Assembly (NCBI GenBank): GCA_963662405.2
Contig: CAXXKT010000001.1
Location: forward strand, 1,056,001-1,120,000
Source: Syntrophales bacterium
GTDB taxonomy: Bacteria; Desulfobacterota; Syntrophia; Syntrophales; UBA2210
Reading direction: 5' to 3'
Length of the DNA: 64,000 nucleotides
Shown: piece after piece, positions 1 through 64,000 of the stretch
How positions within the stretch are numbered: position 1 is the first letter of the stretch
How the letters are laid out: every line of letters begins with the position of its first letter
Notes under the pieces: generated by a model
Told to the model about the DNA's origin: nothing
Seen by the model: the letters and a program-made list of their open reading frames with translations, nothing else
Database searches by the model: none
Position numbers and translations under genes: made by a program

Positions 1-72
1 GGCGAGTCGCGCGATCGCCTCGGGCTGATCCCCTTTGGGCCTGAATTCCGTTACTATGTGCAATGGCTCCAT
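1..72 (-). CDS. uvrB: Excinuclease ABC subunit B, N-terminal 24 codons (runs off the window start)
   Basis: Manual translation of the reverse strand from the ATG at 72 gives MEPLHIVTEFRPKGDQPEAIARLA, matching the F-x-P-x-GDQP-x-AI-x-x-L N-terminal signature of UvrB. Not in the ORF track. Confidence 0.8.
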   Translation of the reverse strand, partial: MEPLHIVTEFRPKGDQPEAIARLA

Positions 73-314
73 CGCATACTTCCCGGGTGGGCGTGCCGCC
101 CGGCCGGTGTCCTCCTTTCGGAAACCTTTCACTAACTGATGGGTTTTGTCAATAGATTGTTCGAATGTTCTTTCCCGGACATATCGCGATCCGGGAACGT
201 GATATGTTGACTTTTACCGCAAGGAAAGATATCCTTAAAACCATTGACGGATTTGTGCCCCACCGTGCCGGGCGCATCGAGATCAACCTTGTAGGTGAGA
301 GATTACCAGGACCG

Positions 315-1580
315 TTGGAATACGAACTAACCATTAAGTTGATCTTATTGGCTTTCCTTCTTGTAATATCCGGATTCTTTTCCGGTTCCGAGGCGGCCAT
401 ATTTTTCCTTACCCCCCTGCATCTTCACAAGATGAAAGAGGAGCGGTTTCCCTTTACGGGGTATGTCGAACGGTTGCTGGCACGCCCGCGGAATCTGCTC
501 GTCACCATTATCGCCGGGAACGAATCGGTCAATATCGCCATCACCACGCTGACGACCTCCGTCCTGATATATCTCTTCGGGGCCGACGGGAAGTGGATCG
601 CCATCGCCGTTGCCAGTATTGTCCTGAGCATATTTTGCGAAGCCATACCCAAGACCTTCGGGGTCACTCACCCCATGCGTTTTGCCAGTGCCGTCTCCCT
701 TCCCCTGGTTGTCTTGACCGGCCTGTTGCGACCGGTCGTCTGGTTTCTCGAAAAGATATCCGACCTGTTTGTCGCGCTCTTCGGGAAGAAACACCGCATA
801 GAAGAACAGACGCTGACCGAGGATGAGTTTAAGGCGCTGGTCGACGCCGGGCATCAGGAGGGTGCTCTGGAAGAGACGCAAAAGGACCTGATCCACCGGG
901 TATTCGAGCTTGCCGATACAAAGGTATCCGAGATCATGATACCGCGGGTCGACATGTTTTGCATTCCGGTCGCCATGAGCATGCAGGAGATAGCGAGAGA
1001 AATCATACAAACCCGCGTGGTTCGTATTCCCATCTATGGGGCGAACCGCGACGATATCTTGGGGATCCTCCACTCGAAACACCTGCTGGCCGCAATCGCG
1101 GGAAGCCAGGGTCCTGTCAAATGGCAGAGTCTGATCAAGAAGCCCTACTTCGTCCCCGTAGAAAAAAGAGCAGACGAGATGCTCCGGGATTTCCAGGCGA
1201 GGAGGCTTCAGATTGCGATCGTGGTCGACGAATACGGTGGTGTCGCCGGGGTGGTGACCCTCGATGCGGTCCTCAAAACCCTCTTCGCGGACATCTATGA
1301 GGAACCGGGAGATGACCGGAACCGGATTCAGCGAATCGGCGATCAATCCATCATCTCCGGCATGATGGATATCGAAGATTTCGCCAGTCTTGTCGATATC
1401 CCGATTCCAATGGAAGCCTTCGACACGGCGGGAGGATACATCGTTCACCTCTTCGGGGAACTGCCGGCCGAGGGGGAGACGGTATCGGCAGGGGACTACA
1501 CCTTCACGGCGGAGAAGATAGACAAGGCGCGGATACAGACCATCCGCATCACGAAACGGGAGGACCCTGATCATGACTGA
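315..1580 (+). CDS. Hemolysin/CNNM (DUF21)-CBS-CorC family membrane protein, paralog 1
   Basis: SGFFSGSEAA N-terminal TM motif, EAIPK, MIPRVD, CBS pair with VVDEYGGVAGVVT, CorC-type C-terminus. The ORF opens at 165; the TTG at 315 is the more likely start (uncertain). Confidence 0.88.
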   Translation: MEYELTIKLILLAFLLVISGFFSGSEAAIFFLTPLHLHKMKEERFPFTGYVERLLARPRNLLVTIIAGNESVNIAITTLTTSVLIYLFGADGKWIAIAVASIVLSIFCEAIPKTFGVTHPMRFASAVSLPLVVLTGLLRPVVWFLEKISDLFVALFGKKHRIEEQTLTEDEFKALVDAGHQEGALEETQKDLIHRVFELADTKVSEIMIPRVDMFCIPVAMSMQEIAREIIQTRVVRIPIYGANRDDILGILHSKHLLAAIAGSQGPVKWQSLIKKPYFVPVEKRADEMLRDFQARRLQIAIVVDEYGGVAGVVTLDAVLKTLFADIYEEPGDDRNRIQRIGDQSIISGMMDIEDFASLVDIPIPMEAFDTAGGYIVHLFGELPAEGETVSAGDYTFTAEKIDKARIQTIRITKREDPDHD

Positions 1581-2868
1581 TCTCATCTTCCTCCTCTCGA
1601 TCGCCCTGTTCCTCTTTCTGGAGGGGCTTTTCTCCGGCGGGGAACTGGCTCTCGTGTCCTGCGACATCAATATCATGAGACGCAAGGCACAAACCGGTTC
1701 ACGCTCCGCATCCATCGCCCTGAAGTTGATGGAAAAGCCGGAGTGGTTCCTGGCAACCACACTGACCGGTACGAATCTTTGTGCCGTCACCAACACCGCC
1801 CTGACCACGGCCCTCTTCATATCCTCCTTTGGGGCCGAAACGGGGGAACTCCTCTCCATCGTTGTGATGATTCCCCTGATCCTGGTGGTGGGTGAGGTTA
1901 TCCCGAAGAGCATCTTTCAGCAGCACGCGAATCGGATGGTCCCCCGGATTGCCTGGTTTCTCTGGACCGCATCCTGGGTACTCTATCCGATTGTTTTTGT
2001 CCTTTCCCGGATCTCACGGAGAACCGTGTATACCTTTTCCGGGAAACGGGATCACCCGTACCCGTCGTACATAACAAAAAACGGCCTGGAATCGCTCCTG
2101 CGGGATGAACGGGACGGGAGCGACATTATGAAACCGGAAAAAGAGATGATCCGGCGGGTCTTCGATTTTTCCGATTCCACGGCGGATCAGCTGATGGTTC
2201 CCCTCTCAAATGTTACCGTCGTACCGGCGGCCATGCCCCTGCGGGAGGCAATGCACATTATTGCCGATGAAGGGTACTCCTATATCCCGGTTTACCGTGA
2301 CACGGTGTTCAATATTGTCGGAATATTGTACTCCTTTGATATACTGGAGGCCCTCTCGGGAGGTGCAGGGGGACTCAGTTCCCCCGATGAGATGCTCGTC
2401 GAACAGTACATGAAGCCCAAGGTCCTGTACGTTCCCGAAGCCAAACTGGCGAAGGAACTGTTTCTGGAGCTGCAGAACAGGGGTGAGCAGATGGCCGTTA
2501 TCGTCGATGAGTACGGCGGTGCCGTCGGTATCGTCACCATCGAAGATATCCTGGAAGAGATTGTTGGGGAGATCGAAGATGAATACCACAGTGACGGGGA
2601 TATCCTCTATCGCAAGGTTGGCCCGGGACGGTATCTCTTCAATGCACAGGCGAAGATCGATACCGTTCGCGGTCTCCTCCCCGTCGCCATCCCCTCGGGA
2701 GACTATGAGACCCTCGGGGGATTTCTCCTGTATAAGATGGGAAGGATTCCTCGGGGGGGCGAGAGCTACCGGCATGATACGGTTACCTTCGTTGTCGAGG
2801 ACGCCGACATGAAGGTGATCCGTGAGGTCTTGGTCGTCCTTCCCCCCGGTATGGACCTGCTCAGATAG
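1573..2868 (+). CDS. Hemolysin/CNNM (DUF21)-CBS-CorC family membrane protein, paralog 2
   Basis: [53 protein letters not shown] motifs; overlaps the upstream paralog by 8 nt. Confidence 0.9.
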
Positions 2869-2882
2869 AAAGGACCTGATAG

Positions 2883-3647
2883 ATGCGAGAGTCGAATGGA
2901 ACGGAGTTGGCGGCGATTATCCTTGCCGCGGGCAAGGGGACGCGGATGAGGTCCGATCTGGTCAAGGTGCTCCATCCCCTCTGCGGGAAACCGATGGTGT
3001 GGTACGTGGCGGCGCTCGCCCGGACTCTCGGGGTACGGAAAACCGTTGCCGTCGTGGGGCACCAGGCGTCGATGGTCAGGAAAGCCATGGCCGGGCAGGG
3101 GCTCATCTATGCCCTGCAGGAAGAACAGATGGGGAGTGCTCACGCCGTCCTGCAGGCTGCCCAAGCGCTGAATGGATTTGGGGGAGATGTCCTGATACTG
3201 TGCGGCGATGTTCCGCTCCTTCTTCCCGTTACCATTGAATCCCTCCTGACGAGTCACCGCGCCCACGGCGGGGTTATCACGGTCATGACCGCCCTTCTGG
3301 ACGACCCCGGCACATACGGTCGAGTGGTCAAGAACGAGACCGGTGATGTACTGAAGATCGTTGAGGCACGCGACGCCGATCCGGAAGAGAAGAAGATCAA
3401 GGAGATCAATACGGGGATATACTGTGCCCGGGCCGAATTTCTCTTTGAGGCCGTTCGCGTCATAGGAAACACGAACGCCCAGGGCGAGTATTACTTTACC
3501 GACATCTTCGAAATCGCCCGGAACGAAGGGCACAGGACCGGATCATTTATTATCCCCGATCCAGTCGAGGCCATGGGAATCAACACACCGGAAGACCTGA
3601 AGGCGGCGGATAAAATAATGCGATCCCGGTCGCCACATCGATTGTAA
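2883..3647 (+). CDS. GlmU-like sugar-phosphate nucleotidyltransferase (uridyltransferase domain only)
   Basis: ILAAGKGTRMRSDLVKVLH, LCGDVPL, YGRVV, EINTGIYC, NAQGEYY, GINT motifs; ends at 254 aa with no hexapeptide-repeat acetyltransferase domain. Confidence 0.88.
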   Translation: MRESNGTELAAIILAAGKGTRMRSDLVKVLHPLCGKPMVWYVAALARTLGVRKTVAVVGHQASMVRKAMAGQGLIYALQEEQMGSAHAVLQAAQALNGFGGDVLILCGDVPLLLPVTIESLLTSHRAHGGVITVMTALLDDPGTYGRVVKNETGDVLKIVEARDADPEEKKIKEINTGIYCARAEFLFEAVRVIGNTNAQGEYYFTDIFEIARNEGHRTGSFIIPDPVEAMGINTPEDLKAADKIMRSRSPHRL

Positions 3648-3802
3648 CCCCGCGAAACAACCATCCGCAGTCTGTTCATGGGAATTCCCCGGTTCAGCTC
3701 AGATTTGTCCTTCCGTTATGTACTTTGGGATTGACTTCAAAAGAGGGAATTGTTAGGAAAACGAGTTTTGAAAAATTAAAGTCCTTTGTGAGGAGGAGTA
3801 CC

Positions 3803-6208
3803 ATGGAAGCCAAGAAGCTCGTACTCTGGTTTAATGAAATAGAGCTGGGGGATATTCCGCAGGTTGGAGGGAAAAATGCATCTCTGGGAGAAATGTTCCG
3901 GGAACTGCCCGCCAAGGGGGTGAACATCCCGGATGGATTCGCCGTCACCGCCGATGCGTACCGATATCTCCTGGAATCCGCAGGCATAGGGGATAAGATC
4001 GAACAGATCCTCTCCGATCTGGATACGCACGACATGCATAACCTCAGCGAAAAAGGGGAAAAGATCAGATCCCTTATATACAACGCAGTGATGCCTGACG
4101 ATCTCAACCAGGCAATTCTCGATGCCTACGGGAAGCTGTGCGAGGAATACGGGAAGGATACCGATGTGGCCGTGCGGTCATCCGCGACGGCCGAAGACCT
4201 GCCCGATGCCAGTTTTGCCGGGCAGCAGGAGACATACCTGAACATCAGGGGAAACGAGGGGCTGATCGATGCCTGCAAGCGATGTTTTGCCTCACTCTTC
4301 ACCAACCGGGCCATTTCATACCGGGAGGACAAGGATTTTGACCACTTGTCCGTTGCTCTTTCCATCGGTGTCCAGAAGATGGTCCGTTCCGACCTGGCGG
4401 CCTCGGGCGTTATCTTCTCCATCGATACCGAATCGGGATTCAAGGATGCCGTTCTCCTCACCGGATCGTACGGTCTGGGCGAGCTGGTTGTTCAGGGAAC
4501 CGTAAATCCCGATGAATTCTACGTCTTTAAGCCGACTCTCAAAACCGGGTTTAAACCGATTCTTCAAAAGAAACTGGGAACCAAAGAGGTCAAGATGATC
4601 TATGCATCGGGGAAGAAAGAGCCCGTCGAGATCGTCCCGGTCCCCGAAGACCAACGAAAACAGTTCTGTATCACGGAAGAAGAGATCCTGAGGCTTGCCC
4701 AGTGGACGGCGATCATCGAAGATCACTACTCCGCCCAGGCCGGGTACTTCAAACCTATGGACATCGAGTGGGGAAAGGACGGCCGCACCGGTGAGCTCTT
4801 CATCCTGCAGGCCCGCCCCGAGACCGTACAGTCACAGAGGGACGCCAATGTCTTGGAAAGTTACAAACTTGCCGAGGCGGCGAACGTCCTCGTGACGGGG
4901 ACGGCGGTCGGATCGAAGATCGGCTCAGGGCCGGCGCATGTTATTGAAAGTGTTAACGAGATCAGAGATTTCAAGAAGGGGGAGGTCCTCATCACCGACA
5001 TGACCGACCCCGACTGGGAGCCGATCATGAAGATCGCCGCTGCCATTGTGACGAACAAAGGCGGGCGGACTTGCCATGCGGCGATTATCAGTCGGGAACT
5101 GGGAGTCCCCTGTATCGTGGGAACGGGGGACGGCACCGAGAAGCTCAAGGATGTCAAAGAGGTGACGGCATCGTGTGCCGAAGGAGAAGTGGGGAACGTC
5201 TATGGGGGGATCCTGAAATACGATGTCACGAGAATCAACCTGGAAGAAATGAAGCGCCCCAAGACCAACATCATGATGAATGTGGGGAATCCCGATATCG
5301 CCTTCAACGTGGCGCATATCCCCAATGACGGGGTCGGACTGGCGCGGCTGGAGTTTATCATCAGCAATTTTATCAAGATACACCCCATGGCCCTGATCAA
5401 GTTTGACACGCTGAAGGATGAAAAGACAAAAAAAGAGATCGAGGAACTCACGCTGGGATATGCGAACAAGGTTGATTTCTTTGTCGACAAGCTGGCGCAG
5501 GGGGTGGCGAAGATCGGTGCCGCCTTCTATCCGAATGACGTCATCGTCAGGATGAGCGATTTCAAGAGCAACGAATACGCCAATCTGATCGGCGGACCAC
5601 TCTTCGAAGTGGAAGAAGAAAACCCGATGATCGGCTTCAGAGGGGCCTCGCGTTACTATGATAATCGCTATCGGGAGGGATTTGAGCTCGAGTGCAAGGC
5701 GATGCTGAAGGTCCGCAACGAGATGGGGCTCTCCAACGTAAAACTGATGATCCCCTTCTGTCGGACCGTCGATGAGGCGAAAAAGGTCGTCGATGTCATG
5801 GCGAAAAACGGTCTCGTCCAGGGGGAAAACGCCCTTGAACTGTACATGATGGTCGAGATTCCGAGCAACGTCGTTTTGATAGAGGAGTTCGGAAAGATCT
5901 TCGACGGATTCTCCATCGGATCGAACGATCTGACCCAGCTCACGTTGGGGCTCGACAGGGATTCGGCTCTGATATCGCATATCTTTGATGAGCGGAACCA
6001 GGCGGTAACGATCCTTATCCGGGATGCGATCGCCAAGGCGAGGAAGATGGGACGGAAGATCGGTATCTGCGGGCAGGCGCCGAGCGATTATCCCGAGTTT
6101 GCGGAGTTTCTGGTCGAATGTGGTATCAACAGCATCTCGCTCATTTCCGATACCGTTATTGAAACGACGCTGAAGGTGCTCGAAACGGAAAAGGCCTTGG
6201 GGCGGTAA
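3803..6208 (+). CDS. ppsA: Phosphoenolpyruvate synthase (pyruvate, water dikinase)
   Basis: VGGKNASLGEM, AVRSSATAEDLPDASFAGQQETYLN, GGRTCHAAIISRELG (phospho-His), GFSIGSNDLTQL, GICGQAPSD; AGGAGGAG RBS before the ATG at 3803. Confidence 0.96.
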   Translation: MEAKKLVLWFNEIELGDIPQVGGKNASLGEMFRELPAKGVNIPDGFAVTADAYRYLLESAGIGDKIEQILSDLDTHDMHNLSEKGEKIRSLIYNAVMPDDLNQAILDAYGKLCEEYGKDTDVAVRSSATAEDLPDASFAGQQETYLNIRGNEGLIDACKRCFASLFTNRAISYREDKDFDHLSVALSIGVQKMVRSDLAASGVIFSIDTESGFKDAVLLTGSYGLGELVVQGTVNPDEFYVFKPTLKTGFKPILQKKLGTKEVKMIYASGKKEPVEIVPVPEDQRKQFCITEEEILRLAQWTAIIEDHYSAQAGYFKPMDIEWGKDGRTGELFILQARPETVQSQRDANVLESYKLAEAANVLVTGTAVGSKIGSGPAHVIESVNEIRDFKKGEVLITDMTDPDWEPIMKIAAAIVTNKGGRTCHAAIISRELGVPCIVGTGDGTEKLKDVKEVTASCAEGEVGNVYGGILKYDVTRINLEEMKRPKTNIMMNVGNPDIAFNVAHIPNDGVGLARLEFIISNFIKIHPMALIKFDTLKDEKTKKEIEELTLGYANKVDFFVDKLAQGVAKIGAAFYPNDVIVRMSDFKSNEYANLIGGPLFEVEEENPMIGFRGASRYYDNRYREGFELECKAMLKVRNEMGLSNVKLMIPFCRTVDEAKKVVDVMAKNGLVQGENALELYMMVEIPSNVVLIEEFGKIFDGFSIGSNDLTQLTLGLDRDSALISHIFDERNQAVTILIRDAIAKARKMGRKIGICGQAPSDYPEFAEFLVECGINSISLISDTVIETTLKVLETEKALGR

Positions 6209-6235
6209 CTGCTCCGGACAGAGAAAGGTGAATTG

Positions 6236-6275
6236 AAAAAGGGGGTGCGGCCGAAGTAACCGCATCCCCTTTCTT
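6236..6275. terminator. Probable bidirectional intrinsic terminator between ppsA and rnpB
   Basis: AAAAA-GGGGGTGCGG...CCGCATCCCC-TTTCTT hairpin with A and T tracts on either side. Confidence 0.7.
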
Positions 6276-6283
6276 GTACGTGT

Positions 6284-6660
6284 GTCAGAGTAGATCTGTA
6301 AGCCGAGTTCTGTCTCTCTTCCCGGTTCCCCCGGAAGAGCGATGATCATTCATCTGGGACAACGATTGCCCGCTGCCTCAAGCAACCTACCCGGAAACTT
6401 CGGACGGGCCGCCCTCGAACGTTTCCCTATTTGGTCTTGCTCCGGATGGGGTTTACCATGCCTTCCCCGTCACCGGGGAAGCGGTGAGCTCTTACCTCGC
6501 CTTTTCACCCTTACCTCGATGTGTATCGAGGCGGTATCTTTTCTGTGGCACTTTCCTTAGGGTCGCCCCCAGTCGCCGTTAGCGACCATCCTGCCCTGTG
6601 GAGCTCGGACTTTCCTCCGACCCGCCGAAGCGGGCCCGCGATCATCCGATCTGCTCTGAC
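6284..6660 (-). ncRNA. rnpB: RNase P RNA (bacterial type A)
   Basis: Reverse strand contains GAGGAAAGTCCGAGCTCCACAGGGCAGGATG, AGTGCCACAGAAA, GGTAAACCCCATCCGGAGCAAGACCAAATAG and ACAGAACTCGGCTTAC; the 5' and 3' ends pair as P1 (GTCAGAG..AGATC). Confidence 0.96.
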
Positions 6661-6683
6661 AACAAGAACATTATATCAGGTTT

Positions 6684-7106
6684 CTAAAAGACGTCAACCG
6701 CATCGTCAATGGCCTCATTGGCAAGTTGGTCGGCCATGGCGTTCTCGCTCCGCGGGACATGTGAGACGGTATATCCGTCGAAACGGGAAAGATATTTCCG
6801 TACCTCACGCATCAGGACCTTCAAGCGGTCGTTCTTGATCCGATAAACGCCGGTGATCTGCCTGACCAAAAGCTCAGAATCGAGAAAGATGCGGATGTCT
6901 CTATGCCCCCCGTTCAGTGCCTCCTGAAGTCCCAGAATCAGAGCGTTATACTCGGCCTCATTGTTCGTACAGGTTCCCAGGAATTTCTTTGCGGATGCCA
7001 CCACGTCCCCTTCTTTGTTGAGAAGGACCGCTCCTGCTCCCCCATGGCCGGGATTTCCACGGGACGCACCGTCGGTATACAAGAGGATCGCGTCTTTCTC
7101 AGGCAT
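6684..7106 (-). CDS. rnhA: Ribonuclease HI family protein
   Basis: YTDGASRGNPG, TNNEAEY, DSELLVRQ, HVPRSENAMADQLAN. Confidence 0.92.
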   Translation of the reverse strand: MPEKDAILLYTDGASRGNPGHGGAGAVLLNKEGDVVASAKKFLGTCTNNEAEYNALILGLQEALNGGHRDIRIFLDSELLVRQITGVYRIKNDRLKVLMREVRKYLSRFDGYTVSHVPRSENAMADQLANEAIDDAVDVF

Positions 7107-7827
7107 TGTCGCCGCCGTTTCTGTCTTCCCAGTAGATGATCCGGTCACAGTGGGGACACATCATGAGTCTGTCATTCCGTTGCAGTTCGTTATACATCTG
7201 TGGCGGTATGTTCATGTGACATCCGTGGCAGACCGCCTTCCACACGGGCACTATGACTCTGCCGCCCTTCCTGGATCTGATCATATCGAATTTCTTAAGG
7301 ATTGTTTTATCTGTTTTGCTTCTCACGTTGTCCCGTCTGTGGTGGGCCTTTTCCAGTTCTGAATCAATGGAATTGAGTTCGTTCTCCATTTGTCTGATTT
7401 CTTCTTCACACATGGAGCGGCGTTCGGCTGTCTCGGTCGCCCGTCTCTTAAGAATCTCTCCGGCGGTGTCGATCGCTTCGAGCATCCGAAGGATCTCGTC
7501 TTCCGTTGAACTGTTTTTTGCCTGAATGGACTCAATCTCTTTCAGGAGGGCCTCATATTCTTTGTTACTCTTGACGTCAAACAGACGGCCCTTTGATTTC
7601 TTTACCTGTTCAACACTGTTTTTCAGAGCTGTTTCTTGTGCTTTATGGTCGGCCTTCAGCGCCTCGACCTTCTGTTCGTCTTCATTCAACTCTTTCTCAA
7701 TATCCTCTAACTCTTCGCCGAGTCTTTGTATGTCCTGAGGCAAATTAACTCGTTTTGCAGTCAGGGTGTCGATCTCTCCATTGATGCTCTGAAGCTCAAT
7801 CAACAAACGTATCTGCTCTTTCAACAA
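7099..7827 (-). CDS. Coiled-coil C4 zinc-ribbon domain protein (DUF164 type)
   Basis: Long heptad coiled coil followed by CHGCHMNIPPQ...CPHCDRIIY; TTG start. Confidence 0.88.
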   Translation of the reverse strand: MLKEQIRLLIELQSINGEIDTLTAKRVNLPQDIQRLGEELEDIEKELNEDEQKVEALKADHKAQETALKNSVEQVKKSKGRLFDVKSNKEYEALLKEIESIQAKNSSTEDEILRMLEAIDTAGEILKRRATETAERRSMCEEEIRQMENELNSIDSELEKAHHRRDNVRSKTDKTILKKFDMIRSRKGGRVIVPVWKAVCHGCHMNIPPQMYNELQRNDRLMMCPHCDRIIYWEDRNGGDNA

Positions 7828-7851
7828 TTTTCCCCTTTCCTAACGATGCGC

Positions 7852-7884
7852 AAAAAAAAAGTGCACCAGAATCTTGGTGCACTT
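7852..7884 (-). terminator. Intrinsic terminator downstream of the tRNA
   Basis: Reverse strand AAGTGCACCAAGATTCTGGTGCAC followed by T9. Confidence 0.75.
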
Positions 7885-7958
7885 CTCAACCGCTCCTTGC
7901 AATGGATGTTTTCCCTTGGCATCTGTATTTTTCTGAAATCCACATATCCTGGTTTTAA

Positions 7959-8034
7959 TGGTGGGCCCACCTGGGTTCGAACCAGGGACCTACCGGTTAT
8001 GAGCCGGTGGCTCTTCCAGCTGAGCTATGGGCCC
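7959..8034 (-). tRNA. tRNA with CAT anticodon, probably tRNA-Ile2 (lysidine) rather than elongator Met
   Basis: GGGCCCATAGCTCAGCTGGAAGAGCCACCGGCTCATAACCGGTAGGTCCCTGGTTCGAACCCAGGTGGGCCCACCA: 76-nt cloverleaf with encoded CCA. The G1-C72 pair excludes initiator tRNA; C4/C5 in the acceptor stem resemble Ile2. Confidence 0.93.
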
Positions 8035-8166
8035 AAAGTATCTTTGAGCTAACCAAAAACCACCTCTCTATATGGTATGAGAGCAATTGTCAAGCACTTT
8101 TGTATTAAGGTCTCGCAAGAAATAGTGTTCCGTTCTGAGAATCACCCTGCCGCGATGTCCAATCCA

Positions 8167-9528
8167 TTACATGAACAGGTGTTCGGATAGCGCTTGTATC
8201 GTGTCAATGGTAATGCGAGCTATCTTTTTATCTTGTGTCCTGTCGCCGAGCGAGGTGCCGGGAAAGATGCAGCGGGTGAAGCCCATGCGCGACGCCTCAT
8301 TGATCCTCTCATCCATCCGGCCGACGGTTCGTACCTCCCCCGTCAGCCCCACCTCACCGCAGACGACGGTATCGGCGTCGATCGGCCGATCAAGAAAGCT
8401 GGACATCAACGACGAGATAATCCCGAGGTCCACCGCCGGTTCATCCAGTTTGACACCGCCCGCCACATTGATGAAGATGTCATGGTTCCCCAGGTGCAGG
8501 CCGCACACCTTTTCCATCACCGCCGCAAGGAGCGACACCCGGTTGTGGTCAACACCGATCGTCGTCCTCCGAGGGATACCGAAGGTGTTTTCACTGACCA
8601 GCGACTGGATCTCCACCAGGAGAGGCCGGGTTCCTTCCATGCTGGGAATCACAACCGATCCCGCCGCGCCCTTCGGCCGCTCGGACAGGAAAAGGGCCGA
8701 GGGGTTCTCAATCTCCACGAGACCGCGCTCCCGCATTTCAAAGACCCCAATCTCATTAGTGGGACCGTACCGGTTTTTCACGTTGCGTATGATCCTGAAC
8801 GTGTGTCCCGAGTCGCCTTCGAAATACAGGACCGTATCCACCATGTGCTCCAGGACTCGGGGCCCCGCTATGGATCCCTCCTTTGTGACGTGACCGATCA
8901 GGAAGAGGGGAATCCCCGTTTTCTTGGCCGTGAGGATCAGTTTCCCCGACGCCTCTTTGATCTGACTGACGCTCCCGGGGGCGGAGGTGAGTTCCGATGA
9001 GTAGACCGTCTGGATGGAGTCGATGACCACAACTCCCGGTTGCATTTCCCTGATATGCCGCAGGATATGTTCGAGCGATACCTCGATGAGAACCATCAGG
9101 TTGCTTGATGAGGCACCGACACGTCCCCCCCGCAGCTTGATCTGACGGGCGGATTCCTCCCCTGAGACGTAGAGGGCGACCACCCCGCTAGCGGCAAGAT
9201 TCTGCATGACCTGCAACAGGAGTGTGGATTTTCCGATGCCGGGGTCGCCCCCGATCAGGACGGCTGACCCGCCGACGATCCCGCCCCCCAAGACACGGTC
9301 GATCTCGGCGATCCCGGTTCGGAGGCGGTCCTTTTCGTCCGCAAGGATGGTGTCGATGGGCATGGGTTCCTCATTGAACCATGCCTCCACGGACCCCTCA
9401 GCCGGGGCGATTCGTTCCTCTTCCTCGGCGAACTGGTTCCACTCGCCGCAGGAAGGACACCTCCCGAGCCATTTGGCGGACTGGTGGCCACAATTCTGGC
9501 AGAAGAAGGTCGTTTTGTTCTTTTTCAT
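8167..9528 (-). CDS. radA: DNA repair protein RadA/Sms
   Basis: CQNCG...CPSC zinc finger, GGDPGIGKSTLL Walker A, KNRYG motif, Lon-like C-terminus; GGAGG RBS before the ATG at 9528. Confidence 0.96.
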   Translation of the reverse strand: MKKNKTTFFCQNCGHQSAKWLGRCPSCGEWNQFAEEEERIAPAEGSVEAWFNEEPMPIDTILADEKDRLRTGIAEIDRVLGGGIVGGSAVLIGGDPGIGKSTLLLQVMQNLAASGVVALYVSGEESARQIKLRGGRVGASSSNLMVLIEVSLEHILRHIREMQPGVVVIDSIQTVYSSELTSAPGSVSQIKEASGKLILTAKKTGIPLFLIGHVTKEGSIAGPRVLEHMVDTVLYFEGDSGHTFRIIRNVKNRYGPTNEIGVFEMRERGLVEIENPSALFLSERPKGAAGSVVIPSMEGTRPLLVEIQSLVSENTFGIPRRTTIGVDHNRVSLLAAVMEKVCGLHLGNHDIFINVAGGVKLDEPAVDLGIISSLMSSFLDRPIDADTVVCGEVGLTGEVRTVGRMDERINEASRMGFTRCIFPGTSLGDRTQDKKIARITIDTIQALSEHLFM

Positions 9529-9765
9529 GCATCTCCTCCGGATCTGTCGTCCACGAGGTGCACGACCCTGAAACTGTACCCAATCGGGACGGTTTCCGCA
9601 ACTCAAAACCCCCGGTTCGGGGGTGCCGGGGAACGGTTGCGATAGCGTAACAGGACCACCCCTCTGCCTTCCAGAAAAACGGGAAACGTCATCACTTTAT
9701 GGATGGACACGCATCGCCAATTCTGGTATGAAGCCAGTTTGCGACTATGTGAGAAAGAGGTTTGT

Positions 9766-10893
9766 ATGAATAATCCTAACTTCAGTTCCGGTCCGTGTTC
9801 CAAGAGGCCGGGGTGGAACGTAGATGTCTTGAAGGGGGCGGCCGTCGGCCGTTCACACCGCAGTGCTGCCGGGAGGGACAAACTGGCACAAGCGATAAAC
9901 GAAAGCAAAGGAGTGCTCGGGATCCCGGACGATTATCTCCTCGGGATTCTTCCCGGCTCAGATACCGGGGCCTTTGAAGGGGCCATGTGGTCGCTGCTGG
10001 GTCCCCGGCCGGTAACGGTGCTGGCCTGGGAAAGTTTCAGCAAAGGGTGGGCGACGGATGTGGAAAAGCAGTTGAAACTTGGCCCCACCATTCTCGAGGC
10101 CGATTACGGAGAGATCCCGGACCTGCAGGCGATTGACTGGTCGAATGACGTGGTTTTCGTGGCCAACGGGACGACCAGCGGTGTCCGGATCCCGGACTGG
10201 GACTGGATCCCCGATAACCGGGAAGGTCTGACCCTGTGCGATGCAACCAGCGCCGCCTTTGCCATGGAGATCGAATGGTCAAAGGTGGACGTCCTAGCCT
10301 ATTCTTGGCAGAAGTGTCTCGGAGGGGAAGCGGCACATGGGATGTTGGTCCTGAGTCCGCGGGCCGTCGAGCGTTTGGAGAGCTATACGCCGCCGTGGCC
10401 CATGCCGAAGATTTTCCGTATGACGAAAAGTGGAACGCTCAACAGGGCTATCTTCAAGGGGGATACGATCAACACCCCTTCCCTCCTCTGTGTGGAGGAT
10501 TATCTGGATGCCCTTGCCTGGGCAGAAAAATTAGGGTTGGTCGGGCTTATTGCACGAAGCAGGGCCAACCTGGGTGTCGTGGAGGATTGGGTCGGAAGGA
10601 CAGACTGGGTCGAATTTCTCGCCGCGTCTGCAACTATCCGATCCAGTACATCCGTCTGTCTGAAGGTAGCGGATGGCAGGTTTCAGGCACTTTCCAAGAA
10701 CGACCAGTCGGCGTGGATCAAGAAGATCGTCGGCCAATTGAGCTCGGAAGGTGTTGCCCACGACATCGGCTCATATAAAGACGCCCCCCCGGGGTTCCGC
10801 ATCTGGTGCGGTCCCACTGTGGAAGAGGCGGACGTCAGGGCGGTTGTCGAGAGGTTGGAAGAGGCCTGTCTGCAGGGGATGAAAGAGATATAA
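9766..10893 (+). CDS. serC: Phosphoserine aminotransferase (Methanosarcina/alphaproteobacterial type)
   Basis: [39 protein letters not shown] (PLP Lys), [15 protein letters not shown]; adjacent to serA. Confidence 0.92.
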
Positions 10894-10941
10894 TCCATCC
10901 GGACATGCCGGTGGCAACATGACGAAAGGATAGACGAACGG

Positions 10942-12525
10942 ATGAAGAAGGTTCTGGTAAGCGATACGCTGGCGAAAGAAGGCGTCGAGATATTTAAAAA
11001 TGCCCCGGGGATCGAGGTTGATGTTATGACCGATCTCACCCCCGATGAATTGAAAGAGATTATCAAGAACTATGACGGGTTGGCGATCCGAAGCGCCACC
11101 AAGGTCACCGAGGAAATCATCGATGCGGCCGATAACCTCAAGGTGGTCGGAAGGGCCGGGATCGGTCTGGATAACGTGGCGGTTGCAACGGCGAGTAAGA
11201 AGGGAATCGTCGTCATGAACACCCCCGGTGGGAATACCATTACTACGGCGGAACACGCCATCGCGATGATGCTTTCCCTGGCTCGGAGGATCCCGCAAGC
11301 CACCGCCTCCATGAAAGAGGAAAAGTGGGAGAAAAAACGGTTTATGGGTTCCGAGGTTTCCAACAAGGTACTGGGAATCGTCGGTATCGGCAGGGTGGGC
11401 TCCATTGTGGCCAACAGGGCCATCGGGCTGACCATGGAAGTCATGGCCTATGACCCCTTTATCTCGCAGGAGGCGGCGGAAAAGATGGGCATTACCCTTG
11501 CTTCGCTTGATGAGGTCCTCCGGAAGGCCGATTTTATCTCGGTGCATACCCCTCTGTCGGACGAGACGCGAGGGCTTATTAATGCCGCTTCCTTTGCGAA
11601 GATGAAGGACGGCGTATTCGTAATCAATTGTGCACGGGGCGGGATCATCGATGAAGACGACCTGTATGATGCCCTCGTTTCGGGTAAGGTCGCCGGTGCC
11701 GCCCTTGACGTCTTTGTCGAGGAGCCCACCAAAAACACAAAGCTTCTCTCCCTCGACACGGTTATCTGTACCCCGCACCTCGGTGCCTCTACGGATGAGG
11801 CACAGCGGAATGTCGCCATCGCGGTCGCTCATCAGATCGTCGATTGTTTGACAACCGGCGAGATAAAAAATGCGGTTAATTTTCCTTCTGTCAGCGCGGA
11901 GGCTCTCTCTCTGATCAGACCCTACCTGGCCCTGGGAGAAAAGGTCGGGACATTTGTGGCACAGATCGTCACCGGTGGGATCACGGAAGTCGCCATTGAA
12001 TACAGTGGCGCCATCCTCGACCACAATGTGGCTCCCGTTACCATTTCCTTCCTGAAGGGGCTCCTCACACCGGCCCTGAAAGAAGGGGTCAATTATATCA
12101 ATGCCCCGGTGATTGCCAAGGAGCGCGGTGTCCGCGTCATAGAGTCGAAAAGCAGCGAGGTGAAGGATTACAAAAATATGATCTCCGTTACCGTGAAGAC
12201 GGATAAGATGGAGGCCTTTGCGGCGGGGGCCATATTTGGGAGAGAGGACCTGAGAATCGTCAGGATCAATCAATTTATGTTGGATGTTATCCCGGAAGGG
12301 TTTATGCTGATGCTGTACAACCATGACAAACCCGGTGTCATCGGTAACATAACCACTACCTTGGGAAATGACAACGTCAATATCGCGCGGCTCCACCTGA
12401 GCCGAGAACAGGTCGACGGGAAGGCTTTGGTAGTTCTGAGCACGGATACCCCCGTGTCCAAGGGGACCATGACAAAACTGAAGGAATTACCCAACATCAT
12501 CTCCGTTATCGGAATCGAGATGTAG
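10942..12525 (+). CDS. serA: D-3-phosphoglycerate dehydrogenase
   Basis: GRAGIGLDNV, GIGRVG NAD motif, INCARGG, TPHLGAST, C-terminal ACT domain (DKPGVIG). Confidence 0.96.
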   Translation: MKKVLVSDTLAKEGVEIFKNAPGIEVDVMTDLTPDELKEIIKNYDGLAIRSATKVTEEIIDAADNLKVVGRAGIGLDNVAVATASKKGIVVMNTPGGNTITTAEHAIAMMLSLARRIPQATASMKEEKWEKKRFMGSEVSNKVLGIVGIGRVGSIVANRAIGLTMEVMAYDPFISQEAAEKMGITLASLDEVLRKADFISVHTPLSDETRGLINAASFAKMKDGVFVINCARGGIIDEDDLYDALVSGKVAGAALDVFVEEPTKNTKLLSLDTVICTPHLGASTDEAQRNVAIAVAHQIVDCLTTGEIKNAVNFPSVSAEALSLIRPYLALGEKVGTFVAQIVTGGITEVAIEYSGAILDHNVAPVTISFLKGLLTPALKEGVNYINAPVIAKERGVRVIESKSSEVKDYKNMISVTVKTDKMEAFAAGAIFGREDLRIVRINQFMLDVIPEGFMLMLYNHDKPGVIGNITTTLGNDNVNIARLHLSREQVDGKALVVLSTDTPVSKGTMTKLKELPNIISVIGIEM

Positions 12526-12558
12526 CCTTATCCTGTTGTAAGGCGGAGGTGGAAACCA

Positions 12559-13854
12559 ATGGCACAGGTAATCATAGTCGGTACCCAGTGGGGGGATGAA
12601 GGAAAAGGAAAGATTGTTGACCTCTATGCCCGTGAGGCGGATGTCATCGTTCGTTTCCAGGGTGGGAATAATGCGGGTCACACCCTGGTGGTCGAGGGGC
12701 GGCAGACTATCCTTCATCTGATACCTTCCGGGGTGCTCCATGACCACAAGATCTGCATCCTCGGCAACGGGATGGTGATCGATCCGGCGGTATTGCTCAC
12801 GGAGATTGACGAGCTTTCCGAACAGGATCTCTTTCCTTCCCACACCAGGCTGTACGTTAGCCACAACGCCCACCTCATCATGCCGTATCATCGACGGTTG
12901 GATGGTGCCCGCGAAACAAAAAAAGGGTCGGCGAAGATCGGCACGACCGGGCGGGGAATCGGTCCTGCCTATGAAGACAAGGTCGCGCGCACCGGTATCA
13001 GGGTGTGTGATCTCCTCGACGGCGAACTGTTCAGTGAAATGCTGCATGCCAATGTGGAGGAGAAGAATTTCTCCCTGACGCAATACTACCATGAAAAACC
13101 CGTGGAATATGATGCTATTTTTGATGAGTATTCCGCGTATGCCGATCGTCTCAGACAGTATGTGGCCAACGCATCCCTGATCATGGAGCAGGAAATGAGA
13201 AAGGGACGGGATATCCTGTTGGAAGGTGCCCAGGGGTGTCATCTCGATATCGACCATGGAACGTATCCCTTTGTCACCTCTTCCAACACGGCGGCGGGGA
13301 GCGCCTGCTGCGGCGCGGGGATCGGTCCCACCCGGATAGACGCCGTCATCGGTATCTGTAAGGCGTATACCACCCGGGTCGGCGCGGGGCCGTTCGTCAC
13401 CGAACTGACCGGGGGGGTGGGTGACCGGATGCAGTCCGTCGGGTGCGAGTTTGGTGCCACCACGGGGCGCAAACGCCGGTGCGGGTGGCTCGATATGGTC
13501 CTGGTCAGGCAGTCGATCCGGGTTGCAGGGATCACCGGCATCGCCCTGACGAAACTGGATGTCCTCACCGGGATCGATCCGATCAAGATATGTGTCGGGT
13601 ATAAGATCGGTGCCGAGGTCTTTTCGGAGTCTGTTCCCCCCACCACCAAGGACATCGAGGCGTGCACCCCCGTCTATGAAGAAATGCCGGGGTGGACCGA
13701 AGATATCGGGGGAGCGAAAACGATGGATGATCTTCCCGTCAATGCACGGAAGTATATCATGCGATTGGAAGGGTTGGCGGGTGTCCCGGTTTCTCTGGTT
13801 TCGGTGGGACCGGGCAGAAACGAAACCATTATGCTGACAAACCCGTTTCGATAG
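12559..13854 (+). CDS. purA: Adenylosuccinate synthetase
   Basis: QWGDEGKGK, GGNNAGHT, IGTTGRGIGPAY, GTYPFVTSS, TKLDVL. Confidence 0.97.
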   Translation: MAQVIIVGTQWGDEGKGKIVDLYAREADVIVRFQGGNNAGHTLVVEGRQTILHLIPSGVLHDHKICILGNGMVIDPAVLLTEIDELSEQDLFPSHTRLYVSHNAHLIMPYHRRLDGARETKKGSAKIGTTGRGIGPAYEDKVARTGIRVCDLLDGELFSEMLHANVEEKNFSLTQYYHEKPVEYDAIFDEYSAYADRLRQYVANASLIMEQEMRKGRDILLEGAQGCHLDIDHGTYPFVTSSNTAAGSACCGAGIGPTRIDAVIGICKAYTTRVGAGPFVTELTGGVGDRMQSVGCEFGATTGRKRRCGWLDMVLVRQSIRVAGITGIALTKLDVLTGIDPIKICVGYKIGAEVFSESVPPTTKDIEACTPVYEEMPGWTEDIGGAKTMDDLPVNARKYIMRLEGLAGVPVSLVSVGPGRNETIMLTNPFR

Positions 13855-13882
13855 GCCGTGAAATCCGGGGAGGTAGTTTTCC

Positions 13883-14278
13883 ATTAAAAAGCCTGTGTTG
13901 GAACCGAAAGAACTCCTGCTGCGCTGTGTGAACGCAGCCTTGGAACGGAAGGCCGAAGAGATCGTTATCCTCAGCGTGAAGGATCTCTCCTCTGTGACCG
14001 ATTACTTTGTGATATGCAGTGGAAATTCCGACCGGCAGATACGGTCGCTTGCCGACCACGTCGGGCAGAAACTGAAAAAAGAAGGGGTTTTCCCACTGGG
14101 GATCGAGGGAGAGCGCTCCGGGAGTTGGATCCTGATGGATTACGGTGATGTGATCCTGCACATTTTCTACGGGCCCGTCAGGGAGTTTTATGATATTGAG
14201 GGGTTGTGGTCCGACGCGCCGAAGATGGTTATTGATGAGTCCGTACGGGAGCTGACCGTGCTGCATGAGGATATGTAA
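13883..14278 (+). CDS. rsfS: Ribosome silencing factor
   Basis: TDYFVICSG, WILMDYGDVILHIF, REFYDIEGLW. Start is either GTG 13895 or a non-canonical ATT at 13883 (see findings). Confidence 0.9.
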   Translation: MKKPVLEPKELLLRCVNAALERKAEEIVILSVKDLSSVTDYFVICSGNSDRQIRSLADHVGQKLKKEGVFPLGIEGERSGSWILMDYGDVILHIFYGPVREFYDIEGLWSDAPKMVIDESVRELTVLHEDM

Positions 14279-14999
14279 CGCACAAAATGTAGCTTCAGGT
14301 ATTGTCGATATCCTGCTGCCGCCGACGTGTCCGACGTGCGGGGCAATCCTGCCCGACCCTGCTCAGGGTCCCTTCTGTACCGAGTGTCGTGGTGCTTTCC
14401 ATCGTGTGACCGTTCCGCTCTGTATCTCTTGCGGGTTTCCGTTTCCGGCATCGGCCGGGGCGAACCACCTCTGCGAAGATTGTGTGATATCGCCGCCTCC
14501 CTTCTCGGTAGCACGGGCACTGGGGAGGTATGAGGGGCCGCTCCTCGATGCCATCCATCTATTTAAATATCGCCGGAGGATATCGCTGGGGGAGGCACTG
14601 GGGAGGATGATGGCATATGCCGTGTATGATTCCTTGGTGATAGACGACTATTCTCTGATCATTCCCGTTCCGCTCCATCCGAAGCGTTTGCGGGAGCGGG
14701 GGTTTAATCAGGCGCTCACTCTCGCCCGCGAGGTTGCACGGCGGTATGCCCTCCCTGTTGATCTTCTGGCCCTCAGGAGGCGGGTGCATACCGAGGCACA
14801 GGTGAAACTTGCAGGAAAGGAGCGCAAGGCAAATATGCGAGAGGCCTTTGCAATACAAGATCGGGGAAGGATAGACGGAGAAGAAATACTGTTGATTGAT
14901 GACGTCTACACCACCGGTAGCACGGTTATGGAATGTGCACGGGTCCTGATGCGAAACGGAGCGCGAAAGGTGGCGGTCCTCACGTTGGCGAGGGCCTGA
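14265..14999 (+). CDS. ComF family protein (double zinc ribbon + phosphoribosyltransferase)
   Basis: Four CxxC motifs, VPLHPKRLRERGFNQA, LLIDDVYTTGST. Confidence 0.92.
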   Translation: MRICNAQNVASGIVDILLPPTCPTCGAILPDPAQGPFCTECRGAFHRVTVPLCISCGFPFPASAGANHLCEDCVISPPPFSVARALGRYEGPLLDAIHLFKYRRRISLGEALGRMMAYAVYDSLVIDDYSLIIPVPLHPKRLRERGFNQALTLAREVARRYALPVDLLALRRRVHTEAQVKLAGKERKANMREAFAIQDRGRIDGEEILLIDDVYTTGSTVMECARVLMRNGARKVAVLTLARA

Positions 15000-15003
15000 G
15001 AAG

Positions 15004-15540
15004 ATGACAAGAGAGGAGCGCGGGCAGATGCATGTGAGCGGAAAGATACTGTCCAAAGAAGCATTGAAAAACCACTGCGCGGCGCGCAAACGGGAAGGGA
15101 AGCGCATTGTTTTCACCAACGGCTGTTTCGATATTCTCCACATCGGGCATGTCAAGTACCTCGAGCAGGCAAAGGGATTGGGTGATATCCTGATTCTCGC
15201 TCTCAACAGCGATGCCTCGGTACGAGCCATCAAGGGGGCGTTGAGACCGGTTGTCCACCAGGATGAGAGGGCGTATGTCGTGGCATCTCTCGAAGTGGTC
15301 GATTATGTAACCATCTTCACGGAAGAGACCCCCCTCGCGCTGATCGAGTATCTGAAACCTGATATCCTGGTGAAGGGAGGAGACTGGAGCCGCGAGACGG
15401 TTGTGGGGGGTGAATCGGTCGAACGGAACGGGGGGCAGGTTGTCATCATCCCGCAGGTCAGCGAAACCGCAACGGATACTGCGGCTTCGACAACAAGCAT
15501 TATAGACAGAGTAATCCAGGCGTATTCCAAGGAAACGTGA
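15004..15540 (+). CDS. rfaE2: D-glycero-beta-D-manno-heptose 1-phosphate adenylyltransferase (RfaE domain II)
   Basis: VFTNGCFDILHIGHVKYL, LNSDASV, PDILVKGGDW, STTSII. Start could be 15028. Confidence 0.92.
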   Translation: MTREERGQMHVSGKILSKEALKNHCAARKREGKRIVFTNGCFDILHIGHVKYLEQAKGLGDILILALNSDASVRAIKGALRPVVHQDERAYVVASLEVVDYVTIFTEETPLALIEYLKPDILVKGGDWSRETVVGGESVERNGGQVVIIPQVSETATDTAASTTSIIDRVIQAYSKET

Positions 15541-15610
15541 TTTTGCTTTACAAAAATAGTTCCATAGGATATAGGGGGCGTTCAATGAAAGAAGGTGGAG
15601 ATGGGGGTCA

Positions 15611-15973
15611 ATGAAACCGGAGCAGCTTGAGTATTTCAGAAACCTTTTCACGCAAAAGATCGAAGAGCTATTGGGTGAGGCCGGCAAAACCGTTTCCGAG
15701 ATGACTGGTGGAACGGAGAGCTTCCCTGATGTCACCGACAGGGCTTCCCAGGAATCCGACAGGAACTTTGAACTCAGGATCAGGGACCGGGAACGGAAAT
15801 TGGCGAAGAAGATGAGAGAAGCCTTGGAGCGTATCGAGGATGGCACTTTCGGTATCTGCGAGGTGTGCGGGAAAAAGATATCCGACAAGAGATTGCTGGC
15901 ACGCCCGGTTACCACGCTCTGCATTGAATGCAAGACAAAACAGGAGGAACAGGAAAAACAGAGGGGAGAGTGA
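15611..15973 (+). CDS. dksA: RNA polymerase-binding transcription factor DksA
   Basis: [10 protein letters not shown] coiled-coil tip (DxxDxA), CEVC...RLLARP...CIEC zinc finger. Confidence 0.92.
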
Positions 15974-16088
15974 GGCCTTTTCTCCCCGCGCTCGGTTGTT
16001 TCTCTTTGTCCATGAAGACGGCATGTCGTTGTGTCGTTTCCTCGAGTATCCGTAGATTGATGCCGTTCCGGTATCGCCCGCGCCGTAA

Positions 16089-16871
16089 ATGAATAAATCG
16101 GTACATCATATTGTTGTTGGCACGTGTTTCGTGGTGTTGAGCCTTGCCTCTGCGGGGCATGCCTACGTCTTGTCCAGTGAGCAAATGTTGCGGCCGTTTC
16201 TGAAGATGCTCAGAGGTGTCGATACCGTCAGGATCGATATGGCGACTACCATTTACGATGAGCCAACGGCGCCGAGAGAGGTCAGGGAGCAACTCCTGGT
16301 AAAGAAGGGGGGGCGATTCAGGGCGGAAAGAATATTCCCGAGCGGACTCAATATCCTCATGCAGGATGGGCGAAAGGCCCGTGTCGGCGGCCTTCAGACA
16401 CAAGATCCCGACGGACGGAGGATCGACACCGTCTTTCCGACCCTTTTTTCCCAACGATCCAGGGAAGATCTCCTCAATACCCTCAATTACCTCGGGGTGG
16501 ATACACAGACCGTCGGTATCGACCGCATGAACGGGACCGTGGCCTTTGTCGTCGGTGAGCCCCTTGAGCAGAAACCGGGAAGCAGACTATGGGTCGAGCA
16601 GAAACGACGCCTTCCATTGCGATTTGTCGGGGTCGGGATATCCGGCGGAGAAACCGTTACCCTGATGGCTGAATACACGGAATATCGCCAGGTTGATACC
16701 GGCCTCTGGTTTCCCGGAAGGATCGAGTACCATCGGAATGGCAGCTTGCGGGCTGTCAGTGTTATGCGCACGATCTCCCTCAATGAGACACTGGACGAGT
16801 CCCTTTTCAACGGGCACCCGGGAACGGTGGGATGGCTCCCGGTCTCTGATTTTCTCAACATCAAGGAATAA
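16089..16871 (+). CDS. Exported hypothetical protein, possibly LolA/LolB-like fold
   Basis: Signal peptide ending AGHA; beta-rich body with WFPGRI and a terminal LDESLF motif typical of lipoprotein-carrier-like proteins. Confidence 0.6.
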   Translation: MNKSVHHIVVGTCFVVLSLASAGHAYVLSSEQMLRPFLKMLRGVDTVRIDMATTIYDEPTAPREVREQLLVKKGGRFRAERIFPSGLNILMQDGRKARVGGLQTQDPDGRRIDTVFPTLFSQRSREDLLNTLNYLGVDTQTVGIDRMNGTVAFVVGEPLEQKPGSRLWVEQKRRLPLRFVGVGISGGETVTLMAEYTEYRQVDTGLWFPGRIEYHRNGSLRAVSVMRTISLNETLDESLFNGHPGTVGWLPVSDFLNIKE

Positions 16872-16874
16872 CCG

Positions 16875-19280
16875 GTGTTTATCAACGTCGCGGTCGGCAT
16901 ACCATCTACGGGGCTCTTCACCTACCGTGTCCCTGATGGTATGGAGGGACGGATAGCCGTCGGTAAACGGGTTCTTGTCCCCTTCGGACGGAGGCGGGTC
17001 ACCGGTTATATTATCGAATCGGTTTCTTCGACGGACGTCTCACCTGTGAAAGATATTATCGATATCCTGGATGATATCCCACTCTTCAACGAAGAAGACC
17101 TCGCATTCTACCGGTGGACTTCGGAATACTATCTTTATCCTCTGGGGAAGACCCTCGGCGTTGCCCTGCCCGGCGGGATCGATGTGACGAGTAATCGGTG
17201 GGTCCGGCTGTCCGGTGAGCGGCCGGTGAGCGGCGATGCACTCTCCGATGCCCAGCAAGCGATCATCGAGACGCTGGACGGATATCCTCAGGGACTGCCC
17301 GCCCGCACACTGAAGAAGATCATGCAAAGAAAGAATCTTCTCCCCGATTTGTGCAAGCTTGAAGCGCTTCGGCATCTCATCATGGAGGACCGGCTCGGGA
17401 AGGCCGCAGTGGGCAGGAAGCAGGAGACGATCGTCACGGCGCGGTCTCCCCTCCCGGAGGGGCTTCGGTTGACGGAGAAACAGAAAAATATCTACCGATT
17501 CCTGGAGCGAAACGGGGAGACCGAACTGTCGATCCTCCGCACGAAATTCAAGAATATCAGGGCCTCAGTGACACGGATGGAACGAAAGGGACTTGTTTCC
17601 CTGTCATCTCAGGAGGTCTACCGGAGCCCGATCTTGTCCCCCCGTATCGGCGGCGGGGCAGTGGACATCCATCTGAATGATGAACAGGAAACAGCACTCG
17701 GAGAGATCACGCACGCGATCGTATCCGGGATGTTCTCTCCCTTTCTCCTTCACGGTGTTACCGGGAGCGGGAAGACGGAGGTCTATCTCAAGGCTATCGA
17801 ACAGGTCCTCCTCTTGGGGGGAAGCGCCATCTATCTCGTTCCGGAGATCACCCTGACCCCCCAACTGATGAGCCGAATACGCAGCAGATTTGACAAAAGT
17901 CTTATCGCCATACTGCACAGTGGTGTCGGACGGAGTGCAAAGTATGACGAATGGCGTCGAATCCAGCGAGGGGAGGCTCGAATCGTCATCGGGGCCCGAT
18001 CGGCCATTTTCGCCCCGGTCAAGGAACTGCGGCTCCTGATTGTCGATGAAGAACATGACACATCATACAAGCAGGGAGATCACCTCCCTTACAATGCGCG
18101 CGATCTGGCGATCGTGCGGGCGAAACAGAGATCCGCTACGGTAGTGCTGGGGTCGGCGACCCCCGCCGTTCAGACGTACTTCAACACACAGGCGAAGGAC
18201 TTTACACTCCTCGAGTTGACAAAACGAGTGGCGGGGCGTGATCTCCCTCATGTCGATATTATCGACATGAAGAAAGAAAATGGGCCTCCTCTCCTCTCCT
18301 CGGCCCTCATACAGGCCATCGGAGAGACCCTCGCAAAGGGAAATCAAACGCTCCTTTTCCTCAATAGGAGAGGGTTTCACACCTTTCTTTACTGTCTCGA
18401 TTGTGGTTACCAGTTCAAATGTCTTAACTGCTCCGTCTCCATGACCCATCATATGAGCGACGGATCACTGCGGTGTCACTACTGCGACTTCCACATCAAG
18501 GCCCCGTCGATCTGTCCGACCTGTGGTGGCACCCGGATACGCAGTTACGGGATCGGGACCGAGCGGATCGAGGAGGAGGTTACAAGCCTCTTCCCGAACG
18601 CGCGGGTTGCAAGGATGGACAGTGATTCCACCGCGCAGCGAGGGGCATACGGTAAAATACTCACCGCTCTCGACCGGGGGGAAATCGATATCCTGGTGGG
18701 GACACAGATGATTACGAAGGGGCACGATTTTCCCGGTGTCACCCTGGTGGGGGTGGTAGCGGCGGACACTTCTCTGAATATCCCCGATTTCCGGGCGGCG
18801 GAAAAGACCTTTCAGATCCTGACACAGGTATCGGGCAGGGGGGGGAGAGGCGATTCCCCCGGACGGGTAATCATCCAGACCATGAACCCGAAGAACAGTG
18901 CGGTACAGCAGGCCCGCCGACATGACTATGCCGGATTCTACCATGAAGAGCTTATCCAGCGCCGGGAGCTTGAGTATCCCCCCTTCGGCCGGATGGTCAA
19001 TCTCGCTATTTCCTCGACGAATGAAGTTGTCGCGGGTGAATCCGCGGGGAAATTACATGCGATTGCGATCGATATGATACGCCGTTCACACGGTTCCGTT
19101 GTGGTCTTGGGCCCCGTGGAGGCCCCCTTGTACAAGGTCAAGGGGCGGTACCGGTGGCAGTTGATCCTGAAAGGGACGGACAGATCGGCCCTCCATTCTC
19201 TGACCAGAAGCATCCTGTCATGCGGAATGGCTCCCGGTGTACGCATCCGGGCGGATGTCGATCCGATCAATTTTATGTAG
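16875..19280 (+). CDS. priA: Primosomal protein N' (replication restart helicase)
   Basis: HGVTGSGKTEVY, VDEEHD, SATP, four CxxC zinc motifs, GTQMITKGHDFP. Confidence 0.96.
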   Translation: MFINVAVGIPSTGLFTYRVPDGMEGRIAVGKRVLVPFGRRRVTGYIIESVSSTDVSPVKDIIDILDDIPLFNEEDLAFYRWTSEYYLYPLGKTLGVALPGGIDVTSNRWVRLSGERPVSGDALSDAQQAIIETLDGYPQGLPARTLKKIMQRKNLLPDLCKLEALRHLIMEDRLGKAAVGRKQETIVTARSPLPEGLRLTEKQKNIYRFLERNGETELSILRTKFKNIRASVTRMERKGLVSLSSQEVYRSPILSPRIGGGAVDIHLNDEQETALGEITHAIVSGMFSPFLLHGVTGSGKTEVYLKAIEQVLLLGGSAIYLVPEITLTPQLMSRIRSRFDKSLIAILHSGVGRSAKYDEWRRIQRGEARIVIGARSAIFAPVKELRLLIVDEEHDTSYKQGDHLPYNARDLAIVRAKQRSATVVLGSATPAVQTYFNTQAKDFTLLELTKRVAGRDLPHVDIIDMKKENGPPLLSSALIQAIGETLAKGNQTLLFLNRRGFHTFLYCLDCGYQFKCLNCSVSMTHHMSDGSLRCHYCDFHIKAPSICPTCGGTRIRSYGIGTERIEEEVTSLFPNARVARMDSDSTAQRGAYGKILTALDRGEIDILVGTQMITKGHDFPGVTLVGVVAADTSLNIPDFRAAEKTFQILTQVSGRGGRGDSPGRVIIQTMNPKNSAVQQARRHDYAGFYHEELIQRRELEYPPFGRMVNLAISSTNEVVAGESAGKLHAIAIDMIRRSHGSVVVLGPVEAPLYKVKGRYRWQLILKGTDRSALHSLTRSILSCGMAPGVRIRADVDPINFM

Positions 19281-20922
19281 GCCTGTCCGGTTTCTTCCGC
19301 CCCCATTCAGCATCACGCAGATCGACGCGTTTGATCTTCCCGCTGACCGTCTTGGGGAGTTCCGTTACGAACTGAATCTTACGGGGGTACTTATAGGGGG
19401 CCGTGGCCCCCTTGACGTGCTCCTGGAGTTCTCGCACCAGCTCCCCACTCCCGGTAAATCCCGGGGCAAGGACCACGAAGGCCTTGACCACCTCGCCGCG
19501 CATCGAATCCGGGCTGGAGACAACCGCCGATTCCGCCACGGCAGGGTGTTCGATCAGGGCACTCTCCACCTCGAAGGGACCGATCCGATACCCCGAGGTC
19601 AGGATAACGTCATCAGCCCGCCCCACGAACCAGAAATAACCGTCTTCGTCGACGGAGGCCCGGTCCCCCGTCAGGTACCAGTCTCCCCGGTGTGATGCCG
19701 CCGTTTTTTCGGGATCTTTCCAATATTCCCTGAAGAGACCGAGGGGACGCTCCGGTTTCACCCGGATAGCGATATCCCCTTCAACGCCGGGGGGACGGAC
19801 CGATCCCTCGTCATCGATGACCTGGAGATCGAAACCGGGGGTCCTCTTCCCCATGGAGCCGAAGCGCGGTTCGATACAGGGGAAAGAAGCACAGAGACAG
19901 ACCGTTTCCGTCTGGCCGTACCCGTCTCGAATCGTGATTCCCGTTGCCTCCTTCCAGGCGTCGATTATTTCGGCATTGAGCGGCTCTCCGGCACCGACGC
20001 AGTGGCGCAGTGTCGGGAAGGTGCAGTCACTCAGGTCCTGGAGGACCAGCATCCGGTAGAGAGTGGGCGGGCCACACATGGTTGTGATCGGATACTGCCG
20101 AAGAGCGGCGAGGGTCATGGCGGGGTCGATCCGGTCCGCGGTATGGACAAAGACGGCTGCCCCACAATACCACGGGCCGAAATAACTGCTCCATGCGGCC
20201 TTTGCCCACCCGGTGTCACTGATGTTCCAGTGGAGGTCGTCGGGGGTCAGGTCGAGCCAGTACCGTCCCGTCACCTGATGCCCGAGGGGGTACGAGGTGT
20301 GCGTGTGGAGTGTCATTTTCGGGTAACCGGTCGTCCCGGAGGTGAAAAAGACGATGGCACCTTCATCGCTCGTGGTGTCTGCCGTTTCGAAAGCCTCCGG
20401 GGCATTGCGAAGCGCCTCATCGTATGGAATCCATCCCTCTCGCGGGTCCCCGACGATCAATCGTGTCCTGAGTGTCGGGCATTGGTCCGACACCGCTTCC
20501 AGCTTCGGGGCATTGGCAGGGTCCGTGATGAAGCAGGCCGCGCCTGCCGCATTGATCCGGTACGCGATATCCTTGGCGGTCAGTTGAGTGGTGCCGGGGA
20601 TAATGATGACCCCCATGCGGAGACAGGCAGTCATGATCTCCCACCACGCGGGTTGGCGGTTCAGGATGACCATTACCACCTCACCGCGCCTGACCCCCTC
20701 ACGGCTCAAGACGGTGGCGAGTTTTCGGGACGCCCTGCCGATGTCGAGAAAGGTCCGCCTGGATTCCTCCCCTCCTTCCGAGATTGACCACAGGGCGAGC
20801 TTGTCGGGGTCCTCGGCCCATCGGTCGACGATATCTCTCGCAAAGTTGAATCGTTCAGGAACGTTCCATCTGAATTCGGCGTACTCTCTCTCATAATCGG
20901 TCATGTTGCGTGCGCTGGTCAT
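19273..20922 (-). CDS. Medium-chain acyl-CoA synthetase (AMP-forming, ACSM-like)
   Basis: FFTSGTTGYPK, SDTGWAK, DGYGQTET, GRADDVI, YRIGPFEVESAL, PYKYPR, LPKTVSGKI; start 20922 or 20904. Confidence 0.92.
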   Translation of the reverse strand: MTSARNMTDYEREYAEFRWNVPERFNFARDIVDRWAEDPDKLALWSISEGGEESRRTFLDIGRASRKLATVLSREGVRRGEVVMVILNRQPAWWEIMTACLRMGVIIIPGTTQLTAKDIAYRINAAGAACFITDPANAPKLEAVSDQCPTLRTRLIVGDPREGWIPYDEALRNAPEAFETADTTSDEGAIVFFTSGTTGYPKMTLHTHTSYPLGHQVTGRYWLDLTPDDLHWNISDTGWAKAAWSSYFGPWYCGAAVFVHTADRIDPAMTLAALRQYPITTMCGPPTLYRMLVLQDLSDCTFPTLRHCVGAGEPLNAEIIDAWKEATGITIRDGYGQTETVCLCASFPCIEPRFGSMGKRTPGFDLQVIDDEGSVRPPGVEGDIAIRVKPERPLGLFREYWKDPEKTAASHRGDWYLTGDRASVDEDGYFWFVGRADDVILTSGYRIGPFEVESALIEHPAVAESAVVSSPDSMRGEVVKAFVVLAPGFTGSGELVRELQEHVKGATAPYKYPRKIQFVTELPKTVSGKIKRVDLRDAEWGRKKPDRPT

Positions 20923-21120
20923 TGGAATTATCCCCCCACAATATATTTTAAAGCCATATTGTACGATACAATATATTGATAAAGAATATGTGTCAAAGAG
21001 AATCTTGCTTTCCCCTCCGAAACCCTCCTGTTTCATAAAATAATATCATGCGGGCACAGCGTACCCCGGTGAGGCGTCGAAGAGGCGCTGCTCTCCGACA
21101 CGGGGTTTCATGAGCGACGG

Positions 21121-21693
21121 TTATTCGATGATGATATCCTCCAGGAGACGCTTGGGCACATGATGCACGCCCGTTTCATCCCTCCAGTAGTTGACGCTGC
21201 CGGAAGAGACCAGGTCCTCCAGGACTACTTCTTCCTTCGGTTTTCCAAGGGCGATGATGAGCGCAATCTCCAGGTGTGCGGGGATATCGAATTTTCCCCG
21301 CAGCACCTCGCGTTGTATCGAGGCAATCATGCACCCTCCCAACCCCTTTTCCGTTGCGCCGAGGAGAATGCTCTGGGCCGCAATGCCGACATCGCATTTC
21401 AGGAAGGCATTGCTCAGTTGGGTATCCTCCAGCACGATGATGTACGCCGAAGGGCGTTCACCCTCTGAGGGCCCCGGCCAGTCCTTCAGGGCGGCAGCCC
21501 ACGAAAGGGTTGCGAATATCGCGGCATTTGTGTCGGGATCACAGGATACAATGTATTTCAACGGCTGCTGGTTGGCCGCCGAGGCACTCAATCTGGCAAG
21601 ATCCACCAACTCCCGCAGGGTGTCACGCCTGACGGCGGCATCCTGATGGAAACGGCGGAAGCTCCGGTTCTTTGATACGAGGTCTTTGATCAT
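21121..21693 (-). CDS. Nitroreductase family flavoprotein
   Basis: RSFRRF, SAANQQPLKY, DVGIAAQSILLGA, GLGGCMI, HHVPKR. Confidence 0.88.
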   Translation of the reverse strand: MIKDLVSKNRSFRRFHQDAAVRRDTLRELVDLARLSASAANQQPLKYIVSCDPDTNAAIFATLSWAAALKDWPGPSEGERPSAYIIVLEDTQLSNAFLKCDVGIAAQSILLGATEKGLGGCMIASIQREVLRGKFDIPAHLEIALIIALGKPKEEVVLEDLVSSGSVNYWRDETGVHHVPKRLLEDIIIE

Positions 21694-21883
21694 GGTCCCC
21701 TCCCCTTTCACGTGGTTTGCCGGCCGGGAAAGAATCAACCGACTGTTCAAAATATAAAACAGAACGAGGGGAATCTCAAGGATCTTTCTTGATCCGGCTC
21801 CCCGCGTAATGCATCAAAAACAGGCGGGAGTTGTCCGTAAATATCATTTGACTCCGCGCCTCTCCCGTGGCAAGAAATGGGTC

Positions 21884-22618
21884 ATGGATACCCTGGTGCG
21901 TATATCCAAAGTCATCTGGGTCGGATCCTGGGCGGGTCTCGCCACGCTTCTCGTCTTTCTCCCCATGGTGGTGGCCGCCTCGCTGAGTCCCACCGGTAAT
22001 CTCGCCTTTACGATCTCACGGGGGTGGGCGTGGGTCATGCTGCGGGTAACGGGGGTCCGGCTCGCGATCAGGGGGAGAGAAAATATCCGGCCGGGGCAAT
22101 CGTACATCATCATATCAAATCACCAGTCCCATTTTGACATCCTCGCCCTGGTCATACTGCTCGGGGTTCAGTTTCGCTGGATCATCAAAAAGGAGCTGCG
22201 CGCCGTTCCCCTCTTCGGGTTTGCCCTCTATAAATCACGGAATATCTTTATCGACCGGTCGGACCGCGACAAGGCGGTGCGGAGTATTACCGACGGCGTG
22301 CAGCGGCTCCCTGCCGGGGTCAGTGTCCTCTTCTTTGCGGAGGGGACGCGATCGCCCGATGGTCGGATTCAACCGTTCAAGAAAGGCGGTTTCACCACGG
22401 CCGTGGAGAGTGGTCTGCCCATTCTCCCGGTGACGGTCAACGGCAGCAGGAAGGTTCTGCCGAAGGGGACACTGGCGTTCATGCGGAGTCCCATAGAGGT
22501 CGTTGTCGGGGGCCCCATCAATACGGAAACGTATACGCATGACGCCCTTGAAACTCTGATCACGATCACCCGGGATGCCATAATTTCCAATTACAATCCC
22601 GCGTACCCCGAAGGATGA
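21884..22618 (+). CDS. 1-acyl-sn-glycerol-3-phosphate acyltransferase (PlsC family)
   Basis: NHQSHFD (HX4D), FIDRS, FAEGTRS, LPILPV. Confidence 0.9.
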   Translation: MDTLVRISKVIWVGSWAGLATLLVFLPMVVAASLSPTGNLAFTISRGWAWVMLRVTGVRLAIRGRENIRPGQSYIIISNHQSHFDILALVILLGVQFRWIIKKELRAVPLFGFALYKSRNIFIDRSDRDKAVRSITDGVQRLPAGVSVLFFAEGTRSPDGRIQPFKKGGFTTAVESGLPILPVTVNGSRKVLPKGTLAFMRSPIEVVVGGPINTETYTHDALETLITITRDAIISNYNPAYPEG

Positions 22619-24012
22619 ACACCATGGATGAGATCGAAAAATATGCCTACAAAATCGCAAAAAAGATACGGATCAGAATACCGGACGTCCCCGGTGCGCT
22701 GGGAAAGGTCGCAACGGAACTGGGAAAACACGGGGCCGTTCTGGGCGACATTACCAAGGTGCATCTGACATCTTACTACATCACGCGGGACGTCATCATC
22801 TTTTTCGATGATGACAGGCAGTTTTCGGATACAATGACCGCGCTGGAGGCCCTTAAAGGGTACAAGGTCATTTCCATCGAAGATGAGGCCCTGCGGATCC
22901 ACCGCGGCGGGAAGATCGCGGTTATGCCGACGGTGAAGGTGGAGACACTGAGCGATCTCCGGATGATCTATACCCCGGGGGTGGCCCAGGTGTGCAACCA
23001 TATCGTCGGACATCCCGAGGCCGCACGGGAATACACCTCTATCGGTAACTCCGTGTGCATCGCCACCAACGGTTCCGCGATCCTGGGTCTCGGCGACATC
23101 GGTGTCCGCGCCGGGATGCCCGTCATGGAGGGAAAATCGGTGATCCTTCACAAGATGGCTCACGTCAGCTGTGTCCCCCTGCTGGTGGACAGTGGCGATC
23201 CGGCGAGGATCGTCGATACCCTGGAGGCGGTGGCACCGACATTCAGCGTGATCATGATCGAGGATATCAGGGCACCCCTCTGTTTCGAGGTGGAACGGCG
23301 TCTCCAGGAACGGGTCGATATCCCGGTTTTCCACGATGACCAGCACGGAACGGCGACGGTGATCCTCGCCGCCCTCCTGAACGCCCTGAAGAGCACCGGC
23401 AGGCAGAAAGGACGGGTCAAGGTCGTCATCAGCGGCGCCGGGGCGGCGGGGATGGCCACCGCCAGGATGCTCCTGGCATATGGATTCCGGCATCTCGTCA
23501 TCTGCGACCGCGAGGGGGCCATCTGGCAGGGCAGACCGACCCACATGGATGCCTACAAACGTTCCATTGCCGAGATTACCAACCGGCATCGTGAAAAGGG
23601 ATCACTCCGTGATATCATCAGTGGAAAGGATGTCTTCATCGGCGTTTCGTCCTCAAACCTGGTGTCACCGGATATGGTGCGCAGCATGAAAAAGGACTCC
23701 ATCATTTTTGCCCTGGCCAACCCCTTTCCCGAGATACGCCCCGCCGATGCCCTGCAAGCGGGGGCGGCGGTAGCCCTGGACGGCAGGACGGTCAATAATG
23801 CCCTGGTCTTTCCGGGGATCATCCGGGGAACGCTCGACGCCGGGGCCTCGCGGATCACCTACCCCATGAAGTTCAAGGCAGCGGAGGCACTCGCCTCCCT
23901 GGCGGGCAGACACGATGTGGTCCCCGACTTCATGCATCCCCCGGTGCACAGAAAGATTGCCGATGCGGTGCGGGACGCGGCAGACGACGGAGAAGGCCCC
24001 ATCGCGGGTTGA
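22615..24012 (+). CDS. NAD(P)-dependent malic enzyme with N-terminal ACT-like domain
   Basis: DVPGALG ACT motif, YTPGVA, ILGLGDIG, PVMEGK, FHDDQHGTA, GAGAAG, ALANP, NNALVFPG. Confidence 0.92.
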   Translation: MNTMDEIEKYAYKIAKKIRIRIPDVPGALGKVATELGKHGAVLGDITKVHLTSYYITRDVIIFFDDDRQFSDTMTALEALKGYKVISIEDEALRIHRGGKIAVMPTVKVETLSDLRMIYTPGVAQVCNHIVGHPEAAREYTSIGNSVCIATNGSAILGLGDIGVRAGMPVMEGKSVILHKMAHVSCVPLLVDSGDPARIVDTLEAVAPTFSVIMIEDIRAPLCFEVERRLQERVDIPVFHDDQHGTATVILAALLNALKSTGRQKGRVKVVISGAGAAGMATARMLLAYGFRHLVICDREGAIWQGRPTHMDAYKRSIAEITNRHREKGSLRDIISGKDVFIGVSSSNLVSPDMVRSMKKDSIIFALANPFPEIRPADALQAGAAVALDGRTVNNALVFPGIIRGTLDAGASRITYPMKFKAAEALASLAGRHDVVPDFMHPPVHRKIADAVRDAADDGEGPIAG

Positions 24013-24052
24013 AGCGTGAAACCCCTCACCCCCCCGGATCTGTGCGCATGCA

Positions 24053-24742
24053 CTAAAATCCCTTGCGCTTGAGCCGTGCGTAGTAACTTGCCGACGTATA
24101 GACCGGAGCGAGGGGGTTGTGTCCTGCGACGCGGTCCTTCACCGCCAGGACGGTGGTCGGCGCATCGGCGTATCGAAAGAAGAGGGAATCGTGCCCGACA
24201 CAGAGGCCGAGGGCGATGTTGAAGTGGGTCCGCGCGTCGTTCAGGATCCGTGCCTGAAGTATGGGGTTGCACATCGATTCATGGCGACCGATGCGGATCT
24301 TCTCTGATTCTTTGATACCGATATCTTCTTTCGGAATAGACCCGACCTTGCATATCACCGATACAACGTCAAATCCTTGGGCTTCGAGGATTTCAACCAC
24401 GAGAGCCGCTTCCCGTGCCAGACCATCACAATAGGCAAGCCCGAGACGGGTATAGCCCATCTTGTGCGCGAATTCACAGATCTCCTGGATACGGGGCTTG
24501 GTGGGATGTGGGATGTAAGGCTGTTGATCCCTGTGGGCATAGCATTCACCTTCCTGTATGGAGGCCTGCCGCGCGAATTCACCGATCTCCTTTTTGCGGT
24601 ATTCCTCCCGGGCCTCCTCGGCAAGGGATCGTTTGTTGAGGGTCGGGCATCCCTTGATCCCCTTTCCTGTGGGGTTAAGACAGCTTTTCTCGCGAACTTG
24701 TAAGGTGCACGCAGCACAACGGGCAGTAGCGATTGTTTTCAT
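24053..24742 (-). CDS. DUF1847 family Cys-rich metal-binding protein
   Basis: GLAYCDGL, SVICKVG, MCNPILQA, GLCVGHDSLF, VKDRVAGHNP. Confidence 0.85.
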   Translation of the reverse strand: MKTIATARCAACTLQVREKSCLNPTGKGIKGCPTLNKRSLAEEAREEYRKKEIGEFARQASIQEGECYAHRDQQPYIPHPTKPRIQEICEFAHKMGYTRLGLAYCDGLAREAALVVEILEAQGFDVVSVICKVGSIPKEDIGIKESEKIRIGRHESMCNPILQARILNDARTHFNIALGLCVGHDSLFFRYADAPTTVLAVKDRVAGHNPLAPVYTSASYYARLKRKGF

Positions 24743-24953
24743 AGGCGGATACGACTCCCTTCCACGTTTTTGAGAGAGACTACATAAATTTCACCCATAC
24801 CGCAATGGCGGTTCAAACGATGATCTTTTGTTCGCCAATTGACAATCCTCTAAGGATCAAGTATCTCTATCCTCATTGTCCATTGGCTCACAGCGAAAGC
24901 TTTGTGTGCAGGCCGAGCACAAATAACAGCTTGTAAAAAAAGGAGAAGGAACA

Positions 24954-26496
24954 ATGATCAAAACGGTTGAACAGTATCTGGAGAGCTTGAATGACGGCAG
25001 GGAGGTGTGGTGCCTCGGGGAACGAGTTGCCGATGTCCGGACCCACCCGACGATCAGCACCATCATCAGGATGGCCGCTATGGACTATGTCCTGCCGAAC
25101 CATCCCGATTACCGGGATATCTTCGTGACACAGGACGAGGACGGTGAGGACATCAATTTTCTCCTCACCTCGCCGAAGTCCTCGGAAGACATGCTCCGAA
25201 GACGGGAGTGTTACATGGTCGGTATGCGATCGGGCGGGGGCGTCCTGGTGCACTGCATGGGTGCCGATGCGCTGGCCTCTTTCAGCGTGGCCGCCGAGGT
25301 GATGGACAAGAAACTGGGGACCGGGTACGTCGAGCGTGTCGAGCAGTACCGCCGGCATCTCCAGAAAAACGATCTTGCCCTGACCGGCGCCATTACCGAT
25401 GTGAAGGGTGACCGGAGCCTGCACCCCTCACAGCAGAAACAGCACCAGGACTTTTATCTGCGGGTCGTGGATCGTCAGAAGGATGGTATTATCGTTCGGG
25501 GGGCCAAGGTCCACATCAGCGCCTCTCCTTGCGCCAATGAACTCCTCTGTCTCCCCTGCCGGACCCATGGCGAGGCGGATCAGGATTATGCCCTTGCCTT
25601 TGCCGTTCCCGTCAATACCCCAGGGGTAAAGCTCCTGGCTGTGGAGCCGAATGTCCGCCTCTACGGCGAGGAATGCGAATTCGACTATCCTATGTCTGAC
25701 CACCTGCAGCCATCGGAATCGCTGGTTGTATTCGATGACGTATTCGTTCCCTGGGAACGGGTCTTCATGTGCGGTGAATGGCAGTACTCGCAGGTCCTGG
25801 GCCTATGCCTTTGCCAGCTATCACCGCCTCTTCGGCACTTGCAAGATGACGAGTACCCTCGAGACGATGACCGGCGCGGCGAGTCTGATCGCCGAATACA
25901 ACGGGGTCAGGAACGTGCCGCACGTGCGGAAGAAGCTGGCCTGGATGGCCTATATTACCGAAACGGTGCAGATGCTGGCCAAGCAGGCCTGTCTCGACCC
26001 GGTGACCGAGTTCGGCATGGACGTCATGATGCCCAACCGGATGGCCATCAACGCGTCGAAGTTCACCTATGCGAGCAACTTTCACCAGATGGTCCAGAAC
26101 ATGCAGGACATCGGGGGGGGGTTGACCACCACCGTGCCGGCCTTCCGGGATTGGAACAATCCAGAGCTGCAACCCTTTATCGAGAAATATCTGGGGGCGA
26201 AGGGTGATGTGTCGACGGAGGAACGGATCAGGATACTGCGTCTCATAAAGGATGTTACGGGAAACCACTGGGAGGTCGACACCATTCACGGCGAAGGTTC
26301 CATGGCCGCGCAGGAGATGTTCCTCTTCGGCAGCGCCAATTGGAGCAAACTCCACGCTGCGGCGCGGCGAGCAGCCCATATCGACGGGTGGCAGGATGAT
26401 TCCATTTATGGAAAGCTCCCTGTGCGGAGCGATTATGTCACCATGCCCGCTATCGATGAATCGTATGAGAGTATTGCTTCGACGGCTCAGAAGTAA
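24954..26496 (+). pseudogene. 4-hydroxybutyryl-CoA dehydratase / 4-hydroxyphenylacetate 3-hydroxylase family gene with a single frameshift
   Basis: N-half (YLESLNDGR, GAITDVKGDRS, IIVRGAKVHIS, VFDDVFVPWERVFMCGE) lies in ORF 24954; C-half (YHRLFGTCK, QDIGGG, YLGA, HGEGS) lies in ORF 25651. Removing one G at 25799-25801 (ctgGgcc) fuses them. Confidence 0.88.
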
Positions 26497-26505
26497 CGAT
26501 CCACA

Positions 26506-26539
26506 ACCCTGCCCGGGGGCACCTGCCCCGGGGCAGGGT
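26506..26539 (+). terminator. GC-rich hairpin just after the dehydratase-family gene
   Basis: ACCCTGCCCGGGG...CCCCGGGGCAGGGT; no strong U tract. Confidence 0.5.
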
Positions 26540-26600
26540 ACATCCAGATTATCTCCGGCGGTTCGCTCTATTTTTTATCGGATCCAGGGAGAAAAATGTC

Positions 26601-27235
26601 ATGATCAGGGCGATAGCACCGTATCTTGACGGCTTGAATGACGGGAGAGAGCTCTTCTGGTGTCCGGGAGAAAGGGGATCCGATGTCTTGGCTGCCTTTG
26701 CCGTTGCGGCCCAGGTCATGGACAAGGAACTGGAGACCGGGTATACGGGTCGTGTCAGGCAGTACCAGAAACCGCTCCGGGAAAAAGATCTGGCCATTAC
26801 GGCGCCATTACCGATGTGAAGGGGGATCGAAACCTCCATCCCTCGCAGCTGAAACAGCACCCGGATTACTCCCTTGCCAGCTATCATCGCCTCTTCAGTA
26901 CCTGCAGGATGATCGGAAAACTCGAAATCATCACGGGGGCGACAGCCCTCCTGGCCGAACACAACGGGGTGGAGCAGGTGAGTCCCGTCCGCAAGAAACT
27001 TGCGTGGATGGCCATCAATGCCGCGAAATACACCTATGCGAGCAATTTTTATCAGATGTGCCGGAACCTGCGGGATATCGCCGCGGTGCCGATCTTCCGA
27101 GGCTGGAGCGCCGAATGGCAGAAGTCCCGGCGACTGGGAGGAAGATCCGATATATGACATCCTCTCAACGCAAAAGGATCATCACGATCCTCCGATGCCC
27201 CCGGCCCTTCTCTCCGTCCCGGGGTTATTCAATGA
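26601..27235 (+). pseudogene. Heavily deleted paralog of the upstream dehydratase-family gene
   Basis: Colinear blocks YLDGLNDGRE / AVAAQVMDKELETGY / GAITDVKGDRNLHPSQ / ASYHRLFSTC / VRKKLAWMAINAAKYTYASNF / WEEDPIY spread across three frames. Confidence 0.85.
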
Positions 27236-27392
27236 TCGGGGGGAGGGATGCTTATTCGCCTTTCGCAGACCGACCGGGGACGGATTTTTCTCCCCAACAC
27301 GAAGATGGCAGCAGGTCATATCAGGTCCTGCGGAGGGATGACACGATTCATGCTGTCGAATGGGGATACCCGGTGAGTGGCCGAAATTGTCA

Positions 27393-27428
27393 TTGACTTA
27401 TCGCTCAAAGATTCCGTATACTACGGAA
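27393..27428 (+). promoter_or_regulatory. Candidate sigma70 promoter of the cytochrome operon with an overlapping inverted repeat
   Basis: TTGACT-N18-TATACT; TTCCGTA-tac-TACGGAA palindrome (27412-27428) spans the -10 box. Confidence 0.55.
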
Positions 27429-27494
27429 AACGTAACGTGCAGCGATTGTTACCTTTCTCCATCATCCGGTTGACCTTGTCCATAGGAGGCCGCC

Positions 27495-29519
27495 ATGAAG
27501 CCGAAGTTGGTATGTGGGGTAGCCGCAGTATTTCTTTCCATTGTCTTTTTCTGCTCCGTCACCGGAGCCGCCGTCTGGAACCACCGCGATGTAAAACTGA
27601 AAAACGAACGGGGAGAACAGATCGCGCCCGATCGGAACGGCGGTGATCCGTACAGTCCGCGCCGAACGTGCGGCGGTTGTCATCCCTATTCGACCATTAC
27701 CTCGGGGTTCCACTTCCAGCAGGGGTTTGACGCCATGAGCGACACCTACAACCCCTGGGAGCCGTGGATCCTGTCCCCGGGCATGTTCGGCAAGTGGTGA
27801 CCCCCCGCGAGCAGGTCTGGCCGTGTCGCCAGCAAAAACAACGATGACCCGAAGCAGATCGATCTGTCCACGTACGACTGGATCGGTGGCTATGGGAAAC
27901 TGAACCCCGCCAAGAAGATCAAATCGCCGTCCTGCGGCTGGTGCCATCCCGGCGGGGCCTCCATGGAATACGGGAGGAAGTGGGACGGTACCCCCGATTA
28001 TTCCATGAACCTTATCGAAGGGGAACGGCGTGCCGTGAACCCTCTCGACGGGGACTATTCGTCAAACCTGACTCCCGACGGCAAGAGTCATTTCAAGGAG
28101 AGCGGTGTCGTTGAGGCCGATTGTCTCCTCTGTCATATGAAGGGGTACAGTTTCGGCGCCCGTAATCAGCAGATCAACCGGAAGAACTATCGATGGGCCG
28201 CAACCGCCGGCGCCGGACTCGGAAATATCAAGGGCGCCATCTTCACCTTTGCCGACAAGGACGCGGGCCCGGGATCGAAGGAGTTTCTCACGGGGACCTG
28301 GAACTTTTCGGACCGTCCCGTCGTGAACTATAACTGGGACAATCGAAACCTCTTTACCCGTTCCGGTCGTCTGCGGGGTGAGGCGATAGCCAAAGAGGTC
28401 GAGACAAAGAGCTGTCTCCAGTGTCACCGGGGACCGGATGCGAAGAAGGTCGGCTGGGTCCATAAACCGGAATTCGATGCCCATTTCAAGGCGGGGCTTT
28501 GGTGCACCGACTGTCACAATCTGGTGGGAGAAACCGAAAAGGAGCGGTTGCACCATCAGATCGCCAAGGGGTGGCATCCCCTGGGGAGCGTGCGGAACGA
28601 TCTCGACGGTGTGGGGATGAAGACCTGCGCGGCGTGTCACCTGGAGGGGAAATACCGGGCCACCCGACCGGGGATGCCGGATGAGGCGAAAGATCCCACG
28701 AAGGTTCATGAGGAAAGATTCCCCGATGTCATGTTTCATTTCGATCTGATCAGCTGCGCCAATTGCCATTCCACGAGGCAACCGGCCATGTCGGGCTATC
28801 TCCTTGACATGGCGATGGGGAAACAGGTCTGGTACACGGCCGGGACACGGGAGGCCATCACCTGGAGTAATGATTTCGGTATCCTGACACCCGAACCCTG
28901 GGCCCCTTGGGTCACCCGGTATGACGCACGCAACGGTCTCGGAGAGCAGTACATCCCTGTTGTCCCCAAGATTGCCCAGTGGTTCGGCGAAAAGACGGAT
29001 CACATGGAGGTCCGGCCGATCATTCTGAAATATGTGAAAAAGGCGTACGGTGCGCTGAGCGCCCCCACTCTCGCGGCTGTCAAAGATGTCACCGGCAAGG
29101 CGGTCAAGCGCCCCACTATCGCGACGGATGCGCAGATCAAAGAGATGATCGAGTCACTTACAGAGATGGGGTTTCATAATGTGGTCTTCGTTTCCGATAA
29201 GATATACGAACTGAAGGACGGGACCGTGGTCTCCTACGAAGACCACCTCACGGCCCATCCCCATAACTTCCCCGTTCACCACAATATCGTCCCCATCGAC
29301 AGGGACGTGACATACGGATCGAGAGGAAAGCCTGACGGGTGTTACGACTGTCATTCCGATACGTCGACATTCTTCACCAGGATGCTGGTTCGAAATCCGG
29401 GGCGTTTCCTGGTTGAGGACTACCCGACCCCCAAAGAGCCGAATGCGGAGCCTCAGATGTATCAATGGGGGTTTAAAGAGGTGCCGATACCCGATGAAAT
29501 TACGGACGGCAAAAAATAG
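27495..29519 (+). CDS. Exported octaheme cytochrome c with in-frame TGA (putative selenocysteine at residue 102), 674 aa
   Basis: AGGAGG RBS and signal peptide. ORFs 27495-27800 and 27963-29519 are in frame and the 54 codons between them are open and contain CGWCH. Eight CxxCH motifs in total; SECIS-like hairpin follows the TGA. Confidence 0.85.
27815..27833 (+). promoter_or_regulatory. Candidate bacterial SECIS element
   Basis: G-(bulged T)-CTGGC-[CGTGTC]-GCCAG-C; the loop begins 21 nt after the TGA and has G-T at loop positions 2-3. Confidence 0.6.
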
Positions 29520-30258
29520 CGGCCTCTATCTGTGGCGATTTTCTCTGGCGGTTCTCTGTCTTCTCTTCGGTGTCCCCGCTGCTGTGGGCGCCGCGGAGGG
29601 AGACCCGGCCGTCATAACGGCGCGAGAGGCACATCGTATGATGCAGGAGCGGGGTGATATCACCTTCATCAATACCATGAGTGTCATCGAATGCCGGGAT
29701 CACCGGATTCCCGGATCGGTGTGCATCCCCTGCCCGAAATTCGAGGGGGAAATATCAAACATCGTGAAAGACAGGAATCGCCCCCTCGTTCTCTACTGTG
29801 CGAGTACCGGCTGCCATCGGAGTATGCATGCGGCCCGCACGGCCCTCGATCTCGGGTACCGGAATGTCTTTGTCCTTGAGGGTGGTCTGCCCGGATGGAA
29901 AGGGGCGGGTTTCTCGATTGAATACGAACGGCGGGTCCCCCGCACGGGGATCGCATCCATCAAACCGAAGGTGCTGAACCGGTGGGTAGCCGATAAAAGG
30001 GATATCCTGATTCTTGATATCCGGTCCCGGGATCTCTTCGACGCAGAGCATATCCCCGGGGCGGTCAATCGTCCCCTCGATGAACTTGAAGACACCTATC
30101 GGGAACTGCCGATGGACAAACGGATCATTGTGGTGGACGAACAGGGACATCGATCCTTCATCGCCGCATGCTATCTGTACGAGCGGGGGCTGGTGGATGT
30201 CCAACGTCTCTTCGGCGGGATGCAGGACTGGAGGTCCTTCATGAAAAGGGAGGAGTAG
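29494..30258 (+). CDS. Exported tandem-domain rhodanese (sulfurtransferase)
   Basis: Signal peptide (..AAVGA), HRIPGS, YCASTGCHRS active-site loop, LEGGLPGW; second domain has HIPGA and DEQGHRS (Cys replaced by Asp), LFGGMQDW. ATG at 29494 follows GAGGTG and overlaps the cytochrome 3' end. Confidence 0.88.
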   Translation: MKLRTAKNSGLYLWRFSLAVLCLLFGVPAAVGAAEGDPAVITAREAHRMMQERGDITFINTMSVIECRDHRIPGSVCIPCPKFEGEISNIVKDRNRPLVLYCASTGCHRSMHAARTALDLGYRNVFVLEGGLPGWKGAGFSIEYERRVPRTGIASIKPKVLNRWVADKRDILILDIRSRDLFDAEHIPGAVNRPLDELEDTYRELPMDKRIIVVDEQGHRSFIAACYLYERGLVDVQRLFGGMQDWRSFMKREE

Positions 30259-32163
30259 ATGAACACCGCCTTGTCGATCGGAAGATGGATGCGTCATCTT
30301 CTCATAATCGCAGTGACAGTCGTTCTGGCCTGCCCTTCCGTGTCGGTTTATGCAGCCGGATACAGTATGTATGTTGCTACGGAACCTGTCCCGGCGGCCT
30401 CGGTCGACTGCCTCTCCTGTCATGATGATTACCTGTTTCGGACGGCCTACCCCGCCTCGGTACACGGCACCCTCGGGTGTGCGAGCTGTCATGATGGTAT
30501 CGTGGATAGCGAGAGCCACATGACGGGAGCGGAACGCTCCACGCTCACGGTCTGCGGGAGCTGCCACGCCGTCATAGCGGAGGAATACCGGCTCAATTAT
30601 CATTATCTGCACCAGGATTTTCAGTGTTACGACTGCCACCGTAATATCCACGCCGTCCAGAGTAGAGATACATCGATGAAACAGGCGACACTCCGGCAGT
30701 GCACCGAATGTCATGCCAACGAGGAATACGCCCATTCGGGACACGGCATCGCCGTCGCGGAGGGGAATGAGGATGCGGCGACCTGTTCGGACTGTCATGG
30801 GCTCCACAGCACGCGGGTCTACCATACGTCCCAGCAGGAATATCCCGCCGAGGCGCGGGAGTTCTATACTCGGACCTGCGTCAGGTGCCATGACGATCGG
30901 GGGATGATGGTCCGCAACGACCTCTCGACGTCCACCGTTGCGTCCTACCGGAGGACCTATCACGGGAAGGTCCAGGACATTGGTCACCCCACCCTGGTTG
31001 CGGGGTGTGCCGACTGTCATACCTCGCATAACATCCTCCCGAAGGATGATCCCGCGTCATCGATCCATCCCGACAATCTGGTCGAGAATTGTGGGAAGTG
31101 TCACACCGGCTTCCATCCGCGGTTCGTCGCCTATCAGGCTCACCCCGATTTCAGCAACCGGGAGCGATATCCCACGCTCTACTGGACAAACGTCTTGATG
31201 ATCGCGCTTCTGGGGGGAACCTTTCTCTTCTTCTGGGTGCATACCTTCCTCTGGTGGCGAAAGACGTATTGGGATAAACACTACATGGAAAAGATGGGGA
31301 TCAGGCCGCGCCTCCCCATGTCGGATACGGAAAGCCTGCAATCCATCGAACGGTTCTCGCGAAAAGATATCGTTGTCCACATCATCCTGGTCATCTCTTT
31401 CCTGACCCTCGTGGCCACGGGATTTCCCCTCAAGTATCATGATGCGCCCTGGGCACGGATCTTTGTCGAGCTGTGGGGCGGTGTTTCCCTCGCCGGGATC
31501 TTTCACCGGGTGGCGGCGGTGGTCCTCTTCGCCCTCTTTTTCTATATCCTGGTGCGGTCCGTCGGCTATCTCTTCCCGAGAAAGGCGGAGACACAGGGAT
31601 GGGTGGATCGTCTGTTTGGTGTGGAATCCCTCTTTTTCAACCGGAAGGACTGGCAGGACATGAAGGGGATGTTCCGGTGGTTCTTCGACCGGGGAGAACA
31701 ACCGCGATTTGATCGGTGGACCTACTGGGAGAAGTTCGATTTTCTCGCCGTCTTCTGGGGGATGGTGATCATCGGCGGCTCGGGGATATTCCTGATGGTT
31801 CCTGAATGGACCTCATATCTTTTCCCCGGTTGGATTCTCAATGTCGCGGCCCTGTTGCACTCGGAAGAGGCGCTCCTGGCCGCGCTCTTCATATTTACCG
31901 TGCATTTCTTCAATACCCATCTGATCCCGAAGAAATTCCCCATGGATCGAACGATATTCACGGGGAGGATAGCGCTTCATGAGCTCTATGAAGAGAAACG
32001 GGAACAGTACGAACGTCTGGTCGCCGAGGGAAAGCTGGACGAATTGAAACGGGACCATCCGGGTATATTCACCAAGCTTGTGTCATCTGTCTTCGGATTG
32101 GCGAGTCTCATCCTCGGCCTCCTCCTCGCCGTTATCATTCTCTGGTCGCTCATATTCCTGTAA
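30259..32163 (+). CDS. Nine-heme cytochrome c fused to a FdnI/HydC-type cytochrome b domain (CbcL-like quinol oxidoreductase)
   Basis: CLSCH, CASCH, CGSCH, CYDCH, CTECH, CSDCH, CVRCH, CADCH, CGKCH, then TM helices with His ligands (VVHIIL, FHRVAA, LLHSEEA, TVHFFNTH) and YWEKFDFLAVFWG. Confidence 0.9.
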   Translation: MNTALSIGRWMRHLLIIAVTVVLACPSVSVYAAGYSMYVATEPVPAASVDCLSCHDDYLFRTAYPASVHGTLGCASCHDGIVDSESHMTGAERSTLTVCGSCHAVIAEEYRLNYHYLHQDFQCYDCHRNIHAVQSRDTSMKQATLRQCTECHANEEYAHSGHGIAVAEGNEDAATCSDCHGLHSTRVYHTSQQEYPAEAREFYTRTCVRCHDDRGMMVRNDLSTSTVASYRRTYHGKVQDIGHPTLVAGCADCHTSHNILPKDDPASSIHPDNLVENCGKCHTGFHPRFVAYQAHPDFSNRERYPTLYWTNVLMIALLGGTFLFFWVHTFLWWRKTYWDKHYMEKMGIRPRLPMSDTESLQSIERFSRKDIVVHIILVISFLTLVATGFPLKYHDAPWARIFVELWGGVSLAGIFHRVAAVVLFALFFYILVRSVGYLFPRKAETQGWVDRLFGVESLFFNRKDWQDMKGMFRWFFDRGEQPRFDRWTYWEKFDFLAVFWGMVIIGGSGIFLMVPEWTSYLFPGWILNVAALLHSEEALLAALFIFTVHFFNTHLIPKKFPMDRTIFTGRIALHELYEEKREQYERLVAEGKLDELKRDHPGIFTKLVSSVFGLASLILGLLLAVIILWSLIFL

Positions 32164-32939
32164 GGAGCGAGGAGGCATTGCCTCAGTCCACCGATACCGC
32201 CCAAACGCCGATGTCCTTCACGTTTGTTCAGCCAAACAAGGCATTCGCGGTCTGCCACAGGAGTTTCAGAGTGACAGGCTGGACGTCCGTGGTTCCATGG
32301 GGCTGGAGTCGTTGCTGGACGAGGGCATGTCTCTTTTGATAGGCCCTGGAGGGAAGAAAGATAGAGCAGTTCGAATTGGCGAGTGTCGGAACCGTCATAT
32401 GAAATACCATTCGTATACGCACTCATAGCTACTATACACTCTCGCCAAGGGAAAAGACCGAGGCCCCCGACCGCCTTCTTGTTCGAAAGTACTGGTTGTC
32501 TTGTGGGGTAGTCGCCTCCTATGAGATCGTCTCGCCTATAATCTCCGTAACCGGCTTGATATCATGGATGAGAGCACCCACCTGCCCGTCTCCGGCAACG
32601 ACGGCAACCATGGTGGGATTGTTCGTGGAACCTGGTCGGCATCCCCATATATCGGACAGAAGGATACCCCCTTTCCGATTGAGCGATGGTTTCGTTCATC
32701 ACCACCCCGGGCTCTCATCGTGCACAGGTGATCGGTGCCGGATCAAGGGATTTATATGGCACGCAAAGTTTTTTTGATTGAATGCAGCACCAATATCTGT
32801 TATCATATGTTACCCCGTATGAAAGAATTTCAATGTGTTTCGCATCAGTTCGGCTGAGGTCGTTTTATTTTGTATACAATAGGTATGTCGGTGTGTCGTA
32901 CACGGCCGGATACTCGCCATTCTACAAGGAAGGGAACCC

Positions 32940-34412
32940 ATGATTACATCAGCTGAAGATAGTCCTCTCTTTCGTATCGCCAATCCCCGAAGCATCGCCT
33001 GTTTCGGCGCCTCGAACAATTTTATGCGGATGGGATCCATCATGCTGTCATCCTTAGAGGCCCTCGGGTATGAAGGGGCAATCTATCCGATCCATCTTTC
33101 AGACGAAAAGGTGCGCGGGCACACGGCGTACAAGAGTGTCCTTGATCTCCCCGAAATACCCGACCTGGCAATCATTGTCCTCCCCACAGAGGTAGTCTGC
33201 GAGGCGATGGAAGAATGCGGCAAAAAGGGGGTCCGAAATGCAATCGTCGTATCCGGCGGGTTTCGGGAGGCCGGCGCCGAGGGCGCCGCGATGCAGAAGG
33301 ATCTTGAACGAATCGCCGCCGATTACGGGATCAGATTCCTGGGGCCCAACTGTCTCGGGGTGGCGAATCCGCATATCAAATTGAACCCGACCCCGCTCCC
33401 GGCCGAAGGCCCTCCGGGGTTTGTCGGTCTGGCGTCTCAGAGCGGGAGCTTTATCACCCAGATGTTCAACTATCTCCACCGCCACGGCTTGGGGTTCAGC
33501 ACCGCCCTGAGTGTCGGGAACGAGGCAAACATCGATATCGTCGATTGCATGGAATACCTCGGGAACTGCCCGAACACGAAGGTGATTGCCCTGTATGTCG
33601 AAGGGATCACCCGCGGGCGGGCCTTCATAGAAGCGGCACGGGCGATTACTCCCCGCAAGCCGATCGTGGCCCTCTATGTAGGCGGTTCCGAGGCGGGCAA
33701 GCAGGCGGGACTGTCGCATACCGGTTCCATGGCCGGTCCGGACGAGATTTACGATGGCATGTTCCGCCAGAGCGGTATCGTCCGGGCGCACAACCTCTCG
33801 GAACTCTTCGATTTCTGTCAGGCCCTGGGGACCCTCCCCCGGCCGGGGGGAAACCGGGTGATCGTCCAGACCCACTCGGGAGGACCGGGTGCCGTTGCCG
33901 CCGACGCCCTCGGGCGCGCGGGACTTTCTCTCCCCAGCCTCTCGGAAAGCACCATCACGAAACTGCGGGAGGTCATACCGAAGACGGCCAGCACGAACAA
34001 TCCGGTGGATATGACCTTCAGCAAAAACCCCATGGATGATTTTCACCGAATACCGAATATTCTTTTGCAGGAAGAAAATGCCGACATGCTCCTCGTCTAT
34101 TTCCTGGCGCCGAATGTCTTTATCGAACGAGGGATGCGGAACAGGGGTGCTTCCCCTGACACGATCCGGGAAGAGGTGAGCAAGCTAATCGATCAGAATA
34201 TGAAGGCCTTTTTCAACCTCACGAAACAGTATGACAAACCGGTTATCGGGTATACCTATCGGAGTCTCCAGGAACAAATGGCGCAAGGTCTCTTGGAACG
34301 GGGTGTCCCAATTTATCAGGGACCTGAGCGCGCGGCGCGGGCCATGGCCGCCCTGCTTGCCTACTATCGGATGCGTGACAACCTCGTGTCACAGACAACG
34401 CCCGATCGTTAA
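32940..34412 (+). CDS. Acetate/acyl-CoA ligase (ADP-forming) alpha-type subunit
   Basis: NPRSIACFGAS, SGGFRE, FLGPNCLG, SQSGS, SVGNEA, SHTGSMAG (phospho-His), NNPVDM; no ATP-grasp domain. Confidence 0.9.
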   Translation: MITSAEDSPLFRIANPRSIACFGASNNFMRMGSIMLSSLEALGYEGAIYPIHLSDEKVRGHTAYKSVLDLPEIPDLAIIVLPTEVVCEAMEECGKKGVRNAIVVSGGFREAGAEGAAMQKDLERIAADYGIRFLGPNCLGVANPHIKLNPTPLPAEGPPGFVGLASQSGSFITQMFNYLHRHGLGFSTALSVGNEANIDIVDCMEYLGNCPNTKVIALYVEGITRGRAFIEAARAITPRKPIVALYVGGSEAGKQAGLSHTGSMAGPDEIYDGMFRQSGIVRAHNLSELFDFCQALGTLPRPGGNRVIVQTHSGGPGAVAADALGRAGLSLPSLSESTITKLREVIPKTASTNNPVDMTFSKNPMDDFHRIPNILLQEENADMLLVYFLAPNVFIERGMRNRGASPDTIREEVSKLIDQNMKAFFNLTKQYDKPVIGYTYRSLQEQMAQGLLERGVPIYQGPERAARAMAALLAYYRMRDNLVSQTTPDR

Positions 34413-35302
34413 TCGGCCGTTAGTGAACCGCGTTGTTGCATGGTAACTTCGAGGCGCCGCATCACCAGCGAACAGGAAAAGGTCAGGCCGAAGTAGAGCG
34501 CCGTAATGGTGATCCAGATCTCGAAGGTCAGATAGGTGGCCGCCATTAGTTCCATCCCCTGGAAGGTCAGCTCCTGGATAGAGATGACGGAGACGATGGC
34601 GGAATCCTTGATGGTCGATATGAGTTGACCGGCGAGGGGCGGGAGCATCCGCGGGATCGCCTGGGGGAAGATCACGAACCGCATCTGCTGCCGCCGCGTC
34701 AACCCCGCGGCCGTCGAGGCCTCCCACTGTCCCCTCTCGATCGATTGGATACCCCCCCTGATAATTTCGGTCATGTAAGCCCCCTCGTAGATTACCATGG
34801 TCAGAAGTGCCGACAGAAAGGCGTTGAACCGGCCTGGCGGGGCGAAGAGGAAGGAGATCAGGGCCTGAGTCCCGTCGGAGCGGGAGAGAATCCACGCATC
34901 GATCCGCAGGGCGGTCATGATCTGATTACTGATGAAGAAATAAAAGAGAAAAACCAAGACGAGGGGAGGGACATTCCGGATCAATTCGACATAGGTCCTT
35001 CCCACCATGCGTCTGAAGAGGCTTCCGCTGATCCTGAGGAAACCCATTGCCGCCCCGAGGGGGAGGGCGAGAAGGGTGGCCCAGATGCTGAGTCTGATCG
35101 TGGTCAGAAATCCCTCCATGAGGAGGTTTGTCACCCACCGTCCCTTCTCGGGATCATACCGGAAGAGGTAAAGGGGGATAACGGACCAGTTCCACTGATA
35201 CTGGAGAACCGCGATGGTCCGGTGTGCGAGATAGGAGACGATCGCCACCAGGAGGAGGGTGACAGCGATATCAAGTCGGGTGAGAAAAGGTTTTCTGTTC
35301 AC
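34409..35302 (-). CDS. Polar amino acid ABC transporter permease
   Basis: YVELIRNVPPLV, AYMTEIIRGGIQSIERGQWEA, IKDSAIVSVI. Confidence 0.92.
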   Translation of the reverse strand: MNRKPFLTRLDIAVTLLLVAIVSYLAHRTIAVLQYQWNWSVIPLYLFRYDPEKGRWVTNLLMEGFLTTIRLSIWATLLALPLGAAMGFLRISGSLFRRMVGRTYVELIRNVPPLVLVFLFYFFISNQIMTALRIDAWILSRSDGTQALISFLFAPPGRFNAFLSALLTMVIYEGAYMTEIIRGGIQSIERGQWEASTAAGLTRRQQMRFVIFPQAIPRMLPPLAGQLISTIKDSAIVSVISIQELTFQGMELMAATYLTFEIWITITALYFGLTFSCSLVMRRLEVTMQQRGSLTAD

Positions 35303-35345
35303 GACGGCGTATCATCCCCCGCTTGTGTATTACAGATGAGCATTC

Positions 35346-36179
35346 CTACCGGATCAGATGCTCCCAGTCCCTCGTTTCAAACCAGTAATGCTGCCGTTCT
35401 TTGAGCCACCCTTCCGCATCGACCACGCGAATCCAGTTGTCGAAGAAGTTCAGGGTGTCGATATCCCCCTTCCGGATCGCGAATCCGTTGGGTTCTCTGG
35501 TGAAGCTTCCCTCCAATGGGAGAAAGAGCTTGTCGGGATACTTGATTGCCTGAAAGGCCGGGAGCGGTGCCGAGGCCACCAGGGCATGCACCCGTCCGTT
35601 GAGGAGTTCCTGGACCGCCTGTGCCTCATCATCGAAGAGACGGAGCCGGGCACGAGGCATGTGCTTCTTGGCTGCTGTCGCGGCGGTGGTGCCGATCCGT
35701 GCGGCGATCGAGACAGCGGAACGATTGAATGCCTGAAGGGTGTCGAACCCGGCGGCCTGTTCCCTGCTGGCGAGGAGCGACATCCCCGAATAGTTGTACG
35801 GGATGGAGAAGTTGACCTTCTGATTACGATCAGGGCGGATCCCCATTCCTCCGATAATGACGTCGAATTTCCCCGTCAGGAGCGCCGGAATGATCCCTGA
35901 CCACTTGGTGGGAACGAAATTAATCTTCACCCCCATGTCGGCCGCGAGTCTCGACGCCACGTCGATCTCGAAACCGATGAATCTTCCCGTCTTGTCCTTC
36001 ATGGCCCAGGGGACAAAGGTCGACATCCCGACATTGAGAACGCCGCGCCGCATCACCTGCTCGATCGTGCTCTCGGCGACCAGTTCTTGCCTGACTCCCT
36101 CGGCGAAGGCGGTCTGTTGCATTGCGACCGCCAAGACAATGATGACCATGTACCGGATGACAATTCGTGTCTGTTTCAT
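35346..36179 (-). CDS. Polar amino acid ABC transporter substrate-binding protein (family 3)
   Basis: Signal peptide, GFEIDVA, WSGIIPALLTGKFDVIIGGM, VNFSIPY. Confidence 0.92.
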   Translation of the reverse strand: MKQTRIVIRYMVIIVLAVAMQQTAFAEGVRQELVAESTIEQVMRRGVLNVGMSTFVPWAMKDKTGRFIGFEIDVASRLAADMGVKINFVPTKWSGIIPALLTGKFDVIIGGMGIRPDRNQKVNFSIPYNYSGMSLLASREQAAGFDTLQAFNRSAVSIAARIGTTAATAAKKHMPRARLRLFDDEAQAVQELLNGRVHALVASAPLPAFQAIKYPDKLFLPLEGSFTREPNGFAIRKGDIDTLNFFDNWIRVVDAEGWLKERQHYWFETRDWEHLIR

Positions 36180-36217
36180 CTTTTCTCTCCCCTATGCGAT
36201 GGTATCACACCCTACCC

Positions 36218-37015
36218 TTATCCTTGTGGAACCTTTCTCACGCGGAGGCGTCCCTCGACCCGGTGAATGAGGTATGAGATGCTGGCGGTCATGATAAAGT
36301 AGATTGCGGCAACGGTAAACCAGACCTCAAAGGTCAGGAAGGTCTCCGCTATGATAGCCTGCCCCTGCATGGTCAGGTCGTAGATAGCGATGGTACTGAC
36401 CAGGGCGGAATCCTTGATCAGCGAGATTACCTGCCCTGTCAGTGGGGGAAGGATCCGTCTGATCGCCTGCGGAATGATAACATGACGGTAGACACCGGCA
36501 CGAGTCATGCCGAGGCTGGAGGCCGCCTCCCACTGCCCCCGCTCAATGGAGACGATGCCCGCGCGGAAGATCTCCGACATATAGGCGCCCTCAAAGAGAC
36601 TGAGGGACAGGATCGCCGACGTAAAGGCGTTAATCTCGATGACCGGTGCGATGACAAAGTAGATGAAGAATATTTGGACCAGAAGCGGCGTATTCCGGAT
36701 GGACTCGAGATAGACCCGCGCCACCCCCCGCGCGACGAGGGAATCGGAAAGCCTGAAAAGGGCGGTGGTAATCCCGAAGGCGAGGGCGAAGATCATCCCG
36801 GCGGCGGTGATCCGGACGGTCATCCACAGCCCCTGGAGAAGGGGGCCGGCAGCCCCGTTGCTCCACAGGTAACGGGGGATACGGTACCACTGCCAGTGAT
36901 ACCCGAGGCGCTCCGTTCCGATCGCCAATCCGATGATAATCAGCCCGGTAAGCAGAAGGTACTTGACCACATCCAGCACTGTACGTGCCGGGACGGAAGA
37001 TATGCGTCGCGCCAT
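36218..37015 (-). CDS. Polar amino acid ABC transporter permease
   Basis: IRNTPLLVQ, AYMSEIFRAGIVSIERGQWEAA, LIKDSALV. Confidence 0.92.
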   Translation of the reverse strand: MARRISSVPARTVLDVVKYLLLTGLIIIGLAIGTERLGYHWQWYRIPRYLWSNGAAGPLLQGLWMTVRITAAGMIFALAFGITTALFRLSDSLVARGVARVYLESIRNTPLLVQIFFIYFVIAPVIEINAFTSAILSLSLFEGAYMSEIFRAGIVSIERGQWEAASSLGMTRAGVYRHVIIPQAIRRILPPLTGQVISLIKDSALVSTIAIYDLTMQGQAIIAETFLTFEVWFTVAAIYFIMTASISYLIHRVEGRLRVRKVPQG

Positions 37016-37101
37016 GGGTGCTCTTTCATCATACCATGAGAGATTCACCACCTGACACAACATACAGATTTCGTTTCAATTGCGCAACAGAGAGATGGCC
37101 G

Positions 37102-38577
37102 TTACGCAGTTTTTGCTCCCGAAGTCGGCAGATTGAGAAAATGCCGGTAGTTGACCATCCGCATGAGGGCGCGGACGGCCCGCTCCGGTGTGGGGTATGA
37201 GACCACCTGGTGATTCATCAGATCCGACTTATGGTTATCGTATTCTCCCAGGGTGACCACGATGATCGGTTTTCCCGTTTTTTCGACCAGTCGCCGGGTT
37301 TCATTCAGGACGACATCGTCCTGTGCGGTGTATCCCTTTGCGAATTCCCGGGCGAAGGCGAGGGTTTCTTTCAGTTCTTTGGGTCCTTCCACGTTGTTTT
37401 TAAAGTCCATGGCACTCTGGATAGAGCCGCCCAGGGCTATGACGGAGTCGATCTCGTCCCATTCGGCCAGTACTTCCAAACACTTCAGATACGGTTCCGG
37501 CGTGATGACCGCCGCCATATCGACGGGGTTGCCATGACTCCAGTAAGGGGGGAGGACCGTGTTCAGTCGTTCGATGATCTCAGGCGAGAGTTTCGGTACG
37601 ACGAGGCCGTTTTCTTCGCAGGTATCGGCGGTGATGACCCCCCAGCCGCCGCCACGGGTCAGGATCCCCACACGATTACCGCGGGGAATCGGATAGGTGG
37701 AAAATGCCTTCGCGCAATCCGTGAGTCCCTGACTGTCCTCGAGTTCGATGATACCTGCCTGGCGGAAGGCCGCCCGCAGGACCCGCGATGAGACGGCCAT
37801 TGCCCCGCTGTGCGAGGCCGCGGCTGTGCCGCCTGTTTGTGTCCTTCCACCTTTAAATATCAGGACCGGTTTTTTTCGACATACCTCTCGGGCCACCTGA
37901 TATAGCTTGGAGTCGGTATCCAGTCCCTCCATGTAGGCGAGGATCACCTTTGTGTTCGGGTCCTCGGCAAAGTAGGCAAGATAATCCTCACACTTCAGAT
38001 CTCCCTCGTTCCCGCTGCTGACGAATTTTTCGTATCCGATTCCCTTGTTGTTTCCCCAGTAGAGCATCTGGACACCCACATTGCCGCTCTGTGAAAACAT
38101 CGATATTCCCCCGTGAAGTGGAACGACCGGGGGCATCAGGGCGTGGAGGCTGGACCGGGCGCCAAAGACCCCCATGGTATTGGGACCCACGAGATTGATC
38201 CCGTGCTCACGGGCCTTCGACACGATCTCCTCTTCCATCCGGGCACCTTCGGGACCCGTTTCACTGAAACCGGAGGTGATGACGACCACGTTTCCTACTC
38301 CCTTCCGGCCGCATTCGTCTATCAGTGCCGAAACGGTCGGTGCCGGGGTGGTGATGATGGCCAGATCGACCGTTCCCGGAATTGCCTCGAGAGACGGGTA
38401 GCAGCGAACTCCCAGAATCGACTCCAGTTTGGGATTGACCGGATAGACCTCTCCTTTGAAGCCCTCCTTCAGGATATTCAATAGGACGATAAACCCCCAT
38501 TTTACGGGGGTTGCGGAGGCCCCTATCATCGCGATACTCTCCGGGTTGAAGAGCCTGTCAAGATTTCTGTGCTGCAT
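37102..38577 (-). CDS. Acetate/acyl-CoA ligase (ADP-forming) alpha-type subunit, paralog 2
   Basis: LFNPESIAMIGAS, TSGFSE, VGPNTMG, SQSGN, SSGNEGD, ASHSGA, GNPVDM; AAGGAG RBS. Confidence 0.9.
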   Translation of the reverse strand: MQHRNLDRLFNPESIAMIGASATPVKWGFIVLLNILKEGFKGEVYPVNPKLESILGVRCYPSLEAIPGTVDLAIITTPAPTVSALIDECGRKGVGNVVVITSGFSETGPEGARMEEEIVSKAREHGINLVGPNTMGVFGARSSLHALMPPVVPLHGGISMFSQSGNVGVQMLYWGNNKGIGYEKFVSSGNEGDLKCEDYLAYFAEDPNTKVILAYMEGLDTDSKLYQVAREVCRKKPVLIFKGGRTQTGGTAAASHSGAMAVSSRVLRAAFRQAGIIELEDSQGLTDCAKAFSTYPIPRGNRVGILTRGGGWGVITADTCEENGLVVPKLSPEIIERLNTVLPPYWSHGNPVDMAAVITPEPYLKCLEVLAEWDEIDSVIALGGSIQSAMDFKNNVEGPKELKETLAFAREFAKGYTAQDDVVLNETRRLVEKTGKPIIVVTLGEYDNHKSDLMNHQVVSYPTPERAVRALMRMVNYRHFLNLPTSGAKTA

Positions 38578-38612
38578 CGTGTTACTCCTTGATGGGGTTT
38601 TTAACCCTCCTA

Positions 38613-38652
38613 TAAAATAACAGACCCCCTCCCGTGGCGGGAGAGGGTCTGT
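38613..38652 (-). terminator. Hairpin/terminator after the acyl-CoA dehydrogenase
   Basis: Reverse strand ACAGACCCTCTCCCG-CCA-CGGGAGGGGGTCTGT followed by TATTTT. Confidence 0.6.
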
Positions 38653-38720
38653 ATCAGATCTCGTGCCTGATGTCAAATACGAGATGCCACCAGAGAAAAT
38701 ATCATTCGTTTCGTATCTAT

Positions 38721-40526
38721 CTACTCATTGAAACTATTTTCCGCTATATCGACCGTCAGGCCGTCCGCCTCCGTCAGGACCGTAGCGAGGCCCTTAATCT
38801 TGGGAAGCTCGTACCCGAAGTGGTACCGCATGGTAACGAGTTTGCCCTGATAAAAATCGACGTTTTCGGGAGGCGCACCACTATCCAGGGCCTTCTGGGC
38901 GACGATCGCCTGCTTGAGCCACTGCCAGGCGATGGCGATGTACCCGAAGAACTCCAGATACACGGTGGCGTCGGCAAGGAAATAATCGGGCCCTTTGTTC
39001 GCTGCGATATCCATCATGTGACGGGTGACCTCCTGTTGGGTCCCCATCGCCTCTTTCAGGGCCTGGGCGTACTTCTTCAGGGGTTCCAGTGCTTCGGCCT
39101 CAGCGATGGTCTTCATGACCTCGTCCGCGTAAAGCTGCGCAGCCTTGCCCTTTTTCATCGTCATCTTCCGGCCGAGGAGATCCTGCCCCTGTACCCCTGT
39201 CGATCCCTCATGAATCGGATGGATACGCACATCGCGATAATGCTGTTCCAGGGGGAATTCCTCGCAGTAGCCGTATCCGCCCAGGCACTGGAGCCCGGCG
39301 CTCGTGGAGAGGATACCCATCTCGGAGGGATAGGTCTTGGCCACCGGCGTTAGGAGTTCGAGGAGTAAGTTATATTTTTCCTTTTCTTCCCCTTCGGTCA
39401 CGTGCTCGAGATCGTGGTAGATCGCGCATTGTGTCAGGAGGGAGATCGATCCCTCTACGATAGCACGTTGCAGGAGGAGAAGGCGCCTGATATCGCTGTG
39501 CTCGATGATCGGGACCTGGGGCGTCAAGGGATCTTTCTGGGAGAGTCTGCGTCCCTGAAGCCGTTCCTTTGTATACTGAAGCGACGCGTAGTATGCAGCC
39601 GAGGCGACTCCGGATGCCTCGAGACCGACACCGATACGTGCTCCGTTCATCATCTGGAACATATAGGCCAATCCCCTGTTCGGCTCCCCGACGAGCCAGC
39701 CGCGACAGTCATCCTCTTCGCCCAGACTGAGCTGGACGATGGGCGAACCGCGGTATCCCATCTTGTGATAGATCCCCGCTGAATGGACATCGTTGAATTC
39801 GAGCCCGCCATCAGCGGTGTATCGTTCCCGCGGAACCACAAAGAGGGAGATCCCTTTCACGCCCGCCGGTGCCCCCTTAATCTTTCCCAAGAGCAGGTGA
39901 ACGAAATTGTCGGCGCCGTCGTGGTCGGCTGCGGAGATGAAGATCTTCTGTCCTTTTACTTTATAGTAACCCTCATCGGTGGGCTCGGCTGTCGTGGCAA
40001 TGTCGGAGAGCGAACTACCCGCCTGGGGTTCCGTCAGGGCCATGGTCCCCTGCCACTCACCCGCCATCATCTTGGGGAGATATTTCTCCTTCATCTCGTC
40101 CGTTCCGAAGGACTGGATCAGACCGGCGGCCCCGGTTGTCAGGGAAGAAAAAACGGAGGCCGAAAAATTGGCGGCGCAGAAGATAAATTCGGCCAGAAGA
40201 TTAATCGTCAAAGGGAGCTGCTGCCCACCCACTTCATAGGGGAATTCGGCACCGATCCATCCGCCCGCTCCACACTCCCGCATGATTGTTCGCACATGGG
40301 GGTGCACCTTGACCCGTCCGTCCACTAACTCCACCGGGAGTCGGTCCATCTCTTCAAAATAAGGGTTGAATAGATCTTCTCCCATCTTGAGGGCCGTATC
40401 GAGGACCATGTCGAATACATCCCTGCTGTGATCGGCATAGTAAGGATACTGGGTCAACTGGCTTACATCAAAGACTTCATGAAGCAAAAACTTAAGATTC
40501 TTGTCACTTACGAACTTTTCAGCCAT
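38721..40526 (-). CDS. Acyl-CoA dehydrogenase (about 600-aa type)
   Basis: GTMALTEPQAGSSL, GQKIFIS, GISLFVVP, MFQMMNGARIGVG, QCLGGYGY, IHEGSTGVQ. Confidence 0.94.
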   Translation of the reverse strand: MAEKFVSDKNLKFLLHEVFDVSQLTQYPYYADHSRDVFDMVLDTALKMGEDLFNPYFEEMDRLPVELVDGRVKVHPHVRTIMRECGAGGWIGAEFPYEVGGQQLPLTINLLAEFIFCAANFSASVFSSLTTGAAGLIQSFGTDEMKEKYLPKMMAGEWQGTMALTEPQAGSSLSDIATTAEPTDEGYYKVKGQKIFISAADHDGADNFVHLLLGKIKGAPAGVKGISLFVVPRERYTADGGLEFNDVHSAGIYHKMGYRGSPIVQLSLGEEDDCRGWLVGEPNRGLAYMFQMMNGARIGVGLEASGVASAAYYASLQYTKERLQGRRLSQKDPLTPQVPIIEHSDIRRLLLLQRAIVEGSISLLTQCAIYHDLEHVTEGEEKEKYNLLLELLTPVAKTYPSEMGILSTSAGLQCLGGYGYCEEFPLEQHYRDVRIHPIHEGSTGVQGQDLLGRKMTMKKGKAAQLYADEVMKTIAEAEALEPLKKYAQALKEAMGTQQEVTRHMMDIAANKGPDYFLADATVYLEFFGYIAIAWQWLKQAIVAQKALDSGAPPENVDFYQGKLVTMRYHFGYELPKIKGLATVLTEADGLTVDIAENSFNE

Positions 40527-40878
40527 TCTCTCGTCTCCTTAGAATTAGTAGATTTTTCTCTCCTGTACCCGCACCGAATTCCGTATCACAAATTGAAAAA
40601 AGTTCAAAGAGGAAACAACCAATCTTTCATCCCGGAAATCGGCGAGGGTTTCATCCTGCGAATCTCCCGTTTGAAGAAGCGGGATGTCGCTTGTTTTCCC
40701 GCTTGACTTTGCTTGTCAAATAGGAATAATCACATACATATAGCACGCGGTGGGTCGTTGTTTAGGCCGCGTCGCTTCTCATATGTGAATGGGCAGATCC
40801 CGTCAGGGGGAACGGGATGCGCTGCTCTTCTGTTAAGCAATCATCTTCAATACACCCATCTTCGTCAAGGAGGGGCCT

Positions 40879-42663
40879 ATGAATGCAAACGCGGGTAAGC
40901 TGTTTAGCGGTTTGATGGTTTTCGCCCTGGCGCTGATTCTGGGGGGAGGTTTCCTGGCCTCCATGATTCAGACAGGCGGTGGAGATATTGAAGTCAAAGA
41001 TGTACGGTGTGTCGGGCAGAACGGCAGACTGGTCAGCGCCCTGCTTTATATCCCGAAAGGGGTGGACCAGAAGAATCCCGCCCCGGGAATCGTTGCGACG
41101 CACGGCTACATCAACTCGCGCGAGACACAGGATGGCTTCGCCATTGAGTTCGCGCGCCGCGGCTACGTAGTCCTGGCCGTCGACCAACCGGGACACGGCT
41201 ATTCGGACCCGCCGGCCTTCGCCAGCGGCTTCGGCGGGATGGACTCGCTGAAATATCTCCGCTCCTTCGATATCGTCGACAAGGACAATATCGGCCTTGA
41301 GGGGCATTCCATGGGCGGATGGGCCTCCGTCATCGCCGCCGCCGTCAATCCGGGGGGGTATCAGTCCCTGACCCTGGCGAGTTCGTCCACCGGGACCTAT
41401 GGGGCACCTGACGGGACCGCGACCTTTCCGCGCAACATGGCACTCATATTCAGCAGGTATGACGAATTCTCCGGACTGATGTGGGGGAGCCCCGTTCCGG
41501 CGGATGTCGTGAAGACGGAAAAGCTGCAGACAGTCTTCGGGACGACCGAACCGGTGGAAGTGGGCAAACTTTACGGTTCCATTGAAGAAGGGACCGCCCG
41601 GAAGCTGTACCAGCCGAACCTGATTCACCCCCGCACCCATTTCTGCTCGGAGTCGATCGGGAACGCCATCGAGTGGATGCAGATGACACTGAAAGGGGGC
41701 ACAGATATTCCCCCCGCTGATCAGACCTGGTACTGGAAGGAACTCGGGACCTTCATCGCCATGATCGGGATGATCCTCATGCTCTTTCCGCTGGGGAGGT
41801 ATCTCCTCGGGACAGCGTTCTTCAGGGAACTGAACGAAGCCCCCTCCGGGCGCAAGGCACTCTCCGGGTGGGGATGGGGGGTTGGCGCGGTGATCACGGT
41901 TCTCCTCCCGATCCCGGTTTATCTGTGGGCCTGGAGTTTCAACGGCAAGGGGATCGCGAAGGCCACCTATCTCTGGCCGCAGGAGATTACGACGACCATC
42001 ATGTTCTGGGCCTTTACCGTGGGGGTGATCTCTCTGATCCTGTTCCTGTTGTGGCACCTCCTCGGCAACAGGAAGAAGGGGGGCACCATGGCGAGTTATG
42101 GCCTGTCCTGGCAGGATGGTTTACAATGGGGACGGATCGGCAAGTCCTTTCTCCTGGCCTTCGTGGTGGTATTCTTCGCCCACCTCACGCTCATGATCTC
42201 TGACTGGCTGTTCCTGACGGACTACCGCCTCTGGATCTTTGCCATCAAGCCGCTGGATGAGCCCCACTTCGCCATGGTATTGAACTACATAATCCCCTTT
42301 GCCTTCTATTTCCTGATTGCCGGTACCGTCCTCCACGGTCAGCTGCGCCTCGGCCGGAAGGACGGCGGTGACCTGACCGGCTGGGGGGAGATGGCAGTGA
42401 ATATCATCCTCCTCATCGGCGGCTATATCCTGTTCCTCATCTTCCAGTATGCCCCGCTTTTCGGGGGCGGGACGCTGGCGATCCCCGAGGGGCACCTCCT
42501 GGGGATCGTCCTGTGCCAGTTTGTCCCGATCTTCATGATCGTGGCGCTGGTTTCGACCTATTTCTACCGAAAGACCGGTCACATATATGTCGGCGCGTTT
42601 ATCAACGCCATGCTGGTAACCTGGATCGTGGTGGCGGGGCAGGCGACCCACTTCGCCTTCTAG
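40879..42663 (+). CDS. Alpha/beta hydrolase fused to a multi-pass membrane domain
   Basis: N-terminal TM/signal, HGY oxyanion region, GHSMGG nucleophile elbow, then roughly 8 hydrophobic helices. Confidence 0.85.
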   Translation: MNANAGKLFSGLMVFALALILGGGFLASMIQTGGGDIEVKDVRCVGQNGRLVSALLYIPKGVDQKNPAPGIVATHGYINSRETQDGFAIEFARRGYVVLAVDQPGHGYSDPPAFASGFGGMDSLKYLRSFDIVDKDNIGLEGHSMGGWASVIAAAVNPGGYQSLTLASSSTGTYGAPDGTATFPRNMALIFSRYDEFSGLMWGSPVPADVVKTEKLQTVFGTTEPVEVGKLYGSIEEGTARKLYQPNLIHPRTHFCSESIGNAIEWMQMTLKGGTDIPPADQTWYWKELGTFIAMIGMILMLFPLGRYLLGTAFFRELNEAPSGRKALSGWGWGVGAVITVLLPIPVYLWAWSFNGKGIAKATYLWPQEITTTIMFWAFTVGVISLILFLLWHLLGNRKKGGTMASYGLSWQDGLQWGRIGKSFLLAFVVVFFAHLTLMISDWLFLTDYRLWIFAIKPLDEPHFAMVLNYIIPFAFYFLIAGTVLHGQLRLGRKDGGDLTGWGEMAVNIILLIGGYILFLIFQYAPLFGGGTLAIPEGHLLGIVLCQFVPIFMIVALVSTYFYRKTGHIYVGAFINAMLVTWIVVAGQATHFAF

Positions 42664-42797
42664 GAAAGGGACAGGGATAAACGATCAACACACAATCGGT
42701 GCCGTAACCAAATAGAACGGGGGCTCCTACATGGTGCCCCCGTTCCCTCCAGCTGCAGCGTCAAGTCCTTGTTTCAAAAATTGCATCGCCTTTGTTT

Positions 42798-42839
42798 CAC
42801 GACGCATCCCCCTTCTTCACGGGAAAGGGATGCGTCGTG
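42798..42839. terminator. Hairpin between convergent genes
   Basis: CACGACGCATCCC...GGGATGCGTCGTG 13-bp inverted repeat; a second hairpin (GAACGGGGGC/GCCCCCGTTC) lies at about 42716-42745. Confidence 0.6.
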
Positions 42840-42858
42840 TTGAACGCGGTCGCTTGTG

Positions 42859-44532
42859 TTATTTCACCTTTTCTATCTTGATCAGACCACGGTTCGCCGT
42901 CGTCAGATAGATGTCCCCCTTGCCGCATACCGTCATGGGCGAGGGGAATTCGATGACCGGATAGCTCCCGATGGGGCTGTAGCTGACCGGGACGTCTTTC
43001 GCGATCAGGTCGAGCGCCAGGGTCTTTGGATTGATCCTGACAATCTTCTGGCCGGCGCCGTCGAGGACGAGCAGATTTCCCTTACCGTCACCCGCGAGGG
43101 CGACCGGTTTCCCGACCATTGAGGAGACCAGTACAGACTTCTTCCCCGAAGCGGGGTCAACTATGCTGATCCGTCCCGGTTTCGCCTCCGCCACATACAG
43201 GGCCCCGTCGATCAGGGCCAGCGCGAGGGGACCTTCCAGGTCCTTGGTGAGAACGGTTTTCGCGCCGTCGGTGAGACTGACCGCCGTGATCTGCCCTCCG
43301 GCATATTCGGCAACAAAGAGTTTTGACCCATCGCCGCTCATGAGCGCCGCTGCAGGGCGGTTCAGACCGCCGGCAACAGGCTTGAATTCTCCCGTCGCCG
43401 GGTTGCCGATGGCCACGGCGCCGTGAATGCAATCGGTCCAGAAGAGTTGATCGCCCGGCCCATCCGTCAGACTCAAGGTCAGAGGCATCCCGTGCGAGGC
43501 CCAGGCGTTCAGCTTGGTATAGTTGTATTTCCCGTCCGTTGCGTTCCGTATCATGATGGCATCGGCAACGAATATCGTCCCCTTCTTGACGACAAGGCCG
43601 AGGGGCTGGTTCGGGCCCGCAGGAAAGAGCTGTTTATAGGTGCCGCTCCCGTCGGTGGCGACCTCGTAGATCGTGGCGTTCCAGTAGCTGGTGACGAAGA
43701 GGCGACCTTCTTTCGTAATGGCCACGTTGTCCAGACCCGGGGGCAACTGGGCGAGTTTTTCCACCTTCGAACCGTCGAGACTCACCCGGTACACCACCCC
43801 GGAAAGGGTGGGGACATAGATCTTCTTCTCCGGGCCGATCGTCAGGGCGATACAGGAGGCGATCTTTTCCGCCACGGTGCTGATGGCGCCCGTATCGGGA
43901 TGTACCCTCAGGATCATCCCCGTCCCCAGGTCGGGGATGATCAGGTCGTTCGTATCGGGATCGAAATCGAAGCCCTCCGGGACGGGGATGATATCTTTAT
44001 CGATGAGAAGCCGCGCCTCCTTTTCCCCGGTGGGGTCGACTTCATAGACACGGTTTCCCTGAAAACACTCCGTAACGAAGAGTCGTCCCGTGCGTTTGTT
44101 ATATTCGATCCCGTTCGGGGCCGCCATCCCGTCGGCGATAATCGTCCGCACCCCGTTTTTATCGATTCGGTACACCTCCCCCACCAGCGGCGTCGTCCCC
44201 GTCGCGTAGATGTTTCCCTTGTCGTCTGCCGCGATATCGTCAATGATATATGACGCCTGGTACGGTTTGACGAAGGGCTCCGGTTTCATCGTCTTCAGGC
44301 TTATCTTCGTAATCGTGCCGTTCCCCGTGTGGCTCACATAGAGATCCCCGTCGGGACCGATGGTCGCGCCGTTCACCCCGGGAAACGGCGTGTCGCCAAT
44401 CAGCCTCACCGCCTGATAGCCCTTGTCCAGAACGGTTATCCCCTCCGCAAAGACCGTCCCGGACATGGCAAACGCATAGATTACACACACGGAAATGAAA
44501 GATACTGCCCATCTCTTCTTGATATGTCTCAT
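42859..44532 (-). CDS. Exported double beta-propeller protein (SMP-30/gluconolactonase/NHL-like)
   Basis: Signal peptide ending VFA; repeated PNGI/PEGF/LDNVA/PLALA blades followed by LFV/LYV; GGAGG RBS before 44532. Confidence 0.8.
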   Translation of the reverse strand: MRHIKKRWAVSFISVCVIYAFAMSGTVFAEGITVLDKGYQAVRLIGDTPFPGVNGATIGPDGDLYVSHTGNGTITKISLKTMKPEPFVKPYQASYIIDDIAADDKGNIYATGTTPLVGEVYRIDKNGVRTIIADGMAAPNGIEYNKRTGRLFVTECFQGNRVYEVDPTGEKEARLLIDKDIIPVPEGFDFDPDTNDLIIPDLGTGMILRVHPDTGAISTVAEKIASCIALTIGPEKKIYVPTLSGVVYRVSLDGSKVEKLAQLPPGLDNVAITKEGRLFVTSYWNATIYEVATDGSGTYKQLFPAGPNQPLGLVVKKGTIFVADAIMIRNATDGKYNYTKLNAWASHGMPLTLSLTDGPGDQLFWTDCIHGAVAIGNPATGEFKPVAGGLNRPAAALMSGDGSKLFVAEYAGGQITAVSLTDGAKTVLTKDLEGPLALALIDGALYVAEAKPGRISIVDPASGKKSVLVSSMVGKPVALAGDGKGNLLVLDGAGQKIVRINPKTLALDLIAKDVPVSYSPIGSYPVIEFPSPMTVCGKGDIYLTTANRGLIKIEKVK

Positions 44533-45272
44533 ACGAATCCCTCCTTTGTGTGATGTTGCTGATGAACGGTATATGAAAAACGCTCCTCCTCTTTGCCGAA
44601 TGGAAGCGAATAGACCTTTCACCGGCGTGAGTCGGGCCAAAACCGTGCCGCCACGGTATCGAGCCGGTATATCCCCCGTTTATGAACGATACGCTCTCAT
44701 ACGATCTGGTTGTAAATTGTGGTGTCAACTGCTTTTTATATGACGACATGGAGTCAAAGAAACCTGACTACCCCCCTGTTTCCACTTATGTATAAAACGA
44801 TATGTCCGTATCGGAGAGGCCGGTTTCCGGAGGTGCAGGGCATCGACATGAGGTGGTGTGATAAACAAATTGCATATACGCAGGGACACACGCAATCAGC
44901 ACTGTTCAATCGGCAGGGTAAAGATGCCAAATTTTTATACGAGTTCTTGCCCGTACAACAAAATCTCACATCTTGATGTGGTTCAAGGTGACATAACTAC
45001 ACGAGAAAAGCAAGGACTGAGTATACGATCGAATATAAAAGGGAACGCTCGTGTTCTCCGAACCGGCACAACATCCTCATCACGGAAAAAACGAGGACCG
45101 GACATGCGGACAACTCGTTTCCCGATCGCCTGATACATCATTCGTTGATAAAAGAATTATGAGAGTGTATGCTTTTCCCTGTCTTCGCCTTGATACGATT
45201 CTTCACGATGTGACAAACAGCGGCGGGGGATTTCTTCCATTATTTTTGCCGGTTCTCCGAGGGGGGTAATCG

Positions 45273-46610
45273 ATGCAAAAGATCGTAGGTGCCGTCAAGC
45301 GTTTCGTCGATTTTATCAGGGGTGACGTCTGGCGGGTTCGTCTCAAGGACCTGCCGCGCAGACAATCCTTTCTTATCAAACAGTTGCGGGTCTTTCTCCT
45401 TTCGGTCCGCGGATTCGACGAGGACAAATGCCAGCTCCGGGCGTCGGCCCTCACCTTTTATTCCCTGATTTCCATTGTCCCCGTGGCGGCCATGGTCTTC
45501 GGCATCGCCAAAGGATTCGGTTTCGAGAAGCGTCTCCAGACACAGCTCCTGGAACAGTTCCAGGGGCAGGAGGAGGTGATTACGCGGGTCATCACCTTCG
45601 CCCAATCACTTCTCGCCAACACGAAAGGGGGGCTGATTGCCGGGATCGGTGTCGTCCTCCTCTTCTGGGCGGTCATCAAGGTTTTGGGGAATATCGAGGA
45701 ATCGTTCAACGATATCTGGGGGATACGAGAACAAAGGAGGCTGGGGAGAAAATTCAGCGACTACCTTTCCGTGATGCTCCTCGGCCCGATTCTCATGATC
45801 CTGTCGAGCAGTGCCACGGTCTTTATCACCACCCAGGTGACGCTGATCATGGAGAAGATCGCCCTCCTGGGGATTTTCAGTTCCCTGGTCTCGCTTGTCC
45901 TCACGCTGCTCCCCTACGGGATCGTCTGGGTCCTCTTCTCCTTCCTCTACATCTTCATGCCCAACACCCGGGTCAAATTCAGCTCGGGCATCATCGGCGG
46001 GATTATTGCCGGGACGATCTACCAGGTCGTCCAGTTCGGGTATATCACCTTCCAGGTGGGGGTCGCGAAGTACAACGCGATCTACGGGAGCTTCGCCGCC
46101 CTCCCCCTGTTTCTCATCTGGCTGCAGCTCAGCTGGTTGATCGTTCTCTTCGGGGCCGAATTCTCCTTCGCCCACCAGAATGTTGACACCTACGAGTTCG
46201 AACCCGATTCCCTCAAGATCAGCGGCACCTTCAAGCGGCTCCTCTCCCTACGGATCGCTCATCTCCTGGTCACGAACTTCGCCCAGGGGGAACGGCCGCT
46301 GACGGCGACACAGATATCACACCGTCTGGAGACACCGATCCGCCTGGTGCACCAGATCCTCTTTGAACTGACCGCCTCCGGGATCGTTTCCGACACCCGG
46401 ACGGAGGAATACAAAGAACCGGGCTACCAACCCGCCCGCGACATCAACACCCTCACCATACGGTTCATCATCGATGCCCTCGAAGATCAGGGAACGGACG
46501 CGATCCCCGTGGCCGAAACCGAAGAGGGGAAGGCCCTCTCCACGATACTGCAGACCTTCCGGGACGAGGTGGCACAATCCCCGTCGAACCGGCTGTTGAA
46601 GGACATATAG
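45273..46610 (+). CDS. YihY/virulence factor BrkB family membrane protein with C-terminal winged helix
   Basis: ASALTFYSLISIVP, IEESFNDIW, YNAIYGSFAALPLFLIWLQLSWLIVLFGAE, Rrf2-like tail (YQPARD). Confidence 0.9.
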   Translation: MQKIVGAVKRFVDFIRGDVWRVRLKDLPRRQSFLIKQLRVFLLSVRGFDEDKCQLRASALTFYSLISIVPVAAMVFGIAKGFGFEKRLQTQLLEQFQGQEEVITRVITFAQSLLANTKGGLIAGIGVVLLFWAVIKVLGNIEESFNDIWGIREQRRLGRKFSDYLSVMLLGPILMILSSSATVFITTQVTLIMEKIALLGIFSSLVSLVLTLLPYGIVWVLFSFLYIFMPNTRVKFSSGIIGGIIAGTIYQVVQFGYITFQVGVAKYNAIYGSFAALPLFLIWLQLSWLIVLFGAEFSFAHQNVDTYEFEPDSLKISGTFKRLLSLRIAHLLVTNFAQGERPLTATQISHRLETPIRLVHQILFELTASGIVSDTRTEEYKEPGYQPARDINTLTIRFIIDALEDQGTDAIPVAETEEGKALSTILQTFRDEVAQSPSNRLLKDI

Positions 46611-46683
46611 GAACAACAAATGGCCGGTCGTGGTATGTACAGGTCTGCACAGTTACACACTTGAATGAAAGGAGAGCGTTTCC

Positions 46684-48186
46684 ATGGGCGCGTTCAAGGA
46701 ATATGACACATACGACGGTCTCGGGATGGCCGAGCTCGTCAGGAAGAAGGACATTTCACCCGCGGAACTCTGCGAAGAGGCGATAGGGCGGATCGAACGG
46801 CTCAACCCCGCGCTGAACGCGGTCATCAATCCCATGTTCGATCTGGGGCGAAAGGATATCGAAAACGGTCTCCCCGACGGTCCCTTCAGCGGGGTTCCCT
46901 TTCTCCTGAAAGACCTGGTCGCGGCGTATGCCGGGGTCCCCATGACCGGCGGGAGCCGGGCGTATCGGAACTACGTCCCGGATGAGGACTGTGAACTGGT
47001 CACGCGGTTCAAGAAGGCCGGCGTCGTGATCATGGGAAAGACGAACTGCCCGGAATGGGGTCTCTTGGGGATCACCGAGCCGGAACTGTTCGGGCCGACC
47101 CGCAACCCCTGGAATACCGACCATACGCCGGGCGGTTCGAGCGGCGGCTCCGCGGCCGCCGTCGCGGGCGGGATGGTTCCCATCGCCTCGGGGGGAGACG
47201 GCGGCGGTTCCATCCGCATCCCCTCGTCGTGCTGCGCCCTCTTCGGTCTCAAACCGACACGGGGCCGCAACCCCACCGGCCCGGAACACGGCGCGATCTG
47301 GCAGGGCGCCGTCGTTGAACATATCATTACCCGTTCTGTCAGGGACAGCGCGGCCATGCTGGACGCGACCTGCGGGACCGATGTGGGGGCTCCCTATATC
47401 ATCCCCGTGCCGGAGCGGCCGTACAGGGAAGAAATCGAAAAAGAGCCGGGTCCGCTGAAGATAGCCTTCAATACCCGTTCACCCGTGGAAACCGAGGTAC
47501 ACCCCGAGTGCGTACAGGCCGTGGAGGAAACGGCCCGGCTCCTCGAAGGACTCGGGCACACGGTTGTGGAGGATCGTCCTGCTATCGACGGCAAGGCCCT
47601 GGCGACCAGCTACTTCACCATGTATATGGGCGAGATAGCGGCCGATATAGAGGAACTGGAGCCCATACTGGGCCGGAAGGCGAAAAAGAGTGATGTGGAG
47701 GCCCTGACATGGATCTTTAACCTTCTTGGCCGCGCCTATTCCGCGGGCTATTTCGTCGAACAGTTGCGCCAGTGGGGAATGGCCTCCCGGGCGATGGGGC
47801 GCTTTCATGAGCAGTATGACCTCTACCTCACGCCGACCACCGCCTCCCCTCCCGTCAGGGTGGGGGAACTGCAGCCGAAACCCGCCGAGCGTGCCCTCCT
47901 GGGCGTCGTGAATGCTCTGGGGGGATTGGGGGGAAAATTGTTGAAACTCTCCGGCGTCATGGAAACGATCGCGGTGGAGAGCCTGGCGAAGACCCCCTTC
48001 ACGCAACTGGCAAACTTCACCGGCCAGCCCGCGATGTCCGTCCCCCTGCACTGGACGGCAGAGGGCCTGCCCTGCGGGGTCCAGTTCATCGGACGGTTCG
48101 GAGACGAAGCGACGCTGTTCCGCCTGGCGGCCCAACTGGAACAGGCACAGCCCTGGTTCGATAAGAGGCCGCCGGTGGTTGGATAA
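46684..48186 (+). CDS. Amidase signature family enzyme
   Basis: GVPFLLKD, PGGSSGGSAAAV, DGGGSIRIPSS (Ser-cisSer-Lys triad). Confidence 0.94.
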   Translation: MGAFKEYDTYDGLGMAELVRKKDISPAELCEEAIGRIERLNPALNAVINPMFDLGRKDIENGLPDGPFSGVPFLLKDLVAAYAGVPMTGGSRAYRNYVPDEDCELVTRFKKAGVVIMGKTNCPEWGLLGITEPELFGPTRNPWNTDHTPGGSSGGSAAAVAGGMVPIASGGDGGGSIRIPSSCCALFGLKPTRGRNPTGPEHGAIWQGAVVEHIITRSVRDSAAMLDATCGTDVGAPYIIPVPERPYREEIEKEPGPLKIAFNTRSPVETEVHPECVQAVEETARLLEGLGHTVVEDRPAIDGKALATSYFTMYMGEIAADIEELEPILGRKAKKSDVEALTWIFNLLGRAYSAGYFVEQLRQWGMASRAMGRFHEQYDLYLTPTTASPPVRVGELQPKPAERALLGVVNALGGLGGKLLKLSGVMETIAVESLAKTPFTQLANFTGQPAMSVPLHWTAEGLPCGVQFIGRFGDEATLFRLAAQLEQAQPWFDKRPPVVG

Positions 48187-48392
48187 GTGCGGCTCGCGAA
48201 AATGCGCATTTGGTGAAGCGTGGCGGTTATAAAAAATCGTTGGGCGCTCGGCAATATGAATTCTCCAGCGGCTTGTTTCGACGCTTTCCTACTGTGTGTG
48301 CTGTTATTCAAAGAGGGGCATAGAGATCAGGTTACATTCGACACGCCTCGATATACTATTTTGTATAAATATCATTTCTGCATATTTTTCTC

Positions 48393-48436
48393 TTGACGAA
48401 ACCACCCTCCTTATTTATATTATGCTGTAACAGCAT
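48393..48436 (+). promoter_or_regulatory. Candidate sigma70 promoter and palindromic operator of the R-M operon
   Basis: TTGACG-N17-TATATT immediately followed by ATGCTGT-A-ACAGCAT. Confidence 0.6.
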
Positions 48437-48441
48437 TTCTG

Positions 48442-49038
48442 ATGAATAAAATGGAGCGGCCGGTGATAGTTCCATTAAAAGACATAGCATCGATTCAAAT
48501 GGGGTACTCATTCCGAAGTCGCCTTGAATCAAGTACTGCAGGGACGGTAGCCGTTCTCCAGATGAAGGATTTGACGGATCGGAACCATGTGGACAGAAGT
48601 GATCCGGTTTTTGTTGACATGGAGATCCCCGCCAAGCACCATCTGTTAAAAGAGGGAGATCTTATTTTCCGGTCCCGCGGTCTGTCATCAACATCGGCGA
48701 TTCTCGACGAAGATCCCGGTACGGCCGTGGTTTCAGCGCCCCTTTTGCGGATCAGGATTACAAGTCCCAATGTCCTGCCCGAATATCTCAACTGGTTTAT
48801 CAGCCAGCCTCCCGCGCAGGCCTTTTTTACGAGCCGGGCGGATGGCACGGCACAGAGAATAATCAACAAAGAAACATTGGAGCACCTCGAAGTGTTTGTT
48901 CCTCCTCTTGAGAAGCAAAAGATGATAATTGCGCTGGCTTCTCTGATGGATAGAGAACAGGAGATCATGAAAAAACTGGCGGCGAAACGCAGGCAATACA
49001 CTTCAGCGATCTTAATGCGTCTGGCAGAAGGAGAATAA
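48442..49038 (+). CDS. Half-size type I restriction specificity (HsdS-like) protein
   Basis: LKDIASIQMG, LKEGDLIF, PEYLNWFI, INKETLEHLEVFVPPLEKQ: one TRD plus one conserved helix. Confidence 0.82.
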   Translation: MNKMERPVIVPLKDIASIQMGYSFRSRLESSTAGTVAVLQMKDLTDRNHVDRSDPVFVDMEIPAKHHLLKEGDLIFRSRGLSSTSAILDEDPGTAVVSAPLLRIRITSPNVLPEYLNWFISQPPAQAFFTSRADGTAQRIINKETLEHLEVFVPPLEKQKMIIALASLMDREQEIMKKLAAKRRQYTSAILMRLAEGE

Positions 49039-49042
49039 TACG

Positions 49043-50599
49043 ATGACGGCGAAAAAAATCGATCAGAAAGACATCAACAATACGGCTTGGGCGGCCTGTG
49101 ACACCTTCCGGGGGGTTGTCGATCCGGCGCAGTACAAGGATTACATCCTGGTCATGCTCTTTTTGAAATATATTTCCGATGTCTGGAAAGATCACTATGA
49201 AAAATATCGCGACCAATATGGCGACGACGATGTCCGTATCCGCCGCAAGCTTGGACGCGAGCGCTTTGTCCTGCCCTATGCGGAGCTGAAGGATCACAAT
49301 ACCGGTGCGGTGGAGGATCGATTCCTCGCCGACTATTACAGTCTCTATGAACGCCGTAGCGCGCCGAATATCGGCGAACTGATCAATATCGTACTGGACG
49401 CGGTCGAGGAGGCGAACAAGGCAAAGCTGGAAGGGGTCTTTCGCAACATAGATTTCAACAGCGAAAATCTCGGCAAAACGAAAGAACGAAACCGCCGCCT
49501 GAAAAACCTTCTGGAGGATTTTCACAAGCCCCAGTTGAACATGAGCCCCAGCAAGGTCTCGGAGGATGTAATCGGCAATACATACATCTACCTGATTGAA
49601 CGTTTTGCCGCCGACGCAGGAAAGAAGGCCGGAGAATTCTATACCCCGCACAAGGTCTCCGAACTGGTTGCCAAGCTGGCCGCACCGCAAAAGGGTAACC
49701 GCATCTGTGACCCGGCCTGCGGTTCCGGCGGACTTTTGATCGAGGCTTCCAGAGCGGTCAACGATCGCGATTTTGCCCTCTTCGGGATGGAATCCAACGG
49801 CAGCACCTGGGCGCTGGCGCGGATGAACATGTTCCTGCACGGGGCCGACTCAGCCCGCATCGAATGGTGCGACACCCTCAACAGCCCCGCGCTGGTGGAA
49901 AAGGACCGACTGATGAAATTCGACAGAGTCGTTGCCAATCCGCCCTTCTCTCTCGACAAGTGGGGGGCCGAAGAGGCGCAGAACGATCGGTATAACCGCT
50001 TCTGGCGGGGGGTGCCTCCGAAAAGCAAAGGCGACTGGGCATTCATCAGCCACATGATCGAGGCTGCCATCGAAAAAGAGGGGCGTGTGGCCGTCGTGGT
50101 TCCCCACGGTGTCCTTTTCCGCGGGGCTGCCGAGGGACGTATCCGGACGCACGTGATAGAAGAAAATCTTTTGGATGCCGTCGTCGGCCTGCCGGGCAAT
50201 CTCTTTCCCACCACCTCGATTCCCGTCGCCATCCTGGTCTTTGACCGAAGCCGCGAAAAAGGCGGCCCTCAGGAGTCCCGCAGGGATGTGATCTTTGTCG
50301 ATGCTGGCCGCGATTATCTGCCCGGTAAAAATCGGAATGCCCTTTCCGACGAGCATATCAAGAAGATCATCGAAACCGTCACGGCCCGGCAAGATGTCGA
50401 AAAATATGCCCACGTGGCGACATTCGAGGAAATCAGGGAAAACGATTTCAACCTCAATATCCCCCGCTATGTGGACACCTTCGAGGAAGAGGAAGAGATC
50501 GACATCGACGCCGTTCAGAAAGAAATCGACCAGTTGGAAAGCGAGCTGATCGACGTGCGGGCGAAGATGGCAAAGATGCTCCAAGAGATCGAGCAATGA
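49043..50599 (+). CDS. hsdM: Type I R-M methyltransferase subunit
   Basis: GEFYTP, DPACGSGG (motif I), VANPPF (motif IV, m6A), PHGVLFRG, FNLNIPRYVD. Confidence 0.96.
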   Translation: MTAKKIDQKDINNTAWAACDTFRGVVDPAQYKDYILVMLFLKYISDVWKDHYEKYRDQYGDDDVRIRRKLGRERFVLPYAELKDHNTGAVEDRFLADYYSLYERRSAPNIGELINIVLDAVEEANKAKLEGVFRNIDFNSENLGKTKERNRRLKNLLEDFHKPQLNMSPSKVSEDVIGNTYIYLIERFAADAGKKAGEFYTPHKVSELVAKLAAPQKGNRICDPACGSGGLLIEASRAVNDRDFALFGMESNGSTWALARMNMFLHGADSARIEWCDTLNSPALVEKDRLMKFDRVVANPPFSLDKWGAEEAQNDRYNRFWRGVPPKSKGDWAFISHMIEAAIEKEGRVAVVVPHGVLFRGAAEGRIRTHVIEENLLDAVVGLPGNLFPTTSIPVAILVFDRSREKGGPQESRRDVIFVDAGRDYLPGKNRNALSDEHIKKIIETVTARQDVEKYAHVATFEEIRENDFNLNIPRYVDTFEEEEEIDIDAVQKEIDQLESELIDVRAKMAKMLQEIEQ

Positions 50600-50769
50600 G
50601 ACGCAGCCGGATTCACTCTACGCAATCTTGCGCACACAACCATGTCGAGGATGTCCTCGAAATGGCCAAATCTCCTCGGCAGACATTGGATAACCGCTCC
50701 TTTGACCATTTTTACCATGCGGTAAAAATGGTTGTGAACGAAATTCAGACTGCAACAGGAGGAATGTAA
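50596..50769 (+). CDS. 57-aa small ORF (possible DinD-like remnant) coupled to hsdM and rhuM
   Basis: ATGA overlap with the hsdM stop; its TAA directly abuts the next ATG. Translates to MRRSRIHSTQSCAHNHVEDVLEMAKSPRQTLDNRSFDHFYHAVKMVVNEIQTATGGM. Confidence 0.4.
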   Translation: MRRSRIHSTQSCAHNHVEDVLEMAKSPRQTLDNRSFDHFYHAVKMVVNEIQTATGGM

Positions 50770-51837
50770 ATGACCGAAAACCTGCCTGTAAAAAGTGAGC
50801 TTCTCGTGTACCAGACCGATGACGGCCAGGTGAAACTGGAGGTCCGCCTGGAAAACGAGACGGTGTGGCTTACCCAGCAGATGATGGCCGAACTATTTCA
50901 AACGACCCAGCAGAACATCAGTCTCCATATCAAAAACATATATGAGGAAGGCGAATTGTCTGCCGAGGGAACTCACAAGAAATTCTTGTCAGTTCGACAG
51001 GAGGGCAATAGAAACATCAAACGTTATCTCGACTACTACAACCTGGACATGATCATTTCCGTCGGCTACCGCGTCAAGAGCCTGATCGCCACCCGCTTCC
51101 GCATCTGGGCTACCCAGCGTCTCAAAGAGTATATCGTCAAAGGGTTCGTCATGGACGATGAACGGCTGAAAAATCCCCCGGTTGCCGGGTCGGCCATCCC
51201 CGATTATTTCGACGAGATGCTGGAGCGCATCCGTGACATCCGCGCCAGCGAACGCCGCATGTACCTGCGTGTGCGGGAGATATTCTCCCTGGCGGGTGAT
51301 TACGATCCCTCCTGGTCGGAGACCACAAAATTCTTCAGCGTGATCCAGAACAAACTGCACTTTGCCGCCACCGGCCTCACGGCGGCGGAACTGATCAAAA
51401 GCCGGGCGGATCACACCCTGCCCAACATGGGCCTGACAAGCTGGAAGGCCGGCGACGTCCGCAAGACCGATGTGACAATCGCCAAGAACTATCTGGGTGA
51501 GAACGAGATCGACGGGCTGAACCGGATCGTGGTCATGTGGCTGGACTATGCCGAGGATCAGGCTAAATGCCGCAAACAGGTCTTCATGAAGGACTGGGAA
51601 AAAAAACTGGACGAGTTTCTGGCATTCAATGAACGCAGGGTTCTTCCCCACGCCGGAAGCGTCAGCAAGAAGGACGCCGACGATTTCGCGAAAAAGGAAT
51701 ATGACAAGTTTACCCGCCGCCGCCGGGAATACAAGGAGGCCATCGGGGAGGAAGAGACTATCAAACAGCTTGAAGAGGCAGCGAAGCAGGTGAAGTGGAA
51801 ACAGAAGAAATCGGATGTGGTGAAAAATGACGAATAG
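50770..51837 (+). CDS. RhuM family protein
   Basis: ETVWLTQQMMAELF, YNLDMIISVGYRVKS, FRIWATQRLKEYIVKGF, IRDIRASERR, AKNYL. Confidence 0.92.
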   Translation: MTENLPVKSELLVYQTDDGQVKLEVRLENETVWLTQQMMAELFQTTQQNISLHIKNIYEEGELSAEGTHKKFLSVRQEGNRNIKRYLDYYNLDMIISVGYRVKSLIATRFRIWATQRLKEYIVKGFVMDDERLKNPPVAGSAIPDYFDEMLERIRDIRASERRMYLRVREIFSLAGDYDPSWSETTKFFSVIQNKLHFAATGLTAAELIKSRADHTLPNMGLTSWKAGDVRKTDVTIAKNYLGENEIDGLNRIVVMWLDYAEDQAKCRKQVFMKDWEKKLDEFLAFNERRVLPHAGSVSKKDADDFAKKEYDKFTRRRREYKEAIGEEETIKQLEEAAKQVKWKQKKSDVVKNDE

Positions 51838-52984
51838 AATATGGCTAAAAACCACATTAGGAGAACTTGCTACCAAGATTACTAGTGGTTCAAGAGGATG
51901 GGCGAAGTACTATTCACGTAATGGAGCTTTATTTCTTAGGATGACTAACTTGTCTAAAAATGGCATTAATCTCATGTTGCATGACAAAAAATATGTTTCC
52001 TTGAAATCCCTATCTCGTGAAGGGCAAAGAACAAGAGTTGAGAAAAATGACATCCTGATCTCAATCACCGCAGAACTCGGGAAGATCGGGTTTGTAGAAG
52101 ATGAACTTGGCGAAGCTTACGTTAACCAGCATGTTGCCTTGGTGCGCATAACTTCAAAACAGGCTAACCCAAAATTTGTCGCATATTATCTTGCGGAAGC
52201 CAATCAGAGAAACCTCTGGCAAAGACTAAACGATTCGGGTGCTAAGGCGGGGTTAAACCTACAGACAATAAATAAATACCCTATATACTTACCTTCATTA
52301 GCGGAACAAAACACCACCGCAGATTTGCTTTCCACTTGGGACCAGGCCATCGAAAAGGCTGAGCGGCTGATTGCAGCCAAGGAAAAAAGGTATTCGTGGT
52401 TACTAAGGAGGATGATCACAAAAGAATGTACACAGCCTGGGTGGAAACAGTCGAAGTTAAAGGATATTCTTGGAAAAGAATTGATCATTGAAAAAGGAAA
52501 AGCTCTCAGAAAGGACGATATTATCTAAGGAGAGACACCTGTTGTTGCTGGTGGGCAAACATATGCTTATTATCACGGCATAGCAACTCACGAAATGGCA
52601 ACAGTAACTGTCAGTGCGTCAGGCGCCTATGCTGGTTTTGTTTGGTACCATGATTACCCTATTTGGGCCTCCGACTGTAATGTTATATATGCAAAAAATG
52701 CTTTGCTTCAGTTCTTCTACTATGCCCTTAAATCCTTACAGGATAAAATTTATGCTCTTCAATCTGGTGGTGCACAGCCTCATGTGTATGAAAAAGATCT
52801 CAAAAATCTCATTATACCGGTTCCCCCGATTGAAATTCAAAAAGAAATCGTTAGTCTTCTTAATAATTCCAGGATGGAAATCGATCTTCTCAAAAAGCAG
52901 GCCGACGCCTACCGCAGACAGAAACGCGGCCTCATGCAGAAACTTCTGACCGGACAGTGGTGGATGAGAACAGAGAAAGGATGA
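51827..52984 (+). pseudogene. hsdS: Type I R-M specificity subunit interrupted by an in-frame TAA (52526-52528)
   Basis: TRD1 plus conserved region (LPSLAEQ), then KDDII*GETPVVAGG continuing in the same frame into TRD2 (VPPIEIQKEI, QKRGLMQKLLTG). Confidence 0.9.
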
Positions 52985-52991
52985 TTATAAC

Positions 52992-54311
52992 GTGAATAGT
53001 CAAGGATCTTTTTCTCAGGAAAATTTAAACGAAATATTCAAAATTTCTCCCCAAAAACGTGATCGTGTCATTTCCCGTGAATCCAGATGCTTAGAGTTTA
53101 AAAAGTCTTTTGGTTGGATCAGTATTGCTAAATATCTGAAGACTTGCGCTGCGTTTGCTAACACTAAGGGTGGATATCTTGTTTTCGGGATATCAAATAG
53201 GCCCCATATTCTAATTGGATTAAAAGGAAAAAATCTTGAATCATTTGAAAACCTCGATCCTGAAAAAATGTCAAGGCATTTTAACGATCATTTTGCCCCA
53301 GAAATCGAGTGGGATATTCATCAATATGAACTCCATGGGAATGTTTTTGGGATACTTTATGTCCATGAATCACGTAATAAACCTGTTATTTGTTGTAAAA
53401 ACGAGGGAGAAGAATTGAAGGAAGGAGACATCTATTATCGTTATAGAGGACGCACTGAACGAATCAAATATCCCGAACTACGATTTATTCTTGAAGAAAA
53501 ACGTCAGCAAGAGCAAAAACTTTGGATGCAGCACCTTGCCAACATTTCCCGTATTGGTGTTAAAGAAGTAGGAGTTTTTGACCTTCATACAGGGCAAGTT
53601 ACGGGGTCCGGTGGATCGTTTCTGATCGATGAATCTCTTCTAAGCCAGTTGTCGTTTATAAAAGAAGGAGAGTTTTCAGAGGTAAAGGGAAAGCCCGCGC
53701 TAAAATTGATTGGTAACGTCCAAACACTTGAGAGTCTTCCTTCAAGTATCAATAAAAAGCAAATAGTCAAAACAAAGGGAATTAGAGTTGGCGACATTGT
53801 TAGTAGCTTTCTAAACCAAGATAAGGTTTTAGAACCACAGGAATTTTTTAAACAGATATGCTTTGAAGATACAGCTTTCTTGCCTTGTTATTATTATATC
53901 CGTCAGGCATCTCTTAGCAATGAAGATGCGAACGAAGTCCTTCAAGGAATTGTATCAAGATCGAAATCCAAAGCGAAACTCATAGAACGAATAAGGGAGG
54001 GTATGACTCAAAATCTGACCCTCCCTAAAGCTGACACGGCCACGACCAGAGAGAAACGAAACTATTTAGAACAACTAATGGGTCACTGTGTTGACCCCTC
54101 TCTTTCAGAAAAAAATCTCGAGTATTGTCTCCAAGCTATTCGTTGCCTTTCCATCGAGGATATTTCAAGCCATTCTAAATATTTGTGCGAATTATTGAAG
54201 ACATGGTTCAACAAATATTATGCTTCTGCCAGGGGCTCTTTAGCAGATAATCTCCGACGAGCGATATGCTGGGTTGATGAAGCTTTGTATAGGGAGAGTG
54301 TAAACCCTTAA
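52992..54311 (+). CDS. Schlafen/AlbA_2 domain protein
   Basis: RESRCLEFKKSF, CAAFANTKGGYLVFGI, IYYRYRGRT; AT-rich relative to hsdM and hsdR. Confidence 0.85.
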   Translation: MNSQGSFSQENLNEIFKISPQKRDRVISRESRCLEFKKSFGWISIAKYLKTCAAFANTKGGYLVFGISNRPHILIGLKGKNLESFENLDPEKMSRHFNDHFAPEIEWDIHQYELHGNVFGILYVHESRNKPVICCKNEGEELKEGDIYYRYRGRTERIKYPELRFILEEKRQQEQKLWMQHLANISRIGVKEVGVFDLHTGQVTGSGGSFLIDESLLSQLSFIKEGEFSEVKGKPALKLIGNVQTLESLPSSINKKQIVKTKGIRVGDIVSSFLNQDKVLEPQEFFKQICFEDTAFLPCYYYIRQASLSNEDANEVLQGIVSRSKSKAKLIERIREGMTQNLTLPKADTATTREKRNYLEQLMGHCVDPSLSEKNLEYCLQAIRCLSIEDISSHSKYLCELLKTWFNKYYASARGSLADNLRRAICWVDEALYRESVNP

Positions 54312-54354
54312 ATTATATCATTATAAACAAAACCATATGGTCATGGGAGCGAAC

Positions 54355-57300
54355 ATGGACGGTTTCCGCTTCAACGAAAAATATCTCTCACAGATTCCGG
54401 CGCTGCAGTTGTTGATAAAACTGGGGTTTGAGTATCTGTCTCCCTCAAAGGCACTTGCCGCCCGCCAGGGAAAGACCGGAAATGTCCTGCTGGAAGGGAT
54501 ACTGGCGGACCAGCTCAAGCGGATCAACCGCATCCGGTACAAAGGACGCCACTTCCTCTTCAGCGAGGAGAATATACAGACGGCCGTCCAAAGGCTCAAG
54601 AACGTCAGATACGACGGACTGCTGAAGACCAACGAGGCGGTTTACGATCTCATGACCCTGGGGACGGCGCTTGAACAGACTATCGAAGGTGATTCCAAGA
54701 GCTTCAATCTCAATTATATCGACTGGCGCAACTATGAAAATAATGTATTCCACGTCACCGCCGAGTACAGCGTGGAACGGTCCCGCAGCACGGAAACCGC
54801 GCGTCCGGACATCGTCCTGTTCGTCAACGGCATTCCGCTGGCCGTCATCGAGTGCAAGTCTCCGAAAGTAGAGATCGAGCAGGCCGTATCACAGTCCATC
54901 CGTAACCAGGGCGACGAGTATATCCCCAGACTCTTTACCTTCGCCCAGCTCGTGATGGGGATCAATAAGAACGAGGCCCTATACGCCACGACCGGTTCCT
55001 CGGCAAAGTTCTGGAGTCTCTGGAAGGAACTGCGGGATCGCGATGAAGATATTTCGAGGCCCGTTCACGCAACCCTTACCGAGAGTCAGAACAAGGATCT
55101 CTTTCAGGGAGATTTTGCGTATTGCCGTTCCTTTTTCGATGCTCAGGAGGCGGAAGGCAACCGGCTTGTCACCGGGCAGGACAGGGCGCTCTACAGCCTG
55201 TGCCGGCCTGATCGGCTTCTGGAGATGGCCTTCAGGTTTACGGTCTTCGACGGCGGCATCAAGAAGATCGCCCACTACCAGCAGTATTTCGTCGTCAGAT
55301 CCACGCTGGAGAGGATCAAACAGCTCGACGGCGATGGGCGGCGCAAAGGTGGTATTATCTGGCACACACAGGGGTCGGGGAAATCTCTCTCCATGGTGAT
55401 GCTGACGAGGAATCTTGCCCTTGAGCCGGAGATCTCCAATCCGCGCATTGTCCTGGTGACGGATCGAGACGACCTGGACAGACAACTGAAAAATACCTTC
55501 GCGGCCTGCGGGCTCGAACCGAACCGGGCCACGTCGGGGAAGAACCTTCTCGAACTCATGATGGGAAAGGAAGCAAGCATTGTCACAACGTTGGTCCATA
55601 AATTCGATAAGGCTCTGAAACAGCGGAAGTATCAGGATGACTCGGCCGACATCTTCATGCTGGTTGACGAAAGTCACCGTTCCCATTTCGGTTCCTTTTC
55701 AGCACGAATGCGTCAGATGTTTCCCCGTGCCTGCTATCTCGGTTTTACCGGCACCCCGCTTCTGAAGAAAGAGAAGAACAGTTTCGTAAAGTTCGGCGGA
55801 CTGGTCGAACCGCACTATTCGATACAACAGGCGGTTGAGGACAAGGCCGTCGTCCCTCTGCTCTATGAGGGGCGCCATGTGGAGATGGAACAGAACAAGG
55901 AGGCCATCGATCTCTGGTTCGAACGCCATACGCAGGGTTTAACCCGGGAGCAGAAGGCTGATCTGAAGAGAAAGTATTCCCGTTCCGAAATGCTCAACAA
56001 GGCTGAACAGGTTATTTACATGCGGGCATTCGATATCAGTGAGCACTACCGCGAGACCTGGCAGGAGACGGGCTTCAAGGCGCAGCTTGTCGCGCCCAGC
56101 AAGGCCGCGGCCCTCCAGTACCATGAACATCTGAAAAATATCGGTTTTGTGACCTCCGAGGTGCTCATCTCCGCACCGGATGATCGCAAGGGGTATGAAG
56201 ACCCATACGAGGAACCGACGGACGAGGTGGTGAAATTCTGGAAGAAGATGATGAAACGCTTTGGCAAGGAAGTGGAATACAATAAGCAGATCATCAACCA
56301 GTTCAAGAACGGTTCGGAACCGGAGATCCTGATCGTGGTCAGCAAGCTGCTCACCGGCTTTGACGCGCCACGCGACGCGGTGATTTACCTCTGCAAGGAG
56401 CTCAAGGAGCACTCGCTTCTCCAGGCCATTGCCCGCGTGAACCGGGTATATGAAGACAAGGAGTACGGATACGTTGTCGATTACGTGGGCCTGCTGGGGG
56501 AACTGGACAAGGCCTTGACCATGTACAGCGCCTTTGAAACGTTCGATGAGGAAGATCTGAGAGGCGCGCTGACCTCGGTACATGCCGAGATAGAGAGACT
56601 GCCGCAACGGTATTCCGATCTCTGGGACATCTTCAAGGAAGTCAAGCACAGCTACGACGAAGAGTCCTATGAGGTCCTCCTCGCCGATAACGCCCCGCGG
56701 GAAGATTTCTACCAGCGCCTGGCCGAATATTCCAAGACACTGGCGATTGCCCTTTCGACGGAATCCTTCATTATGGCAATCGACGAGGATAAGCTATGGC
56801 GTTACAAGTCAGACCTCAAGCGCCTTCAGAACCTGAAGGCCTCCGTGAAATTGCGCTATGCGGAAGCGATCGACTACCGGGACTATGAACCGAAAATCAA
56901 AAAACTGCTCGATACGCATATCCAGGCCAACGAAGTCCTGCAGCTGAATGAACCGGTAAACATTTTCGATGAGGAAACATTCTCGGCGGTGAAAAAGGAT
57001 CTGGCTGTGTACGGGAAAAGTACGGCTGCCAAGGCGGATGCGATTGCCTACGCGACGCGAAAAGTGATTACGGAAAAGATGGGTGAAGACCCCGCTTTTT
57101 ATGAGAAGTTTTCCAGGTTGATCCAGCAGACGATCGATGACTTCCGGGCAAAACGACTGACTGATCTTGAATACCTGAACCGTGTCAAGGAGATACGGAA
57201 GAAGGTGGCAACCCGCCAACATGACGATATGCCTGCAAAACTTACAGGAAACGAGAACTCCATGGCCTATTATGGTGTTCTGAAGCCCTTCTTCACAGAA

Positions 57301-57552
57301 CAATCGCTCTCTCTGGAGGAGTGCGACGCCATTACTGCGGACACCGCACTGGCGATAGATTACATTATGGCTTGCCACTGGAAGGTACAGTTCTGGGATG
57401 ATGAGGATACCAAGAAACAGGTGATCAATGATATTGACGATTATCTCTTTGACGAAGTGAAGGGCCGAAGAGGGGTGGAAATCAGCCCTGATCAGATGGA
57501 CACCATGATCGAAAAGATCATGCAGGTGGCGGAAAGCAGGAGTGGGGCATGA
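54355..57552 (+). CDS. hsdR: Type I R-M restriction subunit
   Basis: RPDIVLFVNGIPLAVIECK nuclease motif, HTQGSGKS Walker A, VDESHR, GFTGTP, LLTGFDAP, QAIARVNR. Confidence 0.96.
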   Translation: MDGFRFNEKYLSQIPALQLLIKLGFEYLSPSKALAARQGKTGNVLLEGILADQLKRINRIRYKGRHFLFSEENIQTAVQRLKNVRYDGLLKTNEAVYDLMTLGTALEQTIEGDSKSFNLNYIDWRNYENNVFHVTAEYSVERSRSTETARPDIVLFVNGIPLAVIECKSPKVEIEQAVSQSIRNQGDEYIPRLFTFAQLVMGINKNEALYATTGSSAKFWSLWKELRDRDEDISRPVHATLTESQNKDLFQGDFAYCRSFFDAQEAEGNRLVTGQDRALYSLCRPDRLLEMAFRFTVFDGGIKKIAHYQQYFVVRSTLERIKQLDGDGRRKGGIIWHTQGSGKSLSMVMLTRNLALEPEISNPRIVLVTDRDDLDRQLKNTFAACGLEPNRATSGKNLLELMMGKEASIVTTLVHKFDKALKQRKYQDDSADIFMLVDESHRSHFGSFSARMRQMFPRACYLGFTGTPLLKKEKNSFVKFGGLVEPHYSIQQAVEDKAVVPLLYEGRHVEMEQNKEAIDLWFERHTQGLTREQKADLKRKYSRSEMLNKAEQVIYMRAFDISEHYRETWQETGFKAQLVAPSKAAALQYHEHLKNIGFVTSEVLISAPDDRKGYEDPYEEPTDEVVKFWKKMMKRFGKEVEYNKQIINQFKNGSEPEILIVVSKLLTGFDAPRDAVIYLCKELKEHSLLQAIARVNRVYEDKEYGYVVDYVGLLGELDKALTMYSAFETFDEEDLRGALTSVHAEIERLPQRYSDLWDIFKEVKHSYDEESYEVLLADNAPREDFYQRLAEYSKTLAIALSTESFIMAIDEDKLWRYKSDLKRLQNLKASVKLRYAEAIDYRDYEPKIKKLLDTHIQANEVLQLNEPVNIFDEETFSAVKKDLAVYGKSTAAKADAIAYATRKVITEKMGEDPAFYEKFSRLIQQTIDDFRAKRLTDLEYLNRVKEIRKKVATRQHDDMPAKLTGNENSMAYYGVLKPFFTEQSLSLEECDAITADTALAIDYIMACHWKVQFWDDEDTKKQVINDIDDYLFDEVKGRRGVEISPDQMDTMIEKIMQVAESRSGA

Positions 57553-58262
57553 AACAATTCTCCGGCACCATCGCCTACGGGAGAGAGAAGATAGAATTCA
57601 GTTTTTTCCATGTTGAGCGAAAAACCATGGAAATCTCTGTCCATCCCGACCAGCGTGTGGTTGTCAAAGTCCCCTTCGAAATCGATATAGAAGAAATCAA
57701 AAAAAAGATATCCAAACGTGCCCGCTGGATATTGAAACAGCAGGCTTTCTTCCGCCAATTTGACCCGAGAACTCCGGAACGACGATATGTCGGAGGAGAG
57801 ACACACCTGTACCTGGGAAAACAGTATCGACTCAAGATCAACAGCGGGAAAGATGCCACGGTGAAACTGAAAAAAGGATTTTTCGAAATCCGGGTGCAGG
57901 GGGAGATCTCTTCCGAGAAGGTCAAGAGGCTGATCGACAAGTGGTACAAGGAGAAAGCAAAGACGAGATTTTCAGAAAGTCTTGATCGATGCTGGGTTTA
58001 TTTCGACAAATTTTCTTCCACAAAACCAAAGATACAGATTAAACGGATGCGAAAGCGCTGGGGGAGTTTGTCAGTCACGGGCATGTTGACCCTGAACATC
58101 GATTTGATCCGAGCCCCCAGAGACTGTATTGATTATGTTGTTATTCACGAATTGAACCATCTTCAGCACAGAAATCATACCCCGGAGTTTTACCGGTTTC
58201 TTGAGCAGATACTGCCTGACTGGGAAAAAAGAAAACACAGGCTGGAAATCTCGTTGGCTTGA
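57549..58262 (+). CDS. YgjP/DUF45 (M48/SprT-like) zinc metallopeptidase
   Basis: GETHLYLG, RWGSLS, DYVVIHELNHL (HExxH), NHTPEFY; ATGA overlap with hsdR. Confidence 0.9.
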   Translation: MKQFSGTIAYGREKIEFSFFHVERKTMEISVHPDQRVVVKVPFEIDIEEIKKKISKRARWILKQQAFFRQFDPRTPERRYVGGETHLYLGKQYRLKINSGKDATVKLKKGFFEIRVQGEISSEKVKRLIDKWYKEKAKTRFSESLDRCWVYFDKFSSTKPKIQIKRMRKRWGSLSVTGMLTLNIDLIRAPRDCIDYVVIHELNHLQHRNHTPEFYRFLEQILPDWEKRKHRLEISLA

Positions 58263-58381
58263 TTTTGTTAGTGTTGTGCCGTCAAATTGTATGCTGGAAA
58301 TTTAGAAACAAAGAGAAAGAAACTTGCAAAGCCTCTGGTAGCCTATCCGGGGACACAGGTCTTCCAAAAACTTTTGCCAAG

Positions 58382-58642
58382 GCGGCGTTCAAAATACTGA
58401 AAAGCTCCGAGACGGATATTTTTTATCTGATATAAAAAAGGGATGCCGAACCGAAAAATCGGCTAGCATCCCCGCTATCCTTGAACGTCCGGCGGATTCT
58501 TTTAACCGATATAGATCTCCTGCTCTTTGCGCATGTGAGCGAGCCACCGTTCATGGTGGTTGGCCCGCGCCTTGAAATATTCCAGAATTTCCGGATGGGG
58601 CAGAATAAAGAACTCCTCTTTTTCCAGCGCGTCCACCACATA
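58382..58642. repeat. 261-bp direct repeat, copy 1 (displaced SDR 3' end plus terminator)
   Basis: Aligns without gaps to 63213-63473 with about 9 substitutions counted by eye. Confidence 0.95.
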
Positions 58643-59393
58643 CTCGGAGCATCTGCTGTAAAATCCTGCCCAAGAAGGTTTTCGGCTATCGGCAAATTGT
58701 GCTTTGAATCCGTGGTAATCTTAAATCTGCGCTTTGTCTTTGCCATTATTCCGTTCTCTCGCATAAGACGGGCAACACGGTTCTTACCGCACCTGATGCC
58801 TCGTGCACGCAATTGGGCGGTAATTCTGGGGCTACCATAGGCCTTGCGACTCTTTCCATGGACCAGCCTGATCGTAAAAACAAGACTCTCGTTTTCCTCG
58901 TCTCTCATGCTCTTGCGACGCCTCTTCCATGCGTAATAACTGCTCCGGCCTATATGCAATATCCGGCACATCTTTCCCACTCGATATGCGGAGCGGTATT
59001 TGTCAATGAACTGATATTTCATCGAGGGTGTTTTGAAAAGATGGCCAACGCTTTTTTTAATATGTCTCGCTCCTCCGTCACATCGGCCAGCGTCTTCTTT
59101 AACTTTCGCATCTCATCTCCTTCGGGTTTCATACGCCCTTTACCAGGAAATGCATCCTCAATGTCTTCCAGACACTCTCGCTTCCATCGGTGTATCGCAT
59201 TAGGGTGGATATCTAAATCCCGCACTACTTCTAAAAAACCTTCCGTCCTCTTCCTGTAACTAAATGGACTACTTCCTTCTTGAATTCTTTGTCAAAACTT
59301 CTCCGCTCTCTCTTATTTCCCACTGCACACCTCCAAGTCCTTCTTCCTTTATCTCTACCGTTTCGGTGTGTCCATCATTTTGGGGGAACTTCA
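58643..59393 (-). mobile_element. Truncated IS3-family element
   Basis: Left end TGAAGTTCCCCCAAAATGATGGACAC at 59393; orfA 59323-59019 (RRSFDKEFK...HRWKR...ERDILKKALAIF) with a frameshift in a T6 run near 59235; A7G slippery site at 59051-59058; orfB (YGSPRI, NRVARLMRENG, TTDSKH, NLLGQDF) is cut before the DDE domain. Confidence 0.92.
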
Positions 59394-59469
59394 AAATGCA
59401 AGAAGAAAAATCCAAAAAAACCGGGGAGTATCCATCATTTGCTTCCCAATTTCCTGTCTACCGTCTTCC

Positions 59470-61401
59470 TTATTCCGCTCTGTTATTCAGCAGCAGCAGG
59501 GGGAGGAATGGCAAATTGCGATGGCTACTACTCGCCTCATTCACCGCCCAGATCTCCACGTCGTCAATATTCCAGCCGCAGTATCGCACCAATGAGTCCG
59601 TGGTGCCCATTGTCCAGCGGAGGTATACCGTCGCCTGTCCGTCGGCAATATCGGAAATATCGAATTCCTGGATTTTCCATGAGGAGTCAGTGACAGATGT
59701 GGCGTTCTCCCAGACAGTGCTCCAGGTGCTTCCATCATTACTCACGCGTACATATGCATGATCATACAAAGGCGACTCAACCCCCAGCCATCGCAAGAAC
59801 TTTAACGTGACCTGCGACATTTCCCTGCAATCGATGGCCCCGGTTGTCAGGCGCCGCTCAGGGAGATCATTCTCGTAGTCACCCGACAGGTTATATCCGT
59901 AGACATTATCCCCCGTGCATCCGCTTGTCGGATCCGGATTGCCGTACTGCCCTCCGCTCCCCATTGGCTGGCCCCACTCCCACAGGCCTTCGGTGTTCCA
60001 CCCCGGGTCACTGTCCATATTCCAGGCATATCGAAGCGTCAATATTCCCACCGTGAGCGTTACCTCACGGGTGGTATCACCTTCGTGATCGGTTGTGTTT
60101 GTAAAGGTCACCGTATCTGTGTAACTGCCATTCGCAAGCGAGTCGGCATTTGAATTAATCGAAACGGTGACATCTGTCGTGGCGTGACCTGCCAGAGTGC
60201 CCCCCGAGCTACTCAGCGACACCCAGGGTTCGCCCTTGCTCACGGTATAGTCGATCGCACCAGCTGTCCGATTCTCAAGCGTGTAAACGATACCGGCGGG
60301 ACTGAAGGGCCCACCCGCATTTCCGATGGAGGAGAGACCATCGCCCGGGAAGACGGTCAATCCCGGGGCCGGGTCAAGCCTCAACACGGTGACTCCATAA
60401 TGGGTCATCCCTGCATACACGCCGCCCCAAAACATTGAATGGTCTGAGTAATCCCAGGTGTCATGGATATAGACAATCGATCCGTCATCGTGATAGCCGT
60501 ACCCAAGCATCGTGTGGCCTGTGACTTGTATCAGCACGGGACGGCCCGCATCGATTTCATCCTTAAAATCGGTGAAAGTAAACCCCTGGGTGTTTTCATT
60601 ATAGCCATAAATGTACTGAGAGAAATTTGTGACAACCGTATATCCCCGCGACTCGGCAAAATCCCTCAGGCCGTGGCAACCGTCACGGTATTCAGGCTCA
60701 CTGCCGGTATAATCATAAAGTGGTGTGCCATCTCTGTAATTGTAAAATATCGTGGAACCGTCCGTATTTTCAAGCAAAGACTGGTTGGTGCCCATATAAT
60801 CACCGGTGCAGTCCCCATAGGCATGTTCCGTCCAATTACCGATAAAGGGATCGGAACCTTCGCTTCCATACTTGATCCAGTAGTCATCGACGTGTCCCTT
60901 GGTTGCCCGGCCATCAAGGCCTTGACGGGTGGCGCTGAGGGGGCACAGGGCCCGTGTCTCGCCGTTAATGTCCACGGTTCCCCATGTCTCGTTCGTCATG
61001 GGGAACACACCGCCATTGGTAGGACCGGTGTACATATTCGTGTAACCTTCATTGTCGTAATGACCGTACATCATGGCGGCGGATGTGGCCGAACATCCAA
61101 AGCACCACGTCATAGCAGGGACGTTGGGAATGGTGTTTATGCCGGCTTCGATATCGGGTTCGGGGACCCTGACAACCCGTGGGCTGAACCCCTCGGGAGG
61201 CTCGGGACGGCTCGGGACGATGACCATGTCTATCTCTTTCCCGTTCTCGATAAACCGGTCTGCGACGTATGGATTCGTCGAGCGAATACCGTATTGATTA
61301 AGAGGGATAGCTGTTTCATCTGAAATTGCCGGAACGGTGAATAAGAGACATGTCAGTACAAAAACTGCACAACAGAGAAATGTCCTTACCGTCTTAGACA
61401 T
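59470..61401 (-). CDS. Exported papain-fold (C10/C39-like) cysteine peptidase with BACON-like and jelly-roll domains
   Basis: Signal peptide; GCSATSAAM (Cys), GRPVLI..GHTMLGYG (His), IHDTW; WVSLSSSGGTL BACON-like repeat; GWNIDDV; LPFLPLLL tail. Confidence 0.72.
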   Translation of the reverse strand: MSKTVRTFLCCAVFVLTCLLFTVPAISDETAIPLNQYGIRSTNPYVADRFIENGKEIDMVIVPSRPEPPEGFSPRVVRVPEPDIEAGINTIPNVPAMTWCFGCSATSAAMMYGHYDNEGYTNMYTGPTNGGVFPMTNETWGTVDINGETRALCPLSATRQGLDGRATKGHVDDYWIKYGSEGSDPFIGNWTEHAYGDCTGDYMGTNQSLLENTDGSTIFYNYRDGTPLYDYTGSEPEYRDGCHGLRDFAESRGYTVVTNFSQYIYGYNENTQGFTFTDFKDEIDAGRPVLIQVTGHTMLGYGYHDDGSIVYIHDTWDYSDHSMFWGGVYAGMTHYGVTVLRLDPAPGLTVFPGDGLSSIGNAGGPFSPAGIVYTLENRTAGAIDYTVSKGEPWVSLSSSGGTLAGHATTDVTVSINSNADSLANGSYTDTVTFTNTTDHEGDTTREVTLTVGILTLRYAWNMDSDPGWNTEGLWEWGQPMGSGGQYGNPDPTSGCTGDNVYGYNLSGDYENDLPERRLTTGAIDCREMSQVTLKFLRWLGVESPLYDHAYVRVSNDGSTWSTVWENATSVTDSSWKIQEFDISDIADGQATVYLRWTMGTTDSLVRYCGWNIDDVEIWAVNEASSSHRNLPFLPLLLLNNRAE

Positions 61402-62081
61402 TATTCGTCCTTCCCGGAATGTGAGTTGACGAACGCTTCGATTACATTGATGAACGTCTCCTCAGATCCCACATACGGTTGCATATCGGGAGCAAAACCA
61501 AAATAAAGTGCCTTAATCCCACCACCTTCTATAAGAAACTCACAGAGGTGCTTATCGAATGTGCCGGAGCCCAGAGGCCTGTATTGATCGGTTCCTGCAA
61601 CATGTGCAAGCAACACAATTACTCTGGAACCTTGCTGGTATCTTCCGTGGTATCTTCTCGGCCCAACTGTCACGCCGATGATTGGTGTTGCTGATTTCCC
61701 TTTGTCGCTCGGCCCGGAATCAACCAAGGAAGAATGAAAAGTCGGATAGGTTTCTTGAATTGTCAACACCTTACCAAAAGCGTCTCCCTTTAATAACTTT
61801 TTTATCCTCAGGGACGCAGCTATTGAAGTACTTCTTTCCTTCCCGTCGATAATTTCGGTTTCCTTCACATGCAGTATCTCTCCTGCAATAATGATGTCAG
61901 CTTCTGAAACAAGCTCTCTCAATTGCACGAGATCCAGCGGTGCCGGAGGAGGTTGCATCGCATACCCCGGCTGAGCAATATACAGGATCAGGCAGGCTGA
62001 TACTGCCACCCTTGCCCATGTCGTCGTTCTGTTGTGTGTAGATTCACAGAATAAATTCGGGGACATCATAGCTATTTCCAT
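61401..62081 (-). CDS. Hypothetical exported protein
   Basis: 226-aa ORF with a signal-like segment and LRELVSEADIIIAGEI; its stop overlaps the downstream ATG. Confidence 0.6.
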   Translation of the reverse strand: MEIAMMSPNLFCESTHNRTTTWARVAVSACLILYIAQPGYAMQPPPAPLDLVQLRELVSEADIIIAGEILHVKETEIIDGKERSTSIAASLRIKKLLKGDAFGKVLTIQETYPTFHSSLVDSGPSDKGKSATPIIGVTVGPRRYHGRYQQGSRVIVLLAHVAGTDQYRPLGSGTFDKHLCEFLIEGGGIKALYFGFAPDMQPYVGSEETFINVIEAFVNSHSGKDE

Positions 62082-62314
62082 TCAATCAGGGTGAATTGCC
62101 GTGGCGCTATCTATAAACAGTCAAACCCTTATTCCTCCTTTAATCCAGGTTCACTACAAAAGACAACGGCCTCATCTCTCTTTTGAGAAACGAAGCTTTG
62201 ATGATCAGATCATCATACCCCTTGGCTACAGCCGTTCACAAGCAGAACAAAAGTTAAGATCAAAACATTTCTTCAGCTAACTCTTCAACAGGCAATCGAA
62301 AGCCTGCTTTTTCC

Positions 62315-63212
62315 CTATGTCATATTTTTGAAGAAAAGTCGATCCCGGATACCGGCAGGGTAACGGAGGCGGCATGCGCCACGGATTCCTTTACGGCGCG
62401 GTGAATGATGGATAATTCGGGGGGGCTGGATGACCTCTCTCAATTCAAAGTTATCGCTGGGATCAAATATTGATCTCTTTTTAACGTAACGCCACTCCAT
62501 CATGAACTTGTCCATAAGATAGAGCGGACCTATGCAGAAATCCTGGTTCATCACCTTAAGGTAAACGCGGAGTTTCACCTCTTGAATATTTTCGGTATGC
62601 GCACCGCCGAGGGCATACCCCATCGGTCCATTAAATGAATAGTCCTGCCGCCTGAAACTTCGATTTCGTAAACGATGGATGGATCAAGGAAACTGTTGAA
62701 GAAGGAATCTGCATCAGATTGATCCATGATGAAACCGGCAAGCGTTCCTGCTCCGTCTGCGAGTCCATCAAGACCAAAAATAAAAGGATCCTCCACACCG
62801 AACAGTTCACTGCTGATACTGACGTAGCACCAGTTGTGACCGCTGAGATTCAGGAAAACGCTGGAAAAAATCGGCGGCCGTCCCGTCAGTAGAGTAAAAT
62901 ATGCTCCCGGCGAAATCGAAGACGCCGAAAGCGGTGGTTGTCTTGTAGCCATCCGTCCAGTAGGTACCCGGAACCTCGTCGACCCTGTTCCAGGCGGATG
63001 TGGTCCAGTTGCCAAGTGAATCATCCGCTTCGGTAATCTCTGGCAGGTTAAAGGTACCCACGTCTTGTGTCGGAGAGTTCACCGTGATCTGGCCACCAAC
63101 CGGGGCGTAACCGTCTTTTGAGCAGACGATGCGGTACGATGATCCGCCGGGTAGTACGTAGGGAAAATAATAGGGACAACTCCCATTTACTCGAATTGAT
63201 CGTCCTGCCGGC
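62315..63212 (-). pseudogene. 5'-truncated, doubly frameshifted gene of unknown function
   Basis: Three overlapping ORFs in successive frames (62807-63250, 62575-63024, 62315-62623) with protein-like content that switches near an A6 run (62865-62870) and near 62625; the 5' end is cut by the repeat boundary. Confidence 0.5.
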
Positions 63213-63473
63213 GCGGCGTTCAAAATACTGAAAAGCTCCGAGACGGACATTTTTTATCTGATATAAAAAAGGGATGCCGAACCGAAAAATCGGCCGGCAT
63301 CCCCGCTATCCTTGAACGTCCGACGGATTCTTTTAACCGATATAGGTCTCCTGCTCTTTGCGCATGTGAGCGAGCCATCTTTCATGGTGATTGGCCCGTG
63401 CCTTGAAATATTCCAGAATTTCCGGATGGGGCAGAATAAAGAACTCCTCTTTTTCCAGCGCGTCCACCACATA
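63213..63473. repeat. 261-bp direct repeat, copy 2 (native SDR 3' end plus terminator)
   Basis: Matches 58382-58642. Confidence 0.95.
63265..63304 (-). terminator. Intrinsic terminator of the SDR gene (duplicated at 58434-58473)
   Basis: Reverse strand GGGGATGCCGGCCGATTTTTCGGTTCGGCATCCC followed by T6. Confidence 0.8.
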
Positions 63474-64000
63474 GTCGGCGCACTGCTCAGGCGTAATGGC
63501 CGTCTTTAAGATGACTTGTCCCACACCGTCCGCGTCTTCCGGGAGCATGCCGGAGATGACGCCGAAGGGACAGAGACAACTGACCTTGATCCCCTGGCGC
63601 GCATGGGTGATCGACAACCATTCCGCAAAGGCGACGGCGGCGTGCTTGGAGACCGCATACGGTGCCTGTCCCAGCGTCGTGAGCAATCCGCCGGCCGAAC
63701 CCGTCTGGAGCAGGTATCCGCTCTTGCGCTCGATCATCGATGGCAACACGGCGCGGGCCGCATAGACATGGGCCATGACGTGGACATCCCAACAGCGCTG
63801 CCATACCTCATTCGGTGCTTCCGCGCCGCCCTCTGAGGGGATGCCGGCATTGGAACAGAACAGATCGATCGGTCCGTACTGCCGAGAGGTCATTTCCACC
63901 AGTCTTTGAATATCCTCTTCCTTGCCGACATCGGCCGTCACGGCAAGGCCGCCGATGTCCGCGGCCACCTTTGCCGCCTCTTCCCCGTTATAATCGGAAA
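63333..64000 (-). CDS. Short-chain dehydrogenase/reductase (5' end beyond the window)
   Basis: ADV, IDLFCSNAGI, TGSAGG, YAVSKHA (YxxxK), GIKVSCLCP. Confidence 0.92.
   Translation of the reverse strand, partial: SDYNGEEAAKVAADIGGLAVTADVGKEEDIQRLVEMTSRQYGPIDLFCSNAGIPSEGGAEAPNEVWQRCWDVHVMAHVYAARAVLPSMIERKSGYLLQTGSAGGLLTTLGQAPYAVSKHAAVAFAEWLSITHARQGIKVSCLCPFGVISGMLPEDADGVGQVILKTAITPEQCADYVVDALEKEEFFILPHPEILEYFKARANHHERWLAHMRKEQETYIG

Follow-up and report, generated by a model that had tools for sequence, protein, structure and literature searches.

The octaheme cytochrome c OTR of Shewanella oneidensis (PDB 1SP3; TIGR04315) contains seven bis-His hemes and a Lys-ligated heme 2, which is the catalytic one, and MmcA (TIGR04314), a heptaheme electron conduit of Methanosarcina built on an OTR-related scaffold, is described in the same source as devoid of both heme 2 and this Lys (PMC11024163). 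MccSep/ExtKL (GSU2937-2936; NF040886), the polysulfide reductase of Geobacter sulfurreducens, reduces polysulfide with a selenocysteine (Sec) adjacent to a heme and is inactive on nitrite and arsenite (PMC13510729). In the sections searched of a selenoproteome review, the only selenoprotein families of CxxCH type that are named are ExtKL, a GSU2204-type family and OTR, a Sec-type OTR being listed as annotated in GenBank (WP_331457571.1) (PMC13188914). Since multiheme selenoenzymes (MccSep) and Sec-type OTRs are thus already on record, the cytochrome discussed here is only a moderate surprise.

We analyzed a window of 64,000 nucleotides from a Syntrophales bacterium (assembly GCA_963662405.2, contig CAXXKT010000001.1), in which an earlier note had proposed a hidden Sec-containing octaheme cytochrome c. 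Positions are counted from the first letter of the window, and the features are collected in Table 1.

Table 1. Features of the cytochrome locus and of the two genes downstream
Feature	Position	Strand	Properties or basis
Sigma-70-like promoter candidate	27393..27422	+	Consensus match alone (10/12 matches, 18-nt spacer); the promoter search found 6 candidate sites, 3.6 being expected from shuffles
Ribosome-binding site GGAGG	27486..27490	+	Before ATG 27495
Octaheme cytochrome c, very probably Sec-containing	27495..29519	+	674 aa, OTR-like fold; ~78 kDa for the 8-heme form after removal of 25 residues
Probable signal peptide, residues 1 to ~25	27495..27569	+	Predicted from hydropathy and from a helix at 3-22 in the AlphaFold2 model
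In-frame TGA, very probably Sec102	27798..27800	+	Homolog alignment
bSECIS-like hairpin CTGGC-CGTGTC-GCCAG	27817..27832	+	Stem of 5 bp; loop of 6 nt that contains GU and lies 21 nt 3' of the TGA
Lys114, candidate OTR-type heme 2 ligand or anion-binding residue	27834..27836	+	Conservation; weak alignment to OTR Gly-Lys
Heme 2 motif CGWCH, putative active-site heme	27933..27947	+	No other CxxCH is degenerate among close homologs
Exported tandem rhodanese, 254 aa	29494..30258	+	Overlaps the cytochrome stop; Cys loop confined to domain 1
CbcL-like protein, 634 aa	30259..32163	+	9 CxxCH and a membrane domain resembling cytochrome b; leader followed by six hydrophobic segments

Evidence for a single gene across an in-frame TGA

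The mechanical ORF list splits the cytochrome gene into ORFs of 101 and 518 aa separated by a 54-codon gap, and the TGA at 27798-27800 is the sole in-frame stop between ATG 27495 and TAG 29517-29519. Reading through it yields the 674-aa protein with eight CxxCH motifs that the earlier note had described (at residues 59, 147, 210, 307, 337, 378, 421 and 616), and the second motif, CGWCH, indeed falls within the gap. The best 12-residue Kyte-Doolittle mean reaches 2.88 at the N terminus of the 101-aa ORF versus -0.28 for the 518-aa ORF, which has no hydrophobic leader and no GGAG-type site 5' of its ATG; the earlier view that the downstream start lacks a ribosome-binding site and a signal peptide is thus borne out. 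Given the stop frequency of the window, a gap of 54 codons would be open with p ~0.24, so that the open gap is by itself unremarkable and the one-gene case therefore rests on homologs. Many of the proteins among the 120 matches listed, of 472, are single ORFs of ~665 aa that span 94-99% of the read-through protein, and the closest homologs among these 120 are pieces of 512-553 aa. As judged from these sequence comparisons, it is homology, not the length of the gap, that excludes a chance read-through frame. Almost certainly, the two adjacent ORFs form a single exported cytochrome with eight hemes, in which the internal stop codes for Sec. The diagnostic peptide proposed earlier, GKWUPPASR, should read WUPPASR, because trypsin cuts after Lys100.

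Conservation of TGA at codon 102 and the Sec machinery

A TGA exactly at codon 102 is present in 26 of the 32 loci examined when the window's own is counted (25 of 31 without it) and in 4 more close relatives. Varied stop codons among homologs were said in the earlier note to speak against Sec; every stop seen in homolog matches is a TGA, and always at codon 102, in many families of the phylum. In 138 aligned rows, U occurs 13 times and Cys 15 times at column 102 (one Cys being probably a frameshifted artefact), with conservation on both sides of the column as the earlier note had anticipated, and Sec forms are under-counted in these rows because protein databases truncate them. The residues that would have pointed to a simple nonsense mutation or sequencing error are absent (Trp) or rare (Arg in 2 rows, Gly in 1), His or Met occurs in a few rows, and a reading of the TGA as Trp was rejected since no row has Trp. 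Not all homologs retain Sec102: Leu, Gln or Ser, which characterize a large clade, occupy the column in 60 of the 97 rows whose heme 2 motif is intact, and the role suggested earlier, that of a catalytic residue or axial ligand, is therefore retained as a conditional proposal.

A homolog is present in 81 of the 401 genomes of a phylum sample. Of 251 genomes from the order, 78 have one, with TGA in 6 of the 78 and no TGA in 72, and the closest labelled relative is an uncultured Syntrophaceae bacterium (86% identity). In a quick tree, with long branches, a midpoint root, a few labels possibly off by one and P0155 left out, Sec occurs in several deep branches, and a 23-row group without Sec or Cys is nested among Sec/Cys forms (support 94), which suggests that Sec/Cys was lost in this group.

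The genome carries all the genes that the earlier note had listed for inspection, namely, tRNA-Sec (selC), selA, selB and selD, as well as four formate-dehydrogenase-type genes with one TGA and cytochrome c assembly genes. In the assembly, selD is frameshifted by one extra base (G000:C3:552135-553065; L003, place 1942), and the gene is whole in 17 of 20 relatives. Since the extra base is absent from the contigs of three sequencing runs (X1, X3 and X8), two of which come from one sample that is possibly the assembly's own source and the third from another study, we take the frameshift as an assembly error; a broken Sec machinery was rejected on the same grounds. The recurrent TGA, the Cys rows and the complete set of Sec genes support the earlier assignment of residue 102, and we infer that the TGA is very probably decoded as Sec.

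A bSECIS-like hairpin with frozen codons

The bSECIS model given in the Fig. 2 legend of PMC13188914 comprises a loop of 3-9 nt, a stem of 4-16 bp, a G in the first two loop positions, a distance of 16-37 nt from the UGA and an energy of at most -7.5 kcal/mol. The window hairpin fits this model narrowly (5 bp, CGTGTC, 21 nt, -7.7 kcal/mol); it begins 17 nt 3' of the TGA, and the energy is that of the enforced structure, which is not the minimum-energy fold of the region. Equally stable hairpins arose in 47 of 300 synonymous recodings of the window sequence; at three distant loci, the native hairpin was matched in stability by 0, 0 and 1 of 300 recodings. The generic model is weak because it is passed by 16 of 31 non-TGA loci, versus 25 of 29 TGA loci, whereas a hairpin with GU in the loop, a criterion chosen after seeing the data, is found in 28 of 29 TGA loci versus 2 of 31 non-TGA loci; these loci, 60 parsed out of 64, are related and not independent.

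The codons 3' of the TGA are a stronger sign of a SECIS than the generic model. They are frozen as CAG-TTG in 21/21 TGA loci of the Gln-Leu-Ala type and as GGC-CGT-nnn-GCC in 8/8 of the Gly-Arg-x-Ala type. The same codons occur in 3/5 and 4/9, respectively, of the non-TGA loci with those peptides, where they may be relics or reflect simple kinship. Among eight close loci, one of the five stem pairs shows a two-sided change.

Relationship to OTR, MccSep/ExtKL and MmcA

The AlphaFold2 model of the 674-aa protein has a pLDDT of 87, the Sec loop being the region of lowest confidence both here and in the fragment model described below. A Foldseek search with this model returned OTR (1SP3, E 7e-5) as the sole match below 0.001, and superposition on 1SP3 gave Z 10.5 with an rmsd of 4.5 over 330 residues, the next match reaching Z 2.8. 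Pfam and NCBIfam (June 2026) gave only generic multiheme matches for the read-through protein, as did a PDB search with alignment A2; a sequence search of the PDB gave no match for the protein and none under E 0.08 for alignment A1. OTR and the window protein have a fold in common over the whole length, eight identically ordered CxxCH motifs (that of heme 8 a long way downstream of the others), seven spare His and a Sec or Cys between hemes 1 and 2, and the heme 1-3 region aligns by profile. In contrast, the structural identity is 17%, OTR has ~440 aa versus 674 aa here, and the hairpin sequences are different. The Sec/Cys of OTR lies in NNF[C/U], 10 residues before heme 2, whereas Sec102 lies in GKWUPP, 45 residues before heme 2, after heme 1 and outside any CxxCH, as the earlier note had placed it.

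The window protein does not match the TIGR04315 HMM at E 0.01 (cut-off 375 bits), and this module scores at most 54 bits in its relatives; the matches of distant members to TIGR04315 and TIGR04314 fall far short of the cut-offs, and TIGR04314 (cut-off 250 bits) has no match anywhere in this genome. Local hhalign of A1 against OTRs aligned hemes 1-3 and hemes 4-7 but not the Sec column, and global hhalign gave no alignment. Among true OTRs of the phylum, 18 of 41 over-cut-off matches have a TGA; in 11 of 25 fetched loci, it stands in place of the NNFC Cys, which aligns with residue 64 of 1SP3. Most of the TGA-bearing canonical OTRs (L056-L080, L145) share a downstream WCRCTSCH together with an invariant stretch of DNA that may be their SECIS.

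The window family is thus very probably an uncatalogued selenoprotein family, a distant relative of or sister to OTR. It has no NCBIfam (June 2026) family match, and no description was found in the literature searched, which covered few subscription papers. The earlier idea of a distinct and poorly described family stands insofar as no catalogued family matches, but the family is not free-standing, its fold making it a relative of OTR.

Like the window protein, MccSep is a periplasmic multiheme cytochrome c with an in-frame UGA and a SECIS, with its gene split by annotation and with Sec outside any CxxCH, and by analogy a similar working mode is proposed below. MccSep differs in that it binds five hemes, its Sec325 belongs to a C-terminal Ig-like domain (DGUP), and it uses a separate Cys heme ligand (PMC13510729). 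Membership in ExtKL/MccSep was rejected, in agreement with the earlier note: there is no NF040886 match, the protein has eight versus five hemes with Sec after heme 1, and its Cys residues are confined to the leader and the heme motifs. With no spare Cys, the Sec-plus-Cys chemistry of MccSep cannot be copied exactly. MccSep was absent from the fold-search matches and may not be in the libraries searched. As for MmcA, whose scaffold is OTR-related like that of the window protein, the loss of the heme 2 motif is shared with some branches of the family, the distant members of which show weak HMM matches, whereas the window protein keeps heme 2. A distant seven-heme branch (the P0203-P0267 group), without Sec/Cys and without the heme 2 motif (FGRH-type), parallels MmcA.

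Heme 2 as the likely active site

Seven non-motif His are invariant (residues 30, 73, 330, 354, 405, 415 and 596), one short of the number for eight bis-His hemes, which leaves heme 2 as the likely active site. Heme 2, whose motif is the only one to degenerate among close homologs, would thus be a special site. Of the 97 rows whose heme 2 motif is intact, 95 retain Lys114, versus 11 of the 41 other rows, a difference confounded by clade; a low-confidence profile alignment pairs Lys114 with the Gly-Lys of OTR but does not pair U102 with the OTR Cys. In a model of fragment 96-430, residues 96-109 have a pLDDT below 50 and the superposition on 1SP3 (Z 3.4) has an implausible end range; it would place Lys100, not Lys114, near the OTR Lys, in this low-confidence stretch.

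The heme 2 motif is degenerate despite Sec in one homolog (L008/L037) and despite Cys in four rows, which loosens the link between Sec and heme 2, a link that is not absolute. The Sec-bearing homolog at L037:8561-11191 has CGWTH as its heme 2 motif and contains, between hemes 7 and 8, a subdomain of ~100 residues repeated three times over. Two 16-heme fusions (L046:218-4798 and L039:3032-7256) combine the Sec-type family module with a second OTR-like module that has a Cys between its own hemes 1 and 2.

A conserved cytochrome-rhodanese-CbcL module

Of the nine loci tested, eight have the cytochrome, rhodanese and CbcL genes one after another in this order, and the remaining locus breaks off within the cytochrome gene. 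The domain 1 loop of the rhodanese has two Cys four residues apart in all 6 of the closest Sec-type loci, the window included, and in domain 2 the catalytic position is occupied by Asp. The third protein resembles CbcL (GSU0274) by its described architecture, that is, nine CxxCH and six membrane segments with an FdnI-like cytochrome b domain (PMC6295460); here, it is tied to an octaheme cytochrome and a rhodanese. Three of these loci add an upstream multiheme cytochrome and rhodanese, both absent from this genome. The one Gln-type locus tested (L036) retains the rhodanese and CbcL, so that the module persists without Sec or Cys.

In more distant family members, the cytochrome is fused to a cytochrome b domain or has a second OTR-like module. 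The cytochrome b fusions are FdnI-like (L040, L041, L047, P0139 and P0171, by HMM in all but L041), and one of them scores above the cut-off for formate dehydrogenase gamma and might be mislabelled. Other family members adjoin arsenic-type, thioredoxin, TauE, DsrE or porin-like genes and not a rhodanese gene. Three of the loci (L049, L051 and L055) lie near genes for an arsenic-resistance-type permease, a low-molecular-weight (LMW) phosphatase, thioredoxin-like and porin-like (Alginate_exp) proteins, and their arsenic-type/porin-like surroundings suggest a second functional context.

Searches for dsrA and NrfD/PsrC gave no match in this 100% complete genome, which has four ORFs with at least three CxxCH, two of them in this operon. 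The other two are a CbcL-like ORF with 15 CxxCH and an ORF with 9 CxxCH (G000:C1:1217904-1220364 and 1553097-1555353). The region 5' of the cytochrome contains an HpaB-domain gene broken into overlapping frames (window 24954-26496), possibly by another indel error, and then, just before the cytochrome, a decayed partial HpaB copy (window 26541-27157). An HpaB-domain gene is also found upstream of the module in L037, and the genome has about eight paralogs.

Proposed function and alternative readings

By analogy with MccSep and OTR, we propose, with a probability of roughly 0.5, that the cytochrome is a periplasmic sulfur-compound reductase forming the catalytic end of the three-gene module. 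The CbcL-like protein would oxidize quinol and hand the electrons to the seven bis-His hemes of the cytochrome, through which they would reach heme 2, the heme without a spare His ligand. Sec102, on the loop between hemes 1 and 2, would attack the S-S bond of a polysulfide, persulfide or polythionate (or an Se-O bond), and the adduct would be reduced via heme 2, the exported rhodanese binding or delivering sulfane sulfur. In a protein with no spare Cys, this chemistry must differ from that of MccSep. The frame, the conservation of TGA/Cys, the Sec machinery, the fold, the number of His and the gene order are computed results; Sec incorporation, the role of heme 2, the proximity of Sec to it, the direction of the electrons and the substrate are proposals that go beyond them.

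A selenoenzyme with another substrate or direction is possible but has rather low odds: it could reduce nitrite, hydroxylamine or an arsenic or selenium oxyanion, or oxidize sulfur and feed the quinone pool. OTR reduces nitrite, hydroxylamine and tetrathionate (PMC11024163), CbcL-family proteins have been proposed to run both ways (PMC6295460), and some members sit among arsenic-resistance-type genes; yet the rhodanese, TauE and DsrE neighbors indicate sulfur, and the inactivity on nitrite and arsenite was reported for MccSep, the sole characterized multiheme selenoenzyme that we found (PMC13510729). It is unlikely that the protein is no enzyme at all but an electron conduit like MmcA, in which Sec102 would serve as an axial ligand of heme 2 (His/Sec or Lys/Sec) and tune its potential, the Leu, Gln, Ser and His variants then having, on the same doubtful footing, a different or open heme 2 site. 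Such a ligand would fit the single heme without a spare His, the His or Met found at column 102 in a few rows, the persistence of the module without Sec, the weak matches of distant members to the MmcA-family HMM and the native Sec-ligated heme described in P450s (PMC11703216). However, Lys114 is the better conserved candidate ligand, Leu, Gln and Ser, the commonest replacements, ligate poorly, and a Cys-bearing rhodanese is a constant neighbor in the closest loci.

We regard as very improbable that the TGA is a true stop, whether it separates two separately made subunits or marks a pseudogene or a sequencing error. Gene callers do split the gene, with 44 of the 267 database matches kept starting just 3' of codon 102 (some may be contig-edge fragments), the assembly contains at least one indel error, and the window's own hairpin is weak. 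Against this stand the stop itself, which is invariably TGA and identically placed across many families of the phylum, the heme 2 motif inside the gap, the second ORF without a leader and the uninterrupted homologs; furthermore, an indel error does not yield a codon-aligned TGA in 29 other loci. Returning to the sulfur-compound reductase, a bolder version, which we consider speculative, would have the OTR scaffold gain Sec at a second site, independently of the Sec-type OTRs, in a phylum-wide family with Sec102 bound to or facing the heme 2 iron. No report of a selenolate-ligated c-type heme was found in the literature searched.

Significance

The family is widespread in its phylum and yet often split by gene callers. 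With Sec, Cys and Leu/Gln/Ser versions of a single scaffold occurring in nature, it offers a testbed for the role of Sec at a heme, and it may reveal an electron outlet in syntroph-like anaerobes. On the bolder reading above, the cytochrome, together with the rhodanese and the CbcL-like protein, would provide a molybdenum-free, quinol-driven sulfur respiration to a Syntrophales-type bacterium in which no dsrA or NrfD/PsrC match was found.
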